Below, in pieces: positions 1 through 64,000 of a DNA stretch of 64,000 nt. The DNA comes from a virus: the IMG/VR virus record IMGVR_UViG_3300023198_000559, positions 1 to 64,000 of that record; one strand, written 5' to 3'. Position numbers and translations under genes: made by a program. Positions within the stretch are counted from its first letter, which is position 1, and each line of letters begins with the position of its first letter. The notes under the pieces were generated by a model. It worked only from the letters and a program-made list of their open reading frames with translations, did no database searches and had not been told where the DNA came from.

Positions 1-97
1 CCTTAATTTGCTGCTCTTGCCAATCTATATGCTTTTCAAGATTTAAAAGATACGTGGTCTTGTGTACTAGTTTTGGTCTGACTGGTCTTGCTGTCAT
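1..97 (-). CDS. QQIKEL-family coiled-coil protein, runs off the left edge
   Basis: Manual translation MTARPVRPKLVHKTTYLLNLEKHIDWQEQQIK...; ATGA overlap with the stop of 94..375. Confidence 0.65.
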   Translation of the reverse strand, partial: MTARPVRPKLVHKTTYLLNLEKHIDWQEQQIK

Positions 98-375
98 TTT
101 AGTGCTTGTTTAATTCTAACAATAGATTGTAACCATTTAGGAACATAAAACTTAATAATCTCTTTCAGCTCCTTAATTTCAGCTTCTAATGATTTATTCC
201 TATTCTCAATTTCAGGTATATATCCATCAATCGTTTTATTAGCCACCTCATTCCATTCTTTCAGCTCCTTGATTTGCTGCTGCTGTGCTGCTATAAATTC
301 ACTGGCTTCTTTTGCCTTATAAACAACCTCGTCATTTAATAGGTGCTTTACAATATGTGCCTCTAATAGTTTCAT
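94..375 (-). CDS. QQIKEL-family coiled-coil hypothetical protein
   Basis: QQQQIKELKE and EIKELKEII motifs; paralogous to neighbours. Confidence 0.8.
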   Translation of the reverse strand: MKLLEAHIVKHLLNDEVVYKAKEASEFIAAQQQQIKELKEWNEVANKTIDGYIPEIENRNKSLEAEIKELKEIIKFYVPKWLQSIVRIKQALK

Positions 376-905
376 TTCTTTAGTGCTTGTATTTTTTCGT
401 GTAATTTACGTGGTAATTTTTCTATATATCTTTCAGATTCAAAGATAATTTCTTTCAGCTCCTTGATTTGTCGGCCTTTATTAGCGTTACCATCGGCCTG
501 GGTTTTATAACGTTTTTCTAATTTAGCATTCCTTGATGCCAGATGCTTAACCTTGCCTTCCAGTTCTGTGATTTGCTCCAGCTTTGCATGAAACCTGTCT
601 CTATACTTTAAGTGTAGATTTTCTTCAAGAGTAAGTCTATCTTCCAGCTCCTTGATTTGCCTCCTTAACGGAAGCCCCTCATCAATAAGATGCTGCTTAC
701 TTAATTTCAGCTCCTTGATTTCTTTATTTCTAATATTTCTAATTGTTGATAGTTTTGCATGTTTTCTTCTCAGCTCCTTGATTTGCTGCTCTTGCTTTTC
801 AAATAATTCCATAGCTGGCAAGCTAATAGGTAACCAATATTCCTTCCCTTTTATGTAGTATATAACTCCACAAGAACCTTTGTCTATTTCTGGTTTATAA
901 CTCAT
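372..905 (-). CDS. QQIKEL-family coiled-coil hypothetical protein
   Basis: Five IKEL-type repeats; C-terminus IQALKK resembles that of 94..375. Confidence 0.8.
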   Translation of the reverse strand: MSYKPEIDKGSCGVIYYIKGKEYWLPISLPAMELFEKQEQQIKELRRKHAKLSTIRNIRNKEIKELKLSKQHLIDEGLPLRRQIKELEDRLTLEENLHLKYRDRFHAKLEQITELEGKVKHLASRNAKLEKRYKTQADGNANKGRQIKELKEIIFESERYIEKLPRKLHEKIQALKK

Positions 906-917
906 TTCTTTAGTGCT

Positions 918-1208
918 TTATAAATAACTATCACAGTTTGGACAATAAGGTGGTGCATTATCGTGAAAATGGTATGAATCTGGATGTTTACAATCATTAA
1001 GTGTAGTATCAGATCCTAAGATATCAGTTATATGCTGTAATGTATGTTTTCTTTCTGTAGGGGTCATACCCCTAGTTAATTGTTTTTCTGTTACTTGTAA
1101 TATTTTGATAAGACTTTTAATATGGGCATACAGATCAGTAATTAAATTTTCTGTTCCCGGGCTTGCTTTGTATTCCCTATATTTAGGGTCATCTTTCATA
1201 GGTATCAT
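918..1208 (-). CDS. hypothetical protein with C-terminal Cys/His cluster
   Basis: ORF on the arm's coding strand; CxH...CPNC. Confidence 0.7.
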   Translation of the reverse strand: MIPMKDDPKYREYKASPGTENLITDLYAHIKSLIKILQVTEKQLTRGMTPTERKHTLQHITDILGSDTTLNDCKHPDSYHFHDNAPPYCPNCDSYL

Positions 1209-1210
1209 AG

Positions 1211-1283
1211 CAGTCCATACGAGAGTCGAACTCGCTCCATACTCATAGACAGTGAGATATCTTAACCATTTGACCTATGGACT
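1211..1283 (-). tRNA. tRNA-Asp(GTC)
   Basis: AGTCCAT/ATGGACT acceptor, CT-GTC-TA loop, TTCGACT T-loop. Confidence 0.9.
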
Positions 1284-1287
1284 GTGT

Positions 1288-1323
1288 GAAAATAAAGGGA
1301 GACTCATCTAGAATAATCTCCCT
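1288..1323 (-). terminator. intrinsic terminator-like hairpin upstream of tRNA-Asp
   Basis: AGGGAGAT...GTCTCCCT followed by TTATTTT on the minus strand. Confidence 0.55.
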
Positions 1324-1444
1324 GGGCTGTTTTTTAATGCTGAGCAACTTCAGGCTCTTTCATCTAGAATTCCCTTTGTGTAACCACCGTTACAACGGGT
1401 TGTGGAGTCGGGCCACACGATACAGTGGGGATCACCCCGACATA

Positions 1445-1522
1445 TGGAGCGCAATGTGAGATTCGAACTCACGACCCTCTACTTGGAAGGAAGACGCTCT
1501 GACCGGACTGAGCTAATTACGC
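1445..1522 (-). tRNA. tRNA-Gly(TCC), CCA encoded
   Basis: GCGTAAT/ATTGCGC-T-CCA acceptor, CT-TCC-AA loop. Confidence 0.9.
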
Positions 1523-1530
1523 TTGTATTG

Positions 1531-1605
1531 TACTCTCTGCTGGATTTGAACCAGCGACTTCCCACTTGTAAGGAGGGCACTCTTCCCGGGCTGAGTTAAG
1601 AGAGC
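1531..1605 (-). tRNA. tRNA-Val(TAC)
   Basis: GCTCTCT/AGAGAGT acceptor, CT-TAC-AA loop, TTCAAAT T-loop. Confidence 0.9.
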
Positions 1606-1639
1606 AGGAGCACTTTATTAAGGTCAAAGTGCGAAAACC

Positions 1640-1716
1640 TGGTGGCGGGGACGGGAATTGAACCCGCAATTAAGAGTTTATGAGACTCTCCTGTTACCAA
1701 TTACATGCACCCCGCG
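1640..1716 (-). tRNA. tRNA-Met(CAT), initiator-like acceptor, CCA encoded
   Basis: CGCGGGG/CCCCGCC with C1:C72 mismatch; CT-CAT-AA loop; lacks the three G-C anticodon-stem pairs typical of fMet. Confidence 0.85.
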
Positions 1717-1732
1717 GTGTAAAGTTAATAAT

Positions 1733-2377
1733 TTATTTTAAATTACGATACATTTCTTCTACATTAAGGTGTAGATCATCTAATGAACCTGTATTCTCGA
1801 TTATATAATCGAATTTTTCGTAGTCATCTAAAGATATTTCAGAAGGATGCTGGTCTATTACTACAGTAGGACGATTGACACGAATGACAACGCCTCCTCT
1901 AGCTCTAATAGCATCTGCTTCATTAGGAAACCTTACATCTGTGATTATCCAGTTAGGATAAGCATCAGCTATAGTAGTTCCACCTTTGACATTTGGTACA
2001 CGTCGTAGTTTTAGTTCATATTCTGAAAATAAAGCGTTTACCCAGCACTGAGGATGTAACTGTCTCCCCATCTCTGTACCTATTTTCTGTAGCATTTCTC
2101 TACCGGTTAAAGTGTGTCCATCAAATTCCCAGAGATTACTTAAAGGATAAGCTTTAAACTCTTGATTTTCGAATTCTTCTACATCTATACCCGTAAGTAA
2201 GGAAGCTACTTGTTTAACCTTATATGCAAATTTTTTAATTGTATAGTAAGGTAATGTTATTCCATCTTGTCTGAGACCTTCTAGAACTTTTATGGGAGTG
2301 GCTAATTTTTGAATAGTTTCTCCAACTTCGTCTTTACCAGATCCCATTTTACCAGATATTCCTATTAGGTTTACCAT
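1733..2377 (-). CDS. deoxynucleoside monophosphate kinase
   Basis: GISGKMGSGKD P-loop, RxxLQxxGTE, IITDVRFPNE, HPSE motifs. Confidence 0.9.
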   Translation of the reverse strand: MVNLIGISGKMGSGKDEVGETIQKLATPIKVLEGLRQDGITLPYYTIKKFAYKVKQVASLLTGIDVEEFENQEFKAYPLSNLWEFDGHTLTGREMLQKIGTEMGRQLHPQCWVNALFSEYELKLRRVPNVKGGTTIADAYPNWIITDVRFPNEADAIRARGGVVIRVNRPTVVIDQHPSEISLDDYEKFDYIIENTGSLDDLHLNVEEMYRNLK

Positions 2378-2769
2378 TAATCATTGTTTTCAATCAGTTC
2401 GTTAAATGCGTCAAGCAAATCCATACTCTGTGTAAGACCTGCATTGTCATCTAATAATAAATTAAAGAAAGGTTTTCTAACTGTAGGGTCTTCATAGAGT
2501 GTTGATTTGTTTACTGCATCAAATTCTATTCCATATACCTCTTCAGCGATAGTAAGTTTATACTGGATACTCCAGTCATTTGCTACTGTCCATAAACATA
2601 AGTCTACTTTAGTCCTTACTTTATGTATTAATTCTCTTACACGCTCACATCTCTTAACGATGCGTGGGTCAGTGTTTAAGGGATAGATCGTATTATCAAA
2701 ATCTAAACCTACAACAATACCTCCGTGCGTTTTGTAAGTATTAACTAGTTTTTCAAGTTCACAATTCAT
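2377..2769 (-). CDS. HAD-superfamily hydrolase
   Basis: GLDFDNTI motif I, LWT, LLDD motif IV. Confidence 0.75.
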   Translation of the reverse strand: MNCELEKLVNTYKTHGGIVVGLDFDNTIYPLNTDPRIVKRCERVRELIHKVRTKVDLCLWTVANDWSIQYKLTIAEEVYGIEFDAVNKSTLYEDPTVRKPFFNLLLDDNAGLTQSMDLLDAFNELIENND

Positions 2770-2790
2770 ATGCTTAGTTTAAAATATTAG

Positions 2791-2861
2791 TGGAATCAGA
2801 TAGAGTCGACCTATCGTCCCCGGGTCTTCAATCCGGTGCTAAACCCCTCAGCTACAATTCC
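2791..2861 (-). tRNA. tRNA-Phe(GAA)
   Basis: GGAATTG/TGATTCC acceptor, TT-GAA-GA loop, variant T-loop GTCGACT. Confidence 0.85.
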
Positions 2862-2864
2862 ATT

Positions 2865-2997
2865 TGGTACCTTCTTATCCTAGGCGTAAGACTGGGGTGC
2901 TCCCAGGCGCCAGTGATGTTAGAAAAGCCAGACCCTCTATAGCTTCGTCTTCCTCTTACGTAGAAAACTTTACCAGATGCTGTCGATAGTGGTACCA
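2865..2997 (-). ncRNA. unidentified structured RNA between tRNA-Ile and tRNA-Phe
   Basis: TGGTACC/GGTACCA closing stem, CGTAAGA/TCTTACG inner stem, two hairpins; no ORF. Confidence 0.45.
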
Positions 2998-3002
2998 TAC
3001 TG

Positions 3003-3076
3003 TAGTCTATGCAGGATTTGAACCTACGACATACTCCGTATCAGGGAGGCGCTCTACCAAGCTGAGCTAATAGACT
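3003..3076 (-). tRNA. tRNA-Ile(GAT)
   Basis: AGTCTAT/ATAGACT acceptor, CT-GAT-AC loop. Confidence 0.92.
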
Positions 3077-3146
3077 ATAAAGCCCCGTTGTGTTCTTCCT
3101 TACTACACGAGGCGACATAATAACGTACGTCTGACGATTGTTTTTG

Positions 3147-3219
3147 TAGGACCGGAAGGACTTGCACCTTCTCCCTTCCGCTTAAAAGGCGGAAGCTCCC
3201 CTTGTTGAGCTACGATCCC
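3147..3219 (-). tRNA. tRNA-Lys(TTT)
   Basis: GGGATCG/CGGTCCT acceptor, CT-TTT-AA loop, variant T-loop TGCAAGT. Confidence 0.88.
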
Positions 3220-3477
3220 TTAAATCTTATCGGGGTCGTGTTTACTTTCTTGATTTTTCATGTTTTCTTCTATTAATTTTAAAGTTTCAATACTATTCAT
3301 TAGAGTTGTTGCATCTTTGATGTCCCAATAGTGGTCACAGTTAGCAGCCATACCATCTAAACTATCTGATGTAAAGGTGCTATATGATTGCCTCCAGGGG
3401 TTGGGAACTGCTCTGTATCTAAAGCAATTCATTCTTAACGTGCAGGTTTTATCTGCACACATTGATATATCAGGCAT
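3220..3477 (-). CDS. Cys-rich hypothetical phage protein
   Basis: MPDISMC..C...C.RY pattern. Confidence 0.75.
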   Translation of the reverse strand: MPDISMCADKTCTLRMNCFRYRAVPNPWRQSYSTFTSDSLDGMAANCDHYWDIKDATTLMNSIETLKLIEENMKNQESKHDPDKI

Positions 3478-3480
3478 ATT

Positions 3481-3747
3481 TTAATGGCTAAAATGTTGTA
3501 CAATAAATTGAATTTTTCCATATACAGAGTGGGAATTATGATCCACTTCATACCAAGCTCTTATAAATTTAGCCCATAATGAACCTGGGTCATCAGCATA
3601 AATAAAATCACCACTCATGTTGGGTCGAGGGATCCGATACTTACCTAAACGTAGTTCATCGGGTTCCTCTTCCATATTTCTAGATTGGCTAACAAAGAAT
3701 TCCCAGGCTTCTGGATGTTTTTCTTTATTACTCTCTTTCTTATTCAT
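3481..3747 (-). CDS. hypothetical protein
   Basis: ORF with A-rich leader. Confidence 0.7.
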   Translation of the reverse strand: MNKKESNKEKHPEAWEFFVSQSRNMEEEPDELRLGKYRIPRPNMSGDFIYADDPGSLWAKFIRAWYEVDHNSHSVYGKIQFIVQHFSH

Positions 3748-3762
3748 TTTTTTGTTGTTTTG

Positions 3763-3836
3763 TGGGCCCTGCAGGGGATGATCCTGCGACCTTCTGGTTA
3801 TGAGCCAGCTGCTCCGACCAATTGAGCTAAAGGCCC
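3763..3836 (-). tRNA. tRNA(CAT), most likely Ile2 (lysidine type, reads ATA)
   Basis: GGGCCTT/AGGGCCC acceptor resembling bacterial Ile2 tRNAs; CT-CAT-AA loop; Ile2 versus elongator Met identity is inferred. Confidence 0.8.
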
Positions 3837-3837
3837 A

Positions 3838-4071
3838 TTAAATTTTATAAATGTCGTGAGAGTATCTATTTACTCCATTATTAGTAGTATAAGTTTTACC
3901 TGAGTAAGTATATGTATGAGTAGGTGGTTCACCTTTCTTTAAACATCTTACCATTTTAGGAGTAAAACCTGCTACTGTACCTCTCATTAAAGAGGAATTA
4001 GCTGAAGGATTATAAATTATCTCGTCGCCAATCTTTAAGTCGTTACCTTCAAAATCTACATGTATTCCCAT
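3838..4071 (-). CDS. hypothetical protein
   Basis: Start MGIHVDF coupled by TAATG to the upstream stop. Confidence 0.65.
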   Translation of the reverse strand: MGIHVDFEGNDLKIGDEIIYNPSANSSLMRGTVAGFTPKMVRCLKKGEPPTHTYTYSGKTYTTNNGVNRYSHDIYKI

Positions 4072-4310
4072 TATTCTACTGTTAAAACGTAAACTGAGTA
4101 TGTCGTTGTGACTACAGTTGATTTTTCGTTTAGAACTTGTAGTTTTGTTACTACAGATGTTGACCATAAACCTTTACCTTCTTCAACAACTGGAAAACGT
4201 TGCCTTAAAACAGGAAAGTCGCTAAATTCAATCTTGTGATCTTCACCTACAGTGTTATAATCACTAATTTCATCTATTACTTCTACTTTTGTTATTATTC
4301 CTTTTATCAT
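4071..4310 (-). CDS. hypothetical protein
   Basis: ORF with A-rich leader. Confidence 0.7.
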   Translation of the reverse strand: MIKGIITKVEVIDEISDYNTVGEDHKIEFSDFPVLRQRFPVVEEGKGLWSTSVVTKLQVLNEKSTVVTTTYSVYVLTVE

Positions 4311-4325
4311 TTGTTTGTTGTTTAG

Positions 4326-4398
4326 AACATCCTATAGGATTCGAACCTATAACCATAGACTTAGAAGATCCACGCTCTTCCAATTGAGCTAAGGATGC
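4326..4398 (-). tRNA. tRNA-Arg(TCT)
   Basis: GCATCCT/AGGATGT acceptor, CT-TCT-AA loop. Confidence 0.9.
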
Positions 4399-4535
4399 TT
4401 GTCATTTATTTGTCTTATAATTTCTCTTTTTTCTGCAGCTCTTTCTTTTCCCCAAAAGAACTTTCTACCTACTTTACGCATGTGTTTAGCCCATTCATTA
4501 GGCTTTGTTAAATTACCTTTCTTTACTGTTCCCAT
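4389..4535 (-). CDS. small basic protein (48 aa; not in ORF track)
   Basis: MGTVKKGNLTKPNEWAKHMRKVGRKFFWGKERAAEKREIIRQINDKHP*; fills the inter-tRNA gap. Confidence 0.6.
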   Translation of the reverse strand: MGTVKKGNLTKPNEWAKHMRKVGRKFFWGKERAAEKREIIRQINDKHP

Positions 4536-4537
4536 AG

Positions 4538-4609
4538 AGTCAAACCTAGGAATCGAACCCAGTTATCAGGTTTACAAAACCCGCGCATCGCCAGCAATGC
4601 TTGTAAGAC
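4538..4609 (-). tRNA. tRNA-Thr(TGT)
   Basis: CGGGT-TT-TGT-AA-ACCTG arm; two T:T mismatches in the acceptor. Confidence 0.8.
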
Positions 4610-4614
4610 TTGTG

Positions 4615-4687
4615 CACACCCTGAAAGATTCGAACTCTCTACTACTGGGTTTGGAAGCCAGTATCCTACCCAGAGGATCTAAGATGC
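4615..4687 (-). tRNA. tRNA-Trp(CCA)
   Basis: GCATCTT/AGGGTGT-G acceptor, TT-CCA-AA loop. Confidence 0.82.
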
Positions 4688-4695
4688 GTGTGTTG

Positions 4696-4768
4696 CTGAC
4701 CTTTATGGATTCGAACCAGAATCTACCCGATTAACAGTCGGGAGCTTTACCAATTAAGCTAAAAGTCA
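4696..4768 (-). tRNA. tRNA-Asn(GTT)
   Basis: TGACTTT/AAGGTCA-G acceptor, CT-GTT-AA loop. Confidence 0.9.
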
Positions 4769-4803
4769 GTGTTACTTCAATACGTCAATGTACTTATTAT
4801 TAG

Positions 4804-4870
4804 TTGGGACAACAGGGCTCGAACCTATGACCTCCCTCTTCAGGCGCTCTACCCACTGAGCTACATCCCG
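4804..4870 (-). ncRNA. tRNA-like RNA with collapsed anticodon arm (or pseudo-tRNA)
   Basis: Intact acceptor, D and T arms; anticodon arm is only CCT-GAAG-AGG. Confidence 0.75.
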
Positions 4871-4931
4871 AAGTACTAGTTTTATTACTCGAGTTTTTAC
4901 TAGTACTTACTATTACCTTGCGATAATAATG

Positions 4932-5006
4932 TGGAGAGTAAGGGAATTGAACCCTTGGACTCCTGGTTGCAAACCAGGTGCATTAGCCAACGCATGCTTA
5001 AACCCC
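4932..5006 (-). tRNA. tRNA-Ala(TGC)
   Basis: G3:U70 pair, CCTGG-TT-TGC-AA-CCAGG arm. Confidence 0.85.
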
Positions 5007-5012
5007 ATTATT

Positions 5013-5225
5013 TTATTCTTGTTGTGACTGCTCGTATGCTAGTCTATCTTGTTCATACTGTTCTTCTCTTTCTTGTTGTCTTTCTTCTTCTCTTCTTGCT
5101 TCTGCGTATCTTTCTTCTCTTTCGTATCTTTCCGGGTCCTCATCATAATACTCCTGCTCTTGTCTGATTGAGCGAATCATATCTACAGGCATTATACAGC
5201 CTGTTGGGAATTCTGGTCTTGCCAT
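5013..5225 (-). CDS. small highly charged (E/R/Q/Y) protein, first gene behind the attenuator
   Basis: ORF starts 14 nt after the terminator U-tract. Confidence 0.7.
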   Translation of the reverse strand: MARPEFPTGCIMPVDMIRSIRQEQEYYDEDPERYEREERYAEARREEERQQEREEQYEQDRLAYEQSQQE

Positions 5226-5239
5226 AGTTTTTAGTCATT

Positions 5240-5269
5240 AAAAAACCCCTACTGAATTAACAGCAGGGG
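5240..5269 (-). terminator. intrinsic terminator of the tRNA-operon attenuator
   Basis: CCCCTGCTG-TTAATT-CAGTAGGGG followed by T6. Confidence 0.9.
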
Positions 5270-5301
5270 TTATACCAGGTTGGGTATAGTACTGCTGTTA
5301 A
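5257..5301 (-). promoter_or_regulatory. antiterminator helix
   Basis: TTAACAGCAG (5301-5292) pairs perfectly with CTGCTGTTAA (5266-5257, terminator 5' arm and loop); inner helix TATACC/GGTATA. Confidence 0.8.
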
Positions 5302-5360
5302 GTGGCCATATCTACGGCCCCCTTAAACGTTCTTGCAATATTTATACACCAATTTTTCAT
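5298..5360 (-). CDS. attenuator leader peptide MKNWCINIARTFKGAVDMAT
   Basis: 20 codons; stop codon lies inside the antiterminator 5' strand; codons mirror the downstream tRNA set. Confidence 0.8.
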   Translation of the reverse strand: MKNWCINIARTFKGAVDMAT

Positions 5361-5375
5361 AATCTTATTATTTTG

Positions 5376-5450
5376 TACTCCCGACGAGACTTGAACTCGC
5401 AATCTCCAGGTTGAAAGCCTGACGGCCTACTCCAATTAGCCTACGGGAGC
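5376..5450 (-). tRNA. tRNA-Glu(TTC)
   Basis: GCTCCCG/CGGGAGT acceptor, CT-TTC-AA loop. Confidence 0.9.
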
Positions 5451-5508
5451 AGATCTCCTCTACAGGTTCATTTAAAGTACGGTTTGTGTCAGAATTTTTC
5501 ATAAGTTT

Positions 5509-5538
5509 CAAAGTTAATACAATTATAGTTTAATCCAA
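5509..5538 (-). promoter_or_regulatory. Bacteroidota housekeeping-sigma promoter driving the tRNA array
   Basis: TTG-N19-TAACTTTG. Confidence 0.75.
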
Positions 5539-5725
5539 TAGAAGTGAGGACAATTTTTACATTTAAATTTATAGCCTTTATAAATATCAGAGGCTACGAG
5601 CTTAAATGTGTGTAATCGACACTGCTTGGTTTTCATAAGTGTTTCGTATGTAGTCCTCAGATGCTCTTAAACTAAACCAGTTTTCGACACCTTTGGGCTT
5701 TAAAATTTTAAAGATCCACTCTTCT

Positions 5726-6274
5726 TCATCGTAAGAAGATTGAGTAATCGTCATTTGGGTTGTAGTTATTCTTAACTGCATTATATTTTGGGTTAGGTGT
5801 AGAATATACAACTTTATTGGTTATTTCACAACAAGGATTTTTAACAATAGAAGTACCAGGTACAGCATGTCCATACCACATTCTATCTTCTATCTCCTGC
5901 AATACTTTCTTATCTTCTTTAGAATAAGGCTTAACATAGTGATTTTCTTTCGAATAACCTCTTACATGAGCTGCAAATGATTCATCTGGATAAGCATCTT
6001 CTGGAGTTACAGGATACTTCATTAAGTGTTCTGCATAATCTTCAACTGTATTTTCTGCTATAACAAAGTCAGCTAATTCTTTAATTAAAGCTGGATCGTA
6101 TACTCCTCTTCCATCTACATCTTCATATAAATATTGGTATAAAGAAGCTTTGATGCCTTTTACAATGCCATCTCCTTCACAGAAATAACAGTCATCAGCT
6201 GGGTCCATTTCTGGATCCTCTACACCTAACCCCTCACAATGTGGGCAGGTTACTTTTCCGGGGTCTTGTTCCAT
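5726..6274 (-). CDS. protein with DnaJ-type CxxCxGxG zinc finger
   Basis: CPHCEGLG, CYFCEGDG. Confidence 0.7.
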   Translation of the reverse strand: MEQDPGKVTCPHCEGLGVEDPEMDPADDCYFCEGDGIVKGIKASLYQYLYEDVDGRGVYDPALIKELADFVIAENTVEDYAEHLMKYPVTPEDAYPDESFAAHVRGYSKENHYVKPYSKEDKKVLQEIEDRMWYGHAVPGTSIVKNPCCEITNKVVYSTPNPKYNAVKNNYNPNDDYSIFLR

Positions 6275-6528
6275 TTTTCTCTGCGTTTTCTAAATTCGTC
6301 TAACATATTTTCATGCCTTGCGGCCTCTGCAGCAACTTCTTCAGGAGTTTCAGGTTCCATTATAGAACCTTTACCTCCACAGTTATCACAATCAGACTTT
6401 TCGTATGCCCAGTGCTCACCACACGAAGGGCAAATACCTATATCGTTCATAGACATGTCATCTCCACAACAGGAGAACATACCTACATCTCCGGAGCCTT
6501 CGCACCAGTCACACTCTACTTTTTTCAT
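6250..6528 (-). CDS. CxxCxGxG zinc-finger protein
   Basis: Start MKKVEC (ATGA overlap); CDWCEGSG, CPSCGE, CDNCGGKG. Confidence 0.7.
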   Translation of the reverse strand: MKKVECDWCEGSGDVGMFSCCGDDMSMNDIGICPSCGEHWAYEKSDCDNCGGKGSIMEPETPEEVAAEAARHENMLDEFRKRREKWNKTPEK

Positions 6529-6710
6529 TTGCTTGCCCAGTGTATCATTAATCCCAGGACTACTATTACTAGAATAGCTGATATCCAAATTGGAGAAAAT
6601 ACCCACCACCAACTAATAGTGATGTAACCTAGGACTTTTAATATTAATAGTACTACAGTTAGTACTCCAGCGAAACCTATGCCGCTGCTACTTGAACTTG
6701 ATTTGCTCAT
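6525..6710 (-). CDS. small two-TM membrane protein
   Basis: SSSSGIGF..LKxxG.I.xSWWWVFSPIW pattern. Confidence 0.75.
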   Translation of the reverse strand: MSKSSSSSSGIGFAGVLTVVLLILKVLGYITISWWWVFSPIWISAILVIVVLGLMIHWASK

Positions 6711-6949
6711 CTTCCGTCTATTAAAATGTATTCCCATGGATAAAAAGTATAGAAATTAACTCCGTTCTCAGTACCCACAAATTGATTTGATAGAGCATTT
6801 TCTTCTTTTGCTGAGGCTATAAGAGGGAACGTACTGTTTAACAGTGAGTGGTTCCCTTTATAATGCCTAGCTAGCTCTTTAAATGTACTAGTGAGAGATA
6901 ACGATGTTTCCACCGTTAAGTTCTCTAAATCTAGCGTAACTCCTTCCAT
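6707..6949 (-). CDS. hypothetical protein
   Basis: Translationally coupled ORF. Confidence 0.6.
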   Translation of the reverse strand: MEGVTLDLENLTVETSLSLTSTFKELARHYKGNHSLLNSTFPLIASAKEENALSNQFVGTENGVNFYTFYPWEYILIDGR

Positions 6950-7191
6950 TAGTCATTCAAGAAGGACTTGATTTTCTCTGCAACTTTCTTATTAGCATCA
7001 AATTGTGTTTGTAATTCTATGCCTAATCTTTGTTCTTTCATAGCAGCTGCTTTAAAAGCAGCCTCTGCAATTCCTCTTGCAGTTTGTTCTTTGACAACCT
7101 CTTTATTAAGGGCTTCTAAATTAGTAACTGTCTTTGAAAATACAGACAGGATGTTAGCAGATTTCTGCTTAAGTTTTGTTACTTTACTCAT
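6949..7191 (-). CDS. coiled-coil hypothetical protein
   Basis: ORF with heptad pattern. Confidence 0.7.
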   Translation of the reverse strand: MSKVTKLKQKSANILSVFSKTVTNLEALNKEVVKEQTARGIAEAAFKAAAMKEQRLGIELQTQFDANKKVAEKIKSFLND

Positions 7192-7201
7192 CTTTTTATT
7201 G

Positions 7202-8077
7202 TTATAAAGGCATTGGTAAATTAATTGGGATAGTTCCTTTTTCTAATACTACACCACAAGATACAATATACTTAGCTGGAAAGTTCCTAGCATAGGCCAT
7301 CGCGTACAGTCTATCGTCCACTCCACAGCCCGTAAGCATGCCAAAGACTCTATTGGTCTTGGTTACATGCCACTTGACAGAAGCTTCAGTGTGTACGTGT
7401 CCCATTACTACGGACTTACCTGCTTTCATTGCTCTTGTGTAAGCTGCATTAGCTCCAGTAGTACCGGTACCATGAAGGTATAGTACATCATAAAGGTCGT
7501 GCTCCATTCCCCATTTCCAGGTTGGAGTACCTAATACAGAATTCATTGACTTAAGCCACCTTGCTGATACACCATTAGAATATAATTGTCTCCTAATTAT
7601 GTCATCGTGATTTCCTATACAAACATTCGCACGAGGAAATAGGTAGTGCCATTGTTGAGTCTTCATTATCGCCATATCTAGTTCATCCCCTGCACCCATC
7701 CCGTCTGGATCTTGCTCGTGATATGAAGAATAATGGTTATCTACTGCGTCTCCTATATTAACTATAGTTCCACATTGGTATTTCTCTTGTTGTTCTCTAC
7801 ACCACTCCATGTATCCTTCTCTTGTGAAGGGCTCATGAGGGTCTCCTATTACTAGTACGTTACCTTTCTTACCTTTTGTATAGGGTTTAGGTAACTTAGA
7901 GAAGTCCATCTTCTTTGGTACTCTTTCAGCGATTCCTCTATAATTAGCAATCATTTTTCGCAAGGTTCTATGAGACTGTACTATTGTATGGTCTGCTTCT
8001 AAGATTTCTCTTGCTAACCTGCTGTGAGATTGTCCTAAATCAAATAGGTCAATAAGATCTCTTACTTTATTTGTCAT
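7202..8077 (-). CDS. calcineurin-like metallophosphoesterase
   Basis: GDPH, GDAVD, GNHD, HG, GHVH motifs. Confidence 0.9.
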   Translation of the reverse strand: MTNKVRDLIDLFDLGQSHSRLAREILEADHTIVQSHRTLRKMIANYRGIAERVPKKMDFSKLPKPYTKGKKGNVLVIGDPHEPFTREGYMEWCREQQEKYQCGTIVNIGDAVDNHYSSYHEQDPDGMGAGDELDMAIMKTQQWHYLFPRANVCIGNHDDIIRRQLYSNGVSARWLKSMNSVLGTPTWKWGMEHDLYDVLYLHGTGTTGANAAYTRAMKAGKSVVMGHVHTEASVKWHVTKTNRVFGMLTGCGVDDRLYAMAYARNFPAKYIVSCGVVLEKGTIPINLPMPL

Positions 8078-8429
8078 CTTCGAATACTTTTATAATGCCT
8101 TCCTCTAATTCTTTATAGTAGGCTAGTACTTCTTCAATCGTATAAAATACAGGTATTTGATTTTCCATTGCTAACGTCGTTTCATCATCAGCTCCAGTAC
8201 TTTCTCCGGGTAAACGAAGAACAGCGTCACAAACAAGAACCCATTCATTATCTAATTTTATCCAATCCTGATAAGGTCTTGGATGTGCCATATGTTGAAA
8301 ATGGCTATACAAAGGTACAAAAGGGGCAATACCTGCATTCATTAACAGGTCTGCTACATCCATTTGGTTCTTTACATTTACCGCTACGTCTCCTAAAGTG
8401 TAGGGACTTGCAATATAAACTTTAAACAT
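8067..8429 (-). CDS. nucleoside 2-deoxyribosyltransferase-like (DUF1937/DUF4406-type) protein
   Basis: VYIASPYT ... CDAVLRLPGESTGADDE. Confidence 0.7.
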   Translation of the reverse strand: MFKVYIASPYTLGDVAVNVKNQMDVADLLMNAGIAPFVPLYSHFQHMAHPRPYQDWIKLDNEWVLVCDAVLRLPGESTGADDETTLAMENQIPVFYTIEEVLAYYKELEEGIIKVFEDDK

Positions 8430-8434
8430 ATTTT

Positions 8435-10369
8435 TTAAGTTATTTCACATGAGCCACCTGCACAAGCTAATTCACCAGTGAGGTTGGTATTATCTTCGAT
8501 TTCTTTTATTCCACTAAGGTCTATGCCTTGAATGAATTTTAGTTTCTCTTCATATTGAGCCCGGGTACATTCCTGGAAAGGAGCATCCACGTAGGATCCA
8601 CCATCATACGGAAGACAGGATAAGCCATTGAAGCTATTCCTATTATTCCACATCCAATTACCAACTGCTTGCCATTCAGTAAAATACTTTCGTCTTTTAC
8701 CTTTTTTGAATGCATCATCTATTTGGAAAAATGCAGTGCCCATTGTTGCGTATTCTTTGTCTTTATGGATATATACTGTTGCAGATACATTATTGGTATT
8801 ACTACCATTACGATGTCCTACAGCTACCCATTCATCATAAAATCTTTTTACTCTTTCTAACATCTCCAGGGCATTCTCGTCATCCCTAAGGATAGCATTT
8901 GAGGGTGCCTTTTGGGGAATACTTATGACAGCACTACTTGAATCTAAGTCCATCACTTTCACTAGCTCTGGATGCTTTTTCTTAAAGTAATTGTATAAAT
9001 CGTCGCCAACTGAACACTGGATAGTACGGAAATAGTACTTACTGTGCCAAGCATGAATACCTGAGGATACACCTAATACTAGACTAGTTGTCCCAGAAGG
9101 TTTAACTGTTGTAACGCGTGCTGCTTCGTTGATACCTATAATACCAGCTACTCTACTGTTCTCAGCGAGAACTGCACTAGCTGCTTCTTTTAAATTAAGT
9201 TTTAATATACCTCCATTACAAATACCTGTGATTCCTACACCTATTAAGGCGTCTTTCTCTGTAGTACGTTGCCATACAGGTCTTAAGTAGTGAAAGTCTG
9301 TTATACCTGCCTGAAGAGTACCAAAGAATGCAGCAATTTGTGCACGTCTGTTAAATTCTGTCTGACTTCTAAGGTCCCCTGCATTAATTTCTGTAAGATT
9401 ACAAAAGCTGTAGGGCCTTAAGGCTATTTCAGCACAAGGGTTGGTACCATAATCTCTATCATTAGAGAAGTATACACCAGGTTCTCCAGCGTTAGATTGT
9501 TCTACTTTTTTCCATAGGTTTAAGAAGAACTCTTCTGTAATCCTATGTCTTAATAGTACTGCACTGTTATTAGCTCTTCCTCTTTGTGGATTGGTCTCAT
9601 ACCATGTTCCCATCTTACATTCTAACATCTCAGTGTCATCTGCAGAGAACAGTGCTATTAAAGCTGCACGTCTAATACCACCTGCTAATACAGCATCTGC
9701 TATATAGCACATAATATCATGTACTTGTAGGGGAGTTAGTTGAGTACCTTCTTCTATACTGTCAAGAAGTAGTCTAATGTTAAATAAACATTTCTTTAAT
9801 GGTTCTGGACCTGGGGCCTTACCTCCAGCTGTTACCAGGCGCTCTCCTTTAGCTCTTATTGAGTCAAAGTCAAACCTGGGAGCTGTTTCTCTCATACCAA
9901 AGTATGCTTTCATAAGGTGTTTAACTGCATCAGCCCAACCTTCTATTGAATCTTCTATAACGAATTTTTGTGTCTTCTCGGGTTTACGAATTACCGGAAG
10001 TTTCTCTACATGTGATCTTTGCACTGAATATCCTAAACCTGTACCACCTAAAAGCAAAAACATTCCTTCTGAGAATGATTTATAGTTATCGATAGGCATG
10101 TAGGCACAGTTATATACTCTACTATTATTCTTTTCTATTGCAGGGCCAGCAAATTGCGCGGCACGCATAGACATTAATACTTTCTTTTGACGCAAGTCCT
10201 CCCCATATACACGAATTTCGTGCTCTAATTCTGGATACTTACGTACCATCATGAGTATATATCTGTTTACTATCTCATTCCAGGTCTCTCTTCTTTGTTC
10301 TTTTGGTAAGTATTTGGCGTATTTGTTATATATAACAATATTAGATAGGGTTTCTTGTGTTTGGTGCAT
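8435..10369 (-). CDS. nrdJ: class II (adenosylcobalamin-dependent) ribonucleotide reductase
   Basis: YNCAY, GTNPCAEI, FCNLTE, TVKPSGT, C-terminal CAGGSC; no small-subunit gene nearby. Confidence 0.9.
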   Translation of the reverse strand: MHQTQETLSNIVIYNKYAKYLPKEQRRETWNEIVNRYILMMVRKYPELEHEIRVYGEDLRQKKVLMSMRAAQFAGPAIEKNNSRVYNCAYMPIDNYKSFSEGMFLLLGGTGLGYSVQRSHVEKLPVIRKPEKTQKFVIEDSIEGWADAVKHLMKAYFGMRETAPRFDFDSIRAKGERLVTAGGKAPGPEPLKKCLFNIRLLLDSIEEGTQLTPLQVHDIMCYIADAVLAGGIRRAALIALFSADDTEMLECKMGTWYETNPQRGRANNSAVLLRHRITEEFFLNLWKKVEQSNAGEPGVYFSNDRDYGTNPCAEIALRPYSFCNLTEINAGDLRSQTEFNRRAQIAAFFGTLQAGITDFHYLRPVWQRTTEKDALIGVGITGICNGGILKLNLKEAASAVLAENSRVAGIIGINEAARVTTVKPSGTTSLVLGVSSGIHAWHSKYYFRTIQCSVGDDLYNYFKKKHPELVKVMDLDSSSAVISIPQKAPSNAILRDDENALEMLERVKRFYDEWVAVGHRNGSNTNNVSATVYIHKDKEYATMGTAFFQIDDAFKKGKRRKYFTEWQAVGNWMWNNRNSFNGLSCLPYDGGSYVDAPFQECTRAQYEEKLKFIQGIDLSGIKEIEDNTNLTGELACAGGSCEIT

Positions 10370-10401
10370 TAGGTGAAGTTTTTAGTGAAATGTAAAGGTA
10401 C

Positions 10402-10428
10402 AAAAAAGGGAAGATTTCTCCTCCCTTT
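10402..10428 (-). terminator. intrinsic terminator
   Basis: AAAGGGAGGAGAAATCTTCCC followed by TTTTTT. Confidence 0.6.
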
Positions 10429-10450
10429 CTGTGCCAATTATTTGCACTAT

Positions 10451-10954
10451 TTAATTATTATCAAAAAAATTACATTTATGAGGCTTACTGGCTAATTCTG
10501 CATTAGCAGGTAAGGATTCCTCAAGTTGTTCTTCGAGAGAAGCTCTTAATTTATTTGACTTATCAAGGACATGAAACCATACGGATTTCTTTATCTTTCC
10601 ATCATATCCTGTGATGTAAGGTAATTTACTATATTTTCGTATAAAAGTTTTAGCTTCATCACTGAAGTGACTATACTTACCAGCTATAAACATTGCTACG
10701 TCTGTGTGAAATTGTTCTGGGATGTTATAGAAGATAAAAGATTTATACCCTTTATCAATCGAGAAAGAATAGTGAGCATATGTTTTATACACCTCTTGCA
10801 TCTCTTCAACTTCTACAACTATTTGAACTTCTTCCAGGTCAATATAGCTTTCTATGAACTTTCCTGCTTTAAAGTCATTTGATGACCTTTTAATAAAAGG
10901 AAGTATATAATAATTACATAAATTGTGAGTTTGCTGTACTATAAGTTCTGTCAT
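10451..10954 (-). CDS. hypothetical protein
   Basis: ORF in the replication operon. Confidence 0.75.
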   Translation of the reverse strand: MTELIVQQTHNLCNYYILPFIKRSSNDFKAGKFIESYIDLEEVQIVVEVEEMQEVYKTYAHYSFSIDKGYKSFIFYNIPEQFHTDVAMFIAGKYSHFSDEAKTFIRKYSKLPYITGYDGKIKKSVWFHVLDKSNKLRASLEEQLEESLPANAELASKPHKCNFFDNN

Positions 10955-10963
10955 TTGACAAAC

Positions 10964-11365
10964 TTAAGCAATTTTCTCCTTTAGTGCTTCGTTTTCCTTT
11001 ATTAAATCCATAAAATCATCCATATGCATGACAGCATATCGGCCTGTTTCTACAAATTTTCCTTTCTCCGACTTTTTAGTTTGCTTATGAAGGATAACCT
11101 TTATAGCTCCTTTTAAGCTTTTCATCTCTGTTAGTAATTTAGGATACGGAGCTGAAGTAGAAAGAGTTTTACACTGCACACTATAGCGCAGTAAACCATT
11201 CTCTATTTCATCCGTATTCATAAGATCTATTTTATCAGCATCACGTTTCTTATTCTCTGATCTACTAGTGACAACATGAGGGAAGCCTACTTCTCTAAAT
11301 ATTTTTACACATTCACGTTCCCAATTGTGTCCTGCTATACGATTACGTTTTCCAGGAGTGGACAT
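10964..11365 (-). CDS. PD-(D/E)xK Holliday junction resolvase-like nuclease
   Basis: GxxWERE, D, VQCK motifs. Confidence 0.8.
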   Translation of the reverse strand: MSTPGKRNRIAGHNWERECVKIFREVGFPHVVTSRSENKKRDADKIDLMNTDEIENGLLRYSVQCKTLSTSAPYPKLLTEMKSLKGAIKVILHKQTKKSEKGKFVETGRYAVMHMDDFMDLIKENEALKEKIA

Positions 11366-11418
11366 AAAGAAAAAGCCCAGGATTATTCCCGGGCTCTAAA
11401 ACTAGGTAAATGAAACTC

Positions 11419-12579
11419 TTAAATATCAAGAGACGACAGTTGCTCACTAACGGCAGCTACATCTTCTGCTACCTTAGCTGCAAACTCAGCATTTGCTTGT
11501 ACTGCTTCCTGAAGCATGTCTTCCCACTGAAGGTCAGTTTTAGATGCATACTCAGAGGAGCGGTAAAGAGACTTAGTTGGACCAGCAAATGTATCATACA
11601 CCATGTACTCTTTACATCTGATTGCACCTGAAGAATCATCAGGAACTGCACCAACAAACATTGGATCCACAAACACGTTGTGAGTTACAGTACCAGCGTT
11701 CTGATAACCACGGATATAATCCAGGTTACCTACATGTAATCCTTTAACACAACCACGGTTGTCATCACAATTGACCATAGACCAATCAGCGAGACGATGA
11801 ATCTCACCTACTTTAATGATGTGACCTTCTGTATCTCCACAAGAGAACGCATCGCCTCCAGTACCTTGAACAGCTGGTTCGAACACTAAATCCTCAGCGA
11901 ATTCAGGCTTGTCATAAGACTTCAGACCAGTTTCCTCGTCGAAAGATACCTTATAACGAGAGATTTGGTCTCCAGTTTCTTTATCAAACTTCATAATCTT
12001 CTCTCTAGACACCTTGTATGTCTGTAGAAGTCCTTCTTGAGTGATAGGAACTTGGATACGTGTGGCACGTTCAACAGCTACTTCATAACTGATACCATGC
12101 TCATCCATTAACTTATTAGCATACTCCATATCTACATATGTAGCATTGATATAGTTAATAATCTTTCCAAGTTTCACTGGGTGCAACTTAGGGTTTCTTA
12201 AAGTTCTAATCCAGAACTTAATCATTGGGAGAATGTCAATGTTCTTCTCAATAGACTCGTTAAGTCTATCAACAAAGCCTTGAGGCATAGGAACATTAGA
12301 TACAACTTTGTTGTACTTGAGGAATGTTTCCCCTGTCTTTTCATTGTAGTGTAAATACTCGCTAGCTCCTTCAATAGTCGCTTTAAAGTCTTCCACTGCT
12401 AATGGCTTAAACTTCTCGATAATAGCTTTAAGATCTTCTACTGTGTCAGCAGCATTAGCTTCAGCTTGAAGTTTTATCATTTGATCATAGATATCTTGAT
12501 CAAAAGTGATACCAAAGTGCTCGCCTCCGAAAGACCCGGAAATAACGTCACCTACTACATTTAATGTTATCATACTCAC
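11419..12579 (-). CDS. rIIB-like protein
   Basis: DDNRGCVKGLHVG...VDPMFVGAVPDD..IRC.EY; follows an rIIA-like gene. Confidence 0.8.
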   Translation of the reverse strand: MSMITLNVVGDVISGSFGGEHFGITFDQDIYDQMIKLQAEANAADTVEDLKAIIEKFKPLAVEDFKATIEGASEYLHYNEKTGETFLKYNKVVSNVPMPQGFVDRLNESIEKNIDILPMIKFWIRTLRNPKLHPVKLGKIINYINATYVDMEYANKLMDEHGISYEVAVERATRIQVPITQEGLLQTYKVSREKIMKFDKETGDQISRYKVSFDEETGLKSYDKPEFAEDLVFEPAVQGTGGDAFSCGDTEGHIIKVGEIHRLADWSMVNCDDNRGCVKGLHVGNLDYIRGYQNAGTVTHNVFVDPMFVGAVPDDSSGAIRCKEYMVYDTFAGPTKSLYRSSEYASKTDLQWEDMLQEAVQANAEFAAKVAEDVAAVSEQLSSLDI

Positions 12580-12602
12580 TTTTTTAAATTTATATTGTTA
12601 TA

Positions 12603-12633
12603 CAAATATACGAATTTTTGTGGATTATTCCAA
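12603..12633 (-). promoter_or_regulatory. Bacteroidota-type promoter
   Basis: TTG-N20-TATATTTG. Confidence 0.6.
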
Positions 12634-15135
12634 GTTTAACTTGTGTGCCACATAGTTTCTAATTTCTAATTCTAGTTCTTCATTTACGTTATTAGTTGAT
12701 TCTGTTAAGGGTTTAAGCTGATTTAGCATAGTAGATAGCGGTTCTGCATAGGACAATAACTCTGTGTAGAGTTTGTACATTTCCATGTCGACAACGTTAC
12801 TATCTTTGAAGGCATCAGAACCAAATAGTTCCCCAGACTTCTTACTTACCATCTTCTCATTACCTTCTACTTCCTGGACAAACAGTTGAAATTCTACTAA
12901 CTTGTCTAAGAACATGTCTAACTCATCTTCTATTTTGCTTGCATAAGGTGCTTGTCTATTAGTGATTGTGTAATGGTAGAGTTTGAGATACTTTTCAGAT
13001 ATATCGTCATCTATCATTGCGTAATTACTAAGAAACTTGAGTTTATCCATTTCCTTATTGATTAACCTGGTTGTGTTATAAGCTATTATTAGTGGATCCA
13101 CGGCTATAATTTTATTTTTAACATCAATTTGTTTGAATAGATCTTTAATATAGATCGACTTCTTTAGATCTTTATAGTATTTCTCGTTCTGAGTAGCGAT
13201 ACTAATGATAGTTACTTTACCCCAACTTTTTCTGTTGGCGCTAACAAAGTTAAAAATAAACTCGAGTCCATCTCTATCATTACCAAAACCGTAAATAAGC
13301 TTTTCAACAGCAGGATTCTCGTCAATTGACGCAATACTAGCTATTTTCCACTCTCCTTTACGGAAGGTAATATCATCATTATAATAATCCCTATCAGGAG
13401 ATTTATAAACTGTCTCTTTATTTATTTCTCGCTGCTCAGCGGGCGTCAGTTTAGGAGCATCATAAGATTCCCCTTTATCTTCAGCCTTTTCCATGTCATC
13501 TAGTTTATCTTTCCAATCTTCAGGAACTTCTACACCTTCGTAGTCCGTCATACCAGACTTTTGCAGCAATGCAAGTAGTTTACTTTGATATTTTAAGTAC
13601 TTTCCTTGCTGTTCTTCTGTAAGTTTAGTATCAGGTGGCAACTCTACTGGTTCAATTACCATTATAGTTTGCTTACTTGAGTAATGTCCTAGATCTGAAT
13701 TTGCTATACTATAAAGATATAGGTCTTTTTGATGTTTAGTGTCTCCTTGTTGAATGTACGCGTGATCTAGTTGTGCAGTACTCCAAGAAGTAACCTGGTC
13801 TCCTCTTTTAACTCTTTCCCTAGAAACTTTACTATCATATACCTTGTTAATAAGTCTAACCTTGAAGCCTTGAAAGAACTTCTCAAACCCTTTATACTTT
13901 ATATCCTTATCTAAAGGATACGCTGGGGTTATTTGCGATTTATCAATAAGGGTAGATAGTCTACCTAGAGTACTATTACGATTGGTATGTGTTAAAGTAG
14001 TTGTACAAGTCTTTATCCACTTAAGGAAGTCTACTTCTTTCAATTCAGCTTCTACAAATGCAGAGGCTATATCTACTACTTCTTTGAAACGATTTACCAC
14101 AGTATCCCGGGTCTTCTCATTCCAAATAACAGTCTCTCTAGACTGTGTAACATCTATTTCACTTGCTCCTACCTTAATTCCTACATTACCAACTTTGTTT
14201 TCTAGTTCTAATTCTAAGAAATCAATGTATCCATAAGTTACACCATCTATTACAATATGAGGTTTAGAGTACTGACGATTTTCTGCCAGGATAATCTTGT
14301 CATCTTCATACATAATATCACTAGTAACAGTTTGTTCACTATCCTCCCCCCAGCTGTTAATGTAAAATCTAATACCCTGTAGGTATAGAAGCTGGGATTT
14401 AATAGCATCAATATACTGTTGCTTATGGTGTTTCTTGGTCTCTACTCTAATTTCAGTAAAATTCTTCTCTGTAGTCTCTTCATAATAAGCTACGTAATCA
14501 TTTGCAAAAGTATAACTTTTGTTTTTTACACCTGTTTCCAAATTAATTTTTGGAGTAGCTGAGTCTACTTTGTGCGAGTAAATATCAAAGGTGAATTTCC
14601 TTCCATTATGAGATGTGATACATCTAAAAGAATCTACATAGGTAGATAGAGGGGCTTTAGCGCCAATACCAAATTTACCAATGTTGAGCTTAGAGTTTCT
14701 CTTAGTAGAGTATCCTAATCTCATGTATCCTTCTAAACGTTTCAACCCTAATCCTACACCTTGGTCCTTAAACGAGATATAGTCTTTACCCTTATCAGTC
14801 TCCTTAGAGAAATAGGTTATTACCATATCCGGGTCAGAACTTAACCAGGCAAGGTCATAATAATCTTTATTAAAATTACTATCCTTATACAATGGGTCAT
14901 CTCTACGAATAAAATAGTCTTCTTCCTTAGCTTTACCTTTTAATATTTCTACAACTGCATCGCGCTCTTTAATTGAGTCCAAGCCATTACAGGCTATCTC
15001 ACGTACAGTACTTTTAACTGGGTATTTATATTGACTGCTCTGGATATTATCAAAAATCATTGTTAACGCTGATTCTTCTATCTCCTTAGCAAACCCACTT
15101 GTCGATTCTATTACTTCATGTTCTAGTATTGCCAT
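12625..15135 (-). CDS. rIIA-like protein with GHKL/HSP90-type ATPase domain
   Basis: VREIACNGLDS, DQGVG, GYSTKR, GKFGIGAK. Confidence 0.85.
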   Translation of the reverse strand: MAILEHEVIESTSGFAKEIEESALTMIFDNIQSSQYKYPVKSTVREIACNGLDSIKERDAVVEILKGKAKEEDYFIRRDDPLYKDSNFNKDYYDLAWLSSDPDMVITYFSKETDKGKDYISFKDQGVGLGLKRLEGYMRLGYSTKRNSKLNIGKFGIGAKAPLSTYVDSFRCITSHNGRKFTFDIYSHKVDSATPKINLETGVKNKSYTFANDYVAYYEETTEKNFTEIRVETKKHHKQQYIDAIKSQLLYLQGIRFYINSWGEDSEQTVTSDIMYEDDKIILAENRQYSKPHIVIDGVTYGYIDFLELELENKVGNVGIKVGASEIDVTQSRETVIWNEKTRDTVVNRFKEVVDIASAFVEAELKEVDFLKWIKTCTTTLTHTNRNSTLGRLSTLIDKSQITPAYPLDKDIKYKGFEKFFQGFKVRLINKVYDSKVSRERVKRGDQVTSWSTAQLDHAYIQQGDTKHQKDLYLYSIANSDLGHYSSKQTIMVIEPVELPPDTKLTEEQQGKYLKYQSKLLALLQKSGMTDYEGVEVPEDWKDKLDDMEKAEDKGESYDAPKLTPAEQREINKETVYKSPDRDYYNDDITFRKGEWKIASIASIDENPAVEKLIYGFGNDRDGLEFIFNFVSANRKSWGKVTIISIATQNEKYYKDLKKSIYIKDLFKQIDVKNKIIAVDPLIIAYNTTRLINKEMDKLKFLSNYAMIDDDISEKYLKLYHYTITNRQAPYASKIEDELDMFLDKLVEFQLFVQEVEGNEKMVSKKSGELFGSDAFKDSNVVDMEMYKLYTELLSYAEPLSTMLNQLKPLTESTNNVNEELELEIRNYVAHKLNLE

Positions 15136-15137
15136 TA

Positions 15138-15512
15138 TTAAAAACTAAAATAATCGTTATGAGCCTTAGGCTTTTTGGTTTTATCTTTTTCAATTTGAGC
15201 AATAGCAACAAGTTCCATTATATTATTATAATTAGATTGTCTATTCGCTTCCTTTAAAAATATTTCTTTATTTATCGGGATACTTCCAAACATAATAACA
15301 CTTTTCCACATCATATATTTCCAAGATTGTGCTGCATGATTAAATGTTTGGTCTGCTTTATAGTAAAGAGGAGTTGCTCTAGGATTACCTTTTTTAGTAA
15401 TAGCTATCACTACACCATAAGTCATTCCTATACAATTCATAAAATCTTTACCAAAACTTTTTCCCCATAAAGGGACTATATCTCCAATTTTAATATCTTT
15501 TTCATCATCCAT
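15138..15512 (-). CDS. hypothetical protein
   Basis: ORF in operon. Confidence 0.65.
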   Translation of the reverse strand: MDDEKDIKIGDIVPLWGKSFGKDFMNCIGMTYGVVIAITKKGNPRATPLYYKADQTFNHAAQSWKYMMWKSVIMFGSIPINKEIFLKEANRQSNYNNIMELVAIAQIEKDKTKKPKAHNDYFSF

Positions 15513-16438
15513 TTTGTTTCTTCTTTTCCATATTCTTTAATAAAATCTGATACGTCTTTACACTCTGATTCTATTGGAATGTAAACTTTATCATAAGGGT
15601 ATTTATCACCATTATGTTTCATATCATTGTCAAATAGTATTTTAACATTCTTATAATGGGCATTTATCCATTTAAAGTATTGTTTAGGTAGTAGTGTTGT
15701 TTCTGATTTAGGACTGATTGCTTCATATCCTAGTTCATATAGCACCATTACATCCTTTAAAGATTTAGTAATGATAAGAGTATCAGATTTCTTCTTTAAT
15801 TGGAAGAAACCTTCAGCAAGTTTTATTGGGAAGTTATTGACGAATTTGAATTTAGAATTATAAGGACAGTATATCTTATACTTATCACCTATTCGATAAG
15901 CAAAAGCTAGCTCTTTGTAACCTACCTGGTTACCATTAATAGTAGCGCCATACAGCTCAGTAACATCAAAGAGACTTAGGGTCTCTTCAGTGATATGGAA
16001 GGACGTCCAGAAATCTAGACCTGCTTCAGTGAATTGGTTCTTACTATTAATTTCAATTGTTGCTTCCTCTTTTCTTTCAGGTTTCTTATATGTCAATACT
16101 TTCTTAGATGCTGTAAAATTTCCATCTGTAAATCCTAACTTAAAGTCAGAGTCTATCTTGTGCAGGGCATCTGTATGATTTAATCCATACATCTCCATTA
16201 CAAGTTGAACTATTGTTCCAGATTTATCTAATGCACCATCTTTCCATAAAAACTCTACTCCAGCATCTGGATAGGCATTATAAAAAGAAAAGGAAGGTGA
16301 ATCATCCACCTCCCTTATAGGGGATGAGTATGTCCCTCTGATATCCGGGTCGAACCCTAGATAATGACAGTACAGGCCATACTCATCTATCCTAGTTAAT
16401 ATACTTGACAACGACAAAGCGAAGTCACTTATATCCAT
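15476..16438 (-). CDS. DNA primase (Toprim, crAss-type)
   Basis: SPIRxxDxSPSF, IITKSLKDVM, LFDND, KDVSDF. Confidence 0.88.
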   Translation of the reverse strand: MDISDFALSLSSILTRIDEYGLYCHYLGFDPDIRGTYSSPIREVDDSPSFSFYNAYPDAGVEFLWKDGALDKSGTIVQLVMEMYGLNHTDALHKIDSDFKLGFTDGNFTASKKVLTYKKPERKEEATIEINSKNQFTEAGLDFWTSFHITEETLSLFDVTELYGATINGNQVGYKELAFAYRIGDKYKIYCPYNSKFKFVNNFPIKLAEGFFQLKKKSDTLIITKSLKDVMVLYELGYEAISPKSETTLLPKQYFKWINAHYKNVKILFDNDMKHNGDKYPYDKVYIPIESECKDVSDFIKEYGKEETKWMMKKILKLEI

Positions 16439-17133
16439 TACTCTGCGCTTAAGTCGGCTGGAGCGTCATCCTCATCTGCATTGAATACTTCAGCAAGAGC
16501 TGAGTCGTTAAGACTTACAGCTTTCTTGGCTACTTTATCCTTTGCTGGAGTTGGGTCGTTTTTACCATTAGCAATTTCCCAATTAGACCACTTGATCTTA
16601 GAAGCGTCCACTGGAATATCCATTGACTCCACCCATGGTCCAAAATTTGGAAGGGAAGCAAATGAAGATTTCTTAGAACGTCGAGGAAGCTTAACCCTAA
16701 ATGGGTGCTTCTCGTCTGCTATAAATGGTTTCATCATTTCAAGAAATTGGCCTACAATGTTATTGTAAGCAAGGTCAACGTTAGCTTGATCTGTGAATAT
16801 GATCTTAGCATTCTCGTTAGTCACTGTGAGCCCCTTGGTAGGGTTAATCTCAGGCTTCTCAAGATATACTTTTAACAATTCTACTAGAACATTTCTAAAG
16901 TTGACGATAAGCTTTAACATAGTGCCACCATCTCTCTTTTCACCAAAGTAATCCACACTTTGACCATATACCCGGATATTAACATCTTGGTCAGACGTCA
17001 ATTCAGCTGTACCAGCTAATGCTGCCATAGCATCATCTTTGCCTTTCTTTAAGAATTCAATTTCCAAAGTACCTTGATCATTAAGGATTGCTTTGCTTAT
17101 TATCACGTTTTCATGTATTCCTACTTGTAACAT
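16438..17133 (-). CDS. putative single-stranded DNA-binding protein
   Basis: Position next to primase; acidic C-terminal tail. Confidence 0.55.
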   Translation of the reverse strand: MLQVGIHENVIISKAILNDQGTLEIEFLKKGKDDAMAALAGTAELTSDQDVNIRVYGQSVDYFGEKRDGGTMLKLIVNFRNVLVELLKVYLEKPEINPTKGLTVTNENAKIIFTDQANVDLAYNNIVGQFLEMMKPFIADEKHPFRVKLPRRSKKSSFASLPNFGPWVESMDIPVDASKIKWSNWEIANGKNDPTPAKDKVAKKAVSLNDSALAEVFNADEDDAPADLSAE

Positions 17134-17153
17134 ATATTAATTAATTTTAAAAA

Positions 17154-17933
17154 TTAGTCTAGTAATTCATTTTCGTCTGCGATGAAACTATCATCTGCTG
17201 CTTGAGGCTCTTTTACTGTATCTTCTGTGTTTTCTTCTGTAATCTCATCTTCACCAAGCTTAGATAGAAATTCAGCTGCACTGTCTTCCATACTTTCTTG
17301 CTGTTCTTCTTGTTCTACTACCTCAAGAATTTCTTCAGGTTGTACTAATAAAGTTAAAGGCCACATTTCAGTGTCAGTACGTCGTTGATACGTAACATCA
17401 CCTTTATGTTCTCCTCTGTTTACTCGCTTAGGGAAGTGATAGATATTGTTCTCAGTAGTTAAACCAAAATCACTATTAATCACTAAGTCTACGAAGCGGT
17501 TATCTACGAATAGATCAGCTATACCATAAACTTCTTGTAACAAGTCAATCAACCATTTACCAGTAGTACTAGAACCTTGTGTAAGAACACTGGTCTTAGG
17601 AGCACCACCTTCAGGGTTGTAACCAACACTACCAAATAAGTCTACCTTAGGCATATCCTTATCTACGAGAGCAACCATCACTAAACGTGGGTTATCTTGT
17701 GGATAATTAGGGAAATTAGCAGTATCGATGATATCAAAACCACGACCTACTTCTTCTCCTTTAGCTACATATTCTAAACTGTGGTCCTCGACCAACTGTG
17801 ATGCAGGGAATATTCTACCATCTGAAAATAATCTCAAATGGGCTCCTTCTGCAGGTGTAGTATCTACTGATGCACTACGTACTCTTGATTCAGTCTTAGT
17901 AAGGCTGATATCGTTTAAAAAATCTAAATTCAT
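17154..17933 (-). CDS. hypothetical protein with acidic tail
   Basis: Start reassigned to MNLDFL to avoid overlap with the upstream gene. Confidence 0.7.
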   Translation of the reverse strand: MNLDFLNDISLTKTESRVRSASVDTTPAEGAHLRLFSDGRIFPASQLVEDHSLEYVAKGEEVGRGFDIIDTANFPNYPQDNPRLVMVALVDKDMPKVDLFGSVGYNPEGGAPKTSVLTQGSSTTGKWLIDLLQEVYGIADLFVDNRFVDLVINSDFGLTTENNIYHFPKRVNRGEHKGDVTYQRRTDTEMWPLTLLVQPEEILEVVEQEEQQESMEDSAAEFLSKLGEDEITEENTEDTVKEPQAADDSFIADENELLD

Positions 17934-17943
17934 ATTTATAATT

Positions 17944-18687
17944 TTAATCAATGAAAATATTATTCCAAAATGCTTTAACAGACCCATCTTCTTTCGATTC
18001 ACCAAGAAGAATACTCTTTCCTCTAAGGTGAATAGGACGAGCACCACAAACGCGCTCATCAGATGAATTAAAATTAGCATATACCTTTTTGTCATCTCGT
18101 TGTATGTATGCAATAGCATCCATTTGGCTACATATTATAGACTTCAACTTCCCGGTTAATTGGATATCCTTAGAAGGTGTTTCTTTACCTCCTTTTTCAA
18201 TCATCTTATCCTGCAAGTGAGCTACAAGTATGAGTCTATCAGTTACTTTATATAAAGCATCTGTTAACTCGAGGAACGCTTGTCTCGCATACAGCCATCC
18301 TGCGCCATTAGGTAGTGTTCTTACATCAGTCCCATCAAAGTTAGCTCCCATGGGAGTTGCTTTATACAGTTGTAATGCGCGAACAAGACTTAAATCTTCA
18401 AGTACTGTAGTAGAGTCAATCGCTATATACTTATAAGGTACGTGTCCTAGTTCTTTCTTCTTCTTTTGTAACTCTACTATCAACTGAATGAGTTGTTTAT
18501 AGCTACCTACTTTTACCTTTAATGCTTCAATATGCCTGGCACCATCCTCTAAGTCTATAATTAAACAGTCCTCGAGTAGGGATAATAAGGTAGTTTTACC
18601 TGCCTTAGGTTCTGAATACATTAAAAACTTTGCTGGGGACTTTAACTCCACAGGGGTTTTCTCTGTTGGTAATATTAAATCTGGCAT
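17944..18687 (-). CDS. AAA-family (Sak4-like) ATPase
   Basis: YSEPKAGKTT Walker A, IIDLEDG, IAIDS. Confidence 0.85.
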   Translation of the reverse strand: MPDLILPTEKTPVELKSPAKFLMYSEPKAGKTTLLSLLEDCLIIDLEDGARHIEALKVKVGSYKQLIQLIVELQKKKKELGHVPYKYIAIDSTTVLEDLSLVRALQLYKATPMGANFDGTDVRTLPNGAGWLYARQAFLELTDALYKVTDRLILVAHLQDKMIEKGGKETPSKDIQLTGKLKSIICSQMDAIAYIQRDDKKVYANFNSSDERVCGARPIHLRGKSILLGESKEDGSVKAFWNNIFID

Positions 18688-18690
18688 ATA

Positions 18691-19755
18691 TTATTGTTTA
18701 GTTAAACGGGCGTAGTCCTGGCTGGTCATTCTCTCTGGAAACTCTTCAAACATACTAGCACCTCCTATAAATCTAAGAGCTGCACGTTTATTTGTATTTC
18801 CATTTCTATTCTTAAGAATGTGCGCGGACACGAACCATGATTTTAATTGTGTTATATCATATACTGATGTACCTACATTTACTGTCTCTACTTGGTATCT
18901 TACTGGATCCCATAGACCAACAATTACATTTGCATCCTTCGTAGTACGTTTACTATCTTCAAAGTCTCTAAGCATGGGAGTTTTCTGTCCGTGCCTTTGT
19001 CTTTGAATATCGGAGTTATCTGCATTGAATTGCTGGATAATTATAGGAGTGTGTTGACATATATTTCTAAAGGTTAAGGATATCTTAGATATTCTATCAA
19101 TAGACTGCTTGTATGATTGACCTTGTTCTGTTTCAGCTAAGTTAATTGTGTCAACAATGCCTACAGTTAATAACTGTGGATTGTTTAGAGTATACTCTCC
19201 TAACCTAGAGACTGCCATCGAGCCATCATCTTTTGCAAATTTGCCAACCTTTCTATAATGAGTCAGTAAGACATCATGGTAGAAAGTAGGTGTTATCTGA
19301 TCTGCTACAACTATTAGTTTCTTTTCAAAATCTTCAAAATATTTTCTTTTACTCTCTACTAATTTCAGCTCCTCAGGTGTTAAGTAATAGCCTTTTCTAA
19401 AGCCCATTATCTTATCATATGGTATCATCCGTTTGTGATCTTTATAGATTTTCCGGATGATAGCATTAATCATATTCTCTGAGGAAGTAATCTCCATACT
19501 AAAATCTATAAATTGTACGTCTAAAACACTGTTATCATTAATCTTCTTATAATAATCGTAAACAGCATACATATGTTGGTCCCGGGCGTATTTAGTCTTA
19601 CCTACGCCAGTCTCCGCACCAATTAAATAGTACGTAGACCTTCGGGTTCCATATGTATACTCTGTAAGTTTAGGACAGTTCTCCATTGGAACACCAATAT
19701 TCTTTCCGGACATTCCCTCAGCAATGAGGTCTATCGCTCCATCAAATATTGACAT
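18691..19755 (-). CDS. DnaB-like replicative helicase
   Basis: GAETGVGKT, FSME, IIQQFN, ILKNRNG. Confidence 0.85.
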   Translation of the reverse strand: MSIFDGAIDLIAEGMSGKNIGVPMENCPKLTEYTYGTRRSTYYLIGAETGVGKTKYARDQHMYAVYDYYKKINDNSVLDVQFIDFSMEITSSENMINAIIRKIYKDHKRMIPYDKIMGFRKGYYLTPEELKLVESKRKYFEDFEKKLIVVADQITPTFYHDVLLTHYRKVGKFAKDDGSMAVSRLGEYTLNNPQLLTVGIVDTINLAETEQGQSYKQSIDRISKISLTFRNICQHTPIIIQQFNADNSDIQRQRHGQKTPMLRDFEDSKRTTKDANVIVGLWDPVRYQVETVNVGTSVYDITQLKSWFVSAHILKNRNGNTNKRAALRFIGGASMFEEFPERMTSQDYARLTKQ

Positions 19756-20159
19756 TAATCTTCCCAAATAACTGGTTTAACTTCACGGTTTTCCAGGGCT
19801 GTTTCCCATACATTGTTCTCAAAGTAGTGTTTAATGGTTACGGGGTATTCTGTTTCTTTATAATACTTCTTAGTCACTTCGACTAATTCAGCTCTACTTA
19901 CTTTAGCAAGTACTCTTAAATACATCTTACCAATCTTGTCAGTAACATATTTTACAGTATACTTACCACCTGAAGGGGATATCACTTGAAATGGAATCTC
20001 TATATCTACACAGAATTCTTTCAGTGCAGCTTTGGGAGATCCCATGTCTTCAGCGACAGCCTTAAGCTTATCAGTTAAGTAAAATACCCCACTAATACTC
20101 TTTATAAGCTTATTTTTCTCCAGGTAATCTATTATTTGTATTTTACTTAATCCTTCCAT
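19755..20159 (-). CDS. hypothetical protein
   Basis: Coupled ORF upstream of the helicase. Confidence 0.7.
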   Translation of the reverse strand: MEGLSKIQIIDYLEKNKLIKSISGVFYLTDKLKAVAEDMGSPKAALKEFCVDIEIPFQVISPSGGKYTVKYVTDKIGKMYLRVLAKVSRAELVEVTKKYYKETEYPVTIKHYFENNVWETALENREVKPVIWED

Positions 20160-20341
20160 TATAAAATTCTAAGAAATTGATTTTCAGATTTGAGCACGTA
20201 GTCATTGAAAGCATCTTGAAATTCTTGCTTTTTGTATACTACACTAAGCTCTTTAAATGTTTCATCTGATAAATCTATTACATCCTTTACTTTATTTCCA
20301 ACAGCTTTTGCTACTTCTGCATTTAATACATAATACTTCAT
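20159..20341 (-). CDS. hypothetical protein
   Basis: Coupled small ORF. Confidence 0.6.
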   Translation of the reverse strand: MKYYVLNAEVAKAVGNKVKDVIDLSDETFKELSVVYKKQEFQDAFNDYVLKSENQFLRIL

Positions 20342-20348
20342 AATTCTA

Positions 20349-20849
20349 TTAATTTATAAAAGTTAATACTGTATGCAATAAAGTAATTAAAGAAATACTA
20401 AATGCATACACTTCATACCAGTAAACAGGATTAGGCATTGTTTTTCTATATTTAACTGCAATTGCTAATCCCGCAAAAGCTAATACAAGAAGTGCCCAAG
20501 TATAAATTAAGCCTATAAATACTATTACACCTATCAGCATTACTGCTGAGGATATATAGTGTACAATTCCAGTAATTTTATCAAGGTACATGGCTGCAGC
20601 TCCAGTTAATATGGCGCCTATTCCAGAAGTATATAAAGCCCAGGAATGCTCACTACCATAATAGGCAGCAATCAATATTAAAAGGAGTCCGGATGTAAAC
20701 ATAAGTATACGAAACCAGTATCCTTTTCCTAATTCTCGTAAGGTGTAAAAACTACGTGATATAGAGTGTAAAACCCCATATTTCCACGTTACAATTCCAA
20801 CATAGCCTACAAAGAGGACTATTAACGCTACTGTCAGGTATAGTATCAT
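20349..20849 (-). CDS. multi-pass membrane protein
   Basis: About 6 hydrophobic segments. Confidence 0.75.
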   Translation of the reverse strand: MILYLTVALIVLFVGYVGIVTWKYGVLHSISRSFYTLRELGKGYWFRILMFTSGLLLILIAAYYGSEHSWALYTSGIGAILTGAAAMYLDKITGIVHYISSAVMLIGVIVFIGLIYTWALLVLAFAGLAIAVKYRKTMPNPVYWYEVYAFSISLITLLHTVLTFIN

Positions 20850-20859
20850 TTAAAAAAAT

Positions 20860-21243
20860 TTAGTCACTTGAGTCCCAATTATGGGATACCATTTCAACGG
20901 AGCCGTTCTCTAATTTCCAGAGACCTCCTCCCCAACTTGGGGCAAACATTTTATCTACTTCTCTTGCGTCACCTACCAATAATAGAGTATTTAAATCCTC
21001 TATATTAGAAGGTTGGTTTGCAAATTGAGATATAGCATAGTATCTGAGTGTGTGTAACTTCAGAGCCTTTTCGATTCTAATAGCAAATGGGAGCTTAAGT
21101 TGGAATATACTTTCACCATCTCCATCTGTTAGTTTAAAACTATAGAGGTGCTTAATAATATCCTTCAACTCGGCGTTCTCAGCCTTCAGAGCTACGTGCT
21201 CTTCTTCAGCGTCTAAATAGGTTTCATTTGGTGTTATTTCCAT
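20860..21243 (-). CDS. hypothetical protein
   Basis: ORF in operon. Confidence 0.65.
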   Translation of the reverse strand: MEITPNETYLDAEEEHVALKAENAELKDIIKHLYSFKLTDGDGESIFQLKLPFAIRIEKALKLHTLRYYAISQFANQPSNIEDLNTLLLVGDAREVDKMFAPSWGGGLWKLENGSVEMVSHNWDSSD

Positions 21244-23379
21244 TTATTTGGTCCATTTTTCTGTAATATTGGTCTCACTTGTGAGTAAACCAGAAGGAAT
21301 TACTATTTTTGCAGCGGCTTCCATGATACTTGTCATGTCTCTTTGCCATATACTGGCATAGTCTTTATGACATATAGTATCTATCTGATCATGTACTTGC
21401 ATAGATAGTTTAACAACATTAGTAAGTTTGTTATGGTTTATGTGCTTTCTTATTTTAACTAATGCTAATTTCGTCATATCTCCCGAACCACCTTGAATAG
21501 GCATGTTCTTTGATGCGCGTTCCATTATTCCTAGTTTAAATTTATAGTCACCATCCAAATGCTCTTGTACTAATGCTTTATTCTGTGGTCCTTCCTTGAA
21601 CCAGCGACGTCTAAAGTATGGAGAAGGAGTCATAATATACCCTTTAACCATTCCAAATGCACCTAATTGCGTTAATGTATGTTCTAATTTAGGAAATACT
21701 TCAAAGTAAGTCTTCACAATTGCTTCAGCTTCTTCAATAGATATCTGCATAACAGTAGCTATTTTATGAGCTGACGCACCATAAGCAAGACCAAAGTTAA
21801 TAGTCTTGATAGTAGTTCTCATGACACCATGGGCATCACACTTACATTTTTGCTTATTCTCCATATATTTACACCCGGGTTCAGCTGCATCCTTCCATTT
21901 ATCTGCAAATACTAAATCTGCACATATACTGTGAAGGTCTTCACCACGTTTCAATGCGTCTAACCATACTTTTTCTTTAGATATAGTAGCTATAACTACT
22001 AACTCTTGCGAGTTAAAGTCACTACTAACATATACCCAGTCTTTAGGTGCTATAAAACAATTACGATACCGGTTACCTACTAATTTGTAAGCTGGTATCT
22101 GTTGCATATTAGGACTGGCACTACTAACGCGTCCTGTGCTTACTATTTGATTGAAATTAGTACGTACATATCCATCACTATCCACTTTTGTTTCGATAAA
22201 CGCTTCACCAAACGATGTAGTAAGCTTTAGAACACGGATGTATTCTTTATATATATCCACAAGTGGGTGGTGTGCAGTAGTTAGCGCATCTTTAGATGTA
22301 CTCTCTAAGCCAGGTAATATAGTTCTAAATAGCTGTAATCGTTGAGCAGGTGAACCCCAATTAATTGTGAGCGTACCAGCTTCAATCAAGAAAGCATTAT
22401 CTATAAGGAATTGCCTATGGTTAATTAATAGGTCATCTTCAAGGAATTCATACTCTTGTTCTAAGTATTCCAAAAGATTCTCTATTTTATTCGCACTAGC
22501 ATACTTTTTAATGGTCACCTTGGTCACTCCTTCCATTTCTGGATATAAGTGTCCAAAGACTAGCTTGCGTTGCTTAGGGCTCCTCCAATTGATTGTAAGT
22601 TTGTCATCTGGACTATAGAAATTCAACCTGGTTACTTCAGCAACTAGGTGTTCTTTTATATAATTACTAAGCTTTATATACAAGGTATTTACAATATCCT
22701 GGGCCCATGTGTAATTAGCTCTCCATGCTTCTTGATCTAAGAGCATGCCATTGACACTAATATCACCAAAGGCTAATACTGCTTCATTTTCAAGGTCTGC
22801 AACCTTCATCAAGTTATACTTCTTAAGCTTAACACGTTGTACTGTGTTAATACTTTCGAGATATAGTACATCTTGAGCAGCATATTCTATTTGTTCATCG
22901 CTAAGATATGTTACATCAAAGGATTTCTGTAGTTCTTTACGGAGTTCTACACCTATATAGTCCTTAACCAAACGTGCAAGACCAAAGAAGCCTTTCATTT
23001 GTTCTAGACCAGTATATAGTATCTTTTCTTGTAACATGGTACATACTACGTTCTCGAGTGTGATACCAAACCACTTAAGTATAGTATACTCAAACATTGC
23101 GTTATGAATATACTTTACTTTAGTAGTATCTTCAAGCATAAATTTTATAACTCTTACTGCATCCTTAGTTAGGTAGTCCCATTGGATAACCCATTGTACT
23201 TCGCTATTGCCAAATTGAATTACCTTAAGTTTCCTTTCAGGTAGCTCATCTGTTACATTAGTCTCTATATCTAATTGATACTCTGTTTGCATGCGCTCCC
23301 AGGATATAAAATCACTAAAGTCAGCACACTCGTAGTTCGTACGGTCAGTATGACCTATAAAGTTTATGCTTTTAATCAT
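21244..23379 (-). CDS. polA: family A DNA polymerase with 3'-5' exonuclease
   Basis: LDIET, HNAMFE, YAAQD, TGRVSS..PNMQQIP, DFNSQE, KTINFGLAYG, QVHDQ. Confidence 0.95.
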   Translation of the reverse strand: MIKSINFIGHTDRTNYECADFSDFISWERMQTEYQLDIETNVTDELPERKLKVIQFGNSEVQWVIQWDYLTKDAVRVIKFMLEDTTKVKYIHNAMFEYTILKWFGITLENVVCTMLQEKILYTGLEQMKGFFGLARLVKDYIGVELRKELQKSFDVTYLSDEQIEYAAQDVLYLESINTVQRVKLKKYNLMKVADLENEAVLAFGDISVNGMLLDQEAWRANYTWAQDIVNTLYIKLSNYIKEHLVAEVTRLNFYSPDDKLTINWRSPKQRKLVFGHLYPEMEGVTKVTIKKYASANKIENLLEYLEQEYEFLEDDLLINHRQFLIDNAFLIEAGTLTINWGSPAQRLQLFRTILPGLESTSKDALTTAHHPLVDIYKEYIRVLKLTTSFGEAFIETKVDSDGYVRTNFNQIVSTGRVSSASPNMQQIPAYKLVGNRYRNCFIAPKDWVYVSSDFNSQELVVIATISKEKVWLDALKRGEDLHSICADLVFADKWKDAAEPGCKYMENKQKCKCDAHGVMRTTIKTINFGLAYGASAHKIATVMQISIEEAEAIVKTYFEVFPKLEHTLTQLGAFGMVKGYIMTPSPYFRRRWFKEGPQNKALVQEHLDGDYKFKLGIMERASKNMPIQGGSGDMTKLALVKIRKHINHNKLTNVVKLSMQVHDQIDTICHKDYASIWQRDMTSIMEAAAKIVIPSGLLTSETNITEKWTK

Positions 23380-23482
23380 TTGCTTATTTCTTTTTTCTCT
23401 GGTTCAGGTGCATCACTTTCGCATGCAATTGACATAAGAGACATAACTATCAATGCTATACCAATATATTTAATTAAGTTTT

Positions 23483-23713
23483 TCATGTTTTTAATTCTTT
23501 AACTATTCGTTCATTGGGGTGCCCCCAAGTATTAAATATAAATTCTTGTGCTTCATGTACTGAATTCCAGTATATTATATGATCGAGTTCTCCCCAACCA
23601 TCTATAGCTACATCAGGTTCTGTATAATCACTCCAGAAGATCCATAGTGCACGTAGCTGAATTTTAAAACGTATGTTATGTCCGTGTGTTACTTGTACTA
23701 TTCTAAAATTCAT
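23483..23713 (-). CDS. hypothetical protein
   Basis: ORF. Confidence 0.6.
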   Translation of the reverse strand: MNFRIVQVTHGHNIRFKIQLRALWIFWSDYTEPDVAIDGWGELDHIIYWNSVHEAQEFIFNTWGHPNERIVKELKT

Positions 23714-23979
23714 TTGATTTCGTTTTCAATATGTAACTTAACAACATTACATTTATAGTAACGTTTTCTACCGGTGACATATTTAGTATTAGGGTGTACT
23801 TCATACTCCCAGGCTATACTATCTAGTTCTTGAAAGAGTTCGTGTCTTATACTTACTCTCAATGTCTTTAATCTTTCACTACTATCATGCAGCATATATG
23901 TTTGCATTATAACTGCTAGCATGAGTACTATAACTAGCTTTAATATAAAGCCAGGGTCTTGTGATATATACTTCTTCAT
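23710..23979 (-). CDS. hypothetical protein with N-terminal TM
   Basis: Hydrophobic N-terminus. Confidence 0.6.
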   Translation of the reverse strand: MKKYISQDPGFILKLVIVLMLAVIMQTYMLHDSSERLKTLRVSIRHELFQELDSIAWEYEVHPNTKYVTGRKRYYKCNVVKLHIENEIK

Positions 23980-24030
23980 AGTTTCTAAGTTTAAATAAAT
24001 CCCCTGTCCTATACCAGGGGATTAATATTA

Positions 24031-24567
24031 TTAAAGTACTTGTTCTACTTTCACTCCTTCTTCTTCTGCGCTTTCTTCTACTGTTTCAGTAGCTGCAACT
24101 TCACCAGTTTCAATGGTTTCAGCAGCATATCCCCAGTATGTGAAGTATTTCTCGTCAGCACCAGGTGCATCAGCTTTGAATTTACCACGACCTTCAAACT
24201 CACGTCTTGTAAGTTCTGCAAATGCATCAGTGTCATCAGTATTACCAATAACTACATGCGTTGCAGATGTCGCCATACGAGTTACAACACCCTTAGGGTC
24301 TGTAATAGGATATGGAAGTAAACCACCTTGGGTTACAATGTCACCAGCGATAAACTCACCAAGTTTTGCATCATGTGCAAATTCTGGTCGATTATCAGGT
24401 AAATAAGACTTAGGGTACTTAGTTACGTTCTGAACCTTAGGCTCAATACGTAATTTCTGACCACCTTGGTTGATAAAATTTGGAGTTGACAACTTAATTT
24501 TGTTGTATACGTTGTCACGCTTGTCTAAAAGACCAGCTTCGACTGCTATTACTTCTAATGTTCTCAT
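24031..24567 (-). CDS. hypothetical protein with acidic tail
   Basis: Followed by a terminator-like hairpin at ~23997-24023. Confidence 0.75.
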   Translation of the reverse strand: MRTLEVIAVEAGLLDKRDNVYNKIKLSTPNFINQGGQKLRIEPKVQNVTKYPKSYLPDNRPEFAHDAKLGEFIAGDIVTQGGLLPYPITDPKGVVTRMATSATHVVIGNTDDTDAFAELTRREFEGRGKFKADAPGADEKYFTYWGYAAETIETGEVAATETVEESAEEEGVKVEQVL

Positions 24568-24751
24568 AATATTACTATTATTTTTGTGTTTAAATGTTTA
24601 TTTTACTATTACTGGAGTCAAGGAACCTTCCTTGCAGATATTCTCTCGTAGATATTCTATCCACTTCTCAGTCACATCTATAGGTCTGGGATTGGTAGCG
24701 TTAAATATATTTACGAGTTCATCATTTATTCTCCACTCTATTTTATAGAGC

Positions 24752-25003
24752 TTACTTAGGGTCAACATATAATGTGACCTTATCTAAATTACCTTCATAA
24801 CATCGAGGTAAAGGTTTATCAGCGACAAAGAATACTTTCCTGTCTCTTCTGAATAATATTTTACCTTCTTCAGTTAATAACTCCATGGTTAAACCATCAA
24901 GTTTGGTAGTTTTCTTTATTGGATCAATTAACTTTCTCCAAGCTTGTACTACTCTCGCTTTACCATAGCGACGATGTATTACTAATCTTCCTATACCACT
25001 CAT
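24752..25003 (-). CDS. hypothetical protein
   Basis: ORF. Confidence 0.6.
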   Translation of the reverse strand: MSGIGRLVIHRRYGKARVVQAWRKLIDPIKKTTKLDGLTMELLTEEGKILFRRDRKVFFVADKPLPRCYEGNLDKVTLYVDPK

Positions 25004-25266
25004 ATAACTCTGATATACAGTATTTGATTCTTTAAATCTGAATCAGGACGCTCTCCCCTAGCAACTGCAGCTAAGGCATCTTGATTGGGCGGAATAGGGC
25101 CACAAACCTCTTGTATCATCTTACGGTCTGTTTGATTTCCTTCACGAGTACGTAAGCATTTACTATAAATAGCTTTTACTTTCTGTACTTCTCCTTTAAA
25201 AGCACCTACAAAAAAATTCTTCTCTTTCGGCGTATAGATGCTTTTCTTGTTTACTTTACCTATCAT
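25000..25266 (-). CDS. hypothetical protein
   Basis: Start MIGKV with ATGA overlap. Confidence 0.6.
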   Translation of the reverse strand: MIGKVNKKSIYTPKEKNFFVGAFKGEVQKVKAIYSKCLRTREGNQTDRKMIQEVCGPIPPNQDALAAVARGERPDSDLKNQILYIRVI

Positions 25267-25412
25267 TGTTTCCAAATATAAACAGATGCTGGTAGGGTTA
25301 AACCTACAAATAATCCAAAACCTAACAACATAGTTGGTCCTGGTGCTTGTACGTATGAGATAAGACACAAGGCATAAAATATTATTAAACACACTTTAGC
25401 TGCTAATTTCAT
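25263..25412 (-). CDS. small membrane protein
   Basis: MKLAAKVCLII..., two hydrophobic segments. Confidence 0.5.
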   Translation of the reverse strand: MKLAAKVCLIIFYALCLISYVQAPGPTMLLGFGLFVGLTLPASVYIWKQ

Positions 25413-25609
25413 AGTATTTGGGTTAAGGTAAATATAAAGGCTAAAACTGTAGCGATTGGCCACCAAAGTGGCATTGTAGGTTGAATTATACGATCTAATA
25501 AGGGTAACTTATTCATATCAATATATAATTTACTCTGTAAAATGCTAGTATTAATAATGAAATAGCAATGACCAGCATAAGCACGGCTATCCATATAAGG
25601 GTATTAAAC

Positions 25610-25774
25610 TTATAATTCTTTATTTTGAAGGTTTTCGTAATATTTTTCATATCTCTTTTCAAATTCTAGTTCTGAATCAAAATCCATTTCACGGTCTGCA
25701 CCGGATTCAGCTAACTCAATGTTAATTTCATCCTCATACATACCATACCAGTCTTCAAATGATAATATCCTCAT
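25610..25774 (-). CDS. small acidic protein (54 aa; not in ORF track)
   Basis: MRILSFEDWYGMYEDEINIELAESGADREMDFDSELEFEKRYEKYYENLQNKEL*. Confidence 0.65.
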   Translation of the reverse strand: MRILSFEDWYGMYEDEINIELAESGADREMDFDSELEFEKRYEKYYENLQNKEL

Positions 25775-25906
25775 ACTTGTCGGTTTAGTAATAATAATAA
25801 ACTACGGCTTACCCCTTGTGTAAATGGTTCAAACCAATTACCTTTGAGGCAAGTCGTAGACTTAAAAAACAAGGAGCTATCTTTCGCTTTATACTAGTCG
25901 CTCAGC

Positions 25907-26173
25907 TTAGTATCTTCTATGCATAATTACCTTTACTTTAACCTTGTTCTCAGGTATAAAAGGTATTGCATCCGGGTTTAATCTATAACGGTTCTTCGGT
26001 GCACTCTGTGCAATCTCTTTATCCGTTAACTTCTTTCTCCTACTAAATTTCTTCTTAAACTCTAATGCACGCTTTGTGAAATAGAGTTCAACAAATAGTT
26101 TAGTGGGTGCTGTCATCACAATCTGCTTTCTTAAAAGAGGCTTGCGTGATTTTCTTAGTTTACTCTTAGGCAT
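25907..26173 (-). CDS. basic hypothetical protein
   Basis: Start MPKSKLRK; K/R-rich. Confidence 0.6.
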   Translation of the reverse strand: MPKSKLRKSRKPLLRKQIVMTAPTKLFVELYFTKRALEFKKKFSRRKKLTDKEIAQSAPKNRYRLNPDAIPFIPENKVKVKVIMHRRY

Positions 26174-26711
26174 TATGATTAATTTTATGTAAAACAAATG
26201 TACACATGGGTGTCCCTTTTTCTCCTTTATATTCAATTCTATCAGCTATAACATAACCATGAGTATTAAATATACGTACATAATATGCACCTCTACCCAA
26301 TTCTTTAAGTAGATGTAGAGAATAATGGTCTCTCCTCATTACTAGAGTAATACCTATGACCTGAGCCCTGGTGTTTACTAATGTAGTAATGATATCAGCA
26401 GATAATGCTGAACAAAAATCTAAGTATGCAAAATTTACATACTTGCGATAACCTCTGAAATAGTCAACAGTGGAACCATAAAAGTTATTGAGGCCTTTGA
26501 TGTCTTTACAGATCTTCTTCTGTTCATCATAAACACTCTTGATACACTCTATGGTCTTAACATTCCAATCTTTCTTTAATAAAGCATATTCTAATTCAAA
26601 GTTTAAGCAGGGTAATGTTACTGCTTTACCTGGAATTTTAGGAATATGTTTTAATAACATACTTCTCACTCGGCCCTTGGCTTCATGATTAGAATATTTA
26701 GGGTCATACAT
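26166..26711 (-). CDS. putative SAM-dependent methyltransferase-like protein
   Basis: VTLP, TIE, FAYLDFCS Rossmann-like pattern. Confidence 0.5.
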   Translation of the reverse strand: MYDPKYSNHEAKGRVRSMLLKHIPKIPGKAVTLPCLNFELEYALLKKDWNVKTIECIKSVYDEQKKICKDIKGLNNFYGSTVDYFRGYRKYVNFAYLDFCSALSADIITTLVNTRAQVIGITLVMRRDHYSLHLLKELGRGAYYVRIFNTHGYVIADRIEYKGEKGTPMCTFVLHKINHNA

Positions 26712-26970
26712 TGTTTTCAGGGGGCTTCTTATAAGGAATACGATTACTTCTTCGAGCAATAGCAGCTGCATTTATGGCTGCATATTCTTTCTGAATCTCT
26801 ACATTAGCAAGAGCTAATTCTTTAACCCAGTCCGTCTTAGGATGTGAGTTTAAGTGTATTAATTCCCCGGATTCATCAATTACTTGAACACCACCAATCG
26901 GATGGTTTTCAAATGTACTGTCTGCCCACGCTTGTAGTTTACAAACTTTGGCTCTTTTTCTCCAATTCAT
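26704..26970 (-). CDS. hypothetical protein
   Basis: ORF. Confidence 0.6.
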   Translation of the reverse strand: MNWRKRAKVCKLQAWADSTFENHPIGGVQVIDESGELIHLNSHPKTDWVKELALANVEIQKEYAAINAAAIARRSNRIPYKKPPENNV

Positions 26971-27125
26971 TGGATATAATTTAAGTGAAACATTTATTTA
27001 GTAAAAGAATCAGATAGAGGCTATTGGGGCCTACTTCCGGAGCCAATATTCACTGTTTTATCTCTCAGTTCCCAATCTTATGGCATTCCATCAACAGAGG
27101 CTTTTGCGCGTGTCTGATTCTTTAG

Positions 27126-27514
27126 TGGAGATGCAGGGAGTCGAACCCTGGTCCACAATGTATTAAATACACATGATATACAAGTTTGTAGGGCCAGCTC
27201 AACTGCTGACGGTCCACCACTTAGTCTTTTTATGAACTAAGAAACACTCTCTAGTTGTTATCGTATATAAATATACAGTGAGATGCAGAGTATTCTCGTA
27301 CACGCTATTCTGTTTCTAGGTTAACGTAGAACCCAAGCACTCATGAAACCTAATTACTATTAAGCTGCAATACGCATCTCATACTGAGCTACAGGTGCAA
27401 TAGAAATAACTTTCGTTTCTCCATTTATTAAAGTGATACGTTTTTAATGTGTCTCATATCATCACATACTTGCATGTAGTACTGAATATCATCATGTCAA
27501 ATCCAGTCATCCCC
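27126..27514 (-). ncRNA. ssrA: tmRNA
   Basis: 5' GGGGATGACTGGATTTGAC; 3' GACCAGGGTTCGACTCCCTGCATCTCCA (G3:U70); tag frame ATAAAT-GGA...GCA GCT TAA TAG. Confidence 0.93.
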
Positions 27515-27521
27515 AAAAGGT

Positions 27522-27860
27522 TTACAAAGATACTACTTTAGTCTTTGTATAAACACCTTTCGTGTTAATTAAATGACCCTTCTTAACCCAACTAGCTAAT
27601 GACCCAGCTATTTGCATTGTTGTAAGGCCTAATCTATTCTTTGCAGCAAGAGCTACTAAGAATGGTTTATCAAATTTATCTGGTAACCACTCAAATGGTA
27701 ATGTATCAGGTGAACCAGGTGCTTTAAAAGCTTGAGCTTCAATTGATGTTACTTCTCTTGTATTTGCATCAACTACCTTTACTTGTTTACCAGTGATAAC
27801 TACTTTAAATCTATCAGCTTTGATAGTAATCGGTTGTGAATTAATTTCTAATTGTAACAT
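27522..27860 (-). CDS. hypothetical protein, possible C-terminal winged helix
   Basis: Start MLQLEI; helix-WVKKG-beta hairpin tail. Confidence 0.65.
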   Translation of the reverse strand: MLQLEINSQPITIKADRFKVVITGKQVKVVDANTREVTSIEAQAFKAPGSPDTLPFEWLPDKFDKPFLVALAAKNRLGLTTMQIAGSLASWVKKGHLINTKGVYTKTKVVSL

Positions 27861-28124
27861 AAGGTTTAAGTTTAAATAATAAATGTAGGAGCCCAACAGC
27901 TGTTCCTACTCACCCAGTTCTCAACTGTACCATAAGCAACTCTAGTCCTCACGGACATTGCAAGACGGTTGGGTTTATATGAAGAGTAGCGCACTGCTAC
28001 ATTAAGTCGGCCCTGCCTCATGTTATGTGCTTAAACATCGAGAGACCTCATCACTATATCTTCATTTTAGGGTGCTGTAGGACATTATTTGCATGAGAAT
28101 GTCAATTCTCCCGCACTTGTACGG

Positions 28125-28346
28125 TTATTTATTTTCTACAGCATTTCTTACGGGCTCATGTCGAGTCCTAGAGGTTCTTTTACCTCCTTGTGTCTCAATG
28201 TACACAACTTGATTCATCTTCTTCCCGTGTTGCTTACGTTTCCAGGGAGTGATTACTTGTCTCTCTAATACTACCTTAGTCATTTCTAAAGCATTTAAGA
28301 CCATTCTTAATCTTACGAACCCTTGTACGTGGTATATTATTACCAA
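28125..28346 (-). CDS. small basic hypothetical protein (start uncertain)
   Basis: ORF. Confidence 0.5.
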   Translation of the reverse strand: MVIIYHVQGFVRLRMVLNALEMTKVVLERQVITPWKRKQHGKKMNQVVYIETQGGKRTSRTRHEPVRNAVENK

Positions 28347-28419
28347 CGTGATGAGGATTCTTACGACGTTTACTAGTTTTCTTAGTTTTCACTGTATTAC
28401 AATTTAAGTTGAACAAATA

Positions 28420-28797
28420 TTAATATCCTGTATACTGATTAGTATACTGTTTAATTAATTTCTTAAGCCATCTAACTCGAGGCTTAATAAGATATGGTTT
28501 GTAAAGAAATACACCAGTTGTAGTGATGTTCATCTCAATGTCACCATCAAAACTCTTGGGTGAATAGGTTATAAACTTATTATTAAGTCTATTTTGAATA
28601 AGAGTAAATAACATACTAGCTTGCATATCATTAATCTTACCTTCCCTTTTCATAGCATACACAGCAGTACATAGACCATCATATTTAGTTGGTCGTATAC
28701 TAGGATGTGTAAACTCTTGTAATAGTAATTCTAGTAATCTTCTCATGGTCATATTAGCTTGATTTAGTTTGTACATTGATTTAAATGACATCCCCAA
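28420..28797 (-). CDS. hypothetical protein (start uncertain)
   Basis: ORF. Confidence 0.6.
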   Translation of the reverse strand: MGMSFKSMYKLNQANMTMRRLLELLLQEFTHPSIRPTKYDGLCTAVYAMKREGKINDMQASMLFTLIQNRLNNKFITYSPKSFDGDIEMNITTTGVFLYKPYLIKPRVRWLKKLIKQYTNQYTGY

Positions 28798-28799
28798 GT

Positions 28800-30264
28800 A
28801 TTTTTACTCGGCTGTCCAAGTGCACTTGCGCTAAGACTGTGTTCTACTTGAGGATATTGTGCTGTATGGAGAGTCGAACTCCTAATATAGTATTCTAACT
28901 ACATTATGCCCAAATTACAGCGGTGATTAAGTTACAAGCTGAGAATGTGACTTGTATGTTATGATTATCTACCTTTTCAAGTATAATTCACACTTAGGTT
29001 TAACTAAGTACATAACATAGAGAGTTGATTACAACCATTTACTACTACTATTCATATAAACTTCAATTTCTGCAACCATCCTTGGAAGGACTCGCAGTGT
29101 TCCCACACTACTAGGTTAAACATACTTTATTCATTTCATCAAAGCTCCTTGCGGGTGCTAAGACAACTGTATCTTACAACAGTATAACTCTATTGTTGAA
29201 TAATAGTCTACAGGCGTTGGGCTTTTCGAGTTTAAGATGAGCTTATTCAGCTTCTTTCTTTTAGCGAAATATAGTGAGATACAAGACGTCGACTGTAGTC
29301 TACATGCATGCTACTCTTGCGAGCAGTTTAGCTTGTTACGCCTTGTTGTAAGTTATCAGCTTACGGTGGATTAAGATGCTACTACAAGAGCACACCCTAA
29401 TTACTGACCACAACACTAATAGATTGATATTCTATTTTGCATCGTACCCTACACAGTTCCCTATTGCTATTTCTAGCTCAACTCCAGTCACCACTGGAAT
29501 ATACTCTCAGGTATTAACCCATTGAATATGTTATATGCATGCTTACATGGATTGGTATCAGTCCTGACACCAACGCTCGTCACCTTATTTCGAAGAATGA
29601 CTTACTTTATACTCATCACTGAGTTTATCCTAAGGCTATAAGCAACCTTTTCTTAAATGCTTGGGAGCATAGTGTACACTACCTCCCTCGACCCTCCAGC
29701 GTAACCTGTACAAGCTATCTAGATAGGATTTCGGTCTTAAATATCTTAAGTTAATATATCTTACAGACAATTTGAGTTCTTGCCTATTATACTTTCAGTT
29801 ACAGGTGAAACCCTGCATCTCAATACTTTCCATAGCTACATACTATCCAACATGTATCGCCACCTATAGCAGGTAGACGTAGGTTTCGAACCTATACGTA
29901 GAAGATATATTAACTCTCAATTACTCTTAGTGAGTAATGAGTTTAATGCTTAGGTAAGTATCTGGTGCGCTAGATGTCTTAGTAGGGCGTATTCCCATAC
30001 CTTATACTTACCATTGTTACTCTTTAGTTGTACATAAGTCGTAACATCTTACGTTAGCACATTGCTTTTGTGTCCGGGTCTAGTGCTATCACAGGACTGC
30101 AGTTTTTAATCTCACGGCCAGAAATAGAGGCACGTTACCTCTACCAACAGACAATGGTGCTCCACAACCTAATCAACACTCTTCAGTGTCTTTTGAATGC
30201 TTCTATGCTACCAATGAATATTCCTACTGCTCGTACAGAGCGTTCCGTAGGTCCAACCTAGTAT
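28800..30264 (-). ncRNA. island of structured non-coding RNA(s)
   Basis: No credible ORF over ~1.46 kb; many hairpins with GNRA loops on the minus strand and long closing stems. Confidence 0.65.
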
Positions 30265-30471
30265 CTATACAAAATGAGGGACTGAACCATGTTCTTCCAG
30301 GTAGTCACTTATCATCTTGTCGGCTCTCTCTTGTAGTATGATGTCTACATCCTTTACTACTTTGAGTATCACACGATCCATAACCTTATCAGGACACTTA
30401 CCACTATTTATGGTAGCTGTCCTAATATGGTCAAGTTCGGAATTAGTAAATTGTTCTAAGAATCTCTTCAC
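30265..30471 (-). CDS. hypothetical protein
   Basis: ORF. Confidence 0.55.
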   Translation of the reverse strand: MKRFLEQFTNSELDHIRTATINSGKCPDKVMDRVILKVVKDVDIILQERADKMISDYLEEHGSVPHFV

Positions 30472-30740
30472 CTTCTTGTTCTTCTAAAGGTGCTTATTCT
30501 TGTAATTAATACAGAGTCTTGTACAAGTTTCATATTACCAGCTAAGGTAATAAGTGTTGTATCTGACTCATAGTACTGTAATATGCCTAAACGTTGTTCA
30601 TAGTCTATTACAGTATGAAATGCTACTTTAAGTAGCACTACGGGTTCTTTGGCTTTATATTTAGCCACTCTCTCACTCTTGGATGTACAAGCAGATGCTA
30701 ATGCAAGAGTAAGGATTAATATTACTAAAGTATTTCTCAT
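30468..30740 (-). CDS. putative lipoprotein
   Basis: Signal peptide with lipobox-like ASAC. Confidence 0.6.
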   Translation of the reverse strand: MRNTLVILILTLALASACTSKSERVAKYKAKEPVVLLKVAFHTVIDYEQRLGILQYYESDTTLITLAGNMKLVQDSVLITRISTFRRTRR

Positions 30741-30865
30741 AGTTTACTTTATAAACACTATCCAACATGAAAGTAATATAGATGTAACAGTAATACTAAT
30801 GAAGACTGTTTGTACTAACCACAATAATGCAGGTGTATTAATAATATGTTCAAGGATTCTATCTA

Positions 30866-31066
30866 TCATAATAGTTGTGGTGTAATTACTTTATCAAATT
30901 GTTCTTGAAGAGTTATATGAGTTACCTCATAAGCTGTCTCCTTGTAATGCTCTTTAATTAGCATGTCTAACTGACCAAGTGTATAGGCCAATAATAGTAG
31001 ATGCTCAGTTGTTATACTACGTTCTACTGTTACGAAGTATATCTTTATTTTAGTATTCTTATTCAT
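30866..31066 (-). CDS. hypothetical protein
   Basis: ORF. Confidence 0.55.
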   Translation of the reverse strand: MNKNTKIKIYFVTVERSITTEHLLLLAYTLGQLDMLIKEHYKETAYEVTHITLQEQFDKVITPQLL

Positions 31067-31623
31067 CTTTACGAAGTACTATTTGATTAAATAACTACTC
31101 AGACTTTCTGAATAGTAAATGTCTTTTGAGGCTATAGTATACTTACTACTTATAAGTAGTATAATAGAGAAAGTAGAGAAAGTATATAGTTTTACTGTGA
31201 GTCCTTCTCTCTCTCTAAGAGTTTATAGTCAAATAGTAAGTGTAAAGCTATGATGCCTCGCTATCACCTGAGAGGATATACCTGCTGCAACCATTAGCTT
31301 TACTTCTTCTTACTATTAATACCTATAGTCGTTACTCATACGCCATAGGTTATATATCTTGAGTTCTCTTCTGTCGTACTGTATTGGCATAGGACTTAGA
31401 AAAGAATTGAAATTCGCTATATACGAACATGGACAGTTCTAACAAGTGGCACACGAAGTCCACTTGCGTCTGAGACTGTAGAGGTTAGTCCACAATCATG
31501 AGCCCAGTTCGTGCATCGAACCATCGCCCATCGATTAATACCTTTCTCATAGTGATGAGGTTAGGGTGAAGAGGTGCACACTACTTCATCTGGTGAGTGT
31601 GCTTAACCAGTTGGTACATCAGG

Positions 31624-31869
31624 CTACAGAGTGAACTGTAGTGTAGCGCCTGTACCAGCGTTACAAAGGACTGCAGTACCGTCTTCGAAGACAGCAAACT
31701 GGGCCTCCTTAGTCTTATCGTAAGACTTGGAAACAGGTCCTTGCTCAGCACCACAGCTCCAGAAATCTCCTTTGCCTGCGTTGAGTACTCTTATTTCGTC
31801 AGAGTCAGCACGTCCCTTTAATTCACTTACTGTAAGCGAATAAGAAATCTTAGACTTTGTGTCTGCCAT
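31624..31869 (-). CDS. first gene of the leftward arm, hypothetical
   Basis: Clean ORF next to the strand switch. Confidence 0.75.
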   Translation of the reverse strand: MADTKSKISYSLTVSELKGRADSDEIRVLNAGKGDFWSCGAEQGPVSKSYDKTKEAQFAVFEDGTAVLCNAGTGATLQFTL

Positions 31870-32700
31870 TCTTAGGATTGCAGTTGGATTAACCCGACGG
31901 GGGTACCCAAGACTGCGAAATTAAGAGGGGGAGATTCGCTATATCACACCTACGCTTATACTCAGACAAACAATTTTCTAAAAATATTTTAAAAATTTTA
32001 CACGGTAGACTAATAAGGGTACAACACGGTAGACTAATTATGGTACGTAGTAAGGAAGTCAGGTTAAACCTGATCTACCTACTAAGAAACGCCAGGGGGT
32101 ACTGGCTTTAGGGTGTAGGAGATATCATGCATAAGGTATGAATCCGGGACTGTTTTGTATGATGTAGACGACATTCATGTCGCACATATTGTAATAATTT
32201 GAGCACAATACCGGTACAAGGTACTAATCTCTAAAAAGTACTAATAGAAATAAATGTCACAAATCCAGGTGTTAATAGAAGAAATTCCCTTTAACTGTCA
32301 CAAATCTACTAGTTAGTAGAAGATTTTGTCACAACTTGGACAGTAACTAGGACACAGTGTCCAAGTACTTTATACATATATGTATATAAAAAATGTACTA
32401 AAGTATACATTTATGTATAATAAGTACGTACGTGTATAAAGTCAACCTATATAGATACTAATTTCTAAAAGTCAACCTATGTGCTGACAAAAGCCCGGGA
32501 GTTGTCAGGGTAAGGCCTGCCTACTAAGTTTCAAGCAAATTGCGAGCGGTCCCATTCAATTACAAAGGACTCTAACCTCAACCGGGCATGCAAAGTTACT
32601 ACACCTTAAAGGATAAATATACGATTAAGTGAAAATAATTTAACAATAGTTTGGTAAGTTAATATAATGTATTAACTTTGTAGTACAATATATTATACTT
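31870..32700. repeat. strand-switch control region with direct repeats and palindromes (candidate origin or genome end)
   Basis: ACACGGTAGACTAAT x2, TGTCACAA x3, AAAGTCAACCTAT x2, TATACAT(A/T)TATGTATA x2. Confidence 0.6.
32650..32680 (+). promoter_or_regulatory. Bacteroidota-type promoter for the rightward arm
   Basis: TTTG-N19-TAACTTTG. Confidence 0.75.
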
Positions 32701-32722
32701 CAACTAATAACAACAACAAAAG

Positions 32723-33055
32723 ATGGAAATTACAATTAAAACAAAAGTTGGGACTGTAGTATTTGACAATCTCGAACCCGGGATGTCAATGGATATCAGC
32801 ATAAACCCTGGGCATCCTGTTAAGAAGGCTCGAGTTTCTGTGAGTCTTTATGGCTTCAGGTCTATTCAAGATGATCATTTTAGTGGAGGTACCGTTTCAG
32901 GTCACCGTTCTTTAGTAGATGATATGGTAAGAGTAGGCGTAGATATTGAGTATGAAACCTCTAAAGATCATGTTTACCTGTCAGACCAGGAGGTGCCTAT
33001 TAAGACTAAGAAGACTAAGTTCATAGACCTATCAACTTACAAAGTAAGCAAATGA
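32723..33055 (+). CDS. hypothetical protein
   Basis: ORF after promoter with CAA-rich leader. Confidence 0.7.
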   Translation: MEITIKTKVGTVVFDNLEPGMSMDISINPGHPVKKARVSVSLYGFRSIQDDHFSGGTVSGHRSLVDDMVRVGVDIEYETSKDHVYLSDQEVPIKTKKTKFIDLSTYKVSK

Positions 33056-33276
33056 TCCAGAGCTTCAACATTGACGGGAAACAGCATTACTCTGTAGAGT
33101 CCGTTGCCAAAATGATTCAAGAATACATATATCGCCTTAAGGGGGTGGTAGTTACTATTAGGTTAAAGAGAGAACCTAAGGGATACAGTGTTTTTCCTGG
33201 AGATGTTGAGCTCTTTAACTTAGCAGCTACCTACGCTATAGCAGCGTGGGAAGGAGGCTACAAACGGAAGAGATAA
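33052..33276 (+). CDS. hypothetical protein
   Basis: Coupled ORF. Confidence 0.7.
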   Translation: MIQSFNIDGKQHYSVESVAKMIQEYIYRLKGVVVTIRLKREPKGYSVFPGDVELFNLAATYAIAAWEGGYKRKR

Positions 33277-33677
33277 TGGTATTTAGACAACAAAGAAACT
33301 TTCAATTCGAAATTCAGAATGTACCTATCTATGATAATAGTGTAACACTGTATACTAATCATATTGTAGAGTCTTTACCAGAACCGCATATAGGTACTGG
33401 AGACTTCAAGTTCTACTACACCTTTACAGCTGACGTTAATGGAGAGTTAAATATTCCTTTTGGTTCTAGAGATGAAGGGCATCTGTTTCTATTAGATGTT
33501 AGAGCTAGGGACTATGATCCGTATAAGTATGAGCATACTTTCATAAATATGAATATGAGAACATTCCTGGATATGAAGTTATCTACTAGTACTGATAAGG
33601 ATCTTGAGCAGTTAGAGCATGTAGAGGATACCGGGATGACCTGGGTAGAAGAAATAGAAAAAGAATTAGTATTATGA
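33276..33677 (+). CDS. hypothetical protein
   Basis: TAATG-coupled start MVFRQ. Confidence 0.65.
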   Translation: MVFRQQRNFQFEIQNVPIYDNSVTLYTNHIVESLPEPHIGTGDFKFYYTFTADVNGELNIPFGSRDEGHLFLLDVRARDYDPYKYEHTFINMNMRTFLDMKLSTSTDKDLEQLEHVEDTGMTWVEEIEKELVL

Positions 33678-33934
33678 GTAAGTTAATCAATTGGGACAAA
33701 ACGTTCCCTGAGTTAGATAAGATGTCAGTGATGAAAGTATTCATAGCTATAGTAGCTTCCTGTACTGATGAGTATCTTTGGTATTCTAATAAAGAAACTA
33801 TTGCTTCTATAGCCTGGAGGTGGCAGATAGCTGTATCCACAGTTAAAGCAGCCCTTGCCATACTTGAAGAGAAATTATTTTTAACCCGAAAGTCAAGAGG
33901 GGTTTACACAGTTAATAAAGAATACTTAGTATGA
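33674..33934 (+). CDS. winged helix-turn-helix protein
   Basis: IAxxxxIAVSTVKAALxxLEEK..L.R..RGVY.VN. Confidence 0.75.
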   Translation: MSKLINWDKTFPELDKMSVMKVFIAIVASCTDEYLWYSNKETIASIAWRWQIAVSTVKAALAILEEKLFLTRKSRGVYTVNKEYLV

Positions 33935-34650
33935 TTAAGTTTACAGTAGACGACCATAAGTATACTAATAAGGAAGGTAGCATCTATACCTCTGTTACTA
34001 CCGTTATTAAAGAGTATAAGTCTTTCGATAAGGTTGCAGTGGCAAAGAAGTATGCAGTTAAGCATCCTGAGAAGTCAGCCGCAGGTTGGATTAAGGAGTG
34101 GGAGAGAATTGGACAGGAGGCTGCAGAGTATGGAACTAAGGTTCATAAGGAGGAAGAGGATAAGCTGAGAGCTAACCCTATGTTTCAAGAGGGTAGTTAT
34201 CAGGTAGACGTTAATACTATTAGGTCATTGGACAGTATAAGTAAGCTACCGAACGGAGAGTACCCCGAGTTACTCATATGGAGTAACAAGTATATGATAG
34301 CAGGCCAGGTAGATAAAGTGACTATAACCGATGGAACCGTTGACATCACTGATTATAAAACGTATAAGAAAGGTGTTGATCTTAAATCATTCTACAACCC
34401 ACGCAAAGGTGGCTGGCAGATGATGAAGAGTCCATTGCACAGTCTACAGGATTGTAACTACAACCACGCAGGAATACAACTAGGTCTTTATGCTTTAATG
34501 CTGGAAGAACTAGGTTATACTATAGGAACCTTAACTATGGTTCACATAGATAGAGAAGGTGTCAAAGTACCATATAATGTACCTTACACTAAGTTTAAAA
34601 TGTTTGTTAATTTTATGTTACTTAACTTTATGAAAGATGGAAAAGTATAG
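33931..34650 (+). CDS. PD-(D/E)xK exonuclease (RecB-like)
   Basis: SVTT, GTxVH, AGQVD, ITDYKT, QLGLY. Confidence 0.85.
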   Translation: MIKFTVDDHKYTNKEGSIYTSVTTVIKEYKSFDKVAVAKKYAVKHPEKSAAGWIKEWERIGQEAAEYGTKVHKEEEDKLRANPMFQEGSYQVDVNTIRSLDSISKLPNGEYPELLIWSNKYMIAGQVDKVTITDGTVDITDYKTYKKGVDLKSFYNPRKGGWQMMKSPLHSLQDCNYNHAGIQLGLYALMLEELGYTIGTLTMVHIDREGVKVPYNVPYTKFKMFVNFMLLNFMKDGKV

Positions 34651-34861
34651 ATTTGTTTACATTACCGGTACAGCCCTTAAGTTTAAAATGGGGAAAGAGA
34701 ATACTGGTACAAGAGAGATACACGCAGTGAACGTGATATTCGATCCTAACGCTAATTACGAATACGATGAGCGTCTAGATTGTCAAATAGAGTCTCAAGA
34801 AGAGATGGACAATATTAAAAGTTTTGTTGCACATACTGGACAATTTACAAGATGGGAGTAA
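34637..34861 (+). CDS. hypothetical protein
   Basis: Coupled ORF. Confidence 0.55.
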   Translation: MEKYRFVYITGTALKFKMGKENTGTREIHAVNVIFDPNANYEYDERLDCQIESQEEMDNIKSFVAHTGQFTRWE

Positions 34862-35136
34862 GTATTAGAATATGTTCTGAGAACAAAGTCGAAATGAGAG
34901 CCTTGAAAGCGAAGGCTAAACGAATATTAAAGTTTCATGAGCAGTTTCCTGACATGAGTGCTGAAAGAAGAATGCTCTTTACCGTTCGTTTGAACGAAAT
35001 GATGGAGAGAGTTGAAATGCTCAAAAGAGATAAAAACGCCAATGTGCGTACTAAAACATTTGAAAAGGATAGGGATGCTGATTATCAGTTCACCTATGTA
35101 CTAAAAAAGAAAAACGTTAAAAATAGAAAATTATGA
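34852..35136 (+). CDS. hypothetical protein
   Basis: Coupled ORF. Confidence 0.6.
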   Translation: MGVSIRICSENKVEMRALKAKAKRILKFHEQFPDMSAERRMLFTVRLNEMMERVEMLKRDKNANVRTKTFEKDRDADYQFTYVLKKKNVKNRKL

Positions 35137-35483
35137 TAACAAAAGAAGAGTTAGATCAAACCATTGAGAGTTTATCTAAAGTTGAAACTATGGAATACTT
35201 CATTCTTGTATTAGCTCCTATACCTTCTGAGACAACAGAATCTGGTATTATTAAAGGGGATGCTGTTATGGAAGATGAAAAAGATAAATTAGAATCTTTC
35301 ATGTATGTAGTTAAAGTAGGTTTAAAAGATGGTCCTATACAACCTCGTGATAAAGTATTCACACAAGGAGAAGTGTTAACCTTTACGGATAAAAGTAATG
35401 TAGAGGAACTTGATATTGCTCCGGAAGGGTATGGTATTGGGTTAATTGCAGTACCTTCTGTAAAATTATATATCAAAGCGTAA
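35133..35483 (+). CDS. GroES-like co-chaperonin
   Basis: ILV...ETTESGII...VVKVG...DKV. Confidence 0.6.
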   Translation: MITKEELDQTIESLSKVETMEYFILVLAPIPSETTESGIIKGDAVMEDEKDKLESFMYVVKVGLKDGPIQPRDKVFTQGEVLTFTDKSNVEELDIAPEGYGIGLIAVPSVKLYIKA

Positions 35484-35680
35484 TGGAAGATTTAATATTC
35501 ACATGTATCGAAATAAAGCAAGGAATGGCTGGTACTAAAGTTATTTTTTCTTTAGAGAGATTTGAAAATAAAAAGAACCCAGCCTTTGCAGGAGGATTAC
35601 CTTTTGGACAATTAGAAATTGCTTATGTACCTAGTATGAAGTACGAGATAGGAAAAAAATATAAAGTAAACATAAAATAA
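35483..35680 (+). CDS. hypothetical protein
   Basis: Coupled ORF. Confidence 0.6.
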   Translation: MEDLIFTCIEIKQGMAGTKVIFSLERFENKKNPAFAGGLPFGQLEIAYVPSMKYEIGKKYKVNIK

Positions 35681-36033
35681 TGGAAATAGTAAAAGTAAAT
35701 ACAGCCAAGCTAGGACTTAGTAGGGCCTACCTAATCCTCTTTAATGGAAGCTTGAAGCTCACAGAAAGAGAACTGGATTTACTTTCTTTGCTACTTGATA
35801 GGTACACACAGTTTAAAAAGGAGGGGTTAATCGAACCTTTCCTTTCTAAATTTGTATTTTCAACAGAGACTAAAAAGGATGTTCAGAAAAGTATGGACAT
35901 TAATGCACAATACTTTCAGAATATCATTTCTGGTTTAGTGAAGAAAGGATGTCTTAAATCTCTAGGTAGTGGTTTGTACTTAATCAATGCCAGTTTAATA
36001 CCTAGAAAACAAATAGGTTTCAGCTTTGGATAA
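35680..36033 (+). CDS. winged-helix DNA-binding protein
   Basis: LTERELDLL ... LVKKG.L....GLY.IN. Confidence 0.65.
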   Translation: MEIVKVNTAKLGLSRAYLILFNGSLKLTERELDLLSLLLDRYTQFKKEGLIEPFLSKFVFSTETKKDVQKSMDINAQYFQNIISGLVKKGCLKSLGSGLYLINASLIPRKQIGFSFG

Positions 36034-36274
36034 TCTAGAAAAAATATACCAGGAGGTCGCAACAGAAATGGGGCTTAGTAAGAAGGACGTACGTTCTATC
36101 GCTGAGTCCCAATTTGTGTTTGTGGCTGACACGATGCGAGAAAAGGAATTAAAAGATGTACGTCTGCAATTCTTTGGTTTATTTAAAGTTAAACCCGGGA
36201 GATTACAGCACCTCTCTAAGAACAGTAAAGAAATAATTAAAAGTAAAACAAATGAGTTTGATAAAATCCTTTGA
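36026..36274 (+). CDS. HU/IHF-like DNA-binding protein
   Basis: VATEMGLSKKDV...VRLQFFGLFKVK. Confidence 0.75.
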   Translation: MDNLEKIYQEVATEMGLSKKDVRSIAESQFVFVADTMREKELKDVRLQFFGLFKVKPGRLQHLSKNSKEIIKSKTNEFDKIL

Positions 36275-36842
36275 TACAGATGAGAACTTTTGGGTAGCTA
36301 ATCCACAGTTCAAGAACATTCAGCCTTTCAAGGGGCTACATAATTCTGATAAGTCACGAAACAAGGCTACTTCATCTAAGACAATGTGGTATGTGGCCCA
36401 GGTAGTTGATACCAGTAAAGACAACATATTTCGTAACGTTCCGTATGATGAAAGGATATCTTTGTTGTCTATAGATTTCATGAATGACGCTGATTTCTAT
36501 GATAAGAATGAGGACTTACTAGAGAAACTAATTAAAACATATCACCTATTACATACTACACCTGCATTAAAAGCAATGGAAGAATGGGATGAAAAAATGG
36601 TTCAAAGAGCTAAATTCATTAAGACTACTGCTTATACAATGGATAAATATGAAATGGATCCTGCTAAAGGAACCATGGTGAAGATACCCGGGAATGCCAA
36701 AGTCTTGGATGATATGATGAAAAATACCGCAGCAATCTATAATATGTATCACCAGATTATGAAGTCTCTTGCAGAAGAGGATGAAGATCAACAAGTTAAA
36801 GGTGGACAAACACTAAGCTTATCTGACCAAGGAGATATTTAA
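36252..36842 (+). CDS. protein upstream of terminase (possible small terminase)
   Basis: Position; C-terminal VKGG..LS. Confidence 0.55.
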   Translation: MSLIKSFDTDENFWVANPQFKNIQPFKGLHNSDKSRNKATSSKTMWYVAQVVDTSKDNIFRNVPYDERISLLSIDFMNDADFYDKNEDLLEKLIKTYHLLHTTPALKAMEEWDEKMVQRAKFIKTTAYTMDKYEMDPAKGTMVKIPGNAKVLDDMMKNTAAIYNMYHQIMKSLAEEDEDQQVKGGQTLSLSDQGDI

Positions 36843-39064
36843 TGGTAGGCTACGGAACTTATAAGAAAACAATAATACCATCTATGAACCCTTATTCAAG
36901 GGAGTATAAAGAATTCTGGAAAGGTGAGAAGAAGAAATGTGTTGATGGAGTTTGGATGGAAGGTAAATACATGCCTGGTATCTTATACTTTTTCGTAAAT
37001 TTTTGGACTATAGAATTAAATAAGAATCCTACATCTAAGGTGAAGACCTTAGGACAACCTTTCTTGAGAGATTTGGAGTGGGAACGTGCTTACTATACAA
37101 TTGAAGCTAGGGGATTCTCTGGCTTTATGGATGATCCTGATGTGACTTGTCATAGAGGAGCAACCGCAGACTACAGCGAAGATGAATGGAATGTCTTACC
37201 AAAATCTTGTTATAAGGAGGATGGTAAGACACTCAAGCGTTTCGTAGAACCTCGAGAATATTTATTTACAATACATACTAAGAATCTAGGAGATCCATTA
37301 TTCGAAAACGAGGCCATGAATGTTATTGACATTGAGGCTCGTGGTGGTGGTAAATCTTTCTGGATGAGTGTAACTGTAGCTCATAATTTCCTTATGGATG
37401 GAGCTACTAATTATGATGAGTATTTAGAGGGCAAAGAAAAGGAAGAACCCTTCACTTCTGAGACCTTAGTAGGTGCGATTGATAGTTTCTATTCAAATAC
37501 TTTATTGCACAAGGTACGCCTCGGCTTAAACAACCTGAGAGGCAGTATGACGTATGCGAGAAAGAATCATCCGTCACCTTTATCTAAGGCTTTCTCTGGG
37601 TCCTGGACTTCAGGTAAATTTGTTGAGGCTATGGTTGATGTAAAGACCGGTGGTAACTGGGAGAGGAAAGGATCTGGATCTAAGATACAACACAGATCAT
37701 TCAAAGATAATCCTTACGCTGGTAATGGTACTCGCCCGGGATGGTCATGTTTTGAGGAGATTGGTTTCTTTGATAACCTTATTGAGGCGCTAGGTCAGAT
37801 GAAGGAAGCGACAGCTGATGGAGCAGTTAAGTTTGGGTCCATTTGGATGTCAGGTACAGGTGGTGACATGGTTGGTGGAGCTACAGAAGCTGCAAAAGAA
37901 GTGTTCTATAATCCTGAAAAATACGATTGTATTGCCTTCGATGACGAATATGAGAACAATCCTTTTAAGATTGGAATGTTTATGCCGGCCTGGAAAACAC
38001 TTAACCAATTTAAGGATGATAAAGGTTATACAGTAAGGGAACCTGCTGTGAAATTCCTAGAGAAGGCCAGGGATAAGGCCGCTCAGGGTAAGGATAAACA
38101 ATCACATAATGACGAACTTCAACAGCGTCCTATTGTACCTAGTGAAGCATTCTTGCTAACAACTGGAAACATCTTCCCTATTGGAGATCTAATCGATCAT
38201 TTAGCTTGGTTAGAAACTTGTACAGATGGAGATGTTATAGGTCAAGCTGGTAGAATGGTAGTTGTACGAGAAGAGGTGGTCGAAGGTGAAGAACCTAAAG
38301 AAGAGAAGTTCGAGTTTAAGCCTTACTTAAAGAAAACTGATCCTGTTCCTTGCGACTATCCTGTTAAGAAAGGTACTGTATCTACTGGAGCTATCCAGAT
38401 CTGGGAGCATCCAGACCCTAATGCAGCCTATGGTTGGTACATTGCTGGTAATGACCCTTACGATTTAGATGAAGCTCCCAACAGTTCTTCACTAGGTTCT
38501 CTTATTTTAATGAAGAGAGCTACTGTAGGTTCTGGTAATCACGACAAAATAGTTGCTGAATATACAGCTAGACCTGATTCTGCTAAGGAATATTATGAGC
38601 AAGCCAGGAGACTTCTTATATACTATGGAGCTCTTTGTTTGTATGAAAATGAAAAAATTGGGATCAAGACTTACTTTGAACAAAAACATTCACTATATTT
38701 GCTAGCTTATACACCTACTGTTCTTAAGTCTAACCAGTCTTCTAAAGTTAGTAGGGTATATGGGCAGAACATGCATAAGACTATTTCAAAAGATGGTAAG
38801 AGCAAGGGCCCTAAAGCTGAACTTGAAGTTTACTTACGAGATTGGTTACAGGAAAGTGTTGGAGACGGGAAGATGCAACTACATTATATCTACTCTAAAC
38901 CAATTGTTAAGGAGCTTATCTCTTATAATGATGTAGGTAACTACGATAGAATTATAGCTTTAATGCTAGCAGTAGCACAAAGAGAACAAATGTACAATGT
39001 AGCAATTGAAAAGAAAGTAGAAATAGAAAGAGACCCTTACTTTGATAGAGGATTTTTCCAATAA
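36842..39064 (+). CDS. terL: terminase large subunit
   Basis: ARGGGKS Walker A, FEEIG Walker B, GTGG, GNDPYD and NYDR nuclease motifs. Confidence 0.93.
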   Translation: MVGYGTYKKTIIPSMNPYSREYKEFWKGEKKKCVDGVWMEGKYMPGILYFFVNFWTIELNKNPTSKVKTLGQPFLRDLEWERAYYTIEARGFSGFMDDPDVTCHRGATADYSEDEWNVLPKSCYKEDGKTLKRFVEPREYLFTIHTKNLGDPLFENEAMNVIDIEARGGGKSFWMSVTVAHNFLMDGATNYDEYLEGKEKEEPFTSETLVGAIDSFYSNTLLHKVRLGLNNLRGSMTYARKNHPSPLSKAFSGSWTSGKFVEAMVDVKTGGNWERKGSGSKIQHRSFKDNPYAGNGTRPGWSCFEEIGFFDNLIEALGQMKEATADGAVKFGSIWMSGTGGDMVGGATEAAKEVFYNPEKYDCIAFDDEYENNPFKIGMFMPAWKTLNQFKDDKGYTVREPAVKFLEKARDKAAQGKDKQSHNDELQQRPIVPSEAFLLTTGNIFPIGDLIDHLAWLETCTDGDVIGQAGRMVVVREEVVEGEEPKEEKFEFKPYLKKTDPVPCDYPVKKGTVSTGAIQIWEHPDPNAAYGWYIAGNDPYDLDEAPNSSSLGSLILMKRATVGSGNHDKIVAEYTARPDSAKEYYEQARRLLIYYGALCLYENEKIGIKTYFEQKHSLYLLAYTPTVLKSNQSSKVSRVYGQNMHKTISKDGKSKGPKAELEVYLRDWLQESVGDGKMQLHYIYSKPIVKELISYNDVGNYDRIIALMLAVAQREQMYNVAIEKKVEIERDPYFDRGFFQ

Positions 39065-39077
39065 CAAATATAACTAA

Positions 39078-41549
39078 ATGGCATACTCCGTAACAGACAA
39101 CCCTTACAGTCACAGTCTTCCACCACAGAAACTCGCAACCGCACGCAAAGGAGAGAAGTGGAAAAAAGATTCTGTAGACGCTATAGTTAACTTATCTTCA
39201 CAGACCACTAATAACAACAGGTCTAGTAAGTTTAACAAGCAAACTAACTACAACCTTTACAACTCTATCTTCAATGAGAGTGACTTCAATTACATACTAA
39301 ACCCTATGGGTCTTAAAGGTAACTTTGCTAAAGTTGCTACTAAAATGAAGGCCTATAATATCATTAGACCTAAAATAGAATTACTTAAAGGAGAGGAAAT
39401 GCAAAGACCATTTTCTTTTCGCGTTAGGGCTACTAGTGGTGAGGTAGTATCACAAAAGCAAGACGAGAAGCGTAAAGCTATCCTGGAACATTTACAAGCT
39501 AGGTTAATTCAGAATCAAGGACAAGAAGGTGAAGAAGCACAGCCTTTGGATAGTATCCAGAAATACTTTAAATCACAATACATTCATCCTAGAGAAGTAA
39601 CTGCTAATCAGATTCTACAATATGGAATCGAGGCAGAAGAACTTAAGCGTAAATTTAATGCGGGATGGGAACATGCTTTAATCTCTTCAGAAGAAGTCTA
39701 TTATGTTGGTACTCATAATAATGAACCAAAAGTACGAGTAGTAAATCCTTTAAACTTTGATTATGATAAATCACTCGAGCTTCGTAGTATAGAAGATGCC
39801 CAGTGGGCCAAAGAAGAACGTTGGTTATCGATAGGAGAAGTTATTGACCTTTATGGTGAAGGATTAACTGATACAGAAATTGATCGCCTGGATAAAGGTG
39901 AAGTGGGGTATCCCATGAATAAGATGACATATTACCCTGGTTTCGCTTATCAAATGAGTGAAATGGAGGGTAATCCAATTAATGCGAATACAGGTATAGG
40001 TAATCAACAAAGTACTTCTGGTTCGCATGTGTACGTGGTAAACGTAGTTTGGAAGAGCCTGAGAAAGATAGGCTTCCTGACTTACGTTGATCCGCGTACC
40101 GGGAAAGAAAATGAAACTATAGTATCAGAAGATTTTGAGATGACTCAAGATATTAAGGATGCTGGAGGTACTCTGCGTTGGCGCTGGATTAATGAGGTTT
40201 GGGAAGGTACTAGAATTGGTGATGATATGTATGTAAACGTAAGACCTTTACACAACCAGTTCAAAGACATGAATAACCCTGGTGAGTGCAAACTCCCTTA
40301 TATTGGGTATGTATTCAACTCAGTTAACTCTATGGCTACTTCTCTAGTAGACTTAGTTAAGCCTCATCAATACACTTATATGGTAATCTGGTGGAGGTTA
40401 GAGCAAGAACTTGCTAAGGCTAAAGGTAGAAAACTTGTAATGGACTATGCTAAGATGCCTAAATCTATGGGTCTTACCATGGACGAATGGATCTACCATT
40501 TTGATAATACAGGTATTATATGGGTGAATTCTATGGAAGAGGGTAAGAAAGGTGACCCTAATAGTATCTCACAATTGAACCAAATGGCCGGTGTTGATTT
40601 ATCCCTATCTAAAGTAGTAGGACAATACCTTGAGGTATTAAGAGAATTAGAAGATCAAGTAGATAGAATTACTGGTATCTCTCGTCAACGCGAGGCTGAT
40701 ATTAAAGCTTCTGAAACTGTGGGTGGAGTAGAAAGAGCTGTTCAGCAGTCTACTAGCATTACAGAACCTTGGTTCTTCTACCATAACCAGGTTAAACAAA
40801 AAGTACTTAACGCGTACATTCATACATTTAGAGCTTCGGCTTATGGTAATAAGAAACTTCAATACATTGTAAACGACGTCGAGACTGCTATTCTAGAAGT
40901 AGATGGTACTGAATTCGATGATACTAACTACAACGTATTTGTAACTGATAGTATTAAAGACGCTAGAATCAAGCATAAGCTTGAAGGTCTTGTACAGGTT
41001 GCGTTACAACAAGAGAAGGTTAAATTATCTGATATCATTAAGATTTACAAATCTGAGAGTATCTCTGAGATTGAAGGTGAGATTGTTTCTTCAGAACAAG
41101 AGTTTGAGCAGAATCAACAGGCTTCTATTGAACAAGCACAAGAAGCTGAGGCTAACGCTAAAGCAGAAGAACAAGCTTGGGAGAGAGAAAAACATGATGA
41201 TGAAATGTTGGATAAGCAACTTGATCGAGAAAATAAGCTTGAAGTAGAGACTGTTAAGGCCATGGGCTTTGCTGAGAATACTGATGTTAATGAAAACCAG
41301 GTTCCGGATGTGTTAGAGTATAGTAAAATACATCTAGAACAAGGTCGAGATGCTTTTAACCAGGCGCTCGAAAAAGGTAAACTAGGAGCTCAAATATCGA
41401 AAGATCAAGCAGATATCAAAATCAAATCTCGAGAATTAGATATTAAAGAGAAAGACATATCATCTAAAGAAAGGATGAACACAGCAAACAATAAAACCGC
41501 CCTTAAAAACAAAGTAGTTGGTGAGGGTAAATCAAAATCTAAGAAATAA
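39078..41549 (+). CDS. portal protein
   Basis: 823 aa after terL; YNIIRPKIELLKGEE, ITGISRQR. Confidence 0.9.
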   Translation: MAYSVTDNPYSHSLPPQKLATARKGEKWKKDSVDAIVNLSSQTTNNNRSSKFNKQTNYNLYNSIFNESDFNYILNPMGLKGNFAKVATKMKAYNIIRPKIELLKGEEMQRPFSFRVRATSGEVVSQKQDEKRKAILEHLQARLIQNQGQEGEEAQPLDSIQKYFKSQYIHPREVTANQILQYGIEAEELKRKFNAGWEHALISSEEVYYVGTHNNEPKVRVVNPLNFDYDKSLELRSIEDAQWAKEERWLSIGEVIDLYGEGLTDTEIDRLDKGEVGYPMNKMTYYPGFAYQMSEMEGNPINANTGIGNQQSTSGSHVYVVNVVWKSLRKIGFLTYVDPRTGKENETIVSEDFEMTQDIKDAGGTLRWRWINEVWEGTRIGDDMYVNVRPLHNQFKDMNNPGECKLPYIGYVFNSVNSMATSLVDLVKPHQYTYMVIWWRLEQELAKAKGRKLVMDYAKMPKSMGLTMDEWIYHFDNTGIIWVNSMEEGKKGDPNSISQLNQMAGVDLSLSKVVGQYLEVLRELEDQVDRITGISRQREADIKASETVGGVERAVQQSTSITEPWFFYHNQVKQKVLNAYIHTFRASAYGNKKLQYIVNDVETAILEVDGTEFDDTNYNVFVTDSIKDARIKHKLEGLVQVALQQEKVKLSDIIKIYKSESISEIEGEIVSSEQEFEQNQQASIEQAQEAEANAKAEEQAWEREKHDDEMLDKQLDRENKLEVETVKAMGFAENTDVNENQVPDVLEYSKIHLEQGRDAFNQALEKGKLGAQISKDQADIKIKSRELDIKEKDISSKERMNTANNKTALKNKVVGEGKSKSKK

Positions 41550-41866
41550 TGAGTGAAGTAAAATCAGCAACACGTACTAAAAAGGAACGCAAAATAGGAA
41601 GCGTGAACCTAAGTAGTAATGAATTACCCGAAATTAAAGAATGGGGAATCAAAGGCGAGTATGAAATAACAATGAAGGTGAAGATGACCTCTATCTCAGA
41701 AGTAGATAATTGGGATCTAGAACAATACTCAAACCTCTCAAAGAATGACGTTATGGCACGATTTGATATCGTGAAGGTAGTTAGTCCTAAAAAGGAAGCT
41801 GCTAAAAAACAACGTGCAGAAGAGAATAGAGGTAGATTACATAATCCAGTAACTTATACAAAATAA
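41549..41866 (+). CDS. hypothetical protein
   Basis: Coupled ORF. Confidence 0.65.
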   Translation: MSEVKSATRTKKERKIGSVNLSSNELPEIKEWGIKGEYEITMKVKMTSISEVDNWDLEQYSNLSKNDVMARFDIVKVVSPKKEAAKKQRAEENRGRLHNPVTYTK

Positions 41867-41867
41867 C

Positions 41868-42155
41868 ATGGCAAACACAGAACCCGGTAAACGAAAAAGC
41901 GGTAAGAAAGCTGCAGTAGCTTTTAATAATCCCTTTAGATTCAAGAGTACATTACCTACAATTAAACCTTTAGCAACTCCAAAAGCACCGGTAGTAGCTG
42001 ATGATGGTACGTATACTGTTTTTAATAGTGGAACTAAGAAAACAATTAGATATAATGCTGATGGTACTCCTTTTAGAAAGGCTAGACCAAAGGGAAGAAG
42101 ACTTGTACCAGCGGGTGCAGGAGGTAGAGGCTTTAGAGTAAAGCAAGCAAAGTAG
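41868..42155 (+). CDS. small basic protein
   Basis: K/R/P-rich ORF. Confidence 0.6.
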   Translation: MANTEPGKRKSGKKAAVAFNNPFRFKSTLPTIKPLATPKAPVVADDGTYTVFNSGTKKTIRYNADGTPFRKARPKGRRLVPAGAGGRGFRVKQAK

Positions 42156-42256
42156 CTTTAGGGCCAGGAAAACAGAAAGTATTTTAGAAAAGTGTCACAA
42201 AAGTTGTGATACTTTATAATAGATATTCTATATTTGAACTTTATAACAACAAAACA

Positions 42257-43501
42257 ATGGCAAAAGATAAAGATGGTAAGGAAATTGAGGATGAAAATTT
42301 CTCAACTGACTTAAAAGGAACGTTCTTTGATACCTTTCAATTTAGTGAAGAAGATGCTCCCTTAAAGGAGAAGACAGAAGTCGCTAAGGAAGAAACCAAG
42401 GAAGAACCTGAGAAAAAGGAGACTGAAGAGGCTCCTGAGAAAAAAGAAACTGAGGAAGAGACTAAGGAGGAACAAACTCCTGAGGAACTCCAAGTAGAAA
42501 TCGAAACTATCGCTACTGCTCTTAAGGAGAAGAACGCAGATGAACTCGATGATGACGAGAAACAGTTTCTAGAGGATTACGAGAAAGGTGATCTTAAGGA
42601 ATACACTCCGGGAAAGAAAGAGGAAAAGGAAGAGGAAGAAGGAGAGAAGGCAGGTTACGATGTATTAGCTAAAACCTTGATAGACAAGGGAGTATTAGAA
42701 AATGATGACGACCTAGAAGACACAGAAGAAAGCTTCTCGTCTGTAATTACTAAAACTGTAGACAAAAAAGTAGATGATTACCTGGCAGAGATTCCAGAAG
42801 AATATAAGAACATCATAGACTTTATGCGTACAGGAGGTAATGCTCAAGAGTATTTACAGTCTAAGGCCCGTATCGATTATGATAACCTTGACCTAAAGAA
42901 ACCTGAGATACAAGATGCTCTAATTCGTGAAGATTTACGTCTCCAGGGATATGACCAAAACGATATCGATGAGAAGGTTCAGGACTACAGAGACTTAGAG
43001 AAATCTGAGAAAGAAGCTACTAAAGCTTCTAAAGGATTTTCAAAGCAGCAGGACGATAGAATCGCTGCTTATGATAAGTCAATTGCAGATGGGATTAAAG
43101 CTCAAGATGCAGCAGAAGAAGCAGAGGTAGAGGAATTGAGTGCCGCTATTGATAAGTTAACTGAGATAGCAGGATTTAAGCTCACTAAGAAACGAAGAGA
43201 AGCTTTTAAGAAGTATTTATTTGAAACAGACGCAGAAGGCGAAACTGCAGCAAGTAAAGCTTCAAAAGGTATTGACAATAGAATCAATCTGTACTTTATG
43301 GATTTTGTTGGTTACAATTTTGACGACCTAGAAAGGTCAGTAACTACCAAGAAAACTAAAGATTTCAGTAAACTTCTAAGTAGATATAAAGATAAATCTA
43401 CGAAAGTAACAGGTGTTGTGGTTGAAGAAAAGAACCCGAATCCTGAAGAACAAGAACTTAAGATTCCTAGCATGTTTAGCAAGGGTCCTGAGGACGATTA
43501 A
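42257..43501 (+). CDS. acidic scaffold-like protein preceding the major capsid gene
   Basis: Start MAKDKD; very E/D/K-rich; crAss synteny. Confidence 0.75.
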   Translation: MAKDKDGKEIEDENFSTDLKGTFFDTFQFSEEDAPLKEKTEVAKEETKEEPEKKETEEAPEKKETEEETKEEQTPEELQVEIETIATALKEKNADELDDDEKQFLEDYEKGDLKEYTPGKKEEKEEEEGEKAGYDVLAKTLIDKGVLENDDDLEDTEESFSSVITKTVDKKVDDYLAEIPEEYKNIIDFMRTGGNAQEYLQSKARIDYDNLDLKKPEIQDALIREDLRLQGYDQNDIDEKVQDYRDLEKSEKEATKASKGFSKQQDDRIAAYDKSIADGIKAQDAAEEAEVEELSAAIDKLTEIAGFKLTKKRREAFKKYLFETDAEGETAASKASKGIDNRINLYFMDFVGYNFDDLERSVTTKKTKDFSKLLSRYKDKSTKVTGVVVEEKNPNPEEQELKIPSMFSKGPEDD

Positions 43502-43530
43502 ATTTGTAACTTTTTAAATTAATATATATT

Positions 43531-44994
43531 ATGGCAATGGAACAAGCAGCAGTATCCCCCTTACAGTTACTACAACTACGTAGATTACCTGTGGGTATGA
43601 CTGAGAGTTCACACTTATCAAATGCATATCTTACAGAACCTGAGAAAATGGACTCTGTTCTAGCTTATGCCTTTGGTACACAGAACAAGACGGTACTTTC
43701 GATGTTAACAGGCGGAATTGGAAACACTAAGACTATCTCTAATAGAGAGTATAAGTGGGACCTACATGGTATGAACGAGCAATCGATTCCTATCTCTTCA
43801 GCTCCTGGTACATCAAGTGTTACACCTGGTTTAGGTGGTGCACCTTTCAAAGTAAAATTTGGCGACAAGTTTTTTGCAGTAACTGATAACTTGGTATCTG
43901 ATTTAGGTACACAGGTTAGAGTACAAGCAGAACCTCAACCAGAAGGTAGCGACTGGGTTTATACATTAGTATTAACTGACCCAGATGGCTCTAAATTTAT
44001 TGACCCTGCAGATATAGCAGTAGGCGCTAGGTTTAGTAAAGACTTCTCTTCTGTTGGAGAATTCTCTGCGAAAGGTGGAGGAACCAACTTCACAGCTCCA
44101 ATGACATTAACTAACCAGTTAACAACATTACGTAAAGAGTACACAGTTACTCGTAGTGCTGCTACTGATGTTATGATCATTGAGATGACTGCAGATGATG
44201 GTCAGAAAACACGTCTTTGGACTAAGCTAGCAGAGTGGACTGCTCTTGCTCAGTGGTACAAAGAAGTGGATAGAGCTATGCTCTATACGATTTATAATAA
44301 AAATCCTCAAGGACATGTAACTCTTCAAGGAGAGAATAAGCGTCCTGTTTATCATGGTGCGGGATTACGTCAGCAGATTTCACCTGCTAACATCCGTTAC
44401 TACTCAAAACTTACTTATGAAATCCTAGACAACTTCCTATTGGATCTGTCTTACTCAGCTAGTCGTTGGGGCGGGGATCATAAATTTGTTGCGCTTACCG
44501 GTAAGATGGGAATGCGTGAATTCCACAGAGCTATTGTTGCAGAACAAAACGCACTTGGAATTACAGTAACAGATCATGGTACATTCATTAGTGGTTCTGG
44601 TCAGGAATTAACATTCCAGGGACAATTCACAACTGTTAAATTCCTTAATGGAATTGAGTTGACAGTGAAGGAATTCCCTGAGTATGACGACATTGTAAGA
44701 AATCGTCAGTTACATCCTGTATCTAAGAAGCCTATTGAGTCATATAGATTTACAATCCTAAACTTTGGTCGTAAGAATGGAAAATCTAACATCCGTAAGG
44801 TTGTTAAGAAGAACAGTGATAATGCCATGTGGCACGTTGCAGGTTCTACAACTCCATTTGGTGATGTAGCTAAGTCTATGTCAACGATGAGAAGTTCAGG
44901 AATTGACGGATATCAAGTACATATGCTTACTGAGGGTGGTGTTCAGTTGGAAGACCCAACATCATCAGGCGAGCTTATTATGCGCTTGAACTAG
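43531..44994 (+). CDS. major capsid protein
   Basis: 487 aa; NREYKW, LTTLRKEY, GAGLRQQI; synteny; followed by a long hairpin (45012-45059). Confidence 0.9.
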   Translation: MAMEQAAVSPLQLLQLRRLPVGMTESSHLSNAYLTEPEKMDSVLAYAFGTQNKTVLSMLTGGIGNTKTISNREYKWDLHGMNEQSIPISSAPGTSSVTPGLGGAPFKVKFGDKFFAVTDNLVSDLGTQVRVQAEPQPEGSDWVYTLVLTDPDGSKFIDPADIAVGARFSKDFSSVGEFSAKGGGTNFTAPMTLTNQLTTLRKEYTVTRSAATDVMIIEMTADDGQKTRLWTKLAEWTALAQWYKEVDRAMLYTIYNKNPQGHVTLQGENKRPVYHGAGLRQQISPANIRYYSKLTYEILDNFLLDLSYSASRWGGDHKFVALTGKMGMREFHRAIVAEQNALGITVTDHGTFISGSGQELTFQGQFTTVKFLNGIELTVKEFPEYDDIVRNRQLHPVSKKPIESYRFTILNFGRKNGKSNIRKVVKKNSDNAMWHVAGSTTPFGDVAKSMSTMRSSGIDGYQVHMLTEGGVQLEDPTSSGELIMRLN

Positions 44995-45096
44995 GAAGAT
45001 TCATCTTTTGTTGTTAGTTGAAGTATAGGGGTTTCGGCTCCTGTACTTCTAACTTAACAGCAGATTTTTATTACTAACAAACAAAACAACAACAAA

Positions 45097-45855
45097 ATGA
45101 TACTAAAATTAGAAAAGGCGAGAATTGACAATTGGACAAAACGTAAATTCTTTGAAGGCACAGCAGCCAAAATTGGTCCAAGTCTAGACAAGATGGGGCA
45201 ACCTGTCACTGGTCTAAAAGACTTAAAAGAAGAGCAAAAGTTTGAAAAGCTTTTAGGGTTACCTGCAGGAACACTTGCTAAGAACTCTAACTACTGGAAT
45301 GAGATTATGATTATAGTAGATGCTGAAGGTACTTTATTTGACGATACAGTAGCAGAACATCAACTATTACTCAAGTTTCTTAGAGCACAATCGCTTGTAG
45401 CTGAAGGAACTAAAGAACTTCTAACTAATGCCAGAGCAGAATATGTTCTAGTAAATGAGGAAGAAGAAAAGGTAGAGAAGAACAAAGGACGTAGATTGAA
45501 GAATGAGGCACTTAAGAAAGTGGCGAAATTGGATCCTGCAGAGCTTAAAGGTTTAGTATTTATGTATGGACATAATCCTACAAGTATGACTCCTGATGGC
45601 GTTGAAGACTTTATCTTCGAAAAGGTTGAACAAGATCCTGCTACATTCAATTTGATTGTAGAAGATCCAGCCAGGGAAGCAAAAGTCTTTGTTCACAATC
45701 TGCATAAGGCAGAATTGCTAGAGGTACGAGGAGGAGCGTATATGTACAATGGTGAGGTACTTGCCTATGGACTAGATGCTACTGCACACTTACTTCAAAA
45801 GAAAGATAAGCAGGAGTTAAGAATTGCTCTTGAGAAACAACTAATAGAGAAATAA
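45097..45855 (+). CDS. crAss-like protein downstream of the major capsid gene
   Basis: Synteny with the crAss head module. Confidence 0.65.
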   Translation: MILKLEKARIDNWTKRKFFEGTAAKIGPSLDKMGQPVTGLKDLKEEQKFEKLLGLPAGTLAKNSNYWNEIMIIVDAEGTLFDDTVAEHQLLLKFLRAQSLVAEGTKELLTNARAEYVLVNEEEEKVEKNKGRRLKNEALKKVAKLDPAELKGLVFMYGHNPTSMTPDGVEDFIFEKVEQDPATFNLIVEDPAREAKVFVHNLHKAELLEVRGGAYMYNGEVLAYGLDATAHLLQKKDKQELRIALEKQLIEK

Positions 45856-45856
45856 T

Positions 45857-46507
45857 ATGACTGAAATAGAAGCAGCACAAAAATTTAAAGTAGAGTTAAA
45901 CAAACTAGATAGGTCTTCAGCTATAGACGTCCGTATCGAAAAGGTACTACACTATCTAAATAAAGCTGCACTATTTCTAGTTAAAAGGAAGTATAAAGGA
46001 GATGATCCAGGGCCAGGTCGATTAGAGGTTAATCACCCGGTACTGGATGATCTTAAGGTTCTTATCACGGAGGTGACTCCTGATTTTACTAGTGAGGATT
46101 CAGAAACAAGTATTGATTTTGAAGACGATCATTTATATTTCTTATCATGTAGAATTAGTACTAGTAACGAACTAAATACTACTCCTGCGTGGCGTGAAGG
46201 AAGGTATGTGAAACCTGAAAGAGTTTATAAGGAATTAGAAGATCCTTTCAATACCTCACATTTAGATGATCCTATGGTAAGCCTTATTGGGAATGCCCTG
46301 GTTGTTTATAATACAGATTTCACAATTAACAACATTAAGATAAAGTATTTAAAGACTCCTATAACGATTACCGGATCGGCTAGTATAATGGAGTTACCTT
46401 TTGCTGATGAGATTATTGATGTGGCCACTACAATGGCTCTTGAAAACTTTGAAAGTGAAAGAATTAAGTCACAGCCCGGAATTAGTGTGGTGACTGCTAG
46501 TGAGTAA
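45857..46507 (+). CDS. tail ring protein
   Basis: YLKxP and EIIDxA ring/adaptor pattern; synteny. Confidence 0.65.
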   Translation: MTEIEAAQKFKVELNKLDRSSAIDVRIEKVLHYLNKAALFLVKRKYKGDDPGPGRLEVNHPVLDDLKVLITEVTPDFTSEDSETSIDFEDDHLYFLSCRISTSNELNTTPAWREGRYVKPERVYKELEDPFNTSHLDDPMVSLIGNALVVYNTDFTINNIKIKYLKTPITITGSASIMELPFADEIIDVATTMALENFESERIKSQPGISVVTASE

Positions 46508-46566
46508 TCAATAAATTGATTATATTTGAATAAATTATTATTATTAACTTTTAAACATTAAGAAAA

Positions 46567-47772
46567 ATGTTAAATTACGTAAACAGAGTAATCGTAGGTA
46601 AGTCGACTGGTGGAGCAAATACTGGAGCAACACTTGCTACTATTACAAGAGGAGACATCCTTATCCTAAGTGAAGACATGGCAGTTTTAGCGAATGGCGC
46701 TGCTAAACAGCCTACCTATGTTGCTGTTGGAACAGGGGTCACAGATAATCCTTTTATTTTGAGTTCTTTAATTCACCCAATTGATAGCATGAAGGTGAAT
46801 CAGAAAACAACTCGAGCTGCAGCAAACCAGGTAACTTATGTTGGGTGGAACGGTACTGTTGGAGATATAGGAGCTGTAGTAGACGAAGCAGTCTATGAAG
46901 TTATCCTTGCTTTCAAGGACCGTCAACGTTTAATCGCAAACCGTCAAACTCGTATGGTACTTAATGCAGCTGCAGATGGTACAGACAAGTATGACTTGTG
47001 TGCACAATTAGAAAAGCAATCACGCTTTGATTCACCTTATTCTGATCCTTATGGGGTTCAGGTAGACATTTTAGCTGTTGGTACAACTACAGTATCTGAT
47101 AACACTGTTCGTGTTACTAAGAATAGTAGAAGTATTACTTATGCTACTGCTGCTACTCACAATGTTGGTACTGCTATCATAGTTGGTGATGTTATCGCTT
47201 TTGATAATATTGACTATAAAGTAACTGCAGTAGACGCACTTGAACTTACATTAGACAGACCTTTCAAAGCTGCTTCTGAAGCTGCTTTTACAGCTGCTGA
47301 CATTGATATTAAGAAATCTATCACTGCTGCTGGTCTTAAGATTACTGGTCTTGCTTCTCCTTTCAATAACCCAGATGTAGATATCTACGAGAAGGTTGTA
47401 TTTGAAGTAGGTGTTAGTGCATCTTTTGCTTCAGCTCCTGTTGATTATTCAGTTGCTGCTGATCTTGGACAAGGTATCTATGAGCAAGTTAAGAAAATGG
47501 AATTTGACGTACAAGGTTACTTAGGTAATACTAACTTGCGCGACTGGCCTATCCATTCTTTTGATTATCACGCTGTTAGTGGTACCGCTTATGATGTTGT
47601 GAATATCAATTCTTTTGACCAACATGAAGGAGATCTTCAAAGTCAAATGAATTCACCTGTAGGGTTAACTCTTGCTTTCTCTGCAACTGCTGCAACTCAA
47701 AGAAACGCTGTTCTTACAATTTTGGAAGACGCGTTAGGCTTAGGTGCTGCATATTTTAGTGGTAAGTGGTAA
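46567..47772 (+). CDS. virion structural protein (auxiliary capsid-like)
   Basis: A/T/V/G-rich; upstream TATATTTG and downstream terminator (~47800-47833). Confidence 0.6.
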   Translation: MLNYVNRVIVGKSTGGANTGATLATITRGDILILSEDMAVLANGAAKQPTYVAVGTGVTDNPFILSSLIHPIDSMKVNQKTTRAAANQVTYVGWNGTVGDIGAVVDEAVYEVILAFKDRQRLIANRQTRMVLNAAADGTDKYDLCAQLEKQSRFDSPYSDPYGVQVDILAVGTTTVSDNTVRVTKNSRSITYATAATHNVGTAIIVGDVIAFDNIDYKVTAVDALELTLDRPFKAASEAAFTAADIDIKKSITAAGLKITGLASPFNNPDVDIYEKVVFEVGVSASFASAPVDYSVAADLGQGIYEQVKKMEFDVQGYLGNTNLRDWPIHSFDYHAVSGTAYDVVNINSFDQHEGDLQSQMNSPVGLTLAFSATAATQRNAVLTILEDALGLGAAYFSGKW

Positions 47773-47841
47773 GAGAGTCTAGTACAATTAATTAACAAAG
47801 TAGGTGGAATATTGATTTATTTCACCTATTTTTGTTTAATT

Positions 47842-48495
47842 ATGACTCTACAAGAAATTATATATACTATAAAAAATTCCTTGGGCACTGATGCTGAGGA
47901 ACTAACAAACAGACAGTACAAGTTTATTATAGATTACTATAGAGCTAAGTTACTGAGACAGAGACTTAAAGCAGGCGAATTAGTATCCCCAGCCTTTTCT
48001 CCTGTTATTCACAAAATACAGTTAAAAGCCCTTGAAGATTCAGACCCTGGAAGTTTGGATACTGATGGTGGTACCCTTAAAACTGTAAAGAGTATTCCAG
48101 TCATTATCCCTCACACTAAAGAATCCACTCTAATGTACTTAGGTGCTACGGATGGATTTCTTCCTTTTCAGGAAACTGCTTTCCAGGCACTGGATCTAGA
48201 GCAACACGCTAAGTATATTAAAAAGCAACCTAAATGGTACTTACTCGGGAGTAAGATTTATATTACTAATCCTCCAGATGAGCAAGTAGAATATATATCA
48301 TTACAAGGTATCTTCGAAGACCCAGCAGCAGCCGCTGCTTTGAGTGCTGATTTTGATACTGATAGTTTACGAAACTATAGTTTTGAATATGCTATGGCTG
48401 GTGATATGGTAGATACAATTGTAAAATTAATCCGTGATAACGAGATGGCACCCCTTTTAAAAGAACTAGATGAAGATGACAATTCTCAACGATGA
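47842..48495 (+). CDS. tail ring protein
   Basis: MTLxEIIY...YYRAKLL...GIFEDP. Confidence 0.65.
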   Translation: MTLQEIIYTIKNSLGTDAEELTNRQYKFIIDYYRAKLLRQRLKAGELVSPAFSPVIHKIQLKALEDSDPGSLDTDGGTLKTVKSIPVIIPHTKESTLMYLGATDGFLPFQETAFQALDLEQHAKYIKKQPKWYLLGSKIYITNPPDEQVEYISLQGIFEDPAAAAALSADFDTDSLRNYSFEYAMAGDMVDTIVKLIRDNEMAPLLKELDEDDNSQR

Positions 48496-48916
48496 GTTAG
48501 GAATTAAACAAATATATAAGTTTTATCGTTCTAAGGATTATACAACAAAAGATGAAAAAGTGCTGTATGATAAGTTTAGAAAGGTCTGTTATGCAGTAAA
48601 CAAGAAGATAGCTGAGAAAATGCTTGAAGGGAAATATATAAGACTTCCATTTAACCTGGGAAAGTTTTATATTAGGAAGAGAAAGAATAACTACAAAAGT
48701 TTAAAGATTGATTTCAACTACTATAATACTACCGGTAAGGTGGCATACCATTTAAATGAGCATTCGAATAAGTTTCACGCTAAGTGGTTTTGGGAAAAGA
48801 TTAGTTGCAGAATACCCGGGAATAAGATTTACAGTTTTATTCCTTCTAGGAAAAACAAACGAGACCTAGCGAAAATAATGAAACAACCTGGTGGTTATAT
48901 AAACTATTTAGAATAA
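48470..48916 (+). CDS. IHF-like protein of the crAss tail module
   Basis: IRLPFNLGKFYIRK...HLNEHS..F...W. Confidence 0.7.
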   Translation: MKMTILNDELGIKQIYKFYRSKDYTTKDEKVLYDKFRKVCYAVNKKIAEKMLEGKYIRLPFNLGKFYIRKRKNNYKSLKIDFNYYNTTGKVAYHLNEHSNKFHAKWFWEKISCRIPGNKIYSFIPSRKNKRDLAKIMKQPGGYINYLE

Positions 48917-49662
48917 TGGCAGTATTTAAACAAGTAAGTATTAAAGTGGCTCTCCGTAAGATATCTTCCGGCCTGGGCTATACAAAAGCAACAGCAAGTG
49001 AATTTCCATGGCAAGATGCAGTGGAATGGATTGGTGAGGCCCTAAATCAAATAGGAGCCTATACTCAATATGATGCAAAAGAAGTTACCTTAACGGTGGA
49101 GGATTATAAAGCGAAATTGCCTTGTGACTTCATTCACCTGAAGCGTATGTTAAACATGTCAACTTATCCTAGAGGAGAACGCGATGTTGGTAACGCTAAT
49201 TTAATAGATAATGAAGTAGATACAGATGAAGAACAAGCTGCGAGACTTCTAGCAAGCTCCAATACAGATTATGACTTTAATATCATACTAGACAACATTA
49301 TTACCTCATATAAAGATGGTACGCTAACTTTACAATACTTAGCTATGCCTATTGATGAGGAAGGATTCCCCTATATTCCAGATAACGAATCTTATAAAGA
49401 AGCTTTCTTCTGGTATATAGCAAATAGACTAGCTATTCGTGGAGAACATAAAAATAAAGAACTCAGCATAGGTTACTGTGACGCACAATGGCAATGGTAT
49501 TGTGGACAAGCTAGAGCAGAAGGAAATGCTTTAACACACGCACAATTAGACTGGTTTGCATTAGATAATTCATCTATGGTACCTTTGGCTCTCGTTAATA
49601 CTTTTACAGATGCAGTTACTGCTAGAGGTACTGATAGTTCATTTGATATCCCGGTTGTATAA
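48916..49662 (+). CDS. tail ring (tubular) protein
   Basis: EWIGEAL, LPCDF, YLAMPIDEEGFPYIPD. Confidence 0.7.
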   Translation: MAVFKQVSIKVALRKISSGLGYTKATASEFPWQDAVEWIGEALNQIGAYTQYDAKEVTLTVEDYKAKLPCDFIHLKRMLNMSTYPRGERDVGNANLIDNEVDTDEEQAARLLASSNTDYDFNIILDNIITSYKDGTLTLQYLAMPIDEEGFPYIPDNESYKEAFFWYIANRLAIRGEHKNKELSIGYCDAQWQWYCGQARAEGNALTHAQLDWFALDNSSMVPLALVNTFTDAVTARGTDSSFDIPVV

Positions 49663-52600
49663 TGGAAATAGTAAACAATTCATTTGAAAAAGGCCTCAGC
49701 AAAGATTTCTCTCCTGGTAAACAACCAATAGGGACATACCTTCATGCTGAAAATATTGTAAGAGATATACAAGGAACTGTTAAATCTGAACGAGGTACTA
49801 TTCTATTAGCACAAGTTACTAATCTTACTAACCCTAAGATTATTGGTGAAACTGTTATTGGAGAAGAGATTATTTTCTTTGTAGTAGCTACTGAAGGTTC
49901 TTTAATTACTAAACTTAAAGCAGACAACACACTTGAGAATATTCTATTCACAGGAGATGGTACTGCTGGTACTGGTAGTGAAACTACATTAGTAGAAAAG
50001 TCTATAGGTGGTACATCTATTGATGGGTATGATGAGGCTTACTTAGAAGTCGCTAAAACTGCTGACACTAATTTATTAGTAGTAGGAGATTCTTTAACTT
50101 TATCTGGTTTTGGAGATAATGGTGTTTTTGAAATTAAAAGTATACACAGTGTTAGCGGGAACAAGTGGCAGTTTATTTTTACTACTTTGTGGCACCCTCC
50201 TTTTGACCAAACTGGAACTGTAACCTGGTATGTAGAAGAAACTGTAGAGGTTGATTCTTCAGAAACTTTTGTTATTTCTCCAGTAGGAAGCTCTAATCCT
50301 GAGGAAATGAGTTTTGCTAAAAGTACTAGTGCTTTATATGATTTAGTATTTACACTTGTAGGTGCTACTGTTAGTGTTGAAATGGTGTATCGTTCTGGAG
50401 GTTCGGGTATTGGAGATCCTATTCAAGTTGATGGAATTATTGAATACTCTAGATCTTCTAAAGTATTACCAGAATCTTTTCGTCCAACACAAGCCGGTGG
50501 AGTTGAATTATATAGTGATGGGGCAGTAAGTAGTGGTTATGGTTTTAGTATAAGTTCAACCGGTGTTGTTGCTTTTACTCTATTAGATAGCGAATTTGAC
50601 ACACCTCGACAAGTACTATTTACGGGTATTAAAACTTATACATCATCTGGACAAGCTACTTCTACTATACCTCCGTCAGCTGAACACCCTTATCTGAATT
50701 TTAGTTACGCCTATCCTATAGATGTAGTAAGTAGAAAGAACCATAAAGGTGAGATAATTATATATTTTACTGACAATAATAACATTCCACGTCGTATAAA
50801 TACATCAACATTTATAGATGCATCTAATTTTGATAATGAAACTAAGTTGTTTCTTAATCCCAATCTACCAAGAATTACCGGTTTAGAGGTAGTAGACGGT
50901 GGAGGAGTAACAACCGGGCTATATAATTTTGCAGCTAGGTTAGGTACAATTACCGGGAATACAACTTCCTTTAGTCAAATAAGTAATGGTATACCAGTAG
51001 TTAATGAGTCTCAAGCAGTTGGAGAATTACAATATGATGGAGCGCCACCACAAACTGTAGGCGGTAAAACTATAAAAATTAGTATTGATAATATTGATAC
51101 TACATATCAGTTTATAGAAATTGCAGCTGTTACGTATACAGGAGAAGATAATGTATTAACTGCAAACATTATAGCCAAGCTTCCAATTACTACTACTAGT
51201 ATTGTTTTTGAATATTATTCAGATGAACAAATTGTAGAAGCAGTATTAGTAGAAGAATTAGCAGCAGAAGCAATAGAGTATATTAAGGCTAAAAATTTAG
51301 TGCAGAAAGATAACTTTTTATTTTTAGCTAACTTACAAAGTAATTCTTTTGCTGGGTACGATAATTTATTACAAGGCGTAGCAGATGACATTGAAGTCTA
51401 TTATGAAGAAAAACCAGATATTCAGTCTGCTACCAGTTTAATATATTCTGCAACAGCAACACCAGATCCTGTTTATGGATCAACTTTAGTAGATATAAAA
51501 CTAGATGAACTTATTGATACTACGTTTAAAAATTACAAGAACCCTGAGTATACAGATAAGTATAAAACTTATCAAAGAGATGAGGTTTACAGTTTTGCTT
51601 TAGTTCCTATCTTTACAGGAGGAATACATGGCAGCGCTTACCATATTCCAGGCTGGGCTGCTAACCCTACTTTTGACGGGGCGCCAGGAAATGAAGATAC
51701 TTTACGTTTAAGAGGATGGAAAAATGCAGATGATACATATCATCATAGAATGCCTTCTGTAGAAAAATCACCTCCTTTTACAAGTGATGGTATTAAACAA
51801 ACATTTATTCCAATTGGAATAACTTTTAAAGAAATAAACTTTCCAGAATCCTTATTAGCTATTTTAGAGGGGTTTACAATTGTACGCCAAAGACGCGATA
51901 GACCTAATAATGGTATTATTATTGCACAAGGTTTAGCACATAACTTTTATAATGGCCCTAATGATGCTTTAATACCTATACCTGATAATGGTAAATGTGA
52001 TCTTAAGTATCTCGCGAACGGATCTCAGATTGATTATGACTTTTATGCTCAACAAGATACATGGGATAATCCTTATTTTGCTTTTTATAGTCCAGATATT
52101 ATACATGGTCTACTTGATAGTAGCTTTTTTGGAAATGTAAGTTCTTTAAAACAAGTTAGCATTAAAAATTTAAAAGAGGTTGCTTCTAATAATATAGGAA
52201 CTACACACTTAAGGCATAAGACATATGGAGTATACTACTGTGACTTTGAAGATATTAGTGTAAATCCTCCTACTACAGGAGGCCTCGATCCTACTGATAG
52301 AAGTAAACTTCATGTATCACAAGATCTAGTTACTTCTTTCTTTTATAATATAGTTCCTTTTCAAAGAGACTTAGCAGAATCAATAACATTACCAGATGGT
52401 AAAATTATACGTGCCTCTGGAATGAGCGGGAAACCTGTAGTATTTAAATTATCCTCTGGTAAACTAATAAGGGACACACAAACATTTAGAGGGAATATGA
52501 GTTCTTTTGTTTTAACTGGTACTGATATCATGGTGGCCCCTCCTACTGGAGTAAGTTGGTCTACTTATACTTGGCAGACAACTGAAATAAATAATGTTTA

Positions 52601-54155
52601 TGCTATGTCCTCTAATGTATATGGAGACTTATCTTTAGCAGAATATATTAAAGTAGAAGAGTTTTACTTTGATAATAGTCCGGGGACAGAAGTTACAGTA
52701 TATGGTGGAGACACTTTCTTAACCAGATATGACTTTAATATAGGTGTGGGATTAGATGCTATAGATGGTAAAGTCCATGGTAATATAAGTACCTATCTAG
52801 AAACTAGAGGAAATTATGCTTATAGACATTATGAAGCTCCTATAGTAGAAGGAGACACTACTACTGAAGGTACAATGCCTTATGCTCCTAAATTTAAACA
52901 TTTACTAGCTGGAGAATTGGTTCCTACTTCATTAGGAATATGGAATTATGAATTATCTAAAGGGCCAGGTGAAGCTTATAATAAACAATATAATTTTGAG
53001 AATACAATAAATAAGTATTATCCAGTAGATGTTTTATTTGATGCAGTAGATATGTTTCCAAATAGAATTACCTATTCTGTTCAGTCGTTTGAGAATGAAA
53101 AGTTTGATGCTTATAGAACTTTCTTAACTAATAATTTCCATGATATCCCAAAAGAAACAGGTGAGATTACTAATCTATTTGAGTATAATAGTATATTGTA
53201 CGCTCATACTCCTCACTCTTTATGGCATACTTTCGTGAATGAAAAAACTTTTGTAAACAGTAGTTCTGGTGAAATTGTATTAGGTAATGGTGGTTTATTC
53301 CCTATACCTTCAAAACAACTCTACACAGAAGAAGGAGGATTCGCTGGAACTTCTGCTAAATGGGGAGCAGCTAATACTCCATATGGTAGAATGTTTATAG
53401 ATAATCATCAAAGGAAAGTATTTATTTTAGCAGATAAAGGAGTTAAAGAACTATCAGATCCACACCTATTTGTGTACTTTACTACTCTATTAGATTCATC
53501 AGGGCCAGAAAACTATAAGATAGGATACGACCCACTAAATAAAAGGGCTATTCTTTCAATAGTCCCAACAACTACTTCAGTAGTAGGTACGTCGTTATCT
53601 TATGCTTTCGAATTACAATCTTGGTCTTCTATACATACTTATAGTGTGGATAGGTTTGCGACTAGGGATAATAAATTGATAGGTACTTCCGGAGGAGGTA
53701 TTTATGAAATGGCCACAGGCCCATATAATAGTTACTTTGGTGAACTGTCTCCAAGTAAACTACAGTTTGTTATGAACGCATACCCAAGTACAACTAAAGA
53801 TTTCTTAAATCTTAAGTGGATACAACGATATAAACAAGCTATATTTAGTGAAGTAACTGTTAAGACTGAAGACTTTACAACTGGTTTAGTGACACCAATA
53901 CTTGTTACTTCTTTTGCAGAAGAACAAAAATTCTTATCTTTGGGGGCACAACATGTTAATAAAGTAGGAGGAGAATATAGAATGACAATACCACCTGATA
54001 ATAATCCAGACGTTATATACGTGGATGAGTTTTTCAGGCCTACAATTAAAGGAAAGTATGGAATAGTAGAATTAACTTATTTCCCTGATTTAGCTTTAAA
54101 CTCTCCTTTAGAGTTAGAGTATATTGGAACAGAATTTTTAAAAATAGCAGAATAA
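49662..54155 (+). CDS. muzzle / tail stabilization protein
   Basis: 1497 aa; F.KGL.KD, IYFTDNNN.PRRIN, YQRDEVYSF, GGDTF. Confidence 0.8.
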   Translation: MEIVNNSFEKGLSKDFSPGKQPIGTYLHAENIVRDIQGTVKSERGTILLAQVTNLTNPKIIGETVIGEEIIFFVVATEGSLITKLKADNTLENILFTGDGTAGTGSETTLVEKSIGGTSIDGYDEAYLEVAKTADTNLLVVGDSLTLSGFGDNGVFEIKSIHSVSGNKWQFIFTTLWHPPFDQTGTVTWYVEETVEVDSSETFVISPVGSSNPEEMSFAKSTSALYDLVFTLVGATVSVEMVYRSGGSGIGDPIQVDGIIEYSRSSKVLPESFRPTQAGGVELYSDGAVSSGYGFSISSTGVVAFTLLDSEFDTPRQVLFTGIKTYTSSGQATSTIPPSAEHPYLNFSYAYPIDVVSRKNHKGEIIIYFTDNNNIPRRINTSTFIDASNFDNETKLFLNPNLPRITGLEVVDGGGVTTGLYNFAARLGTITGNTTSFSQISNGIPVVNESQAVGELQYDGAPPQTVGGKTIKISIDNIDTTYQFIEIAAVTYTGEDNVLTANIIAKLPITTTSIVFEYYSDEQIVEAVLVEELAAEAIEYIKAKNLVQKDNFLFLANLQSNSFAGYDNLLQGVADDIEVYYEEKPDIQSATSLIYSATATPDPVYGSTLVDIKLDELIDTTFKNYKNPEYTDKYKTYQRDEVYSFALVPIFTGGIHGSAYHIPGWAANPTFDGAPGNEDTLRLRGWKNADDTYHHRMPSVEKSPPFTSDGIKQTFIPIGITFKEINFPESLLAILEGFTIVRQRRDRPNNGIIIAQGLAHNFYNGPNDALIPIPDNGKCDLKYLANGSQIDYDFYAQQDTWDNPYFAFYSPDIIHGLLDSSFFGNVSSLKQVSIKNLKEVASNNIGTTHLRHKTYGVYYCDFEDISVNPPTTGGLDPTDRSKLHVSQDLVTSFFYNIVPFQRDLAESITLPDGKIIRASGMSGKPVVFKLSSGKLIRDTQTFRGNMSSFVLTGTDIMVAPPTGVSWSTYTWQTTEINNVYAMSSNVYGDLSLAEYIKVEEFYFDNSPGTEVTVYGGDTFLTRYDFNIGVGLDAIDGKVHGNISTYLETRGNYAYRHYEAPIVEGDTTTEGTMPYAPKFKHLLAGELVPTSLGIWNYELSKGPGEAYNKQYNFENTINKYYPVDVLFDAVDMFPNRITYSVQSFENEKFDAYRTFLTNNFHDIPKETGEITNLFEYNSILYAHTPHSLWHTFVNEKTFVNSSSGEIVLGNGGLFPIPSKQLYTEEGGFAGTSAKWGAANTPYGRMFIDNHQRKVFILADKGVKELSDPHLFVYFTTLLDSSGPENYKIGYDPLNKRAILSIVPTTTSVVGTSLSYAFELQSWSSIHTYSVDRFATRDNKLIGTSGGGIYEMATGPYNSYFGELSPSKLQFVMNAYPSTTKDFLNLKWIQRYKQAIFSEVTVKTEDFTTGLVTPILVTSFAEEQKFLSLGAQHVNKVGGEYRMTIPPDNNPDVIYVDEFFRPTIKGKYGIVELTYFPDLALNSPLELEYIGTEFLKIAE

Positions 54156-55981
54156 TGAAAAGAAAATACCATGTTATTAATGGAACATTAGAAAAAAGGT
54201 TTAAACCTCGTAAATTTCAAAGCGGAGTACAAATGGTAGGCGCTCGTCCTACTCCTCCTAAGAATGATGTATGGGCAGACATTGGTGAGATTGGTTTATC
54301 TGCTGGTGCTGGAGTAGCAGGAGGTGCAGCCGCAGGACCTGCTGGTATGATTGGTGGTGGTATCGCTGGTTTCGCTACTGGTTTAGCGAGTGTACTCTCT
54401 GGTAACAAAGCAGAACAAGAACAGTATGATGCTGAGTTTGATTTATGGACAGGACAACGAGGAGATATGTTACAAGGACAAATTGCAGACTCTAACCAGA
54501 TTGCACAACAACTCAATCAAAGTGCAAAGAAAGGGGTATACGCAACCGGTACGGAAGCAATTGAGGTAGAGAAGGATGAGCTTATATTTACTAAAACTGA
54601 AACTGGTAAGTATGTTCTCAAAGCAGATTATCAAGGAGGTAAGACTCATAATAAAGGTGGAGAAGACTACCAGGCTGCAGATGGTGATATCATATTCCCA
54701 GGTAAAGATCGTAAGAAAGTAATGAAGGCTTATAAGTCTCAAGACTTTCCTAAACTCGAATCTATGAGAATGAGTTTACCTAAAGATACTCAAGGTGGAA
54801 AAGCTAGGAATGGTTTAGATACAGACCCTAAACAACAGTATGCGGATATACAAGCACAAGTAAAAGCAGGTAAATTACCTCAGTCTTTTGCAGATAATTT
54901 TTATGCTCAGAATGCTAATCAATTACAAGATACAAAGTATGATGTAAGTGGTGTTGATTTTGGAGACCAACGAAAAGGTTTTAATGTAGATACTGACCCT
55001 GGTTTTAGAATGCGATTACAGCCTGATGGTTCATATAAACGAACATCTAGTGGATTAACTAGTAATCAAATGATTGAGGATTTAGAGGCAGCTACGTTTA
55101 ATGCTAGACGAGATAATCCTTTAATTGAATCTCCAGATCGAAGACCTTTCATTGGTGGTGATGATAGTACAGTACAACAAGGCGAAGGTGCTAAGGTAAT
55201 TACGCCAGAAACTCCTGCAGGAGGAGGTGGAAAAGGTGTTAATCCTAATGCAAACATGCCTTCAGCAGCTATGATATTACAGACTGTACCAACGAGAGTA
55301 GGTTTAGGAGAAATAGCTCCAATGAGTAACTTTAAACCTGGAGGTATAGATGTACAAAGCGCTAACCAGATTGGAGCAAGTACACAACAACTAGGGGCTA
55401 CTGCTGGCGACCCAGGTGGAGGCGGAGGCGGAGGTCTTGCAGCTGGATTGGGATATGCAGCTCAAGGATTATCCGCATTAACTAATTTATTCCCTGGAGA
55501 AGCTGAGGTACAGAGGTCACCAGAAGTACGATTAGATAGACTTAAGTATAAAGATACTTCTGCTCTTCTAAGACAACAATCTAAAGTAAATGAACGTTTG
55601 CAAGCTTCTAATGCTAGAAACGTATCTGGAGGCAATGTTCAGAACTACTTAGCAAATAGACGTCAAGCAGGTATCTCTAATCTACGAACACAACAAGCTA
55701 TTGATACTCAAGAGTATCAACGTAGATTAGGCATAACTGGTCAGAATGTACAAATTGCAAATCAAGAAGCATTATATAATAATCAATTATTACAACAAGA
55801 TCAACAAGTTAACGCAGCTAATAGATCAGCTCGTCAAAATATAATTAGACAAGGTATTGGACAACTAGGACAACTTGGTGGACAAATAGGGCAAGATGCT
55901 ATGGCACGAGAGAATCAAGCGTTGCTAGCTGAGGCAATAGGGTCTGGTCAGTATAGTGCATATGGAAAATTTAAAGGATAA
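54155..55981 (+). CDS. ejected cargo protein
   Basis: Gly/Ala-rich hydrophobic segment, EVEKDE/HNKGG motif, Gln-rich C-terminus; synteny. Confidence 0.65.
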   Translation: MKRKYHVINGTLEKRFKPRKFQSGVQMVGARPTPPKNDVWADIGEIGLSAGAGVAGGAAAGPAGMIGGGIAGFATGLASVLSGNKAEQEQYDAEFDLWTGQRGDMLQGQIADSNQIAQQLNQSAKKGVYATGTEAIEVEKDELIFTKTETGKYVLKADYQGGKTHNKGGEDYQAADGDIIFPGKDRKKVMKAYKSQDFPKLESMRMSLPKDTQGGKARNGLDTDPKQQYADIQAQVKAGKLPQSFADNFYAQNANQLQDTKYDVSGVDFGDQRKGFNVDTDPGFRMRLQPDGSYKRTSSGLTSNQMIEDLEAATFNARRDNPLIESPDRRPFIGGDDSTVQQGEGAKVITPETPAGGGGKGVNPNANMPSAAMILQTVPTRVGLGEIAPMSNFKPGGIDVQSANQIGASTQQLGATAGDPGGGGGGGLAAGLGYAAQGLSALTNLFPGEAEVQRSPEVRLDRLKYKDTSALLRQQSKVNERLQASNARNVSGGNVQNYLANRRQAGISNLRTQQAIDTQEYQRRLGITGQNVQIANQEALYNNQLLQQDQQVNAANRSARQNIIRQGIGQLGQLGGQIGQDAMARENQALLAEAIGSGQYSAYGKFKG

Positions 55982-55986
55982 TAAAG

Positions 55987-57606
55987 ATGACAGTAAATAG
56001 ATTTAGTAAACCAGTAAACAATAGAGTAATATCACAGTTCGTACCTCAGGATATGAGACTACTAGCGTCTATGGTTCAACAAAAACAACAACGTTATGAT
56101 ATAGCATCTCAACGTCAAGAGGCTATCCAGGATAAGTTAAGTACTTTATCCGGGGTAGGAAATTCAGATTTAGGTATTCTTAATGAGGCTGGTACGGCCA
56201 TGGATGAGTTATCGAAAGAGTACGCAGGCAAAGACTTAGCAGATCCAAGGATAGCTAAAGAATTTATGTCTCGTTCTAAAGGAATAATTAATAATCCGTT
56301 AATCAGAGCTACTCAACAAACAGCTGCATCTGTAGCTAAGCACAAAGAAGATCAACAAAAGGCAATGCTGGCCGGAACGTATAGAGAAGAGAATGATCCA
56401 TTTGCTCAACAACTACAGGCCTATGAAGAGGCAGGTGGTGCAAAAGGCGGTGCATTAGGTTATGGTGGTATAATGAAAGGAGTTGATGAGGATGCAGAGA
56501 TGTCGAAACTCTTTAATAATATGCCTAAGTCTGGATGGAAGAACTATGCAATGATAGGTGATAAGATTAAACAAGTAGGGTATGAAGGTATTAGTAATCA
56601 ACGTATGTTTGGAGACCCTAATAATCCTAACAGTAGTGGTATGGTAGGTACTCAATTTGGTGCTCATTGGAATAGCGCAGCCGGGCAACAGCAACGACGT
56701 CGTTTCCAAATGCTTGAAAGTAGAGGTCAAATTCCTGAGGGAATGACAGCTGAGGAATATGTATTAGGTCACTTAACTTCTAAAGCTCAAGAGTTTGTAG
56801 GAGGTATAACTACCGGTGGTGGTATAGGTGCTCTTGCAGGAGGCGGAGCAACAACTGGTGGTACTAAAGCTAGTCCTAAGTTTGTAGGTCCTATGGCAAA
56901 GAAAATGGCAGATCTAGATTTAGATTTTGATGACGAAGGTAATGCTACAGGATCTGGAAGTACAACCTGGAAAGACTGGATGTCTGGTAAAACAGACAAG
57001 AGTTGGTGGGAGATTCTTACAGCTGATGATATGACTGAAGAAGAAAAGGAAGCAGCTCAACCTGTATTTATAGCATCTAAGATGTATGGTATAAATAATG
57101 AGGATGCTGCTAGGGAGTTAGATATTACTGTATCTCCTAAGTATACGCCTTATAAAAAGCAAGCAGACAAAGCTTTAGCACAAAAAGAATTCGAACAAAA
57201 AGGTTCAGGACATTATAGTGCAATGACTGTATATAGCCAGGATGGCGTAAAGACAGGAACAGGGCAAGAGGTATTTAAGGCTGCAGGTCTTGTAGATGCC
57301 GATGGTTTGTATGACCCAGATAGAGCTAAAAAAGTAGGTGTAAACGTACTTGGAGCGCATGATCCAAATACAGGACTAACTCCTGCAGGATTACATGTGG
57401 TAATTGGCGGAGAAACCTTTATATTTGCAGAGACAACTTTTTCACCAGAAGAACAGAAGGCTGCATGGAACGCAGACTTACGTAGTGGAGGAGTGAATCA
57501 AGCTGATGACGGTACTTATTATGTGTATAATAAAAATAAACCTCAAGGACAACGCTATGGGGTTTGGGATACAGAGACCCAAGATATTAACTATTTCGAA
57601 AAATAA
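55987..57606 (+). CDS. ejected cargo protein
   Basis: Lies between the first cargo gene and the virion RNAP. Confidence 0.6.
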   Translation: MTVNRFSKPVNNRVISQFVPQDMRLLASMVQQKQQRYDIASQRQEAIQDKLSTLSGVGNSDLGILNEAGTAMDELSKEYAGKDLADPRIAKEFMSRSKGIINNPLIRATQQTAASVAKHKEDQQKAMLAGTYREENDPFAQQLQAYEEAGGAKGGALGYGGIMKGVDEDAEMSKLFNNMPKSGWKNYAMIGDKIKQVGYEGISNQRMFGDPNNPNSSGMVGTQFGAHWNSAAGQQQRRRFQMLESRGQIPEGMTAEEYVLGHLTSKAQEFVGGITTGGGIGALAGGGATTGGTKASPKFVGPMAKKMADLDLDFDDEGNATGSGSTTWKDWMSGKTDKSWWEILTADDMTEEEKEAAQPVFIASKMYGINNEDAARELDITVSPKYTPYKKQADKALAQKEFEQKGSGHYSAMTVYSQDGVKTGTGQEVFKAAGLVDADGLYDPDRAKKVGVNVLGAHDPNTGLTPAGLHVVIGGETFIFAETTFSPEEQKAAWNADLRSGGVNQADDGTYYVYNKNKPQGQRYGVWDTETQDINYFEK

Positions 57607-57609
57607 AAG

Positions 57610-60600
57610 ATGACAAACCCTAAAGACCTTGTTAAAAGTTTAAACGCTGCTGATACTTTACCTGATCCAAAAACACAAACGCCGGAACAGGTTGTAAAAG
57701 AGTTGAATGCTCTTCCGGACTATGGTCCAGGACGAGTATCTCAAGGTAGTGCTATTATAGATTCTACAAAAGGAATTGATCATAGCTTTCTTGATGTAGA
57801 GACTCCATTTGGTATTTCTTTACCTGAACAACGAGCTAAGAACCAAACTACTACAGATAAATGGTTATCTGGTGGTATTAAAGGTTTAAGTACGTTTGTT
57901 ACTGCTACTGGTCAAACAGCAGGAGCTGTAGGTGGTGGTATTGCTGCAACTGCAATGATGGCTTTAGGAAATGATTTTGATTCTGACTTAATGTTTAAGA
58001 ACCCTGTTCTTGACTTTTTTGCTAAGTGGAATGAAACAGTAAAAGAGCGTAACCCTAATTATTACTCTGAAGCAGAAGTGAATGCTTCTGTTATAGCAGG
58101 TATGGGTACAGCTAACTTCTGGTCTGATAAATTTCTAGATGGTGTAGGTTTTATGGCCTCTGCTATTATGACTGGTTATGGGGCTGCTAAGTTTGGAGCA
58201 CAACTAGGTATTAATGTAGCTGGTAAAATAGGTTCCGGGTTTAATACTCTACAAGCTGCATTGGTAGGTAGAACAGGTGAGTCTGCTATTGAAGCTAATG
58301 ATGCGTACGAACAAACACTAGAGAAACTAAAAGCTTCTAGACTCCTAGGAGAACATAATCTTACAGATGAGGAAATAGAAGACAGAGCTAAAGACGCTAG
58401 AGCTGCTACGTTTGGATTTAACATGGCGATAGCAGTAACTGACGCGTATCAATTTGGTAAGATCTTCAAGACTATCGAGGGTCAAGCAGTTAAGAGAAGT
58501 CTGTTTGGTGGTTCTAGAGTAGGACATGCTGCAGAACAAGTACTTATAGAATCTCAAGAAGAGAACTATCAGTTGGCTGTAGCTGACATGGCTATTAATA
58601 TGGCTAATAATGTAACTGCTAAAGGTACGAATGCTAACGCACGAGACTACTTTAATAATGTAGTTGGTGGTATGATGGATAACTTCAGTACTAAAGAAGG
58701 ACAAGAATCAATGTTACTTGGTGGTCTTCTTGGTGGAGGTATGGGTCTAGCAATGCATTCAAATGATCGTACTAAGCAAATGAATAGGAACGTTCCTGAG
58801 GAAATCAAGAAACGTAATAATAAATTAATGTCCGTATTCAATAAGGATGTGGATGCAAATTACTTAGAAAGGCTCGCCGCTACTCAAAATGATGGTATCG
58901 TAGAAGGCCTGGCTAAGAATCTACAGTTAATAAACCTTACTCTATCTAAGATATCAGAAGGTACTTACGACGAGTTCATCACAGAATTAGATGAGATGGC
59001 TAAGCAAACTCCGGAGCAGTTCAAGGAGATTGGTGTTACAGTAACTGCGAAAGATATTAAACAACAACATTCAGATGCTAAAAATCTAATAGAGAACTAC
59101 AAAGCATTATATGACGCTATGGATCCTAAGGTCTTTGACTTGAAACAAGATAACGCGTATGAAGCTATTAAGGCTAATCTATTCTATGTTACTGCTGCAC
59201 GTAATGACATCAGAACACAGTTACAACAAGTAGGCCCTTATGTAGCTGCTGTAAATGTAGCTTTAAAAGTTGAGCCTGAATTAGCCATGGACGAACCTTT
59301 TCAAGTAGGTAAAGACCAGGTAATCCCACAGAAGGTAATAGAAGCTCAAGAGAAATTAGTAGAGAACAGAGATGCTCTTACTAAATATATTAATAGAGTT
59401 AAGACCGGTAAGAAATTACAGAAAGAAATAGTTGATGCGTATAACCAAGCACAAGAGGTTCCAACTCCTGTTCCTACGCCAAAGCCTAAAGCAGACCCTG
59501 AAATAGGGAGTATCCAAAAAGTTGGTAAAGAAGGAGTTCCTTCTAAGAATATCCCTTTCACAAAAGCTGTTCAGCTTGAGGATGGTTCTACTAATTATAC
59601 TATAACTGACACTGAAGGTTTAGAGACTATTATCAATGACCAAAAAGATAGCTACACCTTAGTTGGTTACAAAGGAGAATTCAGAGGTGAACGCCAGGAG
59701 TTAAACAATAACGAAAGGTATAACTTCCTGCAAGTATTCGAAAACTTTGTCTCAGAAGAAGATCTTAGTAGACTCCAAGAAATTCTATCTTTCCCTAACT
59801 GGAAAGAGAATATTCGTATTACCGCGAATAAGCAAAATACAGGTAACGTTCTAGAAAGGATTAAAAACTTCATTGCCCAAAAAGGCACAACTACAGATAT
59901 AGACAATGTTTATAGAACTGCAGTAGTAGGAGATAATCCCATGTACTTAGTTCCTTCATCTTTCATTCAAATTGAAATGCAGATTAAAGATAAGGATGGC
60001 AACTGGACTCGCATGGGACACCCTGGAGCAGACCCTTTCAAGTGGAGAGATAAAAATGGTGTTGCATTGAACTTCTCTAGTATGACACTAGAAGAATTTA
60101 AAGACAAATTTGTATTCAAACAAGGTACAGCCACTGCAGGAGTTTTAATAGAGCCTACACAAGCTAGTCTTGAACAACTTCAGAGAGAGCAAAAGGAATC
60201 TATTAAGGTTTATAATGCTATTAATGACTGGTACGAAAAGAATGGTTTCTCAGATTTACGAGAGATTCCAGAAGGTTTCGTAAAAATGTTTACACGCAAG
60301 ATGGGATTTGCTTTCACCAAAGTAGGTGAATGGACTAAGGCTAAAGACTTTGAGTTAGACGAAGGTATTACTAGTATTCTAAGAGATAATAATGAGAATT
60401 ATGTTATCATTGATATGAATACCGGTAGAAGTATTGTAGATGGTAAGAAGTATGACGTACCTGCTCACATTAGAAAAGAGCTGGGTAATACTCGTTACAT
60501 TACTAAAGTAAACCATCCAACAATCGATGACCTTTATATCAAAGCAGCACCTGGACAATTAGATGGCCAGGACGCTCGAGACTTCATTGAGCAACTTACT

Positions 60601-63600
60601 AAAGTAAGAGAGAATCCTACACAGGATGGTGCTGACGCATTAAACGAAATTCTATATGTAGCTTATCAAGGCAACTGGAACTTTAAGTTTGATGTGCATA
60701 CAATCAAAGGAACGAAGACTCCTAAGTTAGTGGTGGACGTATTTAATGACCAGTTAGGAGAATCCTATAAGAATATTGCCCTTCCTATTAATATAAGTTC
60801 TCTTGGAACACTTCAAAGTCTTATTGAAGATGGAACGGATGGAGCTATTACTTTAGGGCGATTCGCTTTCAAGAAGCATATTGCGAAAGATAAACTTACC
60901 AACGAAGAGGTTGAGAGGAAATTCACATTTAATACTACACCGGAAATTGTTAACGGGATTAATATTCAGTTTAAATTCAATGAACAAGCTCCAGTAGAAT
61001 CTGTAACTAAAACTCCTGCAAAGGATGTTTATGATGATACAGAGAGAGGTGACTTTGTACGTGCAAAAGCTAAAGTAGAAACAGAAGATAAAGCTAAAGC
61101 TCAAACTGCTGTTGGAAAGAAAGGTAATAATGGTCCAGTCTTCAAACAATCTACAGAAAAAGCTAGTGAGGTAATTCATTACAACCAGGCTTTAAAATGG
61201 TTAGAAAAGATTCTACCTAAAGGTATCTCAGTAGCAGATATGGCTACAGTTACAGAGAACTTAGAGACTCAAGGATATACCTGGGGAATGTTCGCTAACA
61301 AAGTTATTTATCTATCTACACAGGCACAGCAAGGAACTGAAGCTCACGAGGCTTTCCACGCTATCTTTAGAATAATGCTTACAGAAGGCGAACGTGCTAA
61401 GTTATATACTATAGCTCAAGCTAAGTGGGGGAAAGGAAAAACTCCTCTTTTCTACGAAGAGAAAATGGCTGACGAATTCATGGCCTGGAAGAATGCTAGG
61501 AATCGTAGAGTATCAGGTGTATTACAGTCCTTCTTTAATAAAATTACACAGTTTGCTAAGTTCATTACCGGTAGAGAATCTGAACTAGAAAGACTCTTCA
61601 GAAAGATTGATACTGGAGCCTTTACTAATAAGGAACTCCTTAATCATCAAACACATGTATACGATGCTCCGGTATACAAATTACTTAACGGAGGAGATCA
61701 CTATAAGATGAGTGTAGTAAAGAGTGAGAACATTCTTTACAGTACAGCTGCTTATGTACTTGAGCAACTAAACAACAAGATGGAATATACCAACATCCCT
61801 AATGCAGTTAAGAAACTCACTACAGACTATATGTTTGCACAGAGTACTAACTATGACATTGACATGGATGTTAATAAAGAAATTATCGCCGCTTCTGATG
61901 ATAAGTACATCAAAGAGAAAATGGCGGAACTAGAAGCTATCTATCAGAATCAAGAAAACATTGACTTGGTTGTAGCTGAAGTACTTAAACTTGTACGTAC
62001 ATATGAAATTCGTTCTATCGATACTATCATAGACGAACAAGATGACACTGAAGAATCCTTCAAAGCTTTTGATATCCATCAAGGTGAGCACGGAGGTTGG
62101 GCCAATGTAGCTAAAGAGATTAAGCAGTTTATTGCTTTGACTACCTACAATACCCTGGATGAGTTTAATAAACACATTACTAAGTCAATTGATTTTGTTT
62201 TAGTCTATGGTGCACTTCAAAGAAGACTTGCTGGTAAGAGTAGAGCTCAACAATTATTATCCTTCGAGTCATTCGCTCGTACAGACCAGCAGGTCAATGC
62301 ACTATGGAATAAGTTCTTAGTTGAAACCGGGTATGACCCAACAACTGGAACTAAGACTAATGAGATGATGTTCAACAGATTCTTGAACACCTTTGAATTA
62401 GAGAGTATGGACTACATGCAGTCTCTAAGAGTAAAGGACAAGGATGGTAGTCTTAAGCTGATTAATATGTCAGCTAATAGAGCTAACGCTGAAGTTATTC
62501 ATTTCGAGAATTGGGAAAGAAAAGCTAGTGAATACAATATCTTTGCAGACCAAAGTAAGAAAGACGATTTAGCAGAAGAATTAATCTTTGACGCAGCTGT
62601 TGGATTTGGAGTAGATACTTCAGGTGTAAACAAGCAAAACTCAATGGAGTTCTTTGAAGAGCACATACGTCAAATTATAAGTACGTTTGGAAAACTGGGT
62701 ATTGACTTATCTGAAGGTTATGTTTTAGAGTCTCTTGAAGAGGTTCATAATATTGGAACTAAACTCGAAGGAGTTGACTCTGATAGACAATACAGAATGT
62801 TAGAAGAGCAAGACCTTCTTGAAATTGCAAATCTTCTTAAAAAGGGAGACAATATCTTTGCTCAAAAAATAGATAAGGATGGAAACATACTTGAGAAGAC
62901 AGGTGCTCGTGGTCGATTAATAGCTATGGCCTCTGGAGATATTCACTATCGTACAGATATCTATGATGCTAACTTCCAGGATGCTGAGAACAAGTCACGT
63001 TACGCATTCGTATATCCTTCTTATATTCTAACTAAGATTAGAGACAAACACAATATTACTGAAGCGGAACTTCAAGAATTAAAAGAAGATCCATATTTCA
63101 AATACAATCCTTTAGTACAGTCTGCTAAATCTGCGGATTGGTTCCTAAACCTTAAAGCAGCATTCACTGGAGATTACAGGGATACTGTCGAAGATAAGGA
63201 TGGAAAGACTTTCAAAAGTACCACTCCGAAAGACTTGCTATTATCGTGGTATGGGTTGTACAATAAGAATAAAGAGTATTCATATTATACTCCAATGATT
63301 TATGAAGCCAAGTCAACTTCTATTTCTGTCAATCTACCTAATAATGTAAATGATGGCAAAAGTTGGGTGGACAAGAAAGGTGAGGTAACTAATGAGACAA
63401 TCAAGTATTTCATTAATACAATGTTCATGCAGGAGCATGCTCGTATTAAGGGCGATACCGGGATTACATTCATTGAACGTAAGAAGAACCCATGGGTAAC
63501 TCTTCCGTATTTTAATGGCCTAAAGAACAAGGGAAACTATATTACTGAATACTCTCAACAAGACATCATCGATAATAAAGATGGTGTAAGAATAACTATT

Positions 63601-64000
63601 GGTAATGCAATCAAAGAAAACCTTAATACTGAAATCACAGCTCACCAAACTGAGTTGATGAAGTATGGTATCATTACTAATGATAAGGAGAATAAACTTT
63701 TAGACTCTGACATAGAGAACATAACTGAGTACACAGCTGATTACTATATCAACGACTTAGTTAACTCAACTGCTATCTCACAAATTATCCAGGGAGACCT
63801 GGCCAAGGCTAAGAATCCTTTCGATAGGGTTAAGCGTAATGGTGGTGAACTAGCATATGGTACTCACTTTGGTGAAGGTACTTATAAGGTTGTATACAAG
63901 ACTGAGGATAAGAGAAAGTCCGATGGCATAGACAGAGACGACGCTCAGGTGTACGTAAGTATGAAGAGACGTATAGAGCAACTTGACAGACTTGGACGTC
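57610..64000 (+). CDS. giant virion-associated RNA polymerase polyprotein (3' end beyond window)
   Basis: Frame from ATG 57610 apparently open to the edge (>2100 aa; absent from the ORF track, consistent with no stop); in-frame zincin HEAFH at 61345; VKRNGG...DDAQVY near the end resembles the start of a crAss RNAP domain. Confidence 0.8.
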   Translation, partial: MTNPKDLVKSLNAADTLPDPKTQTPEQVVKELNALPDYGPGRVSQGSAIIDSTKGIDHSFLDVETPFGISLPEQRAKNQTTTDKWLSGGIKGLSTFVTATGQTAGAVGGGIAATAMMALGNDFDSDLMFKNPVLDFFAKWNETVKERNPNYYSEAEVNASVIAGMGTANFWSDKFLDGVGFMASAIMTGYGAAKFGAQLGINVAGKIGSGFNTLQAALVGRTGESAIEANDAYEQTLEKLKASRLLGEHNLTDEEIEDRAKDARAATFGFNMAIAVTDAYQFGKIFKTIEGQAVKRSLFGGSRVGHAAEQVLIESQEENYQLAVADMAINMANNVTAKGTNANARDYFNNVVGGMMDNFSTKEGQESMLLGGLLGGGMGLAMHSNDRTKQMNRNVPEEIKKRNNKLMSVFNKDVDANYLERLAATQNDGIVEGLAKNLQLINLTLSKISEGTYDEFITELDEMAKQTPEQFKEIGVTVTAKDIKQQHSDAKNLIENYKALYDAMDPKVFDLKQDNAYEAIKANLFYVTAARNDIRTQLQQVGPYVAAVNVALKVEPELAMDEPFQVGKDQVIPQKVIEAQEKLVENRDALTKYINRVKTGKKLQKEIVDAYNQAQEVPTPVPTPKPKADPEIGSIQKVGKEGVPSKNIPFTKAVQLEDGSTNYTITDTEGLETIINDQKDSYTLVGYKGEFRGERQELNNNERYNFLQVFENFVSEEDLSRLQEILSFPNWKENIRITANKQNTGNVLERIKNFIAQKGTTTDIDNVYRTAVVGDNPMYLVPSSFIQIEMQIKDKDGNWTRMGHPGADPFKWRDKNGVALNFSSMTLEEFKDKFVFKQGTATAGVLIEPTQASLEQLQREQKESIKVYNAINDWYEKNGFSDLREIPEGFVKMFTRKMGFAFTKVGEWTKAKDFELDEGITSILRDNNENYVIIDMNTGRSIVDGKKYDVPAHIRKELGNTRYITKVNHPTIDDLYIKAAPGQLDGQDARDFIEQLTKVRENPTQDGADALNEILYVAYQGNWNFKFDVHTIKGTKTPKLVVDVFNDQLGESYKNIALPINISSLGTLQSLIEDGTDGAITLGRFAFKKHIAKDKLTNEEVERKFTFNTTPEIVNGINIQFKFNEQAPVESVTKTPAKDVYDDTERGDFVRAKAKVETEDKAKAQTAVGKKGNNGPVFKQSTEKASEVIHYNQALKWLEKILPKGISVADMATVTENLETQGYTWGMFANKVIYLSTQAQQGTEAHEAFHAIFRIMLTEGERAKLYTIAQAKWGKGKTPLFYEEKMADEFMAWKNARNRRVSGVLQSFFNKITQFAKFITGRESELERLFRKIDTGAFTNKELLNHQTHVYDAPVYKLLNGGDHYKMSVVKSENILYSTAAYVLEQLNNKMEYTNIPNAVKKLTTDYMFAQSTNYDIDMDVNKEIIAASDDKYIKEKMAELEAIYQNQENIDLVVAEVLKLVRTYEIRSIDTIIDEQDDTEESFKAFDIHQGEHGGWANVAKEIKQFIALTTYNTLDEFNKHITKSIDFVLVYGALQRRLAGKSRAQQLLSFESFARTDQQVNALWNKFLVETGYDPTTGTKTNEMMFNRFLNTFELESMDYMQSLRVKDKDGSLKLINMSANRANAEVIHFENWERKASEYNIFADQSKKDDLAEELIFDAAVGFGVDTSGVNKQNSMEFFEEHIRQIISTFGKLGIDLSEGYVLESLEEVHNIGTKLEGVDSDRQYRMLEEQDLLEIANLLKKGDNIFAQKIDKDGNILEKTGARGRLIAMASGDIHYRTDIYDANFQDAENKSRYAFVYPSYILTKIRDKHNITEAELQELKEDPYFKYNPLVQSAKSADWFLNLKAAFTGDYRDTVEDKDGKTFKSTTPKDLLLSWYGLYNKNKEYSYYTPMIYEAKSTSISVNLPNNVNDGKSWVDKKGEVTNETIKYFINTMFMQEHARIKGDTGITFIERKKNPWVTLPYFNGLKNKGNYITEYSQQDIIDNKDGVRITIGNAIKENLNTEITAHQTELMKYGIITNDKENKLLDSDIENITEYTADYYINDLVNSTAISQIIQGDLAKAKNPFDRVKRNGGELAYGTHFGEGTYKVVYKTEDKRKSDGIDRDDAQVYVSMKRRIEQLDRLGR

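Follow-up and report, generated by a model that had tools for sequence, protein, structure and literature searches.

Introduction

The closest described systems are the attenuators of amino-acid operons, such as trpL, hisL, leuL and pheL, as well as the multivalent thrL and ilvGMEDA leaders, which sense more than one amino acid. In classical attenuation termination is promoted by a ribosome that reaches the stop codon of the leader, and read-through by one that stalls. A different type of control is provided by T-box riboswitches, mainly in Firmicutes, which bind one uncharged tRNA directly, without translation, and act on synthetase and amino-acid genes.

Among systems that control tRNA genes, the nearest case in print is the trn operon of Anabaena sp. 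PCC 7120, a 26-tRNA array that is expressed at a low level and is induced under translational stress (PMC8421152, PMC10272220). Its control is exerted at the promoter, by direct repeats and the repressor TrcR, and a leader peptide, attenuation and a terminator are all unmentioned in these papers (PMC8421152, PMC10272220). The tRNA arrays of phages are usually treated as constitutive cargo, serving codon matching or the replacement of cleaved host tRNAs.

The locus described here, which belongs to a marine phage, resembles the trp/his-type attenuators in having a short leader, alternative helices in a 1:2 / 2:3 / 3:4 arrangement and an intrinsic terminator, all of them predicted in this case. 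Unlike in the amino-acid attenuators, the genes that would be regulated are tRNAs and a few phage proteins rather than biosynthetic enzymes, the element is encoded by a phage, and the product that would relieve the stall is the tRNA itself. Classical leaders carry runs of a regulatory codon, whereas in this one each of 12-13 tRNAs is represented by one or two codons. The likeness to T-box riboswitches consists in termination control that would respond to the state of tRNA, although the element has no T-box match, and the likeness to the Anabaena trn operon in an accessory tRNA array that would be induced when translation is impaired.

The favoured reading, with a probability of about 0.68, is that a ribosome-mediated transcription attenuator gates the tRNA array according to the decoding speed of the array's own codons; phage tRNAs would then probably be made only when ribosomes run short of them. 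An original prediction, made for this locus from the sequence, had proposed a translation-coupled terminator/antiterminator switch that samples the downstream tRNAs. This core is supported by the statistics of the locus, by folding with the ribosome at different positions and by three independent phage lineages that are built alike, whereas the codon-level fit, the promoter and the content of the regulated unit were described inaccurately. In this reading the leader would be translated, ribosome and polymerase would be coupled and read-through would be conditional. The prediction had also stated that no prior description was known to its author, and a literature search for a leader peptide or an attenuator ahead of tRNA genes indeed found none, so the locus is apparently an unpublished, non-homologous member of a recurrent phage design. 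If the reading is true, expression of such arrays is demand-driven, attenuation extends from amino-acid supply to tRNA supply, and the element represents a compact natural sensor with many inputs.

Organisation of the locus

The DNA analysed (the window) comprises bases 1-64000 of a linear IMG/VR record of 79,995 nt, which is estimated to be 84% complete. On the minus strand tRNA-Glu (5450-5375) is followed by a 14-nt A-rich spacer, a 20-codon ORF, a terminator, an ORF of 70 aa and the tRNA array. The features of the region are as follows.

5509..5516, minus strand: promoter-like -7 box TAACTTTG, a weak call, about 55 nt upstream of tRNA-Glu
5375..5450, minus strand: tRNA-Glu(UUC), upstream of the leader and outside the putative gated unit (ARAGORN; Rfam 62 bits)
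5298..5360, minus strand: leader ORF of 20 sense codons plus TAA (ATG at 5360, TAA at 5300-5298)
5280..5352, minus strand: long leader hairpin, the predicted anti-antiterminator (MFE and centroid structures, z = -3.8)
5292..5301, minus strand: predicted antiterminator 5' arm TTAACAGCAG, with the stop codon (5300-5298) inside it; 10-bp perfect complement
5271..5288, minus strand: small hairpin TATACC / GGTATA, enclosed by the antiterminator
5257..5266, minus strand: predicted antiterminator 3' arm CTGCTGTTAA, formed by the terminator 5' arm and loop
5240..5271, minus strand: intrinsic terminator with an 11-bp stem, a 6-nt loop and T6 (-18.5 kcal/mol)
5013..5225, minus strand: Glu/Arg-rich ORF of 70 aa, the first gene behind the terminator, without a family match
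1210..5006, minus strand: putative gated unit of 13 tRNAs, one tRNA-like gene and interspersed protein genes

The ATG of the 70-aa ORF lies about 15 nt past the T-run of the terminator, which leaves no room for a promoter between the terminator and that gene. The neighbouring genes encode ribonucleotide reductase, metallophosphoesterase, nucleoside deoxyribosyltransferase and dNMP kinase, the last of which is among the protein genes interspersed with the tRNAs behind the terminator.

A Bacteroidota promoter ahead of tRNA-Glu had been claimed as well, and this claim did not hold: the region contains a single match to TAnnTTTG, with only a partial TTG at the -33 position. The motif occurs 96 times in the genome against about 92 occurrences expected and, not being enriched, was dropped as promoter evidence. 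A 12-nt repeat, TTATGAAAAATT, present at 5504-5493 and at 5362-5351, was also considered and turned out to be at chance level (E = 1).

The putatively gated tRNAs are those for Ala, Asn, Trp, Thr, Arg, Ile2, Lys, Ile, Phe, an initiator-like Met, Val, Gly and Asp. All these 13 tRNAs, which the original prediction had named, as well as the upstream tRNA-Glu, were found by ARAGORN and Rfam. The list was nevertheless short of the whole unit, since the DNA behind the terminator includes a 14th, tRNA-like gene as well as several protein genes. The additional gene (4804-4870) scores 41.7 bits against the tRNA model and has a shortened anticodon arm; it could be assigned to no amino acid, Cys included. 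All 15 tRNA-model matches of the 79,995-nt record are located within 1211-5450.

Two tRNAs of the array carry the anticodon CAT. The one at 3762-3836 had been read as Ile2, and this reading is supported by 76-80% identity over the full length to E. coli genes annotated as tRNA-Ile. The other (1640-1716) looks like an initiator tRNA, judging from its CGCGGGG start and 1:72 mismatch. The contig ends only 1.2 kb beyond the last tRNA, and since the linear record is 84% complete and the array runs towards this end, the array may be cut. A tRNA for the leader codon TGT, looked for as the prediction had suggested, was absent from the part of the array present on the contig.

Leader codons and the tRNA content of the array

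The 20-codon leader ORF is present with exactly the codons given in the original prediction. It has no Shine-Dalgarno sequence upstream of its ATG, where the region is A-rich and unpaired, and the first 23 nt, AUG included, are unpaired in the MFE structure, leaving the start codon accessible.

As had been noticed from the sequence, the leader contains a readable codon for each of the 13 downstream tRNAs, and this remains so under strict wobble rules (13/13). Random sets of 19 codons sampled according to the phage's codon usage reach such coverage with a probability of 1e-5; a hexamer-Markov null, conditioned on an open frame, gives 4.7e-6. The leader is the only frame that reaches 13 among the 1039 frames of the genome consisting of an ATG plus 19 sense codons, and one other frame reaches 12. 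All these values have to be read with the fact that the match was noticed post hoc, among very many windows scanned.

At the level of amino acids, 19 of the 20 leader residues are among the 12 for which the array has a tRNA (p = 3e-3 to 3e-4). The claim that 19 of 20 codons fit is therefore correct for amino acids and too generous for codons, of which strict wobble reads 16. The unread ones are GCC (twice), ACT and TGT; the two GCC codons and ACT need relaxed U34 reading by the array tRNAs. All 12 elongator tRNA species are sampled within codons 2-17, which constitute the predicted stall window (see below), and the unmatched GCC19 and ACT20 sit in a tail that would form a helix without sensing. 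Points against an attenuator are the codons that the array does not strictly read and the lack of regulatory-codon runs as found in classical leaders, each of 12-13 tRNA species being sampled by one or two codons.

Terminator, antiterminator and ribosome position

The intrinsic terminator proposed in the original prediction was recovered as a hairpin at 5271-5244 with 11 pairs (6 of them G-C) followed by T6. Nowhere else in the 79,995-nt contig is there a terminator-like hairpin as strong as this one (-18.5 kcal/mol). The perfect 10-bp antiterminator was recovered too, TTAACAGCAG (5301-5292) pairing with CTGCTGTTAA (5266-5257); when the upstream 103 nt were dinucleotide-shuffled 20,000 times, complements of at least 10 bp arose with p = 0.00095. 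The third predicted helix, TTAAG..GGCC / GGCC.CTTAA, forms the inner part of the hairpin 5352-5280, in whose outer helix codons 4-9 are paired with the region of the antiterminator 5' arm.

In the ribosome-free fold, MFE and centroid structures alike consist of this ORF-spanning hairpin and the terminator, with -41.6 kcal/mol and z = -3.8 against dinucleotide shuffles. In silico, the influence of a ribosome was approached by masking its footprint at each A-site codon and folding the RNA up to the terminator loop. The MFE structure is the antiterminator (10 + 6 pairs) as long as the A-site is at codons 2-17; from codon 18 to the stop this pairing is blocked. When the complete RNA is folded, the antiterminator state is always less stable than the terminator state, so any switch must be kinetic. 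Classical attenuators are likewise kinetic switches.

A strongly folded element (z = -3.8) that begins 14 nt past the 3' end of tRNA-Glu might also be a structured 3' trailer, or a small RNA released from the tRNA-Glu precursor and ending at the terminator, for example a sponge or a processing signal. This explanation is very improbable: it leaves the codon coverage and the placement of the stop codon unexplained, Rfam covariance models run over the element gave tRNA and chance-level matches only (the best being NsiR1 with E = 0.68, with no T-box and no other family above chance), and the search for further copies of the leader-terminator element elsewhere in the genome yielded none.

Another explanation could be that an ordinary intergenic terminator happens to follow a chance ORF. 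The hairpins would then end or stabilise the tRNA-Glu transcript, the downstream genes would be expressed by leaky termination or by general phage antitermination, and the codon match would be a coincidence. Two other minus-strand terminators, with T-runs at 11374 and 10407, do abut the next gene without any leader, so the phage may read through terminators by another route. Moreover, a 20-codon open frame is common in DNA of 37% G+C, the match was picked post hoc from very many windows, and no homologue of the element was recovered for a comparison of conservation. Against such a coincidence stand the coverage (p of about 5e-6 to 1e-5, unique among the 1039 frames of the genome), the independent 10-bp antiterminator (p of about 1e-3) that contains the stop codon of this very frame, the coincidence of the matched codons with the stall window, and the finding that three unrelated lineages share the design, one of them with co-variation. 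Taken with the points in its favour, a chance ORF appears improbable.

Proposed mechanism

For the ribosome-mediated attenuator, the following course of events may be suggested. Transcription through tRNA-Glu would enter the 20-codon leader. With no ribosome on the leader, the long hairpin would sequester the antiterminator arm and the terminator would form. The terminator would also form if a ribosome is quick to reach the stop codon and covers the antiterminator arm. A ribosome stalled in codons 2-17 would leave the arm free to pair with the terminator 5' arm, and RNA polymerase would read into the 70-aa ORF and the tRNAs. Slow decoding at the codons of any of the 12 elongator species would in this way increase tRNA synthesis, by which the stall would be relieved; such a negative feedback loop would amount to a demand-driven tRNA supply.

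The original prediction had gone further and regarded the leader as an OR gate, through which the loss of any one of about a dozen host tRNAs, whether cut (for instance by anticodon nucleases) or otherwise depleted, would induce the replacement tRNAs. Taken one step beyond the prediction, leader-gated arrays would serve phages widely as an inducible counter-defence and homeostasis device. This extension is rather doubtful; simple feedback on the tRNA supply would account for the same anatomy.

Relatives of the locus

Searches of IMG/VR (by neighbouring proteins and by DNA patterns), JGI metagenomes and GenBank phages gave no readable homologues of the locus: the DNA-pattern matches in IMG/VR were chance matches or tRNA-Glu only, and both matches in JGI metagenomes were due to chance. 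The frame that stays open across the leader, used as the query of a protein search, gave no usable homologue, and no RNA sequencing runs were listed as containing the locus. In Logan, two homologues of the upstream 182-aa gene were found.

Relatives spanning 5190-5679 do occur in three marine or marine-sediment DNA runs (X1-X3), at about 84-91% identity and with 5-12 gap positions, both taken from summary tables that give the gaps without their placement. In X2 and X3 the homology breaks at 5229, just past the terminator, position 4957 being joined to 5229, and the 70-aa ORF is missing. This suggests that the promoter, tRNA-Glu, leader and terminator may form one module with variable cargo.

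A similar design in a family of T4-size marine phages

The original prediction had recommended a search of related phages for short ORFs with terminators ahead of tRNA arrays and for co-variation of leader codons with tRNA content. Such units were found in unrelated phages, and co-variation was seen in a family of T4-size marine phages comprising 23 contigs (loci L018, L026, L096, L097, L103-L105 and L106-L138). They came to light when short ORFs were ranked by their coverage of downstream tRNAs in the few array-bearing loci that had been fetched; in L089, which is treated below, the first rank went to the ORF directly before the terminator that heads the array, and in L018 and L026 the corresponding ORF came second. 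The terminators were noticed only after the ORFs had been picked, and the follow-up was therefore made by rules independent of that choice: an ORF had to have its stop at most 95 nt upstream of a terminator, a rule set beforehand, and was scored against its own and other tRNA blocks.

The family shares with the present locus, as do the Cellulophaga phage and L089 described below, the order of ORF, terminator and tRNA block, a complement to the terminator arm, a leader that mirrors its block and a stall window. Sequence homology to any of them is lacking. The present locus is also set apart by the overlap of its antiterminator arm with the stop codon, by the long anti-antiterminator hairpin that spans the ORF and by the protein gene at the start of the putative gated unit.

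In the T4-size family, a conserved promoter-like box is followed by an ORF of 22-53 codons, an intrinsic terminator and the first tRNA, which begins 63-72 nt past the stop codon with a single exception of 146 nt. The leader peptide is conserved at the amino-acid level, and one Ser alternates between AGC/AGT and TCT/TCG; this switching between codon boxes with the residue kept argues for translation of the leader. A GenBank search with the leader of L018 gave a tRNA-Asn match only.

Of the 20 distinct leaders of the family that were folded, 15 have a complement of the terminator 5' arm near the ORF end. In all leaders of at least 29 codons, a segment of 8-10 nt located 12-24 nt before the stop, inside the ORF, pairs with the terminator 5' arm, and segment and arm co-vary (GTTAGAGG with CCTCTAAC; GTCAGGG with CCCTGAC). 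Among the 22-codon leaders the partner lies just past the stop codon in contigs G090 (10 nt) and G082 (4 nt), the others having none of note.

Coverage of the own array is high throughout the family and complete in several contigs, for example 17/17 (p < 2e-5), 15/15 (p = 2e-4) and 22/22 (p = 0.003). Co-variation was assessed on a tree built from shared tRNA genes, using phylogenetically independent pairs in which only one member has a given tRNA. The leader changes with the tRNA in about 11 pairs and against it in about 0.3, and shows no difference in about 15 (one-sided sign test, median p of about 0.001), part of this signal (Phe, Val, Lys) riding on differences in leader length. Particular substitutions point the same way: Gly18 is replaced by Tyr in one lineage and Cys10 by Tyr in its sister, tRNA-Tyr being the first gene of the array in both. 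The replacement of Cys10 by Tyr was observed in two contigs that have tRNA-Tyr and no tRNA-Cys, and that of Ile by Asn in three contigs without tRNA-Ile. There are counter-examples, since contigs G033 and G100 lost tRNAs with the leader unchanged, His is kept even in the leaders of contigs without tRNA-His, and Lys and Ala do not track. Strict tracking of the array by the leader was rejected on these grounds.

These exceptions might fit a real attenuator that senses translation in general, such as ribosome availability, host shut-off or ribosome-targeting toxins, or one that acts via its nascent peptide in the manner of TnaC or SecM, the amino-acid match being secondary in either case. The order of residues in the peptides of the family is conserved (motifs HT.CS and W.G), with His retained irrespective of tRNA-His, tRNAs were lost in G033 and G100 without a change of the leader, and at the present locus a stall anywhere in codons 2-17 affects the fold alike. 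A general sensor would, on the other hand, hardly be expected to follow the tRNA content through specific substitutions involving Tyr, Cys and Ile, and the leader at 5360-5298 has no similarity to the peptides of this family or to the leaders of the Cellulophaga phage. Together with the block specificity seen in the latter, this makes such a sensor unlikely, and the attenuator that samples the array's own codons remains the preferred reading.

Cassettes in Cellulophaga phage phi38:1 and in L089

The cultured Cellulophaga phage phi38:1 (KC821614, locus L139) contains three cassettes of an ORF and a terminator before three tRNA blocks. Two of the three ORFs are annotated as the hypothetical proteins gp066 and gp070, and the design may offer an annotation rule for many "hypothetical" mini-ORFs adjoining phage tRNA genes. 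The blocks encode the following tRNAs.

Block 1: Lys, Ile, Gly, a CAT tRNA, Asp, Thr, Val, Arg
Block 2: Ser, Ser, Asn, Phe
Block 3: Pro, Glu, Gln, His, Leu, Arg

The leader residues served by the block behind each leader amount to 18/24, 13/28 and 17/28, respectively, whereas the other two blocks serve 2/24 and 6/24 residues of the first leader, 6/28 and 4/28 of the second, and 8/28 and 3/28 of the third. Each of the three leaders thus fits the block behind it and neither of the others, which argues against a sensor of translation in general.

Phage phi38:1 uses the host RNA polymerase, and the paper on its infection transcriptome is silent on the tRNA blocks and terminators (PMC5335546). Infection RNA-seq data for this phage are already published (PMC5335546), and with its three cassettes it represents a cultured system in which the idea is testable now.

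The third lineage is represented by L089, where a tRNA is followed by a 38-codon ORF, a terminator and 19 tRNAs, 16 of the 18 anticodons being covered by the leader. Folding with a masked ribosome gave the same stall window in the loci of the T4-size family, in phi38:1 and in L089, the pairing in L089 being weaker (4-5 pairs).

Leader peptides and terminators in other phages

A conserved family of leader peptides, each followed by a terminator, was found in T4-size marine phages (23 contigs), where it is located directly upstream of tRNA arrays of 13-25 genes. The bigger the tRNA array, the longer the leader (range 22-53 codons), and in the longest leaders all 20 amino acids are present.

Leader and terminator units of T4-size marine phages (locus:positions)
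L018:17280-17348, leader and terminator
L026:20119-20187, leader and terminator
L096:1659-1754, leader and terminator
L097:1998-2156, leader and terminator
L103:368-457, leader and terminator
L104:358-447, leader and terminator
L106-L138, further members

In these phages the leader region is preceded by a second conserved element, about 120 nt long, which was found before the leaders of L096, L097, L103 and L104 as well as in one further locus, where it comprises an open frame and then hairpins:
L081:14743-14910, second conserved element

The cultured Cellulophaga phage phi38:1 (KC821614; locus L139) contains three leader and terminator cassettes, each of them matching its own tRNA block.

Cassettes of phi38:1 (L139 positions)
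4070-4198, leader and terminator
5531-5699, leader and terminator
6774-6918, leader and terminator

Four tRNAs of this locus called by ARAGORN are not annotated in the KC821614 record (CAT at 4675, Ser-tga at 5807, Pro at 6928 and Glu at 7009, L139 positions).

The window element and its operon

In the relatives of the window locus from two marine sequencing runs (X2 and X3), homology ends about 10 nt past the T-run of the terminator (joint 5229 / 4957), and the 70-aa ORF, the first gene behind the terminator in the window, is absent. The stretch of tRNA-Glu, leader and terminator appears to behave as a module with variable cargo.

Upstream of tRNA-Glu, the terminal TGA of a 182-aa ORF aligns with Arg in both Logan homologues (window 5706-5728, minus strand), and the five in-frame codons past it, RRVDL, match the C-terminus of these homologues. 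Possible explanations for this TGA are a recent nonsense mutation, an error, or read-through.

Two other intrinsic terminators are located between co-directional genes of the operon:
11374, minus strand, next start codon 9 nt past the start of the T-run
10407, minus strand, next start codon 38 nt past the start of the T-run

Neither has a leader ORF. This arrangement suggests that in this operon termination is generally leaky or is overcome by antitermination.

tRNA, tRNA-like and tmRNA genes

The window also contains these RNA genes:
4804-4870, minus strand, tRNA-like gene
1640-1716, minus strand, tRNA with CAT anticodon
27125-27514, minus strand, phage-encoded tmRNA

The tRNA-like gene matches the tRNA model with 41.7 bits and was not called by ARAGORN; its acceptor, D and T arms are normal, the anticodon arm is so short that only about 7 nt lie between two base pairs, and attempted amino-acid assignment reached none. 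The CAT tRNA (5' end CGCGGGG, 1:72 mismatch, CCA encoded) looks like an initiator, although its anticodon stem lacks the three G-C pairs. The tmRNA tag comprises 20 residues.

What the first reader, a model, noticed from the sequence alone, without database searches (positions are those of the whole stretch)
29018..29748. Candidate large ornate ncRNA (~700 nt) in an ORF-free island
Seen: an otherwise dense genome keeps ~1.46 kb without credible ORFs. The minus strand shows GNRA-capped hairpins (GCTA-GAAA-TAGC, CTGCTC-GCAA-GAGTAG, CC-GCAA-GG, GTGT-GGGA-ACAC), stems TTGGTGTCA/TGATACCAA and TCCAGT/ACTGGA, and a domain closed by AGAGTT/AACTCT. Established: ROOL and GOLLD are phage-associated large RNAs of similar size, often near tRNAs. 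Inference: a member of these classes or a new one; boundaries are approximate.
Basis: partly seen in the sequence, partly recalled or inferred. Interest (0 to 1): 0.7.

Follow-up and report, generated by a model that had tools for sequence, protein, structure and literature searches.

The report
Divergent GOLLD RNA in marine phage
The gene-free stretch encodes a large folded RNA on the minus strand that is a distant relative of GOLLD, a known phage RNA that builds hollow RNA-only cages and whose job is unknown; here it sits in a marine crAss-like phage between two tRNA look-alikes instead of real tRNA genes.

Summary
A short-range Rfam scan matches the whole GOLLD model (RF02032) at 29320-28936, minus strand: 45.6 bits, E 2.6e-10, far below the 150-bit cut-off. 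An equal-sized neighbouring control gave nothing better than E 0.054. A pseudoknot that covaries in seven canonical GOLLDs, and that the Rfam structure line shows as unpaired, forms here at the same position with six Watson-Crick pairs. Variants in marine metagenome contigs touch 10 model pairs: 6 double compensatory changes, 4 wobble switches, none broken. Chance would give 0.35 doubles and 10.5 broken pairs.

Most likely the RNA is about 813 nt (29748-28936). It lies inside a 1.33-kb RNA island and is followed 14 nt later by a D-arm-less tRNA look-alike, where canonical GOLLDs have a real tRNA. Most invariant GOLLD motifs are missing. The two loops that are self-pairing in the solved cage are instead complementary to each other here.

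This is a divergent variant of a known family, not a new class. This scan has noted such GOLLD relatives in crAss-like phages many times on other DNA. No full-length relative and no RNA data could be retrieved.

The parts
28936..29320 (-). GOLLD-type conserved 3' domain. It comprises a first hairpin, an A-rich linker, a long-range helix, a three-way P21-like junction and the P22-P27-like hairpins.
   Evidence: Rfam RF02032 match over model positions 1-416 of 416, 45.6 bits, E 2.6e-10, minus strand only. The model gives 82 pairs, 9 of them G-U and 1 non-canonical. Variants from marine contigs keep all 10 affected pairs.
29044..29207 (-). Long-range helix (29207-29197 with 29054-29044, 11 bp). 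It encloses two hairpins and the P21-like junction, and matches the nested [[[ ]]] helix of the Rfam model.
   Evidence: No variant was listed in either strand.
29017..29193 (-). Pseudoknot AUAGAG (29193-29188) / CUCUAU (29022-29017), six Watson-Crick pairs.
   Evidence: At the same two positions, seven canonical GOLLDs have covarying 5-6-bp pairings (GGUGCU/AGCACU, GAUGCC/GGCAUU, GGCGGU/ACCGCU and others). The cmscan structure line shows these columns as unpaired. The chance of six pairs at a fixed place is about 0.003.
29078..29111 (-). Two adjacent hairpins in the P21-like junction: a 7-bp stem with loop GGGA (29111-29094) and a 4-bp stem with loop UUCCAA (29091-29078), joined by 2 nt. The loops are complementary to each other (UUCC/GGGA) and are not self-complementary.
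   Evidence: The first stem shows 4 double compensatory changes plus one U-G to U-A change while its loop stays unchanged. The second stem shows G-U to A-U and a paired insertion.
29321..29748 (-). Probable variable 5' domain (428 nt) with about 13 hairpins, including GCUA-GAAA-UAGC and a 10-bp hairpin at 29574-29551.
   Evidence: Minus strand -117.9 kcal/mol, z -2.23; plus strand -86.9, z -0.45. Blocks 29155-29382 and 29500-29658 are kept in marine relatives, while 29383-29499 is replaced by 119 unlike letters of nearly the same length. Its length matches the 5' parts of env-38 (420 nt) and AM24 (412 nt).
28860..28921 (-). D-arm-less tRNA look-alike starting 14 nt after the GOLLD 3' end. It has a 6-bp acceptor stem, a 6-7-bp arm with an 8-nt loop and a T-arm with loop UUCGACU. 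It is the probable RNase P/Z processing signal.
   Evidence: Fold z -3.64. It is conserved in L009, with a wholly different but still paired middle stem and two compensatory changes in the T-stem. It is not called as a tRNA by Rfam or standard ARAGORN, only by ARAGORN's mitochondrial mode.
29749..29915 (-). Module closed by a perfect 14-bp stem (29915-29902 / 29762-29749). It contains a consensus T-arm (29894-29880), a loop-capped 7-bp stem and a D-arm-like hairpin. It may be a permuted tRNA mimic and a 5' processing site. Its structure is uncertain.
   Evidence: The block is kept in marine relatives while its inner part 29803-29870 is replaced. The minimum-energy fold prefers a different long stem.
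29916..30264 (-). Upstream ORF-free structured segment (about 350 nt). It could be a leader or a further RNA; whether it belongs to the GOLLD RNA is unknown.
   Evidence: It is part of the 950-nt minus-strand fold with z -2.46. Only 30014-30147 is kept in marine relatives.
30265..30471 (-). Upstream flanking gene (68 aa, no known family).
   Evidence: 45% identical to the gene in the same position in L009, 2243-2521. No Pfam or PHROG match.
28420..28797 (-). Downstream flanking gene. The product is probably 110 aa from a later ATG.
   Evidence: Homolog at L009 1281-1652. Only one other relative was found among 5.8 billion proteins.

Best explanation
The island encodes a minus-strand, non-coding RNA of the GOLLD family. 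GOLLD is a class of giant phage RNAs that assemble into RNA-only cages and whose function is still unknown. The RNA has a conserved 3' domain (29320-28936) and a lineage-specific 5' domain (about 29748-29321), roughly 813 nt in all.

Shown: the RNA-level structure, the strand, and the homology of the 3' domain to GOLLD.

Inferred:
1. It is read as part of the leftward early transcript that starts near 32.3-32.6 kb, because no promoter-like site lies closer.
2. It is cut out of that transcript by host tRNA-processing enzymes. RNase P would cut at the 5' end of the tRNA look-alike 28921-28860, which gives the RNA's 3' end. The stem-closed tRNA-like module 29915-29749 would be cut by RNase III or RNase P/Z, which gives the 5' end.
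3. It multimerises like the solved GOLLDs, but the two equatorial loops pair a-with-b' (GGGA with UUCC) instead of each pairing with itself. The subunit number may therefore differ from the solved cages.
For: - Rfam match: GOLLD over the full model, E 2.6e-10, on one strand only. The same loose scan on an equal-sized neighbouring stretch gave nothing better than E 0.054.
- Pseudoknot: a pairing that cmscan shows as unpaired columns covaries in 7 canonical GOLLDs, and it forms here with 6 Watson-Crick pairs in the same order: hairpin, pseudoknot strand, 6-nt helix strand, UAC.
- Shared motifs: CGCAA loop, UAC...GUG hairpin, AUAAUC and the UCUCAG end.
- Covariation: of the 28 variant positions listed in the 3' domain from marine contigs, 16 lie in model pairs. 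They give 6 double compensatory changes, 4 wobble/Watson-Crick switches and 0 broken pairs. In 20,000 random trials the means were 0.35 and 10.5, and no trial reached the observed values.
- Strand: the wobble switches and 9 G-U pairs fit only the minus strand as RNA, and the folding energies are strongly asymmetric between strands.
- Context: the phage carries 14 tRNAs and a tmRNA. Canonical GOLLDs end about 10 nt before a tRNA gene; this one ends 14 nt before a conserved tRNA look-alike.
- Loops: the two junction hairpins are joined by only 2 nt, so their complementary loops could pair only between molecules (the steric point is inference).
- Literature: the solved GOLLD cages and the role of L21a/L21b are described in PMC12286853 and PMC12990946.
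Against: - The score is only 45.6 bits against a 150-bit cut-off; canonical phage GOLLDs score 150-216 bits.
- Most invariant GOLLD motifs are absent: the UCAAAAG loop of P14, GAAAG, CUAAU, both GAGUA motifs and GUGGAUAA.
- A model built from this sequence alone finds canonical GOLLDs only marginally, at E 0.63 and E 7, though at the right places. nhmmer finds no sequence similarity.
- The 3' domain has no significant folding z-score.
- The covariation comes from a few contigs of one study and from a truncated variant list. Two variants in the 5' domain break predicted closing pairs.
- The closest relative, L009, has a different RNA in the same slot.
- The ends, the processing and the multimer are all inferred.
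- Loop-loop complementarity of 4 nt has roughly a 6% chance of arising at random.
Confidence: 0.72

Rival explanations
1. The RNA is a separate class of large phage RNA, or a chimera, that keeps only a GOLLD-like 3' sub-architecture. It works as a monomer, for example as a scaffold or decoy, and does not form a cage.
For: It scores far below the family cut-off and lacks the loops that make the in-plane contacts in the solved cages, such as the L14 adenosines. The equatorial loops are not self-complementary. The ORF-free island is 1.33 kb, longer than any solved GOLLD.
Against: The Rfam match spans the full model. The helix order is the same. The unscored pseudoknot sits at the homologous place. 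Stoichiometry already differs among accepted GOLLDs that lack some helices.
Confidence: 0.12
2. The island is an array of several independent small structured RNAs or processing cassettes, and the GOLLD-like part is only one unit. On this reading there is no ~0.8-1.3-kb RNA.
For: The island is modular. Conserved blocks alternate with replaced blocks in the marine relatives. It holds a module closed by a 14-bp stem and a tRNA-like element. L009 carries a different 475-nt structured RNA in the same slot.
Against: The GOLLD 3' domain alone is 385 nt, and solved GOLLDs need a 5' domain to cap the cage. The 428 nt upstream of it have the expected length and a strand-specific fold. Contigs of relatives bridge the 5' and 3' parts (records 12 and 18).
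Confidence: 0.1
3. The region is not a functional RNA gene. It could be a structured untranslated spacer, a DNA-level element such as an origin or packaging site, or translated micro-ORFs.
For: No promoter-like or terminator-like site borders it. Small ORFs of 31-63 aa exist.
Against: The compensatory and wobble-specific changes are strand-specific, which argues for RNA. The Rfam match is significant. The small ORFs lack ATG starts and are cut by the conserved helices.
Confidence: 0.04

Closest known systems
GOLLD RNA env-38 (Rfam RF02032; 833 nt; cryo-EM 14-mer cage with D7 symmetry, PDB 9MEE; Kretsch et al. 2025, PMC12286853)
   Same: - Marine origin.
- About 0.8 kb, with a variable 5' part of about 420 nt and a conserved 3' part of about 400 nt.
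- The same order of helices in the 3' domain, including the long-range helix, a three-way junction with two hairpins, and the P22-P27-like hairpins.
- The CGCAA, AUAAUC and UCUCAG motifs.
- A phage context next to tRNA-type elements.
   Different: - It scores 45.6 bits, against 150 or more for accepted members.
- It lacks the A-rich L14 loop and most invariant junction motifs.
- L21a and L21b of env-38 are self-pairing loops that join the two cage halves. Here the two loops are GGGA and UUCCAA, complementary to each other and not to themselves.
- It is bordered by a tRNA look-alike rather than a Met-tRNA.
Streptococcus agalactiae GOLLD (700 nt, 12-mer, PDB 9L0R; 3' domain alone mostly a 10-mer, 9LMF; reviewed in PMC12990946)
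   Same: It shows that accepted family members can lack helices (P9, P11a-c, P21b) and then assemble with another subunit number. That is the precedent for a re-wired P21 region here.
   Different: Sag GOLLD still joins the two planes by a self-pairing L21-L21'' kiss and keeps the L14 contact. Neither is recognisable here.
Canonical GOLLDs of cultured phages (Acinetobacter phage AM24, Mycobacterium phage PegLeg, Vibrio phage PG07, Roseobacter phage DSS3P8, Caulobacter phage phiCbK and others)
   Same: They share the 6-bp pseudoknot beside GAAAG and after the P22-like hairpin. They also have a tRNA-type element about 10 nt after the 3' end.
   Different: Their flanking or embedded elements are real, decoding tRNA genes inside tRNA arrays. 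Here the array lies 24 kb away and the flanks are non-decoding mimics. None of the phages in the part of the published alignment that I could read is crAss-like.
ROOL RNA (Rfam RF03087)
   Same: It is a large ornate phage RNA found near tRNAs, and it forms cages.
   Different: No Rfam match at E<=10 on either strand. Its sequence and fold are unrelated.
tRNA-like processing signals (mascRNA at the 3' end of MALAT1; t-elements of plant mitochondria and haloarchaea). This comparison rests on my own knowledge.
   Same: A non-decoding tRNA mimic placed directly after a long non-coding RNA lets RNase P define that RNA's 3' end.
   Different: Cleavage has not been shown here. The element lacks a D-arm, and it also precedes a protein-coding gene by about 60 nt.

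Membership tests
GOLLD RNA (RF02032) | Score at or above Rfam's gathering cut-off (150 bits). | tested here: not met
   45.6 bits, E 2.6e-10 in a 1.9-kb scan. The match was lost altogether in the 64-kb scan and in the genome search. Seven canonical phage GOLLDs score 150.7-216.4 bits.
GOLLD RNA (RF02032) | Complete 3'-domain architecture in the right order: first hairpin, linker, long-range helix enclosing two hairpins and a three-way junction, then four further helices. | tested here: met
   The alignment covers model positions 1-416. The model gives 82 pairs with 1 non-canonical. One junction hairpin is placed differently from the cmscan alignment.
GOLLD RNA (RF02032) | Covarying pseudoknot between the 6 nt starting at the last G of GAAAG and the 6 nt after the P22-like hairpin. 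It is not part of the scored structure. | tested here: met
   It is present in 7 of 7 canonical sequences with different letters. The window has AUAGAG/CUCUAU, 6 Watson-Crick pairs, with about a 0.003 chance of arising at random.
GOLLD RNA (RF02032) | Invariant sequence motifs: UCAAAAG in L14, GAAAG, CUAAU, CGCAA, GAGUA (twice), GAGUGG, GUGGAUAA, GGGAA...AUAAUCC and GUAAUCUCAG. | tested here: not met
   Only CGCAA, UAC...GUG, AUAAUC and UCUCAG are kept. The others are absent or changed.
GOLLD RNA (RF02032) | Structure supported by compensatory changes among relatives. | tested here: met
   Six double compensatory changes, 4 wobble switches and 0 broken pairs among 10 affected pairs. No random trial of 20,000 reached this. 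The data come from a few contigs of one marine study only.
GOLLD RNA (RF02032) | Self-complementary L21a/L21b loops that join the two cage halves. | tested here: not met
   The loops are GGGA and UUCCAA. Neither is a palindrome, and they are complementary to each other as UUCC/GGGA.
GOLLD RNA (RF02032) | About 0.7-0.9 kb, with a variable 5' domain and a conserved 3' domain. | tested here: inconclusive
   It would be 813 nt if it runs from 29748 to 28936, between the two tRNA-like elements. The ORF-free island is 1.33 kb and the ends are not mapped.
GOLLD RNA (RF02032) | Encoded by a phage or prophage, next to or containing tRNA genes. | tested here: met
   The record is a virus contig with terminase, portal and DNA polymerase genes. 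It holds a tmRNA 1.4 kb away and 14 tRNAs 24 kb away. The direct neighbours are tRNA look-alikes, not decoding tRNAs.
GOLLD RNA (RF02032) | Forms a closed homo-multimeric cage. | not testable with these tools
   No RNA 3D or assembly tool was available. This needs mass photometry or cryo-EM.
ROOL RNA / RNase P RNA / group I and II introns | A match to the family's covariance model. | tested here: not met
   No match at E<=10 in the loose scan of 28600-30500, both strands.
tRNA (for the element 28921-28860) | Cloverleaf with a D-arm and a 7-nt anticodon loop; recognised by the Rfam tRNA model or by ARAGORN. | tested here: not met
   No RF00005 match at E<=10. Standard ARAGORN finds nothing, even at lowered thresholds; only its mitochondrial mode calls it. 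It has no D-stem and an 8-nt loop.

The most novel reading that the evidence does not exclude
A GOLLD lineage of marine crAss-like phages has re-wired its cage. The two equatorial loops that pair with themselves in the solved structures have become a complementary a/b' pair, which would change how the two halves dock and perhaps the subunit number. The RNA is also no longer embedded among real tRNA genes. It is cut out of an early polycistronic transcript by non-decoding tRNA mimics that mark an exchangeable 'RNA slot', which holds an unrelated structured RNA in the closest relative.
Probability: 0.3. Interest if true: 0.65.

Novelty: new variant of a known kind. Interest (0 to 1): 0.45.

Why it matters
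GOLLD is one of the few natural RNAs known to build closed cages without protein, and nobody knows what it is for.

A divergent branch in crAss-like phages would widen the family to Bacteroidota phages. That group includes the most abundant gut phages and has cultured members.

This copy separates two things that usually occur together. It keeps tRNA-shaped neighbours although the real tRNA array is 24 kb away. That argues the link between GOLLD and tRNAs is about RNA processing, or about presenting a tRNA shape, and not about decoding.

The complementary loop pair gives a direct, cheap test of how the cage halves recognise each other: swap or compensate the loops.

For annotation, such RNAs are missed by the Rfam cut-off, and even by loose scans of long stretches.

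Tried and rejected
Searches for relatives
- Relatives through the flanking proteins: none in IMG/VR. Only one other protein was found among 5.8 billion, on a 1.8-kb contig.
- Relatives through DNA polymerase and terminase (L001-L012): no GOLLD by Rfam and none by my own model R1 with filters off. The 60-kb Rfam scans are weak negatives, because a 64-kb scan also loses the window's own hit.
- Exact-pattern scans for the RNA core in viral contigs, JGI metagenomes and GTDB genomes: only chance hits or none.
- A pattern for the tRNA look-alike found only the L009 contig again.
- blastn against GenBank phages: no match.
- The genome search on the window's own record with RF02032: no match. That tool is too insensitive for this case.

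Comparison with canonical GOLLDs
- Reciprocal test with the single-sequence model R1 on 8 canonical GOLLD loci: only marginal hits, E 0.63 and E 7, although at the true 3' ends.
- nhmmer of canonical GOLLDs, including their 5' parts, against the island: nothing.
- MAFFT alignments A2 and A4 of canonical sequences plus the window were too poor at the ends to use for pair counting or for a second model.

Expression and transcription signals
- No RNA holder was listed among the public sequencing runs.
- The Bacteroidota -7 motif TAnnTTTG is absent on the minus strand between 27678 and 32301 and is not enriched in the window. Sigma-70-like sites are no more frequent than in shuffled sequence. No repeated promoter-like word was found.

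Other
- No Pfam or PHROG family matched any neighbouring small protein.
- I first read the [[[ ]]] helix as a pseudoknot that the model ignores and rejected that reading. It is a nested helix that the model scores, so it is not independent evidence.
Full report
**Where the window comes from.** The window is the first 64 kb of an 80-kb IMG/VR virus contig estimated to be 84% complete. It carries a family-A-type DNA polymerase, a large terminase and a portal protein. The best cultured match of the terminase is Cellulophaga phage phi14:2 at 32% identity. After that come uncultured human-gut crAss-like phages and the Flavobacterium FpV4-type phages. The virus is therefore a crAss-like phage whose host is probably a marine member of the Bacteroidota. 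The only public runs that hold parts of the stretch are labelled marine metagenomes. The contig has 14 tRNA genes at 1.2-5.4 kb and a tmRNA at 27125-27514, all on the minus strand.

**The observation.** Genes on the minus strand run without gaps down to 30265 and resume at 28797. Between them lie 1,467 nt with only short ORFs that have GTG or TTG starts or lie on the wrong strand. Folding is clearly asymmetric between the strands:
- 29321-30270: -269.7 kcal/mol (z -2.46) on the minus strand, -213.5 (z -0.61) on the plus strand.
- 29321-29748: z -2.23 on the minus strand, -0.45 on the plus strand.

**What it is.** No Rfam family reaches its gathering threshold in the island. A loose scan of 28600-30500 matches the whole GOLLD model (positions 1-416) to 29320-28936 on the minus strand, at 45.6 bits and E 2.6e-10. 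ROOL, RNase P and intron models give nothing there. The same loose scan on the neighbouring 30900-32800 gives nothing better than E 0.054 and no GOLLD, so the match is not a by-product of composition or lax filters.

The aligned structure has the following parts:
- a first hairpin and an A-rich linker;
- an 11-bp long-range helix (29207-29197 / 29054-29044) enclosing two hairpins, one with the family's CGCAA loop;
- a three-way junction;
- a small hairpin;
- a 6-bp helix enclosing two further hairpins;
- a terminal hairpin with the UCUCAG loop.

**An independent test of homology.** I fetched eight phage loci listed in the alignment published with the cryo-EM paper. Seven of them reach Rfam's cut-off, at 150.7-216.4 bits. 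In all seven, the six bases that begin at the last G of GAAAG pair with the six bases directly after the P22-like hairpin. The letters differ from phage to phage: GGUGCU/AGCACU, GAUGCC/GGCAUU, GGCGGU/ACCGCU, GGCAGU/ACUGCU and others. cmscan prints these columns as unpaired, so they add nothing to the score as pairs. In the window the homologous columns read AUAGAG and CUCUAU, six Watson-Crick pairs. They stand in the same order: hairpin strand, pseudoknot strand, six-base helix strand, then UAC. At a fixed position the chance of this is about 0.003.

**Covariation.** No full-length relative could be fetched. However, contigs from four runs of one marine study cover much of the island at 85-95% identity. 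I mapped the listed differences onto the Rfam-derived structure.
- Of 28 variant positions between 28933 and 29127, 16 fall in pairs.
- All 10 affected pairs stay paired: six by changes on both sides and four by wobble/Watson-Crick switches.
- Random placement gives on average 0.35 double changes that keep pairing and 10.5 broken pairs. None of 20,000 trials reached the observed values.
- The 7-bp hairpin 29111-29094 alone has four double changes, and its GGGA loop is untouched.
- Its neighbour gains one pair by two matching insertions.

The wobble switches make sense only for RNA read from the minus strand. In the 5' part the picture is weaker: three changes to wobble pairs and two broken closing pairs. 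The variant list was truncated, showing 40 of 164, and comes from one study.

**Extent and surroundings.** In canonical phages the GOLLD 3' end lies about 10 nt before a tRNA gene, as in PegLeg and AM24. tRNAs may also sit upstream or inside the linker J13/15.

Here the 3' end is followed after 14 nt by a 62-nt element at 28921-28860. It has a 6-bp acceptor stem, a T-arm with the loop UUCGACU, a middle arm with an 8-nt loop and no D-arm (z -3.64). Neither Rfam nor standard ARAGORN calls it a tRNA.

The same element is present in the closest relative, L009, whose terminase is 89% identical. There the middle stem has entirely different letters but is still paired, and the T-stem has two compensatory changes.

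Upstream, at 29915-29749, a perfect 14-bp stem encloses a consensus T-arm, a loop-capped 7-bp stem and a D-arm-like hairpin. The minimum-energy fold prefers another arrangement, so its tRNA-like reading remains a candidate.

Between the two elements lie 813 nt, of which 428 nt precede the conserved domain. That is close to env-38 (420 nt) and AM24 (412 nt). I therefore take 29748-28936 as the most likely GOLLD RNA and the 350 nt further upstream as a leader or a separate RNA.

No promoter-like site lies nearer than 32.3-32.6 kb on this strand. The RNA is thus probably released from a long early transcript. RNase P cutting at the tRNA look-alike is the simplest way to make its 3' end. This step is inferred.

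**A variable slot.** In L009 both flanking genes and the tRNA look-alike are conserved. The RNA between them, however, is an unrelated 475-nt stretch that folds very well (z -4.0) and matches neither Rfam nor my model. The more distant relatives have no detectable copy. The GOLLD-type RNA is therefore accessory cargo in an exchangeable position.

**How it differs from known GOLLDs.**
- The score is a quarter of a typical one.
- The A-rich L14 loop, GAAAG, CUAAU, both GAGUA motifs and GUGGAUAA are missing.
- In env-38 the two cage halves are held by two self-pairing loops, L21a and L21b. Sag GOLLD lacks P21b and forms a 12-mer instead of a 14-mer.
- Here the junction carries two hairpins with loops GGGA and UUCCAA. 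Neither is self-complementary, but UUCC pairs with GGGA.
- The hairpins are joined by two bases, so on steric grounds such a contact could form only between molecules. This is my inference.
- One marine variant changes the second loop but keeps three G-C pairs with the first.
- Four complementary bases alone have about a 6% chance of arising at random, so this point is a lead, not a result.

Earlier notes of this scan report the same re-coding in other crAss-like phages. I used them as a lead and saw the same thing here independently.

**Known or new.** GOLLD is a described family (Weinberg et al. 2009; Kretsch et al. 2025). The part of the published alignment that I could read contains no crAss-like phage. 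No listed paper in the library combines GOLLD with crAss terms, and none of the 12 listed of the 15 post-2025 papers that mention GOLLD concerns crAss-like phages. This scan, however, already holds 212 notes that mention GOLLD together with crAss, from at least 164 genomes, so within the scan this is a repeat. I classify it as a new variant of a known kind. It has two local twists: tRNA mimics in place of tRNAs, and an exchangeable slot.

**Limits.**
- No expression data.
- No full-length homologues.
- The ends are not mapped.
- Only part of the read-derived variant list was visible.

Noticed in passing
L009:1771-2245 (minus strand): In the closest relative, the same slot between the conserved flanking genes and the conserved tRNA look-alike holds an unrelated 475-nt ORF-free stretch. 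It folds with z -4.0 and has no Rfam match. It looks like a different structured RNA in an exchangeable position.
   Followed up: partly
window 29749-29915 (minus strand): A module closed by a perfect 14-bp stem contains a consensus T-arm (GGUUCGAAACC), a loop-capped 7-bp stem and a D-arm-like hairpin. It may be a circularly permuted tRNA mimic. Marine relatives keep its outer parts and replace the inner 68 nt. The minimum-energy fold disagrees with the tRNA-like reading.
   Followed up: partly
window 29916-30264 (minus strand): A further 350 nt of ORF-free, hairpin-rich sequence lies upstream of the tRNA-like module. Only 30014-30147 is kept in marine relatives. Its role is unknown: a leader, a separate RNA, or an extension of the GOLLD 5' domain.
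   Followed up: no
L024-L031 (seven canonical GOLLDs in GenBank phages): A covarying 6-bp pairing links the bases starting at the last G of GAAAG with the six bases after the P22-like hairpin. cmscan prints these columns as unpaired. It is useful as an extra membership test for divergent GOLLDs.
   Followed up: yes
window 27125-27514 (minus strand): A phage-encoded tmRNA (82.8 bits) has a long tag ending in AA followed by three stop codons. It lies 1.4 kb downstream of the RNA island. Its T-arm word GGUUCGACUCC is the same as in L009's tRNA look-alike.
   Followed up: no
window 31100-32700: This second ORF-poor stretch lies at the divergent early/late boundary, with GC up to 0.49. It holds two tandem near-repeats (32000-32046 and 32251-32323) and T-loop-like words at 31512 and 32567 on the minus strand. 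A loose Rfam scan found nothing.
   Followed up: partly
window 1-64000 compared with 28600-30500: A loose Rfam scan of the whole 64-kb window loses the GOLLD match that a 1.9-kb scan finds at E 2.6e-10. Negative scans of long stretches therefore say little about divergent GOLLDs.
   Followed up: yes
L002:18488-18749; L006:8269-8544: Distant relatives found through the DNA polymerase carry a group I intron (82.8 bits) and a permuted tmRNA (66.9 bits).
   Followed up: no
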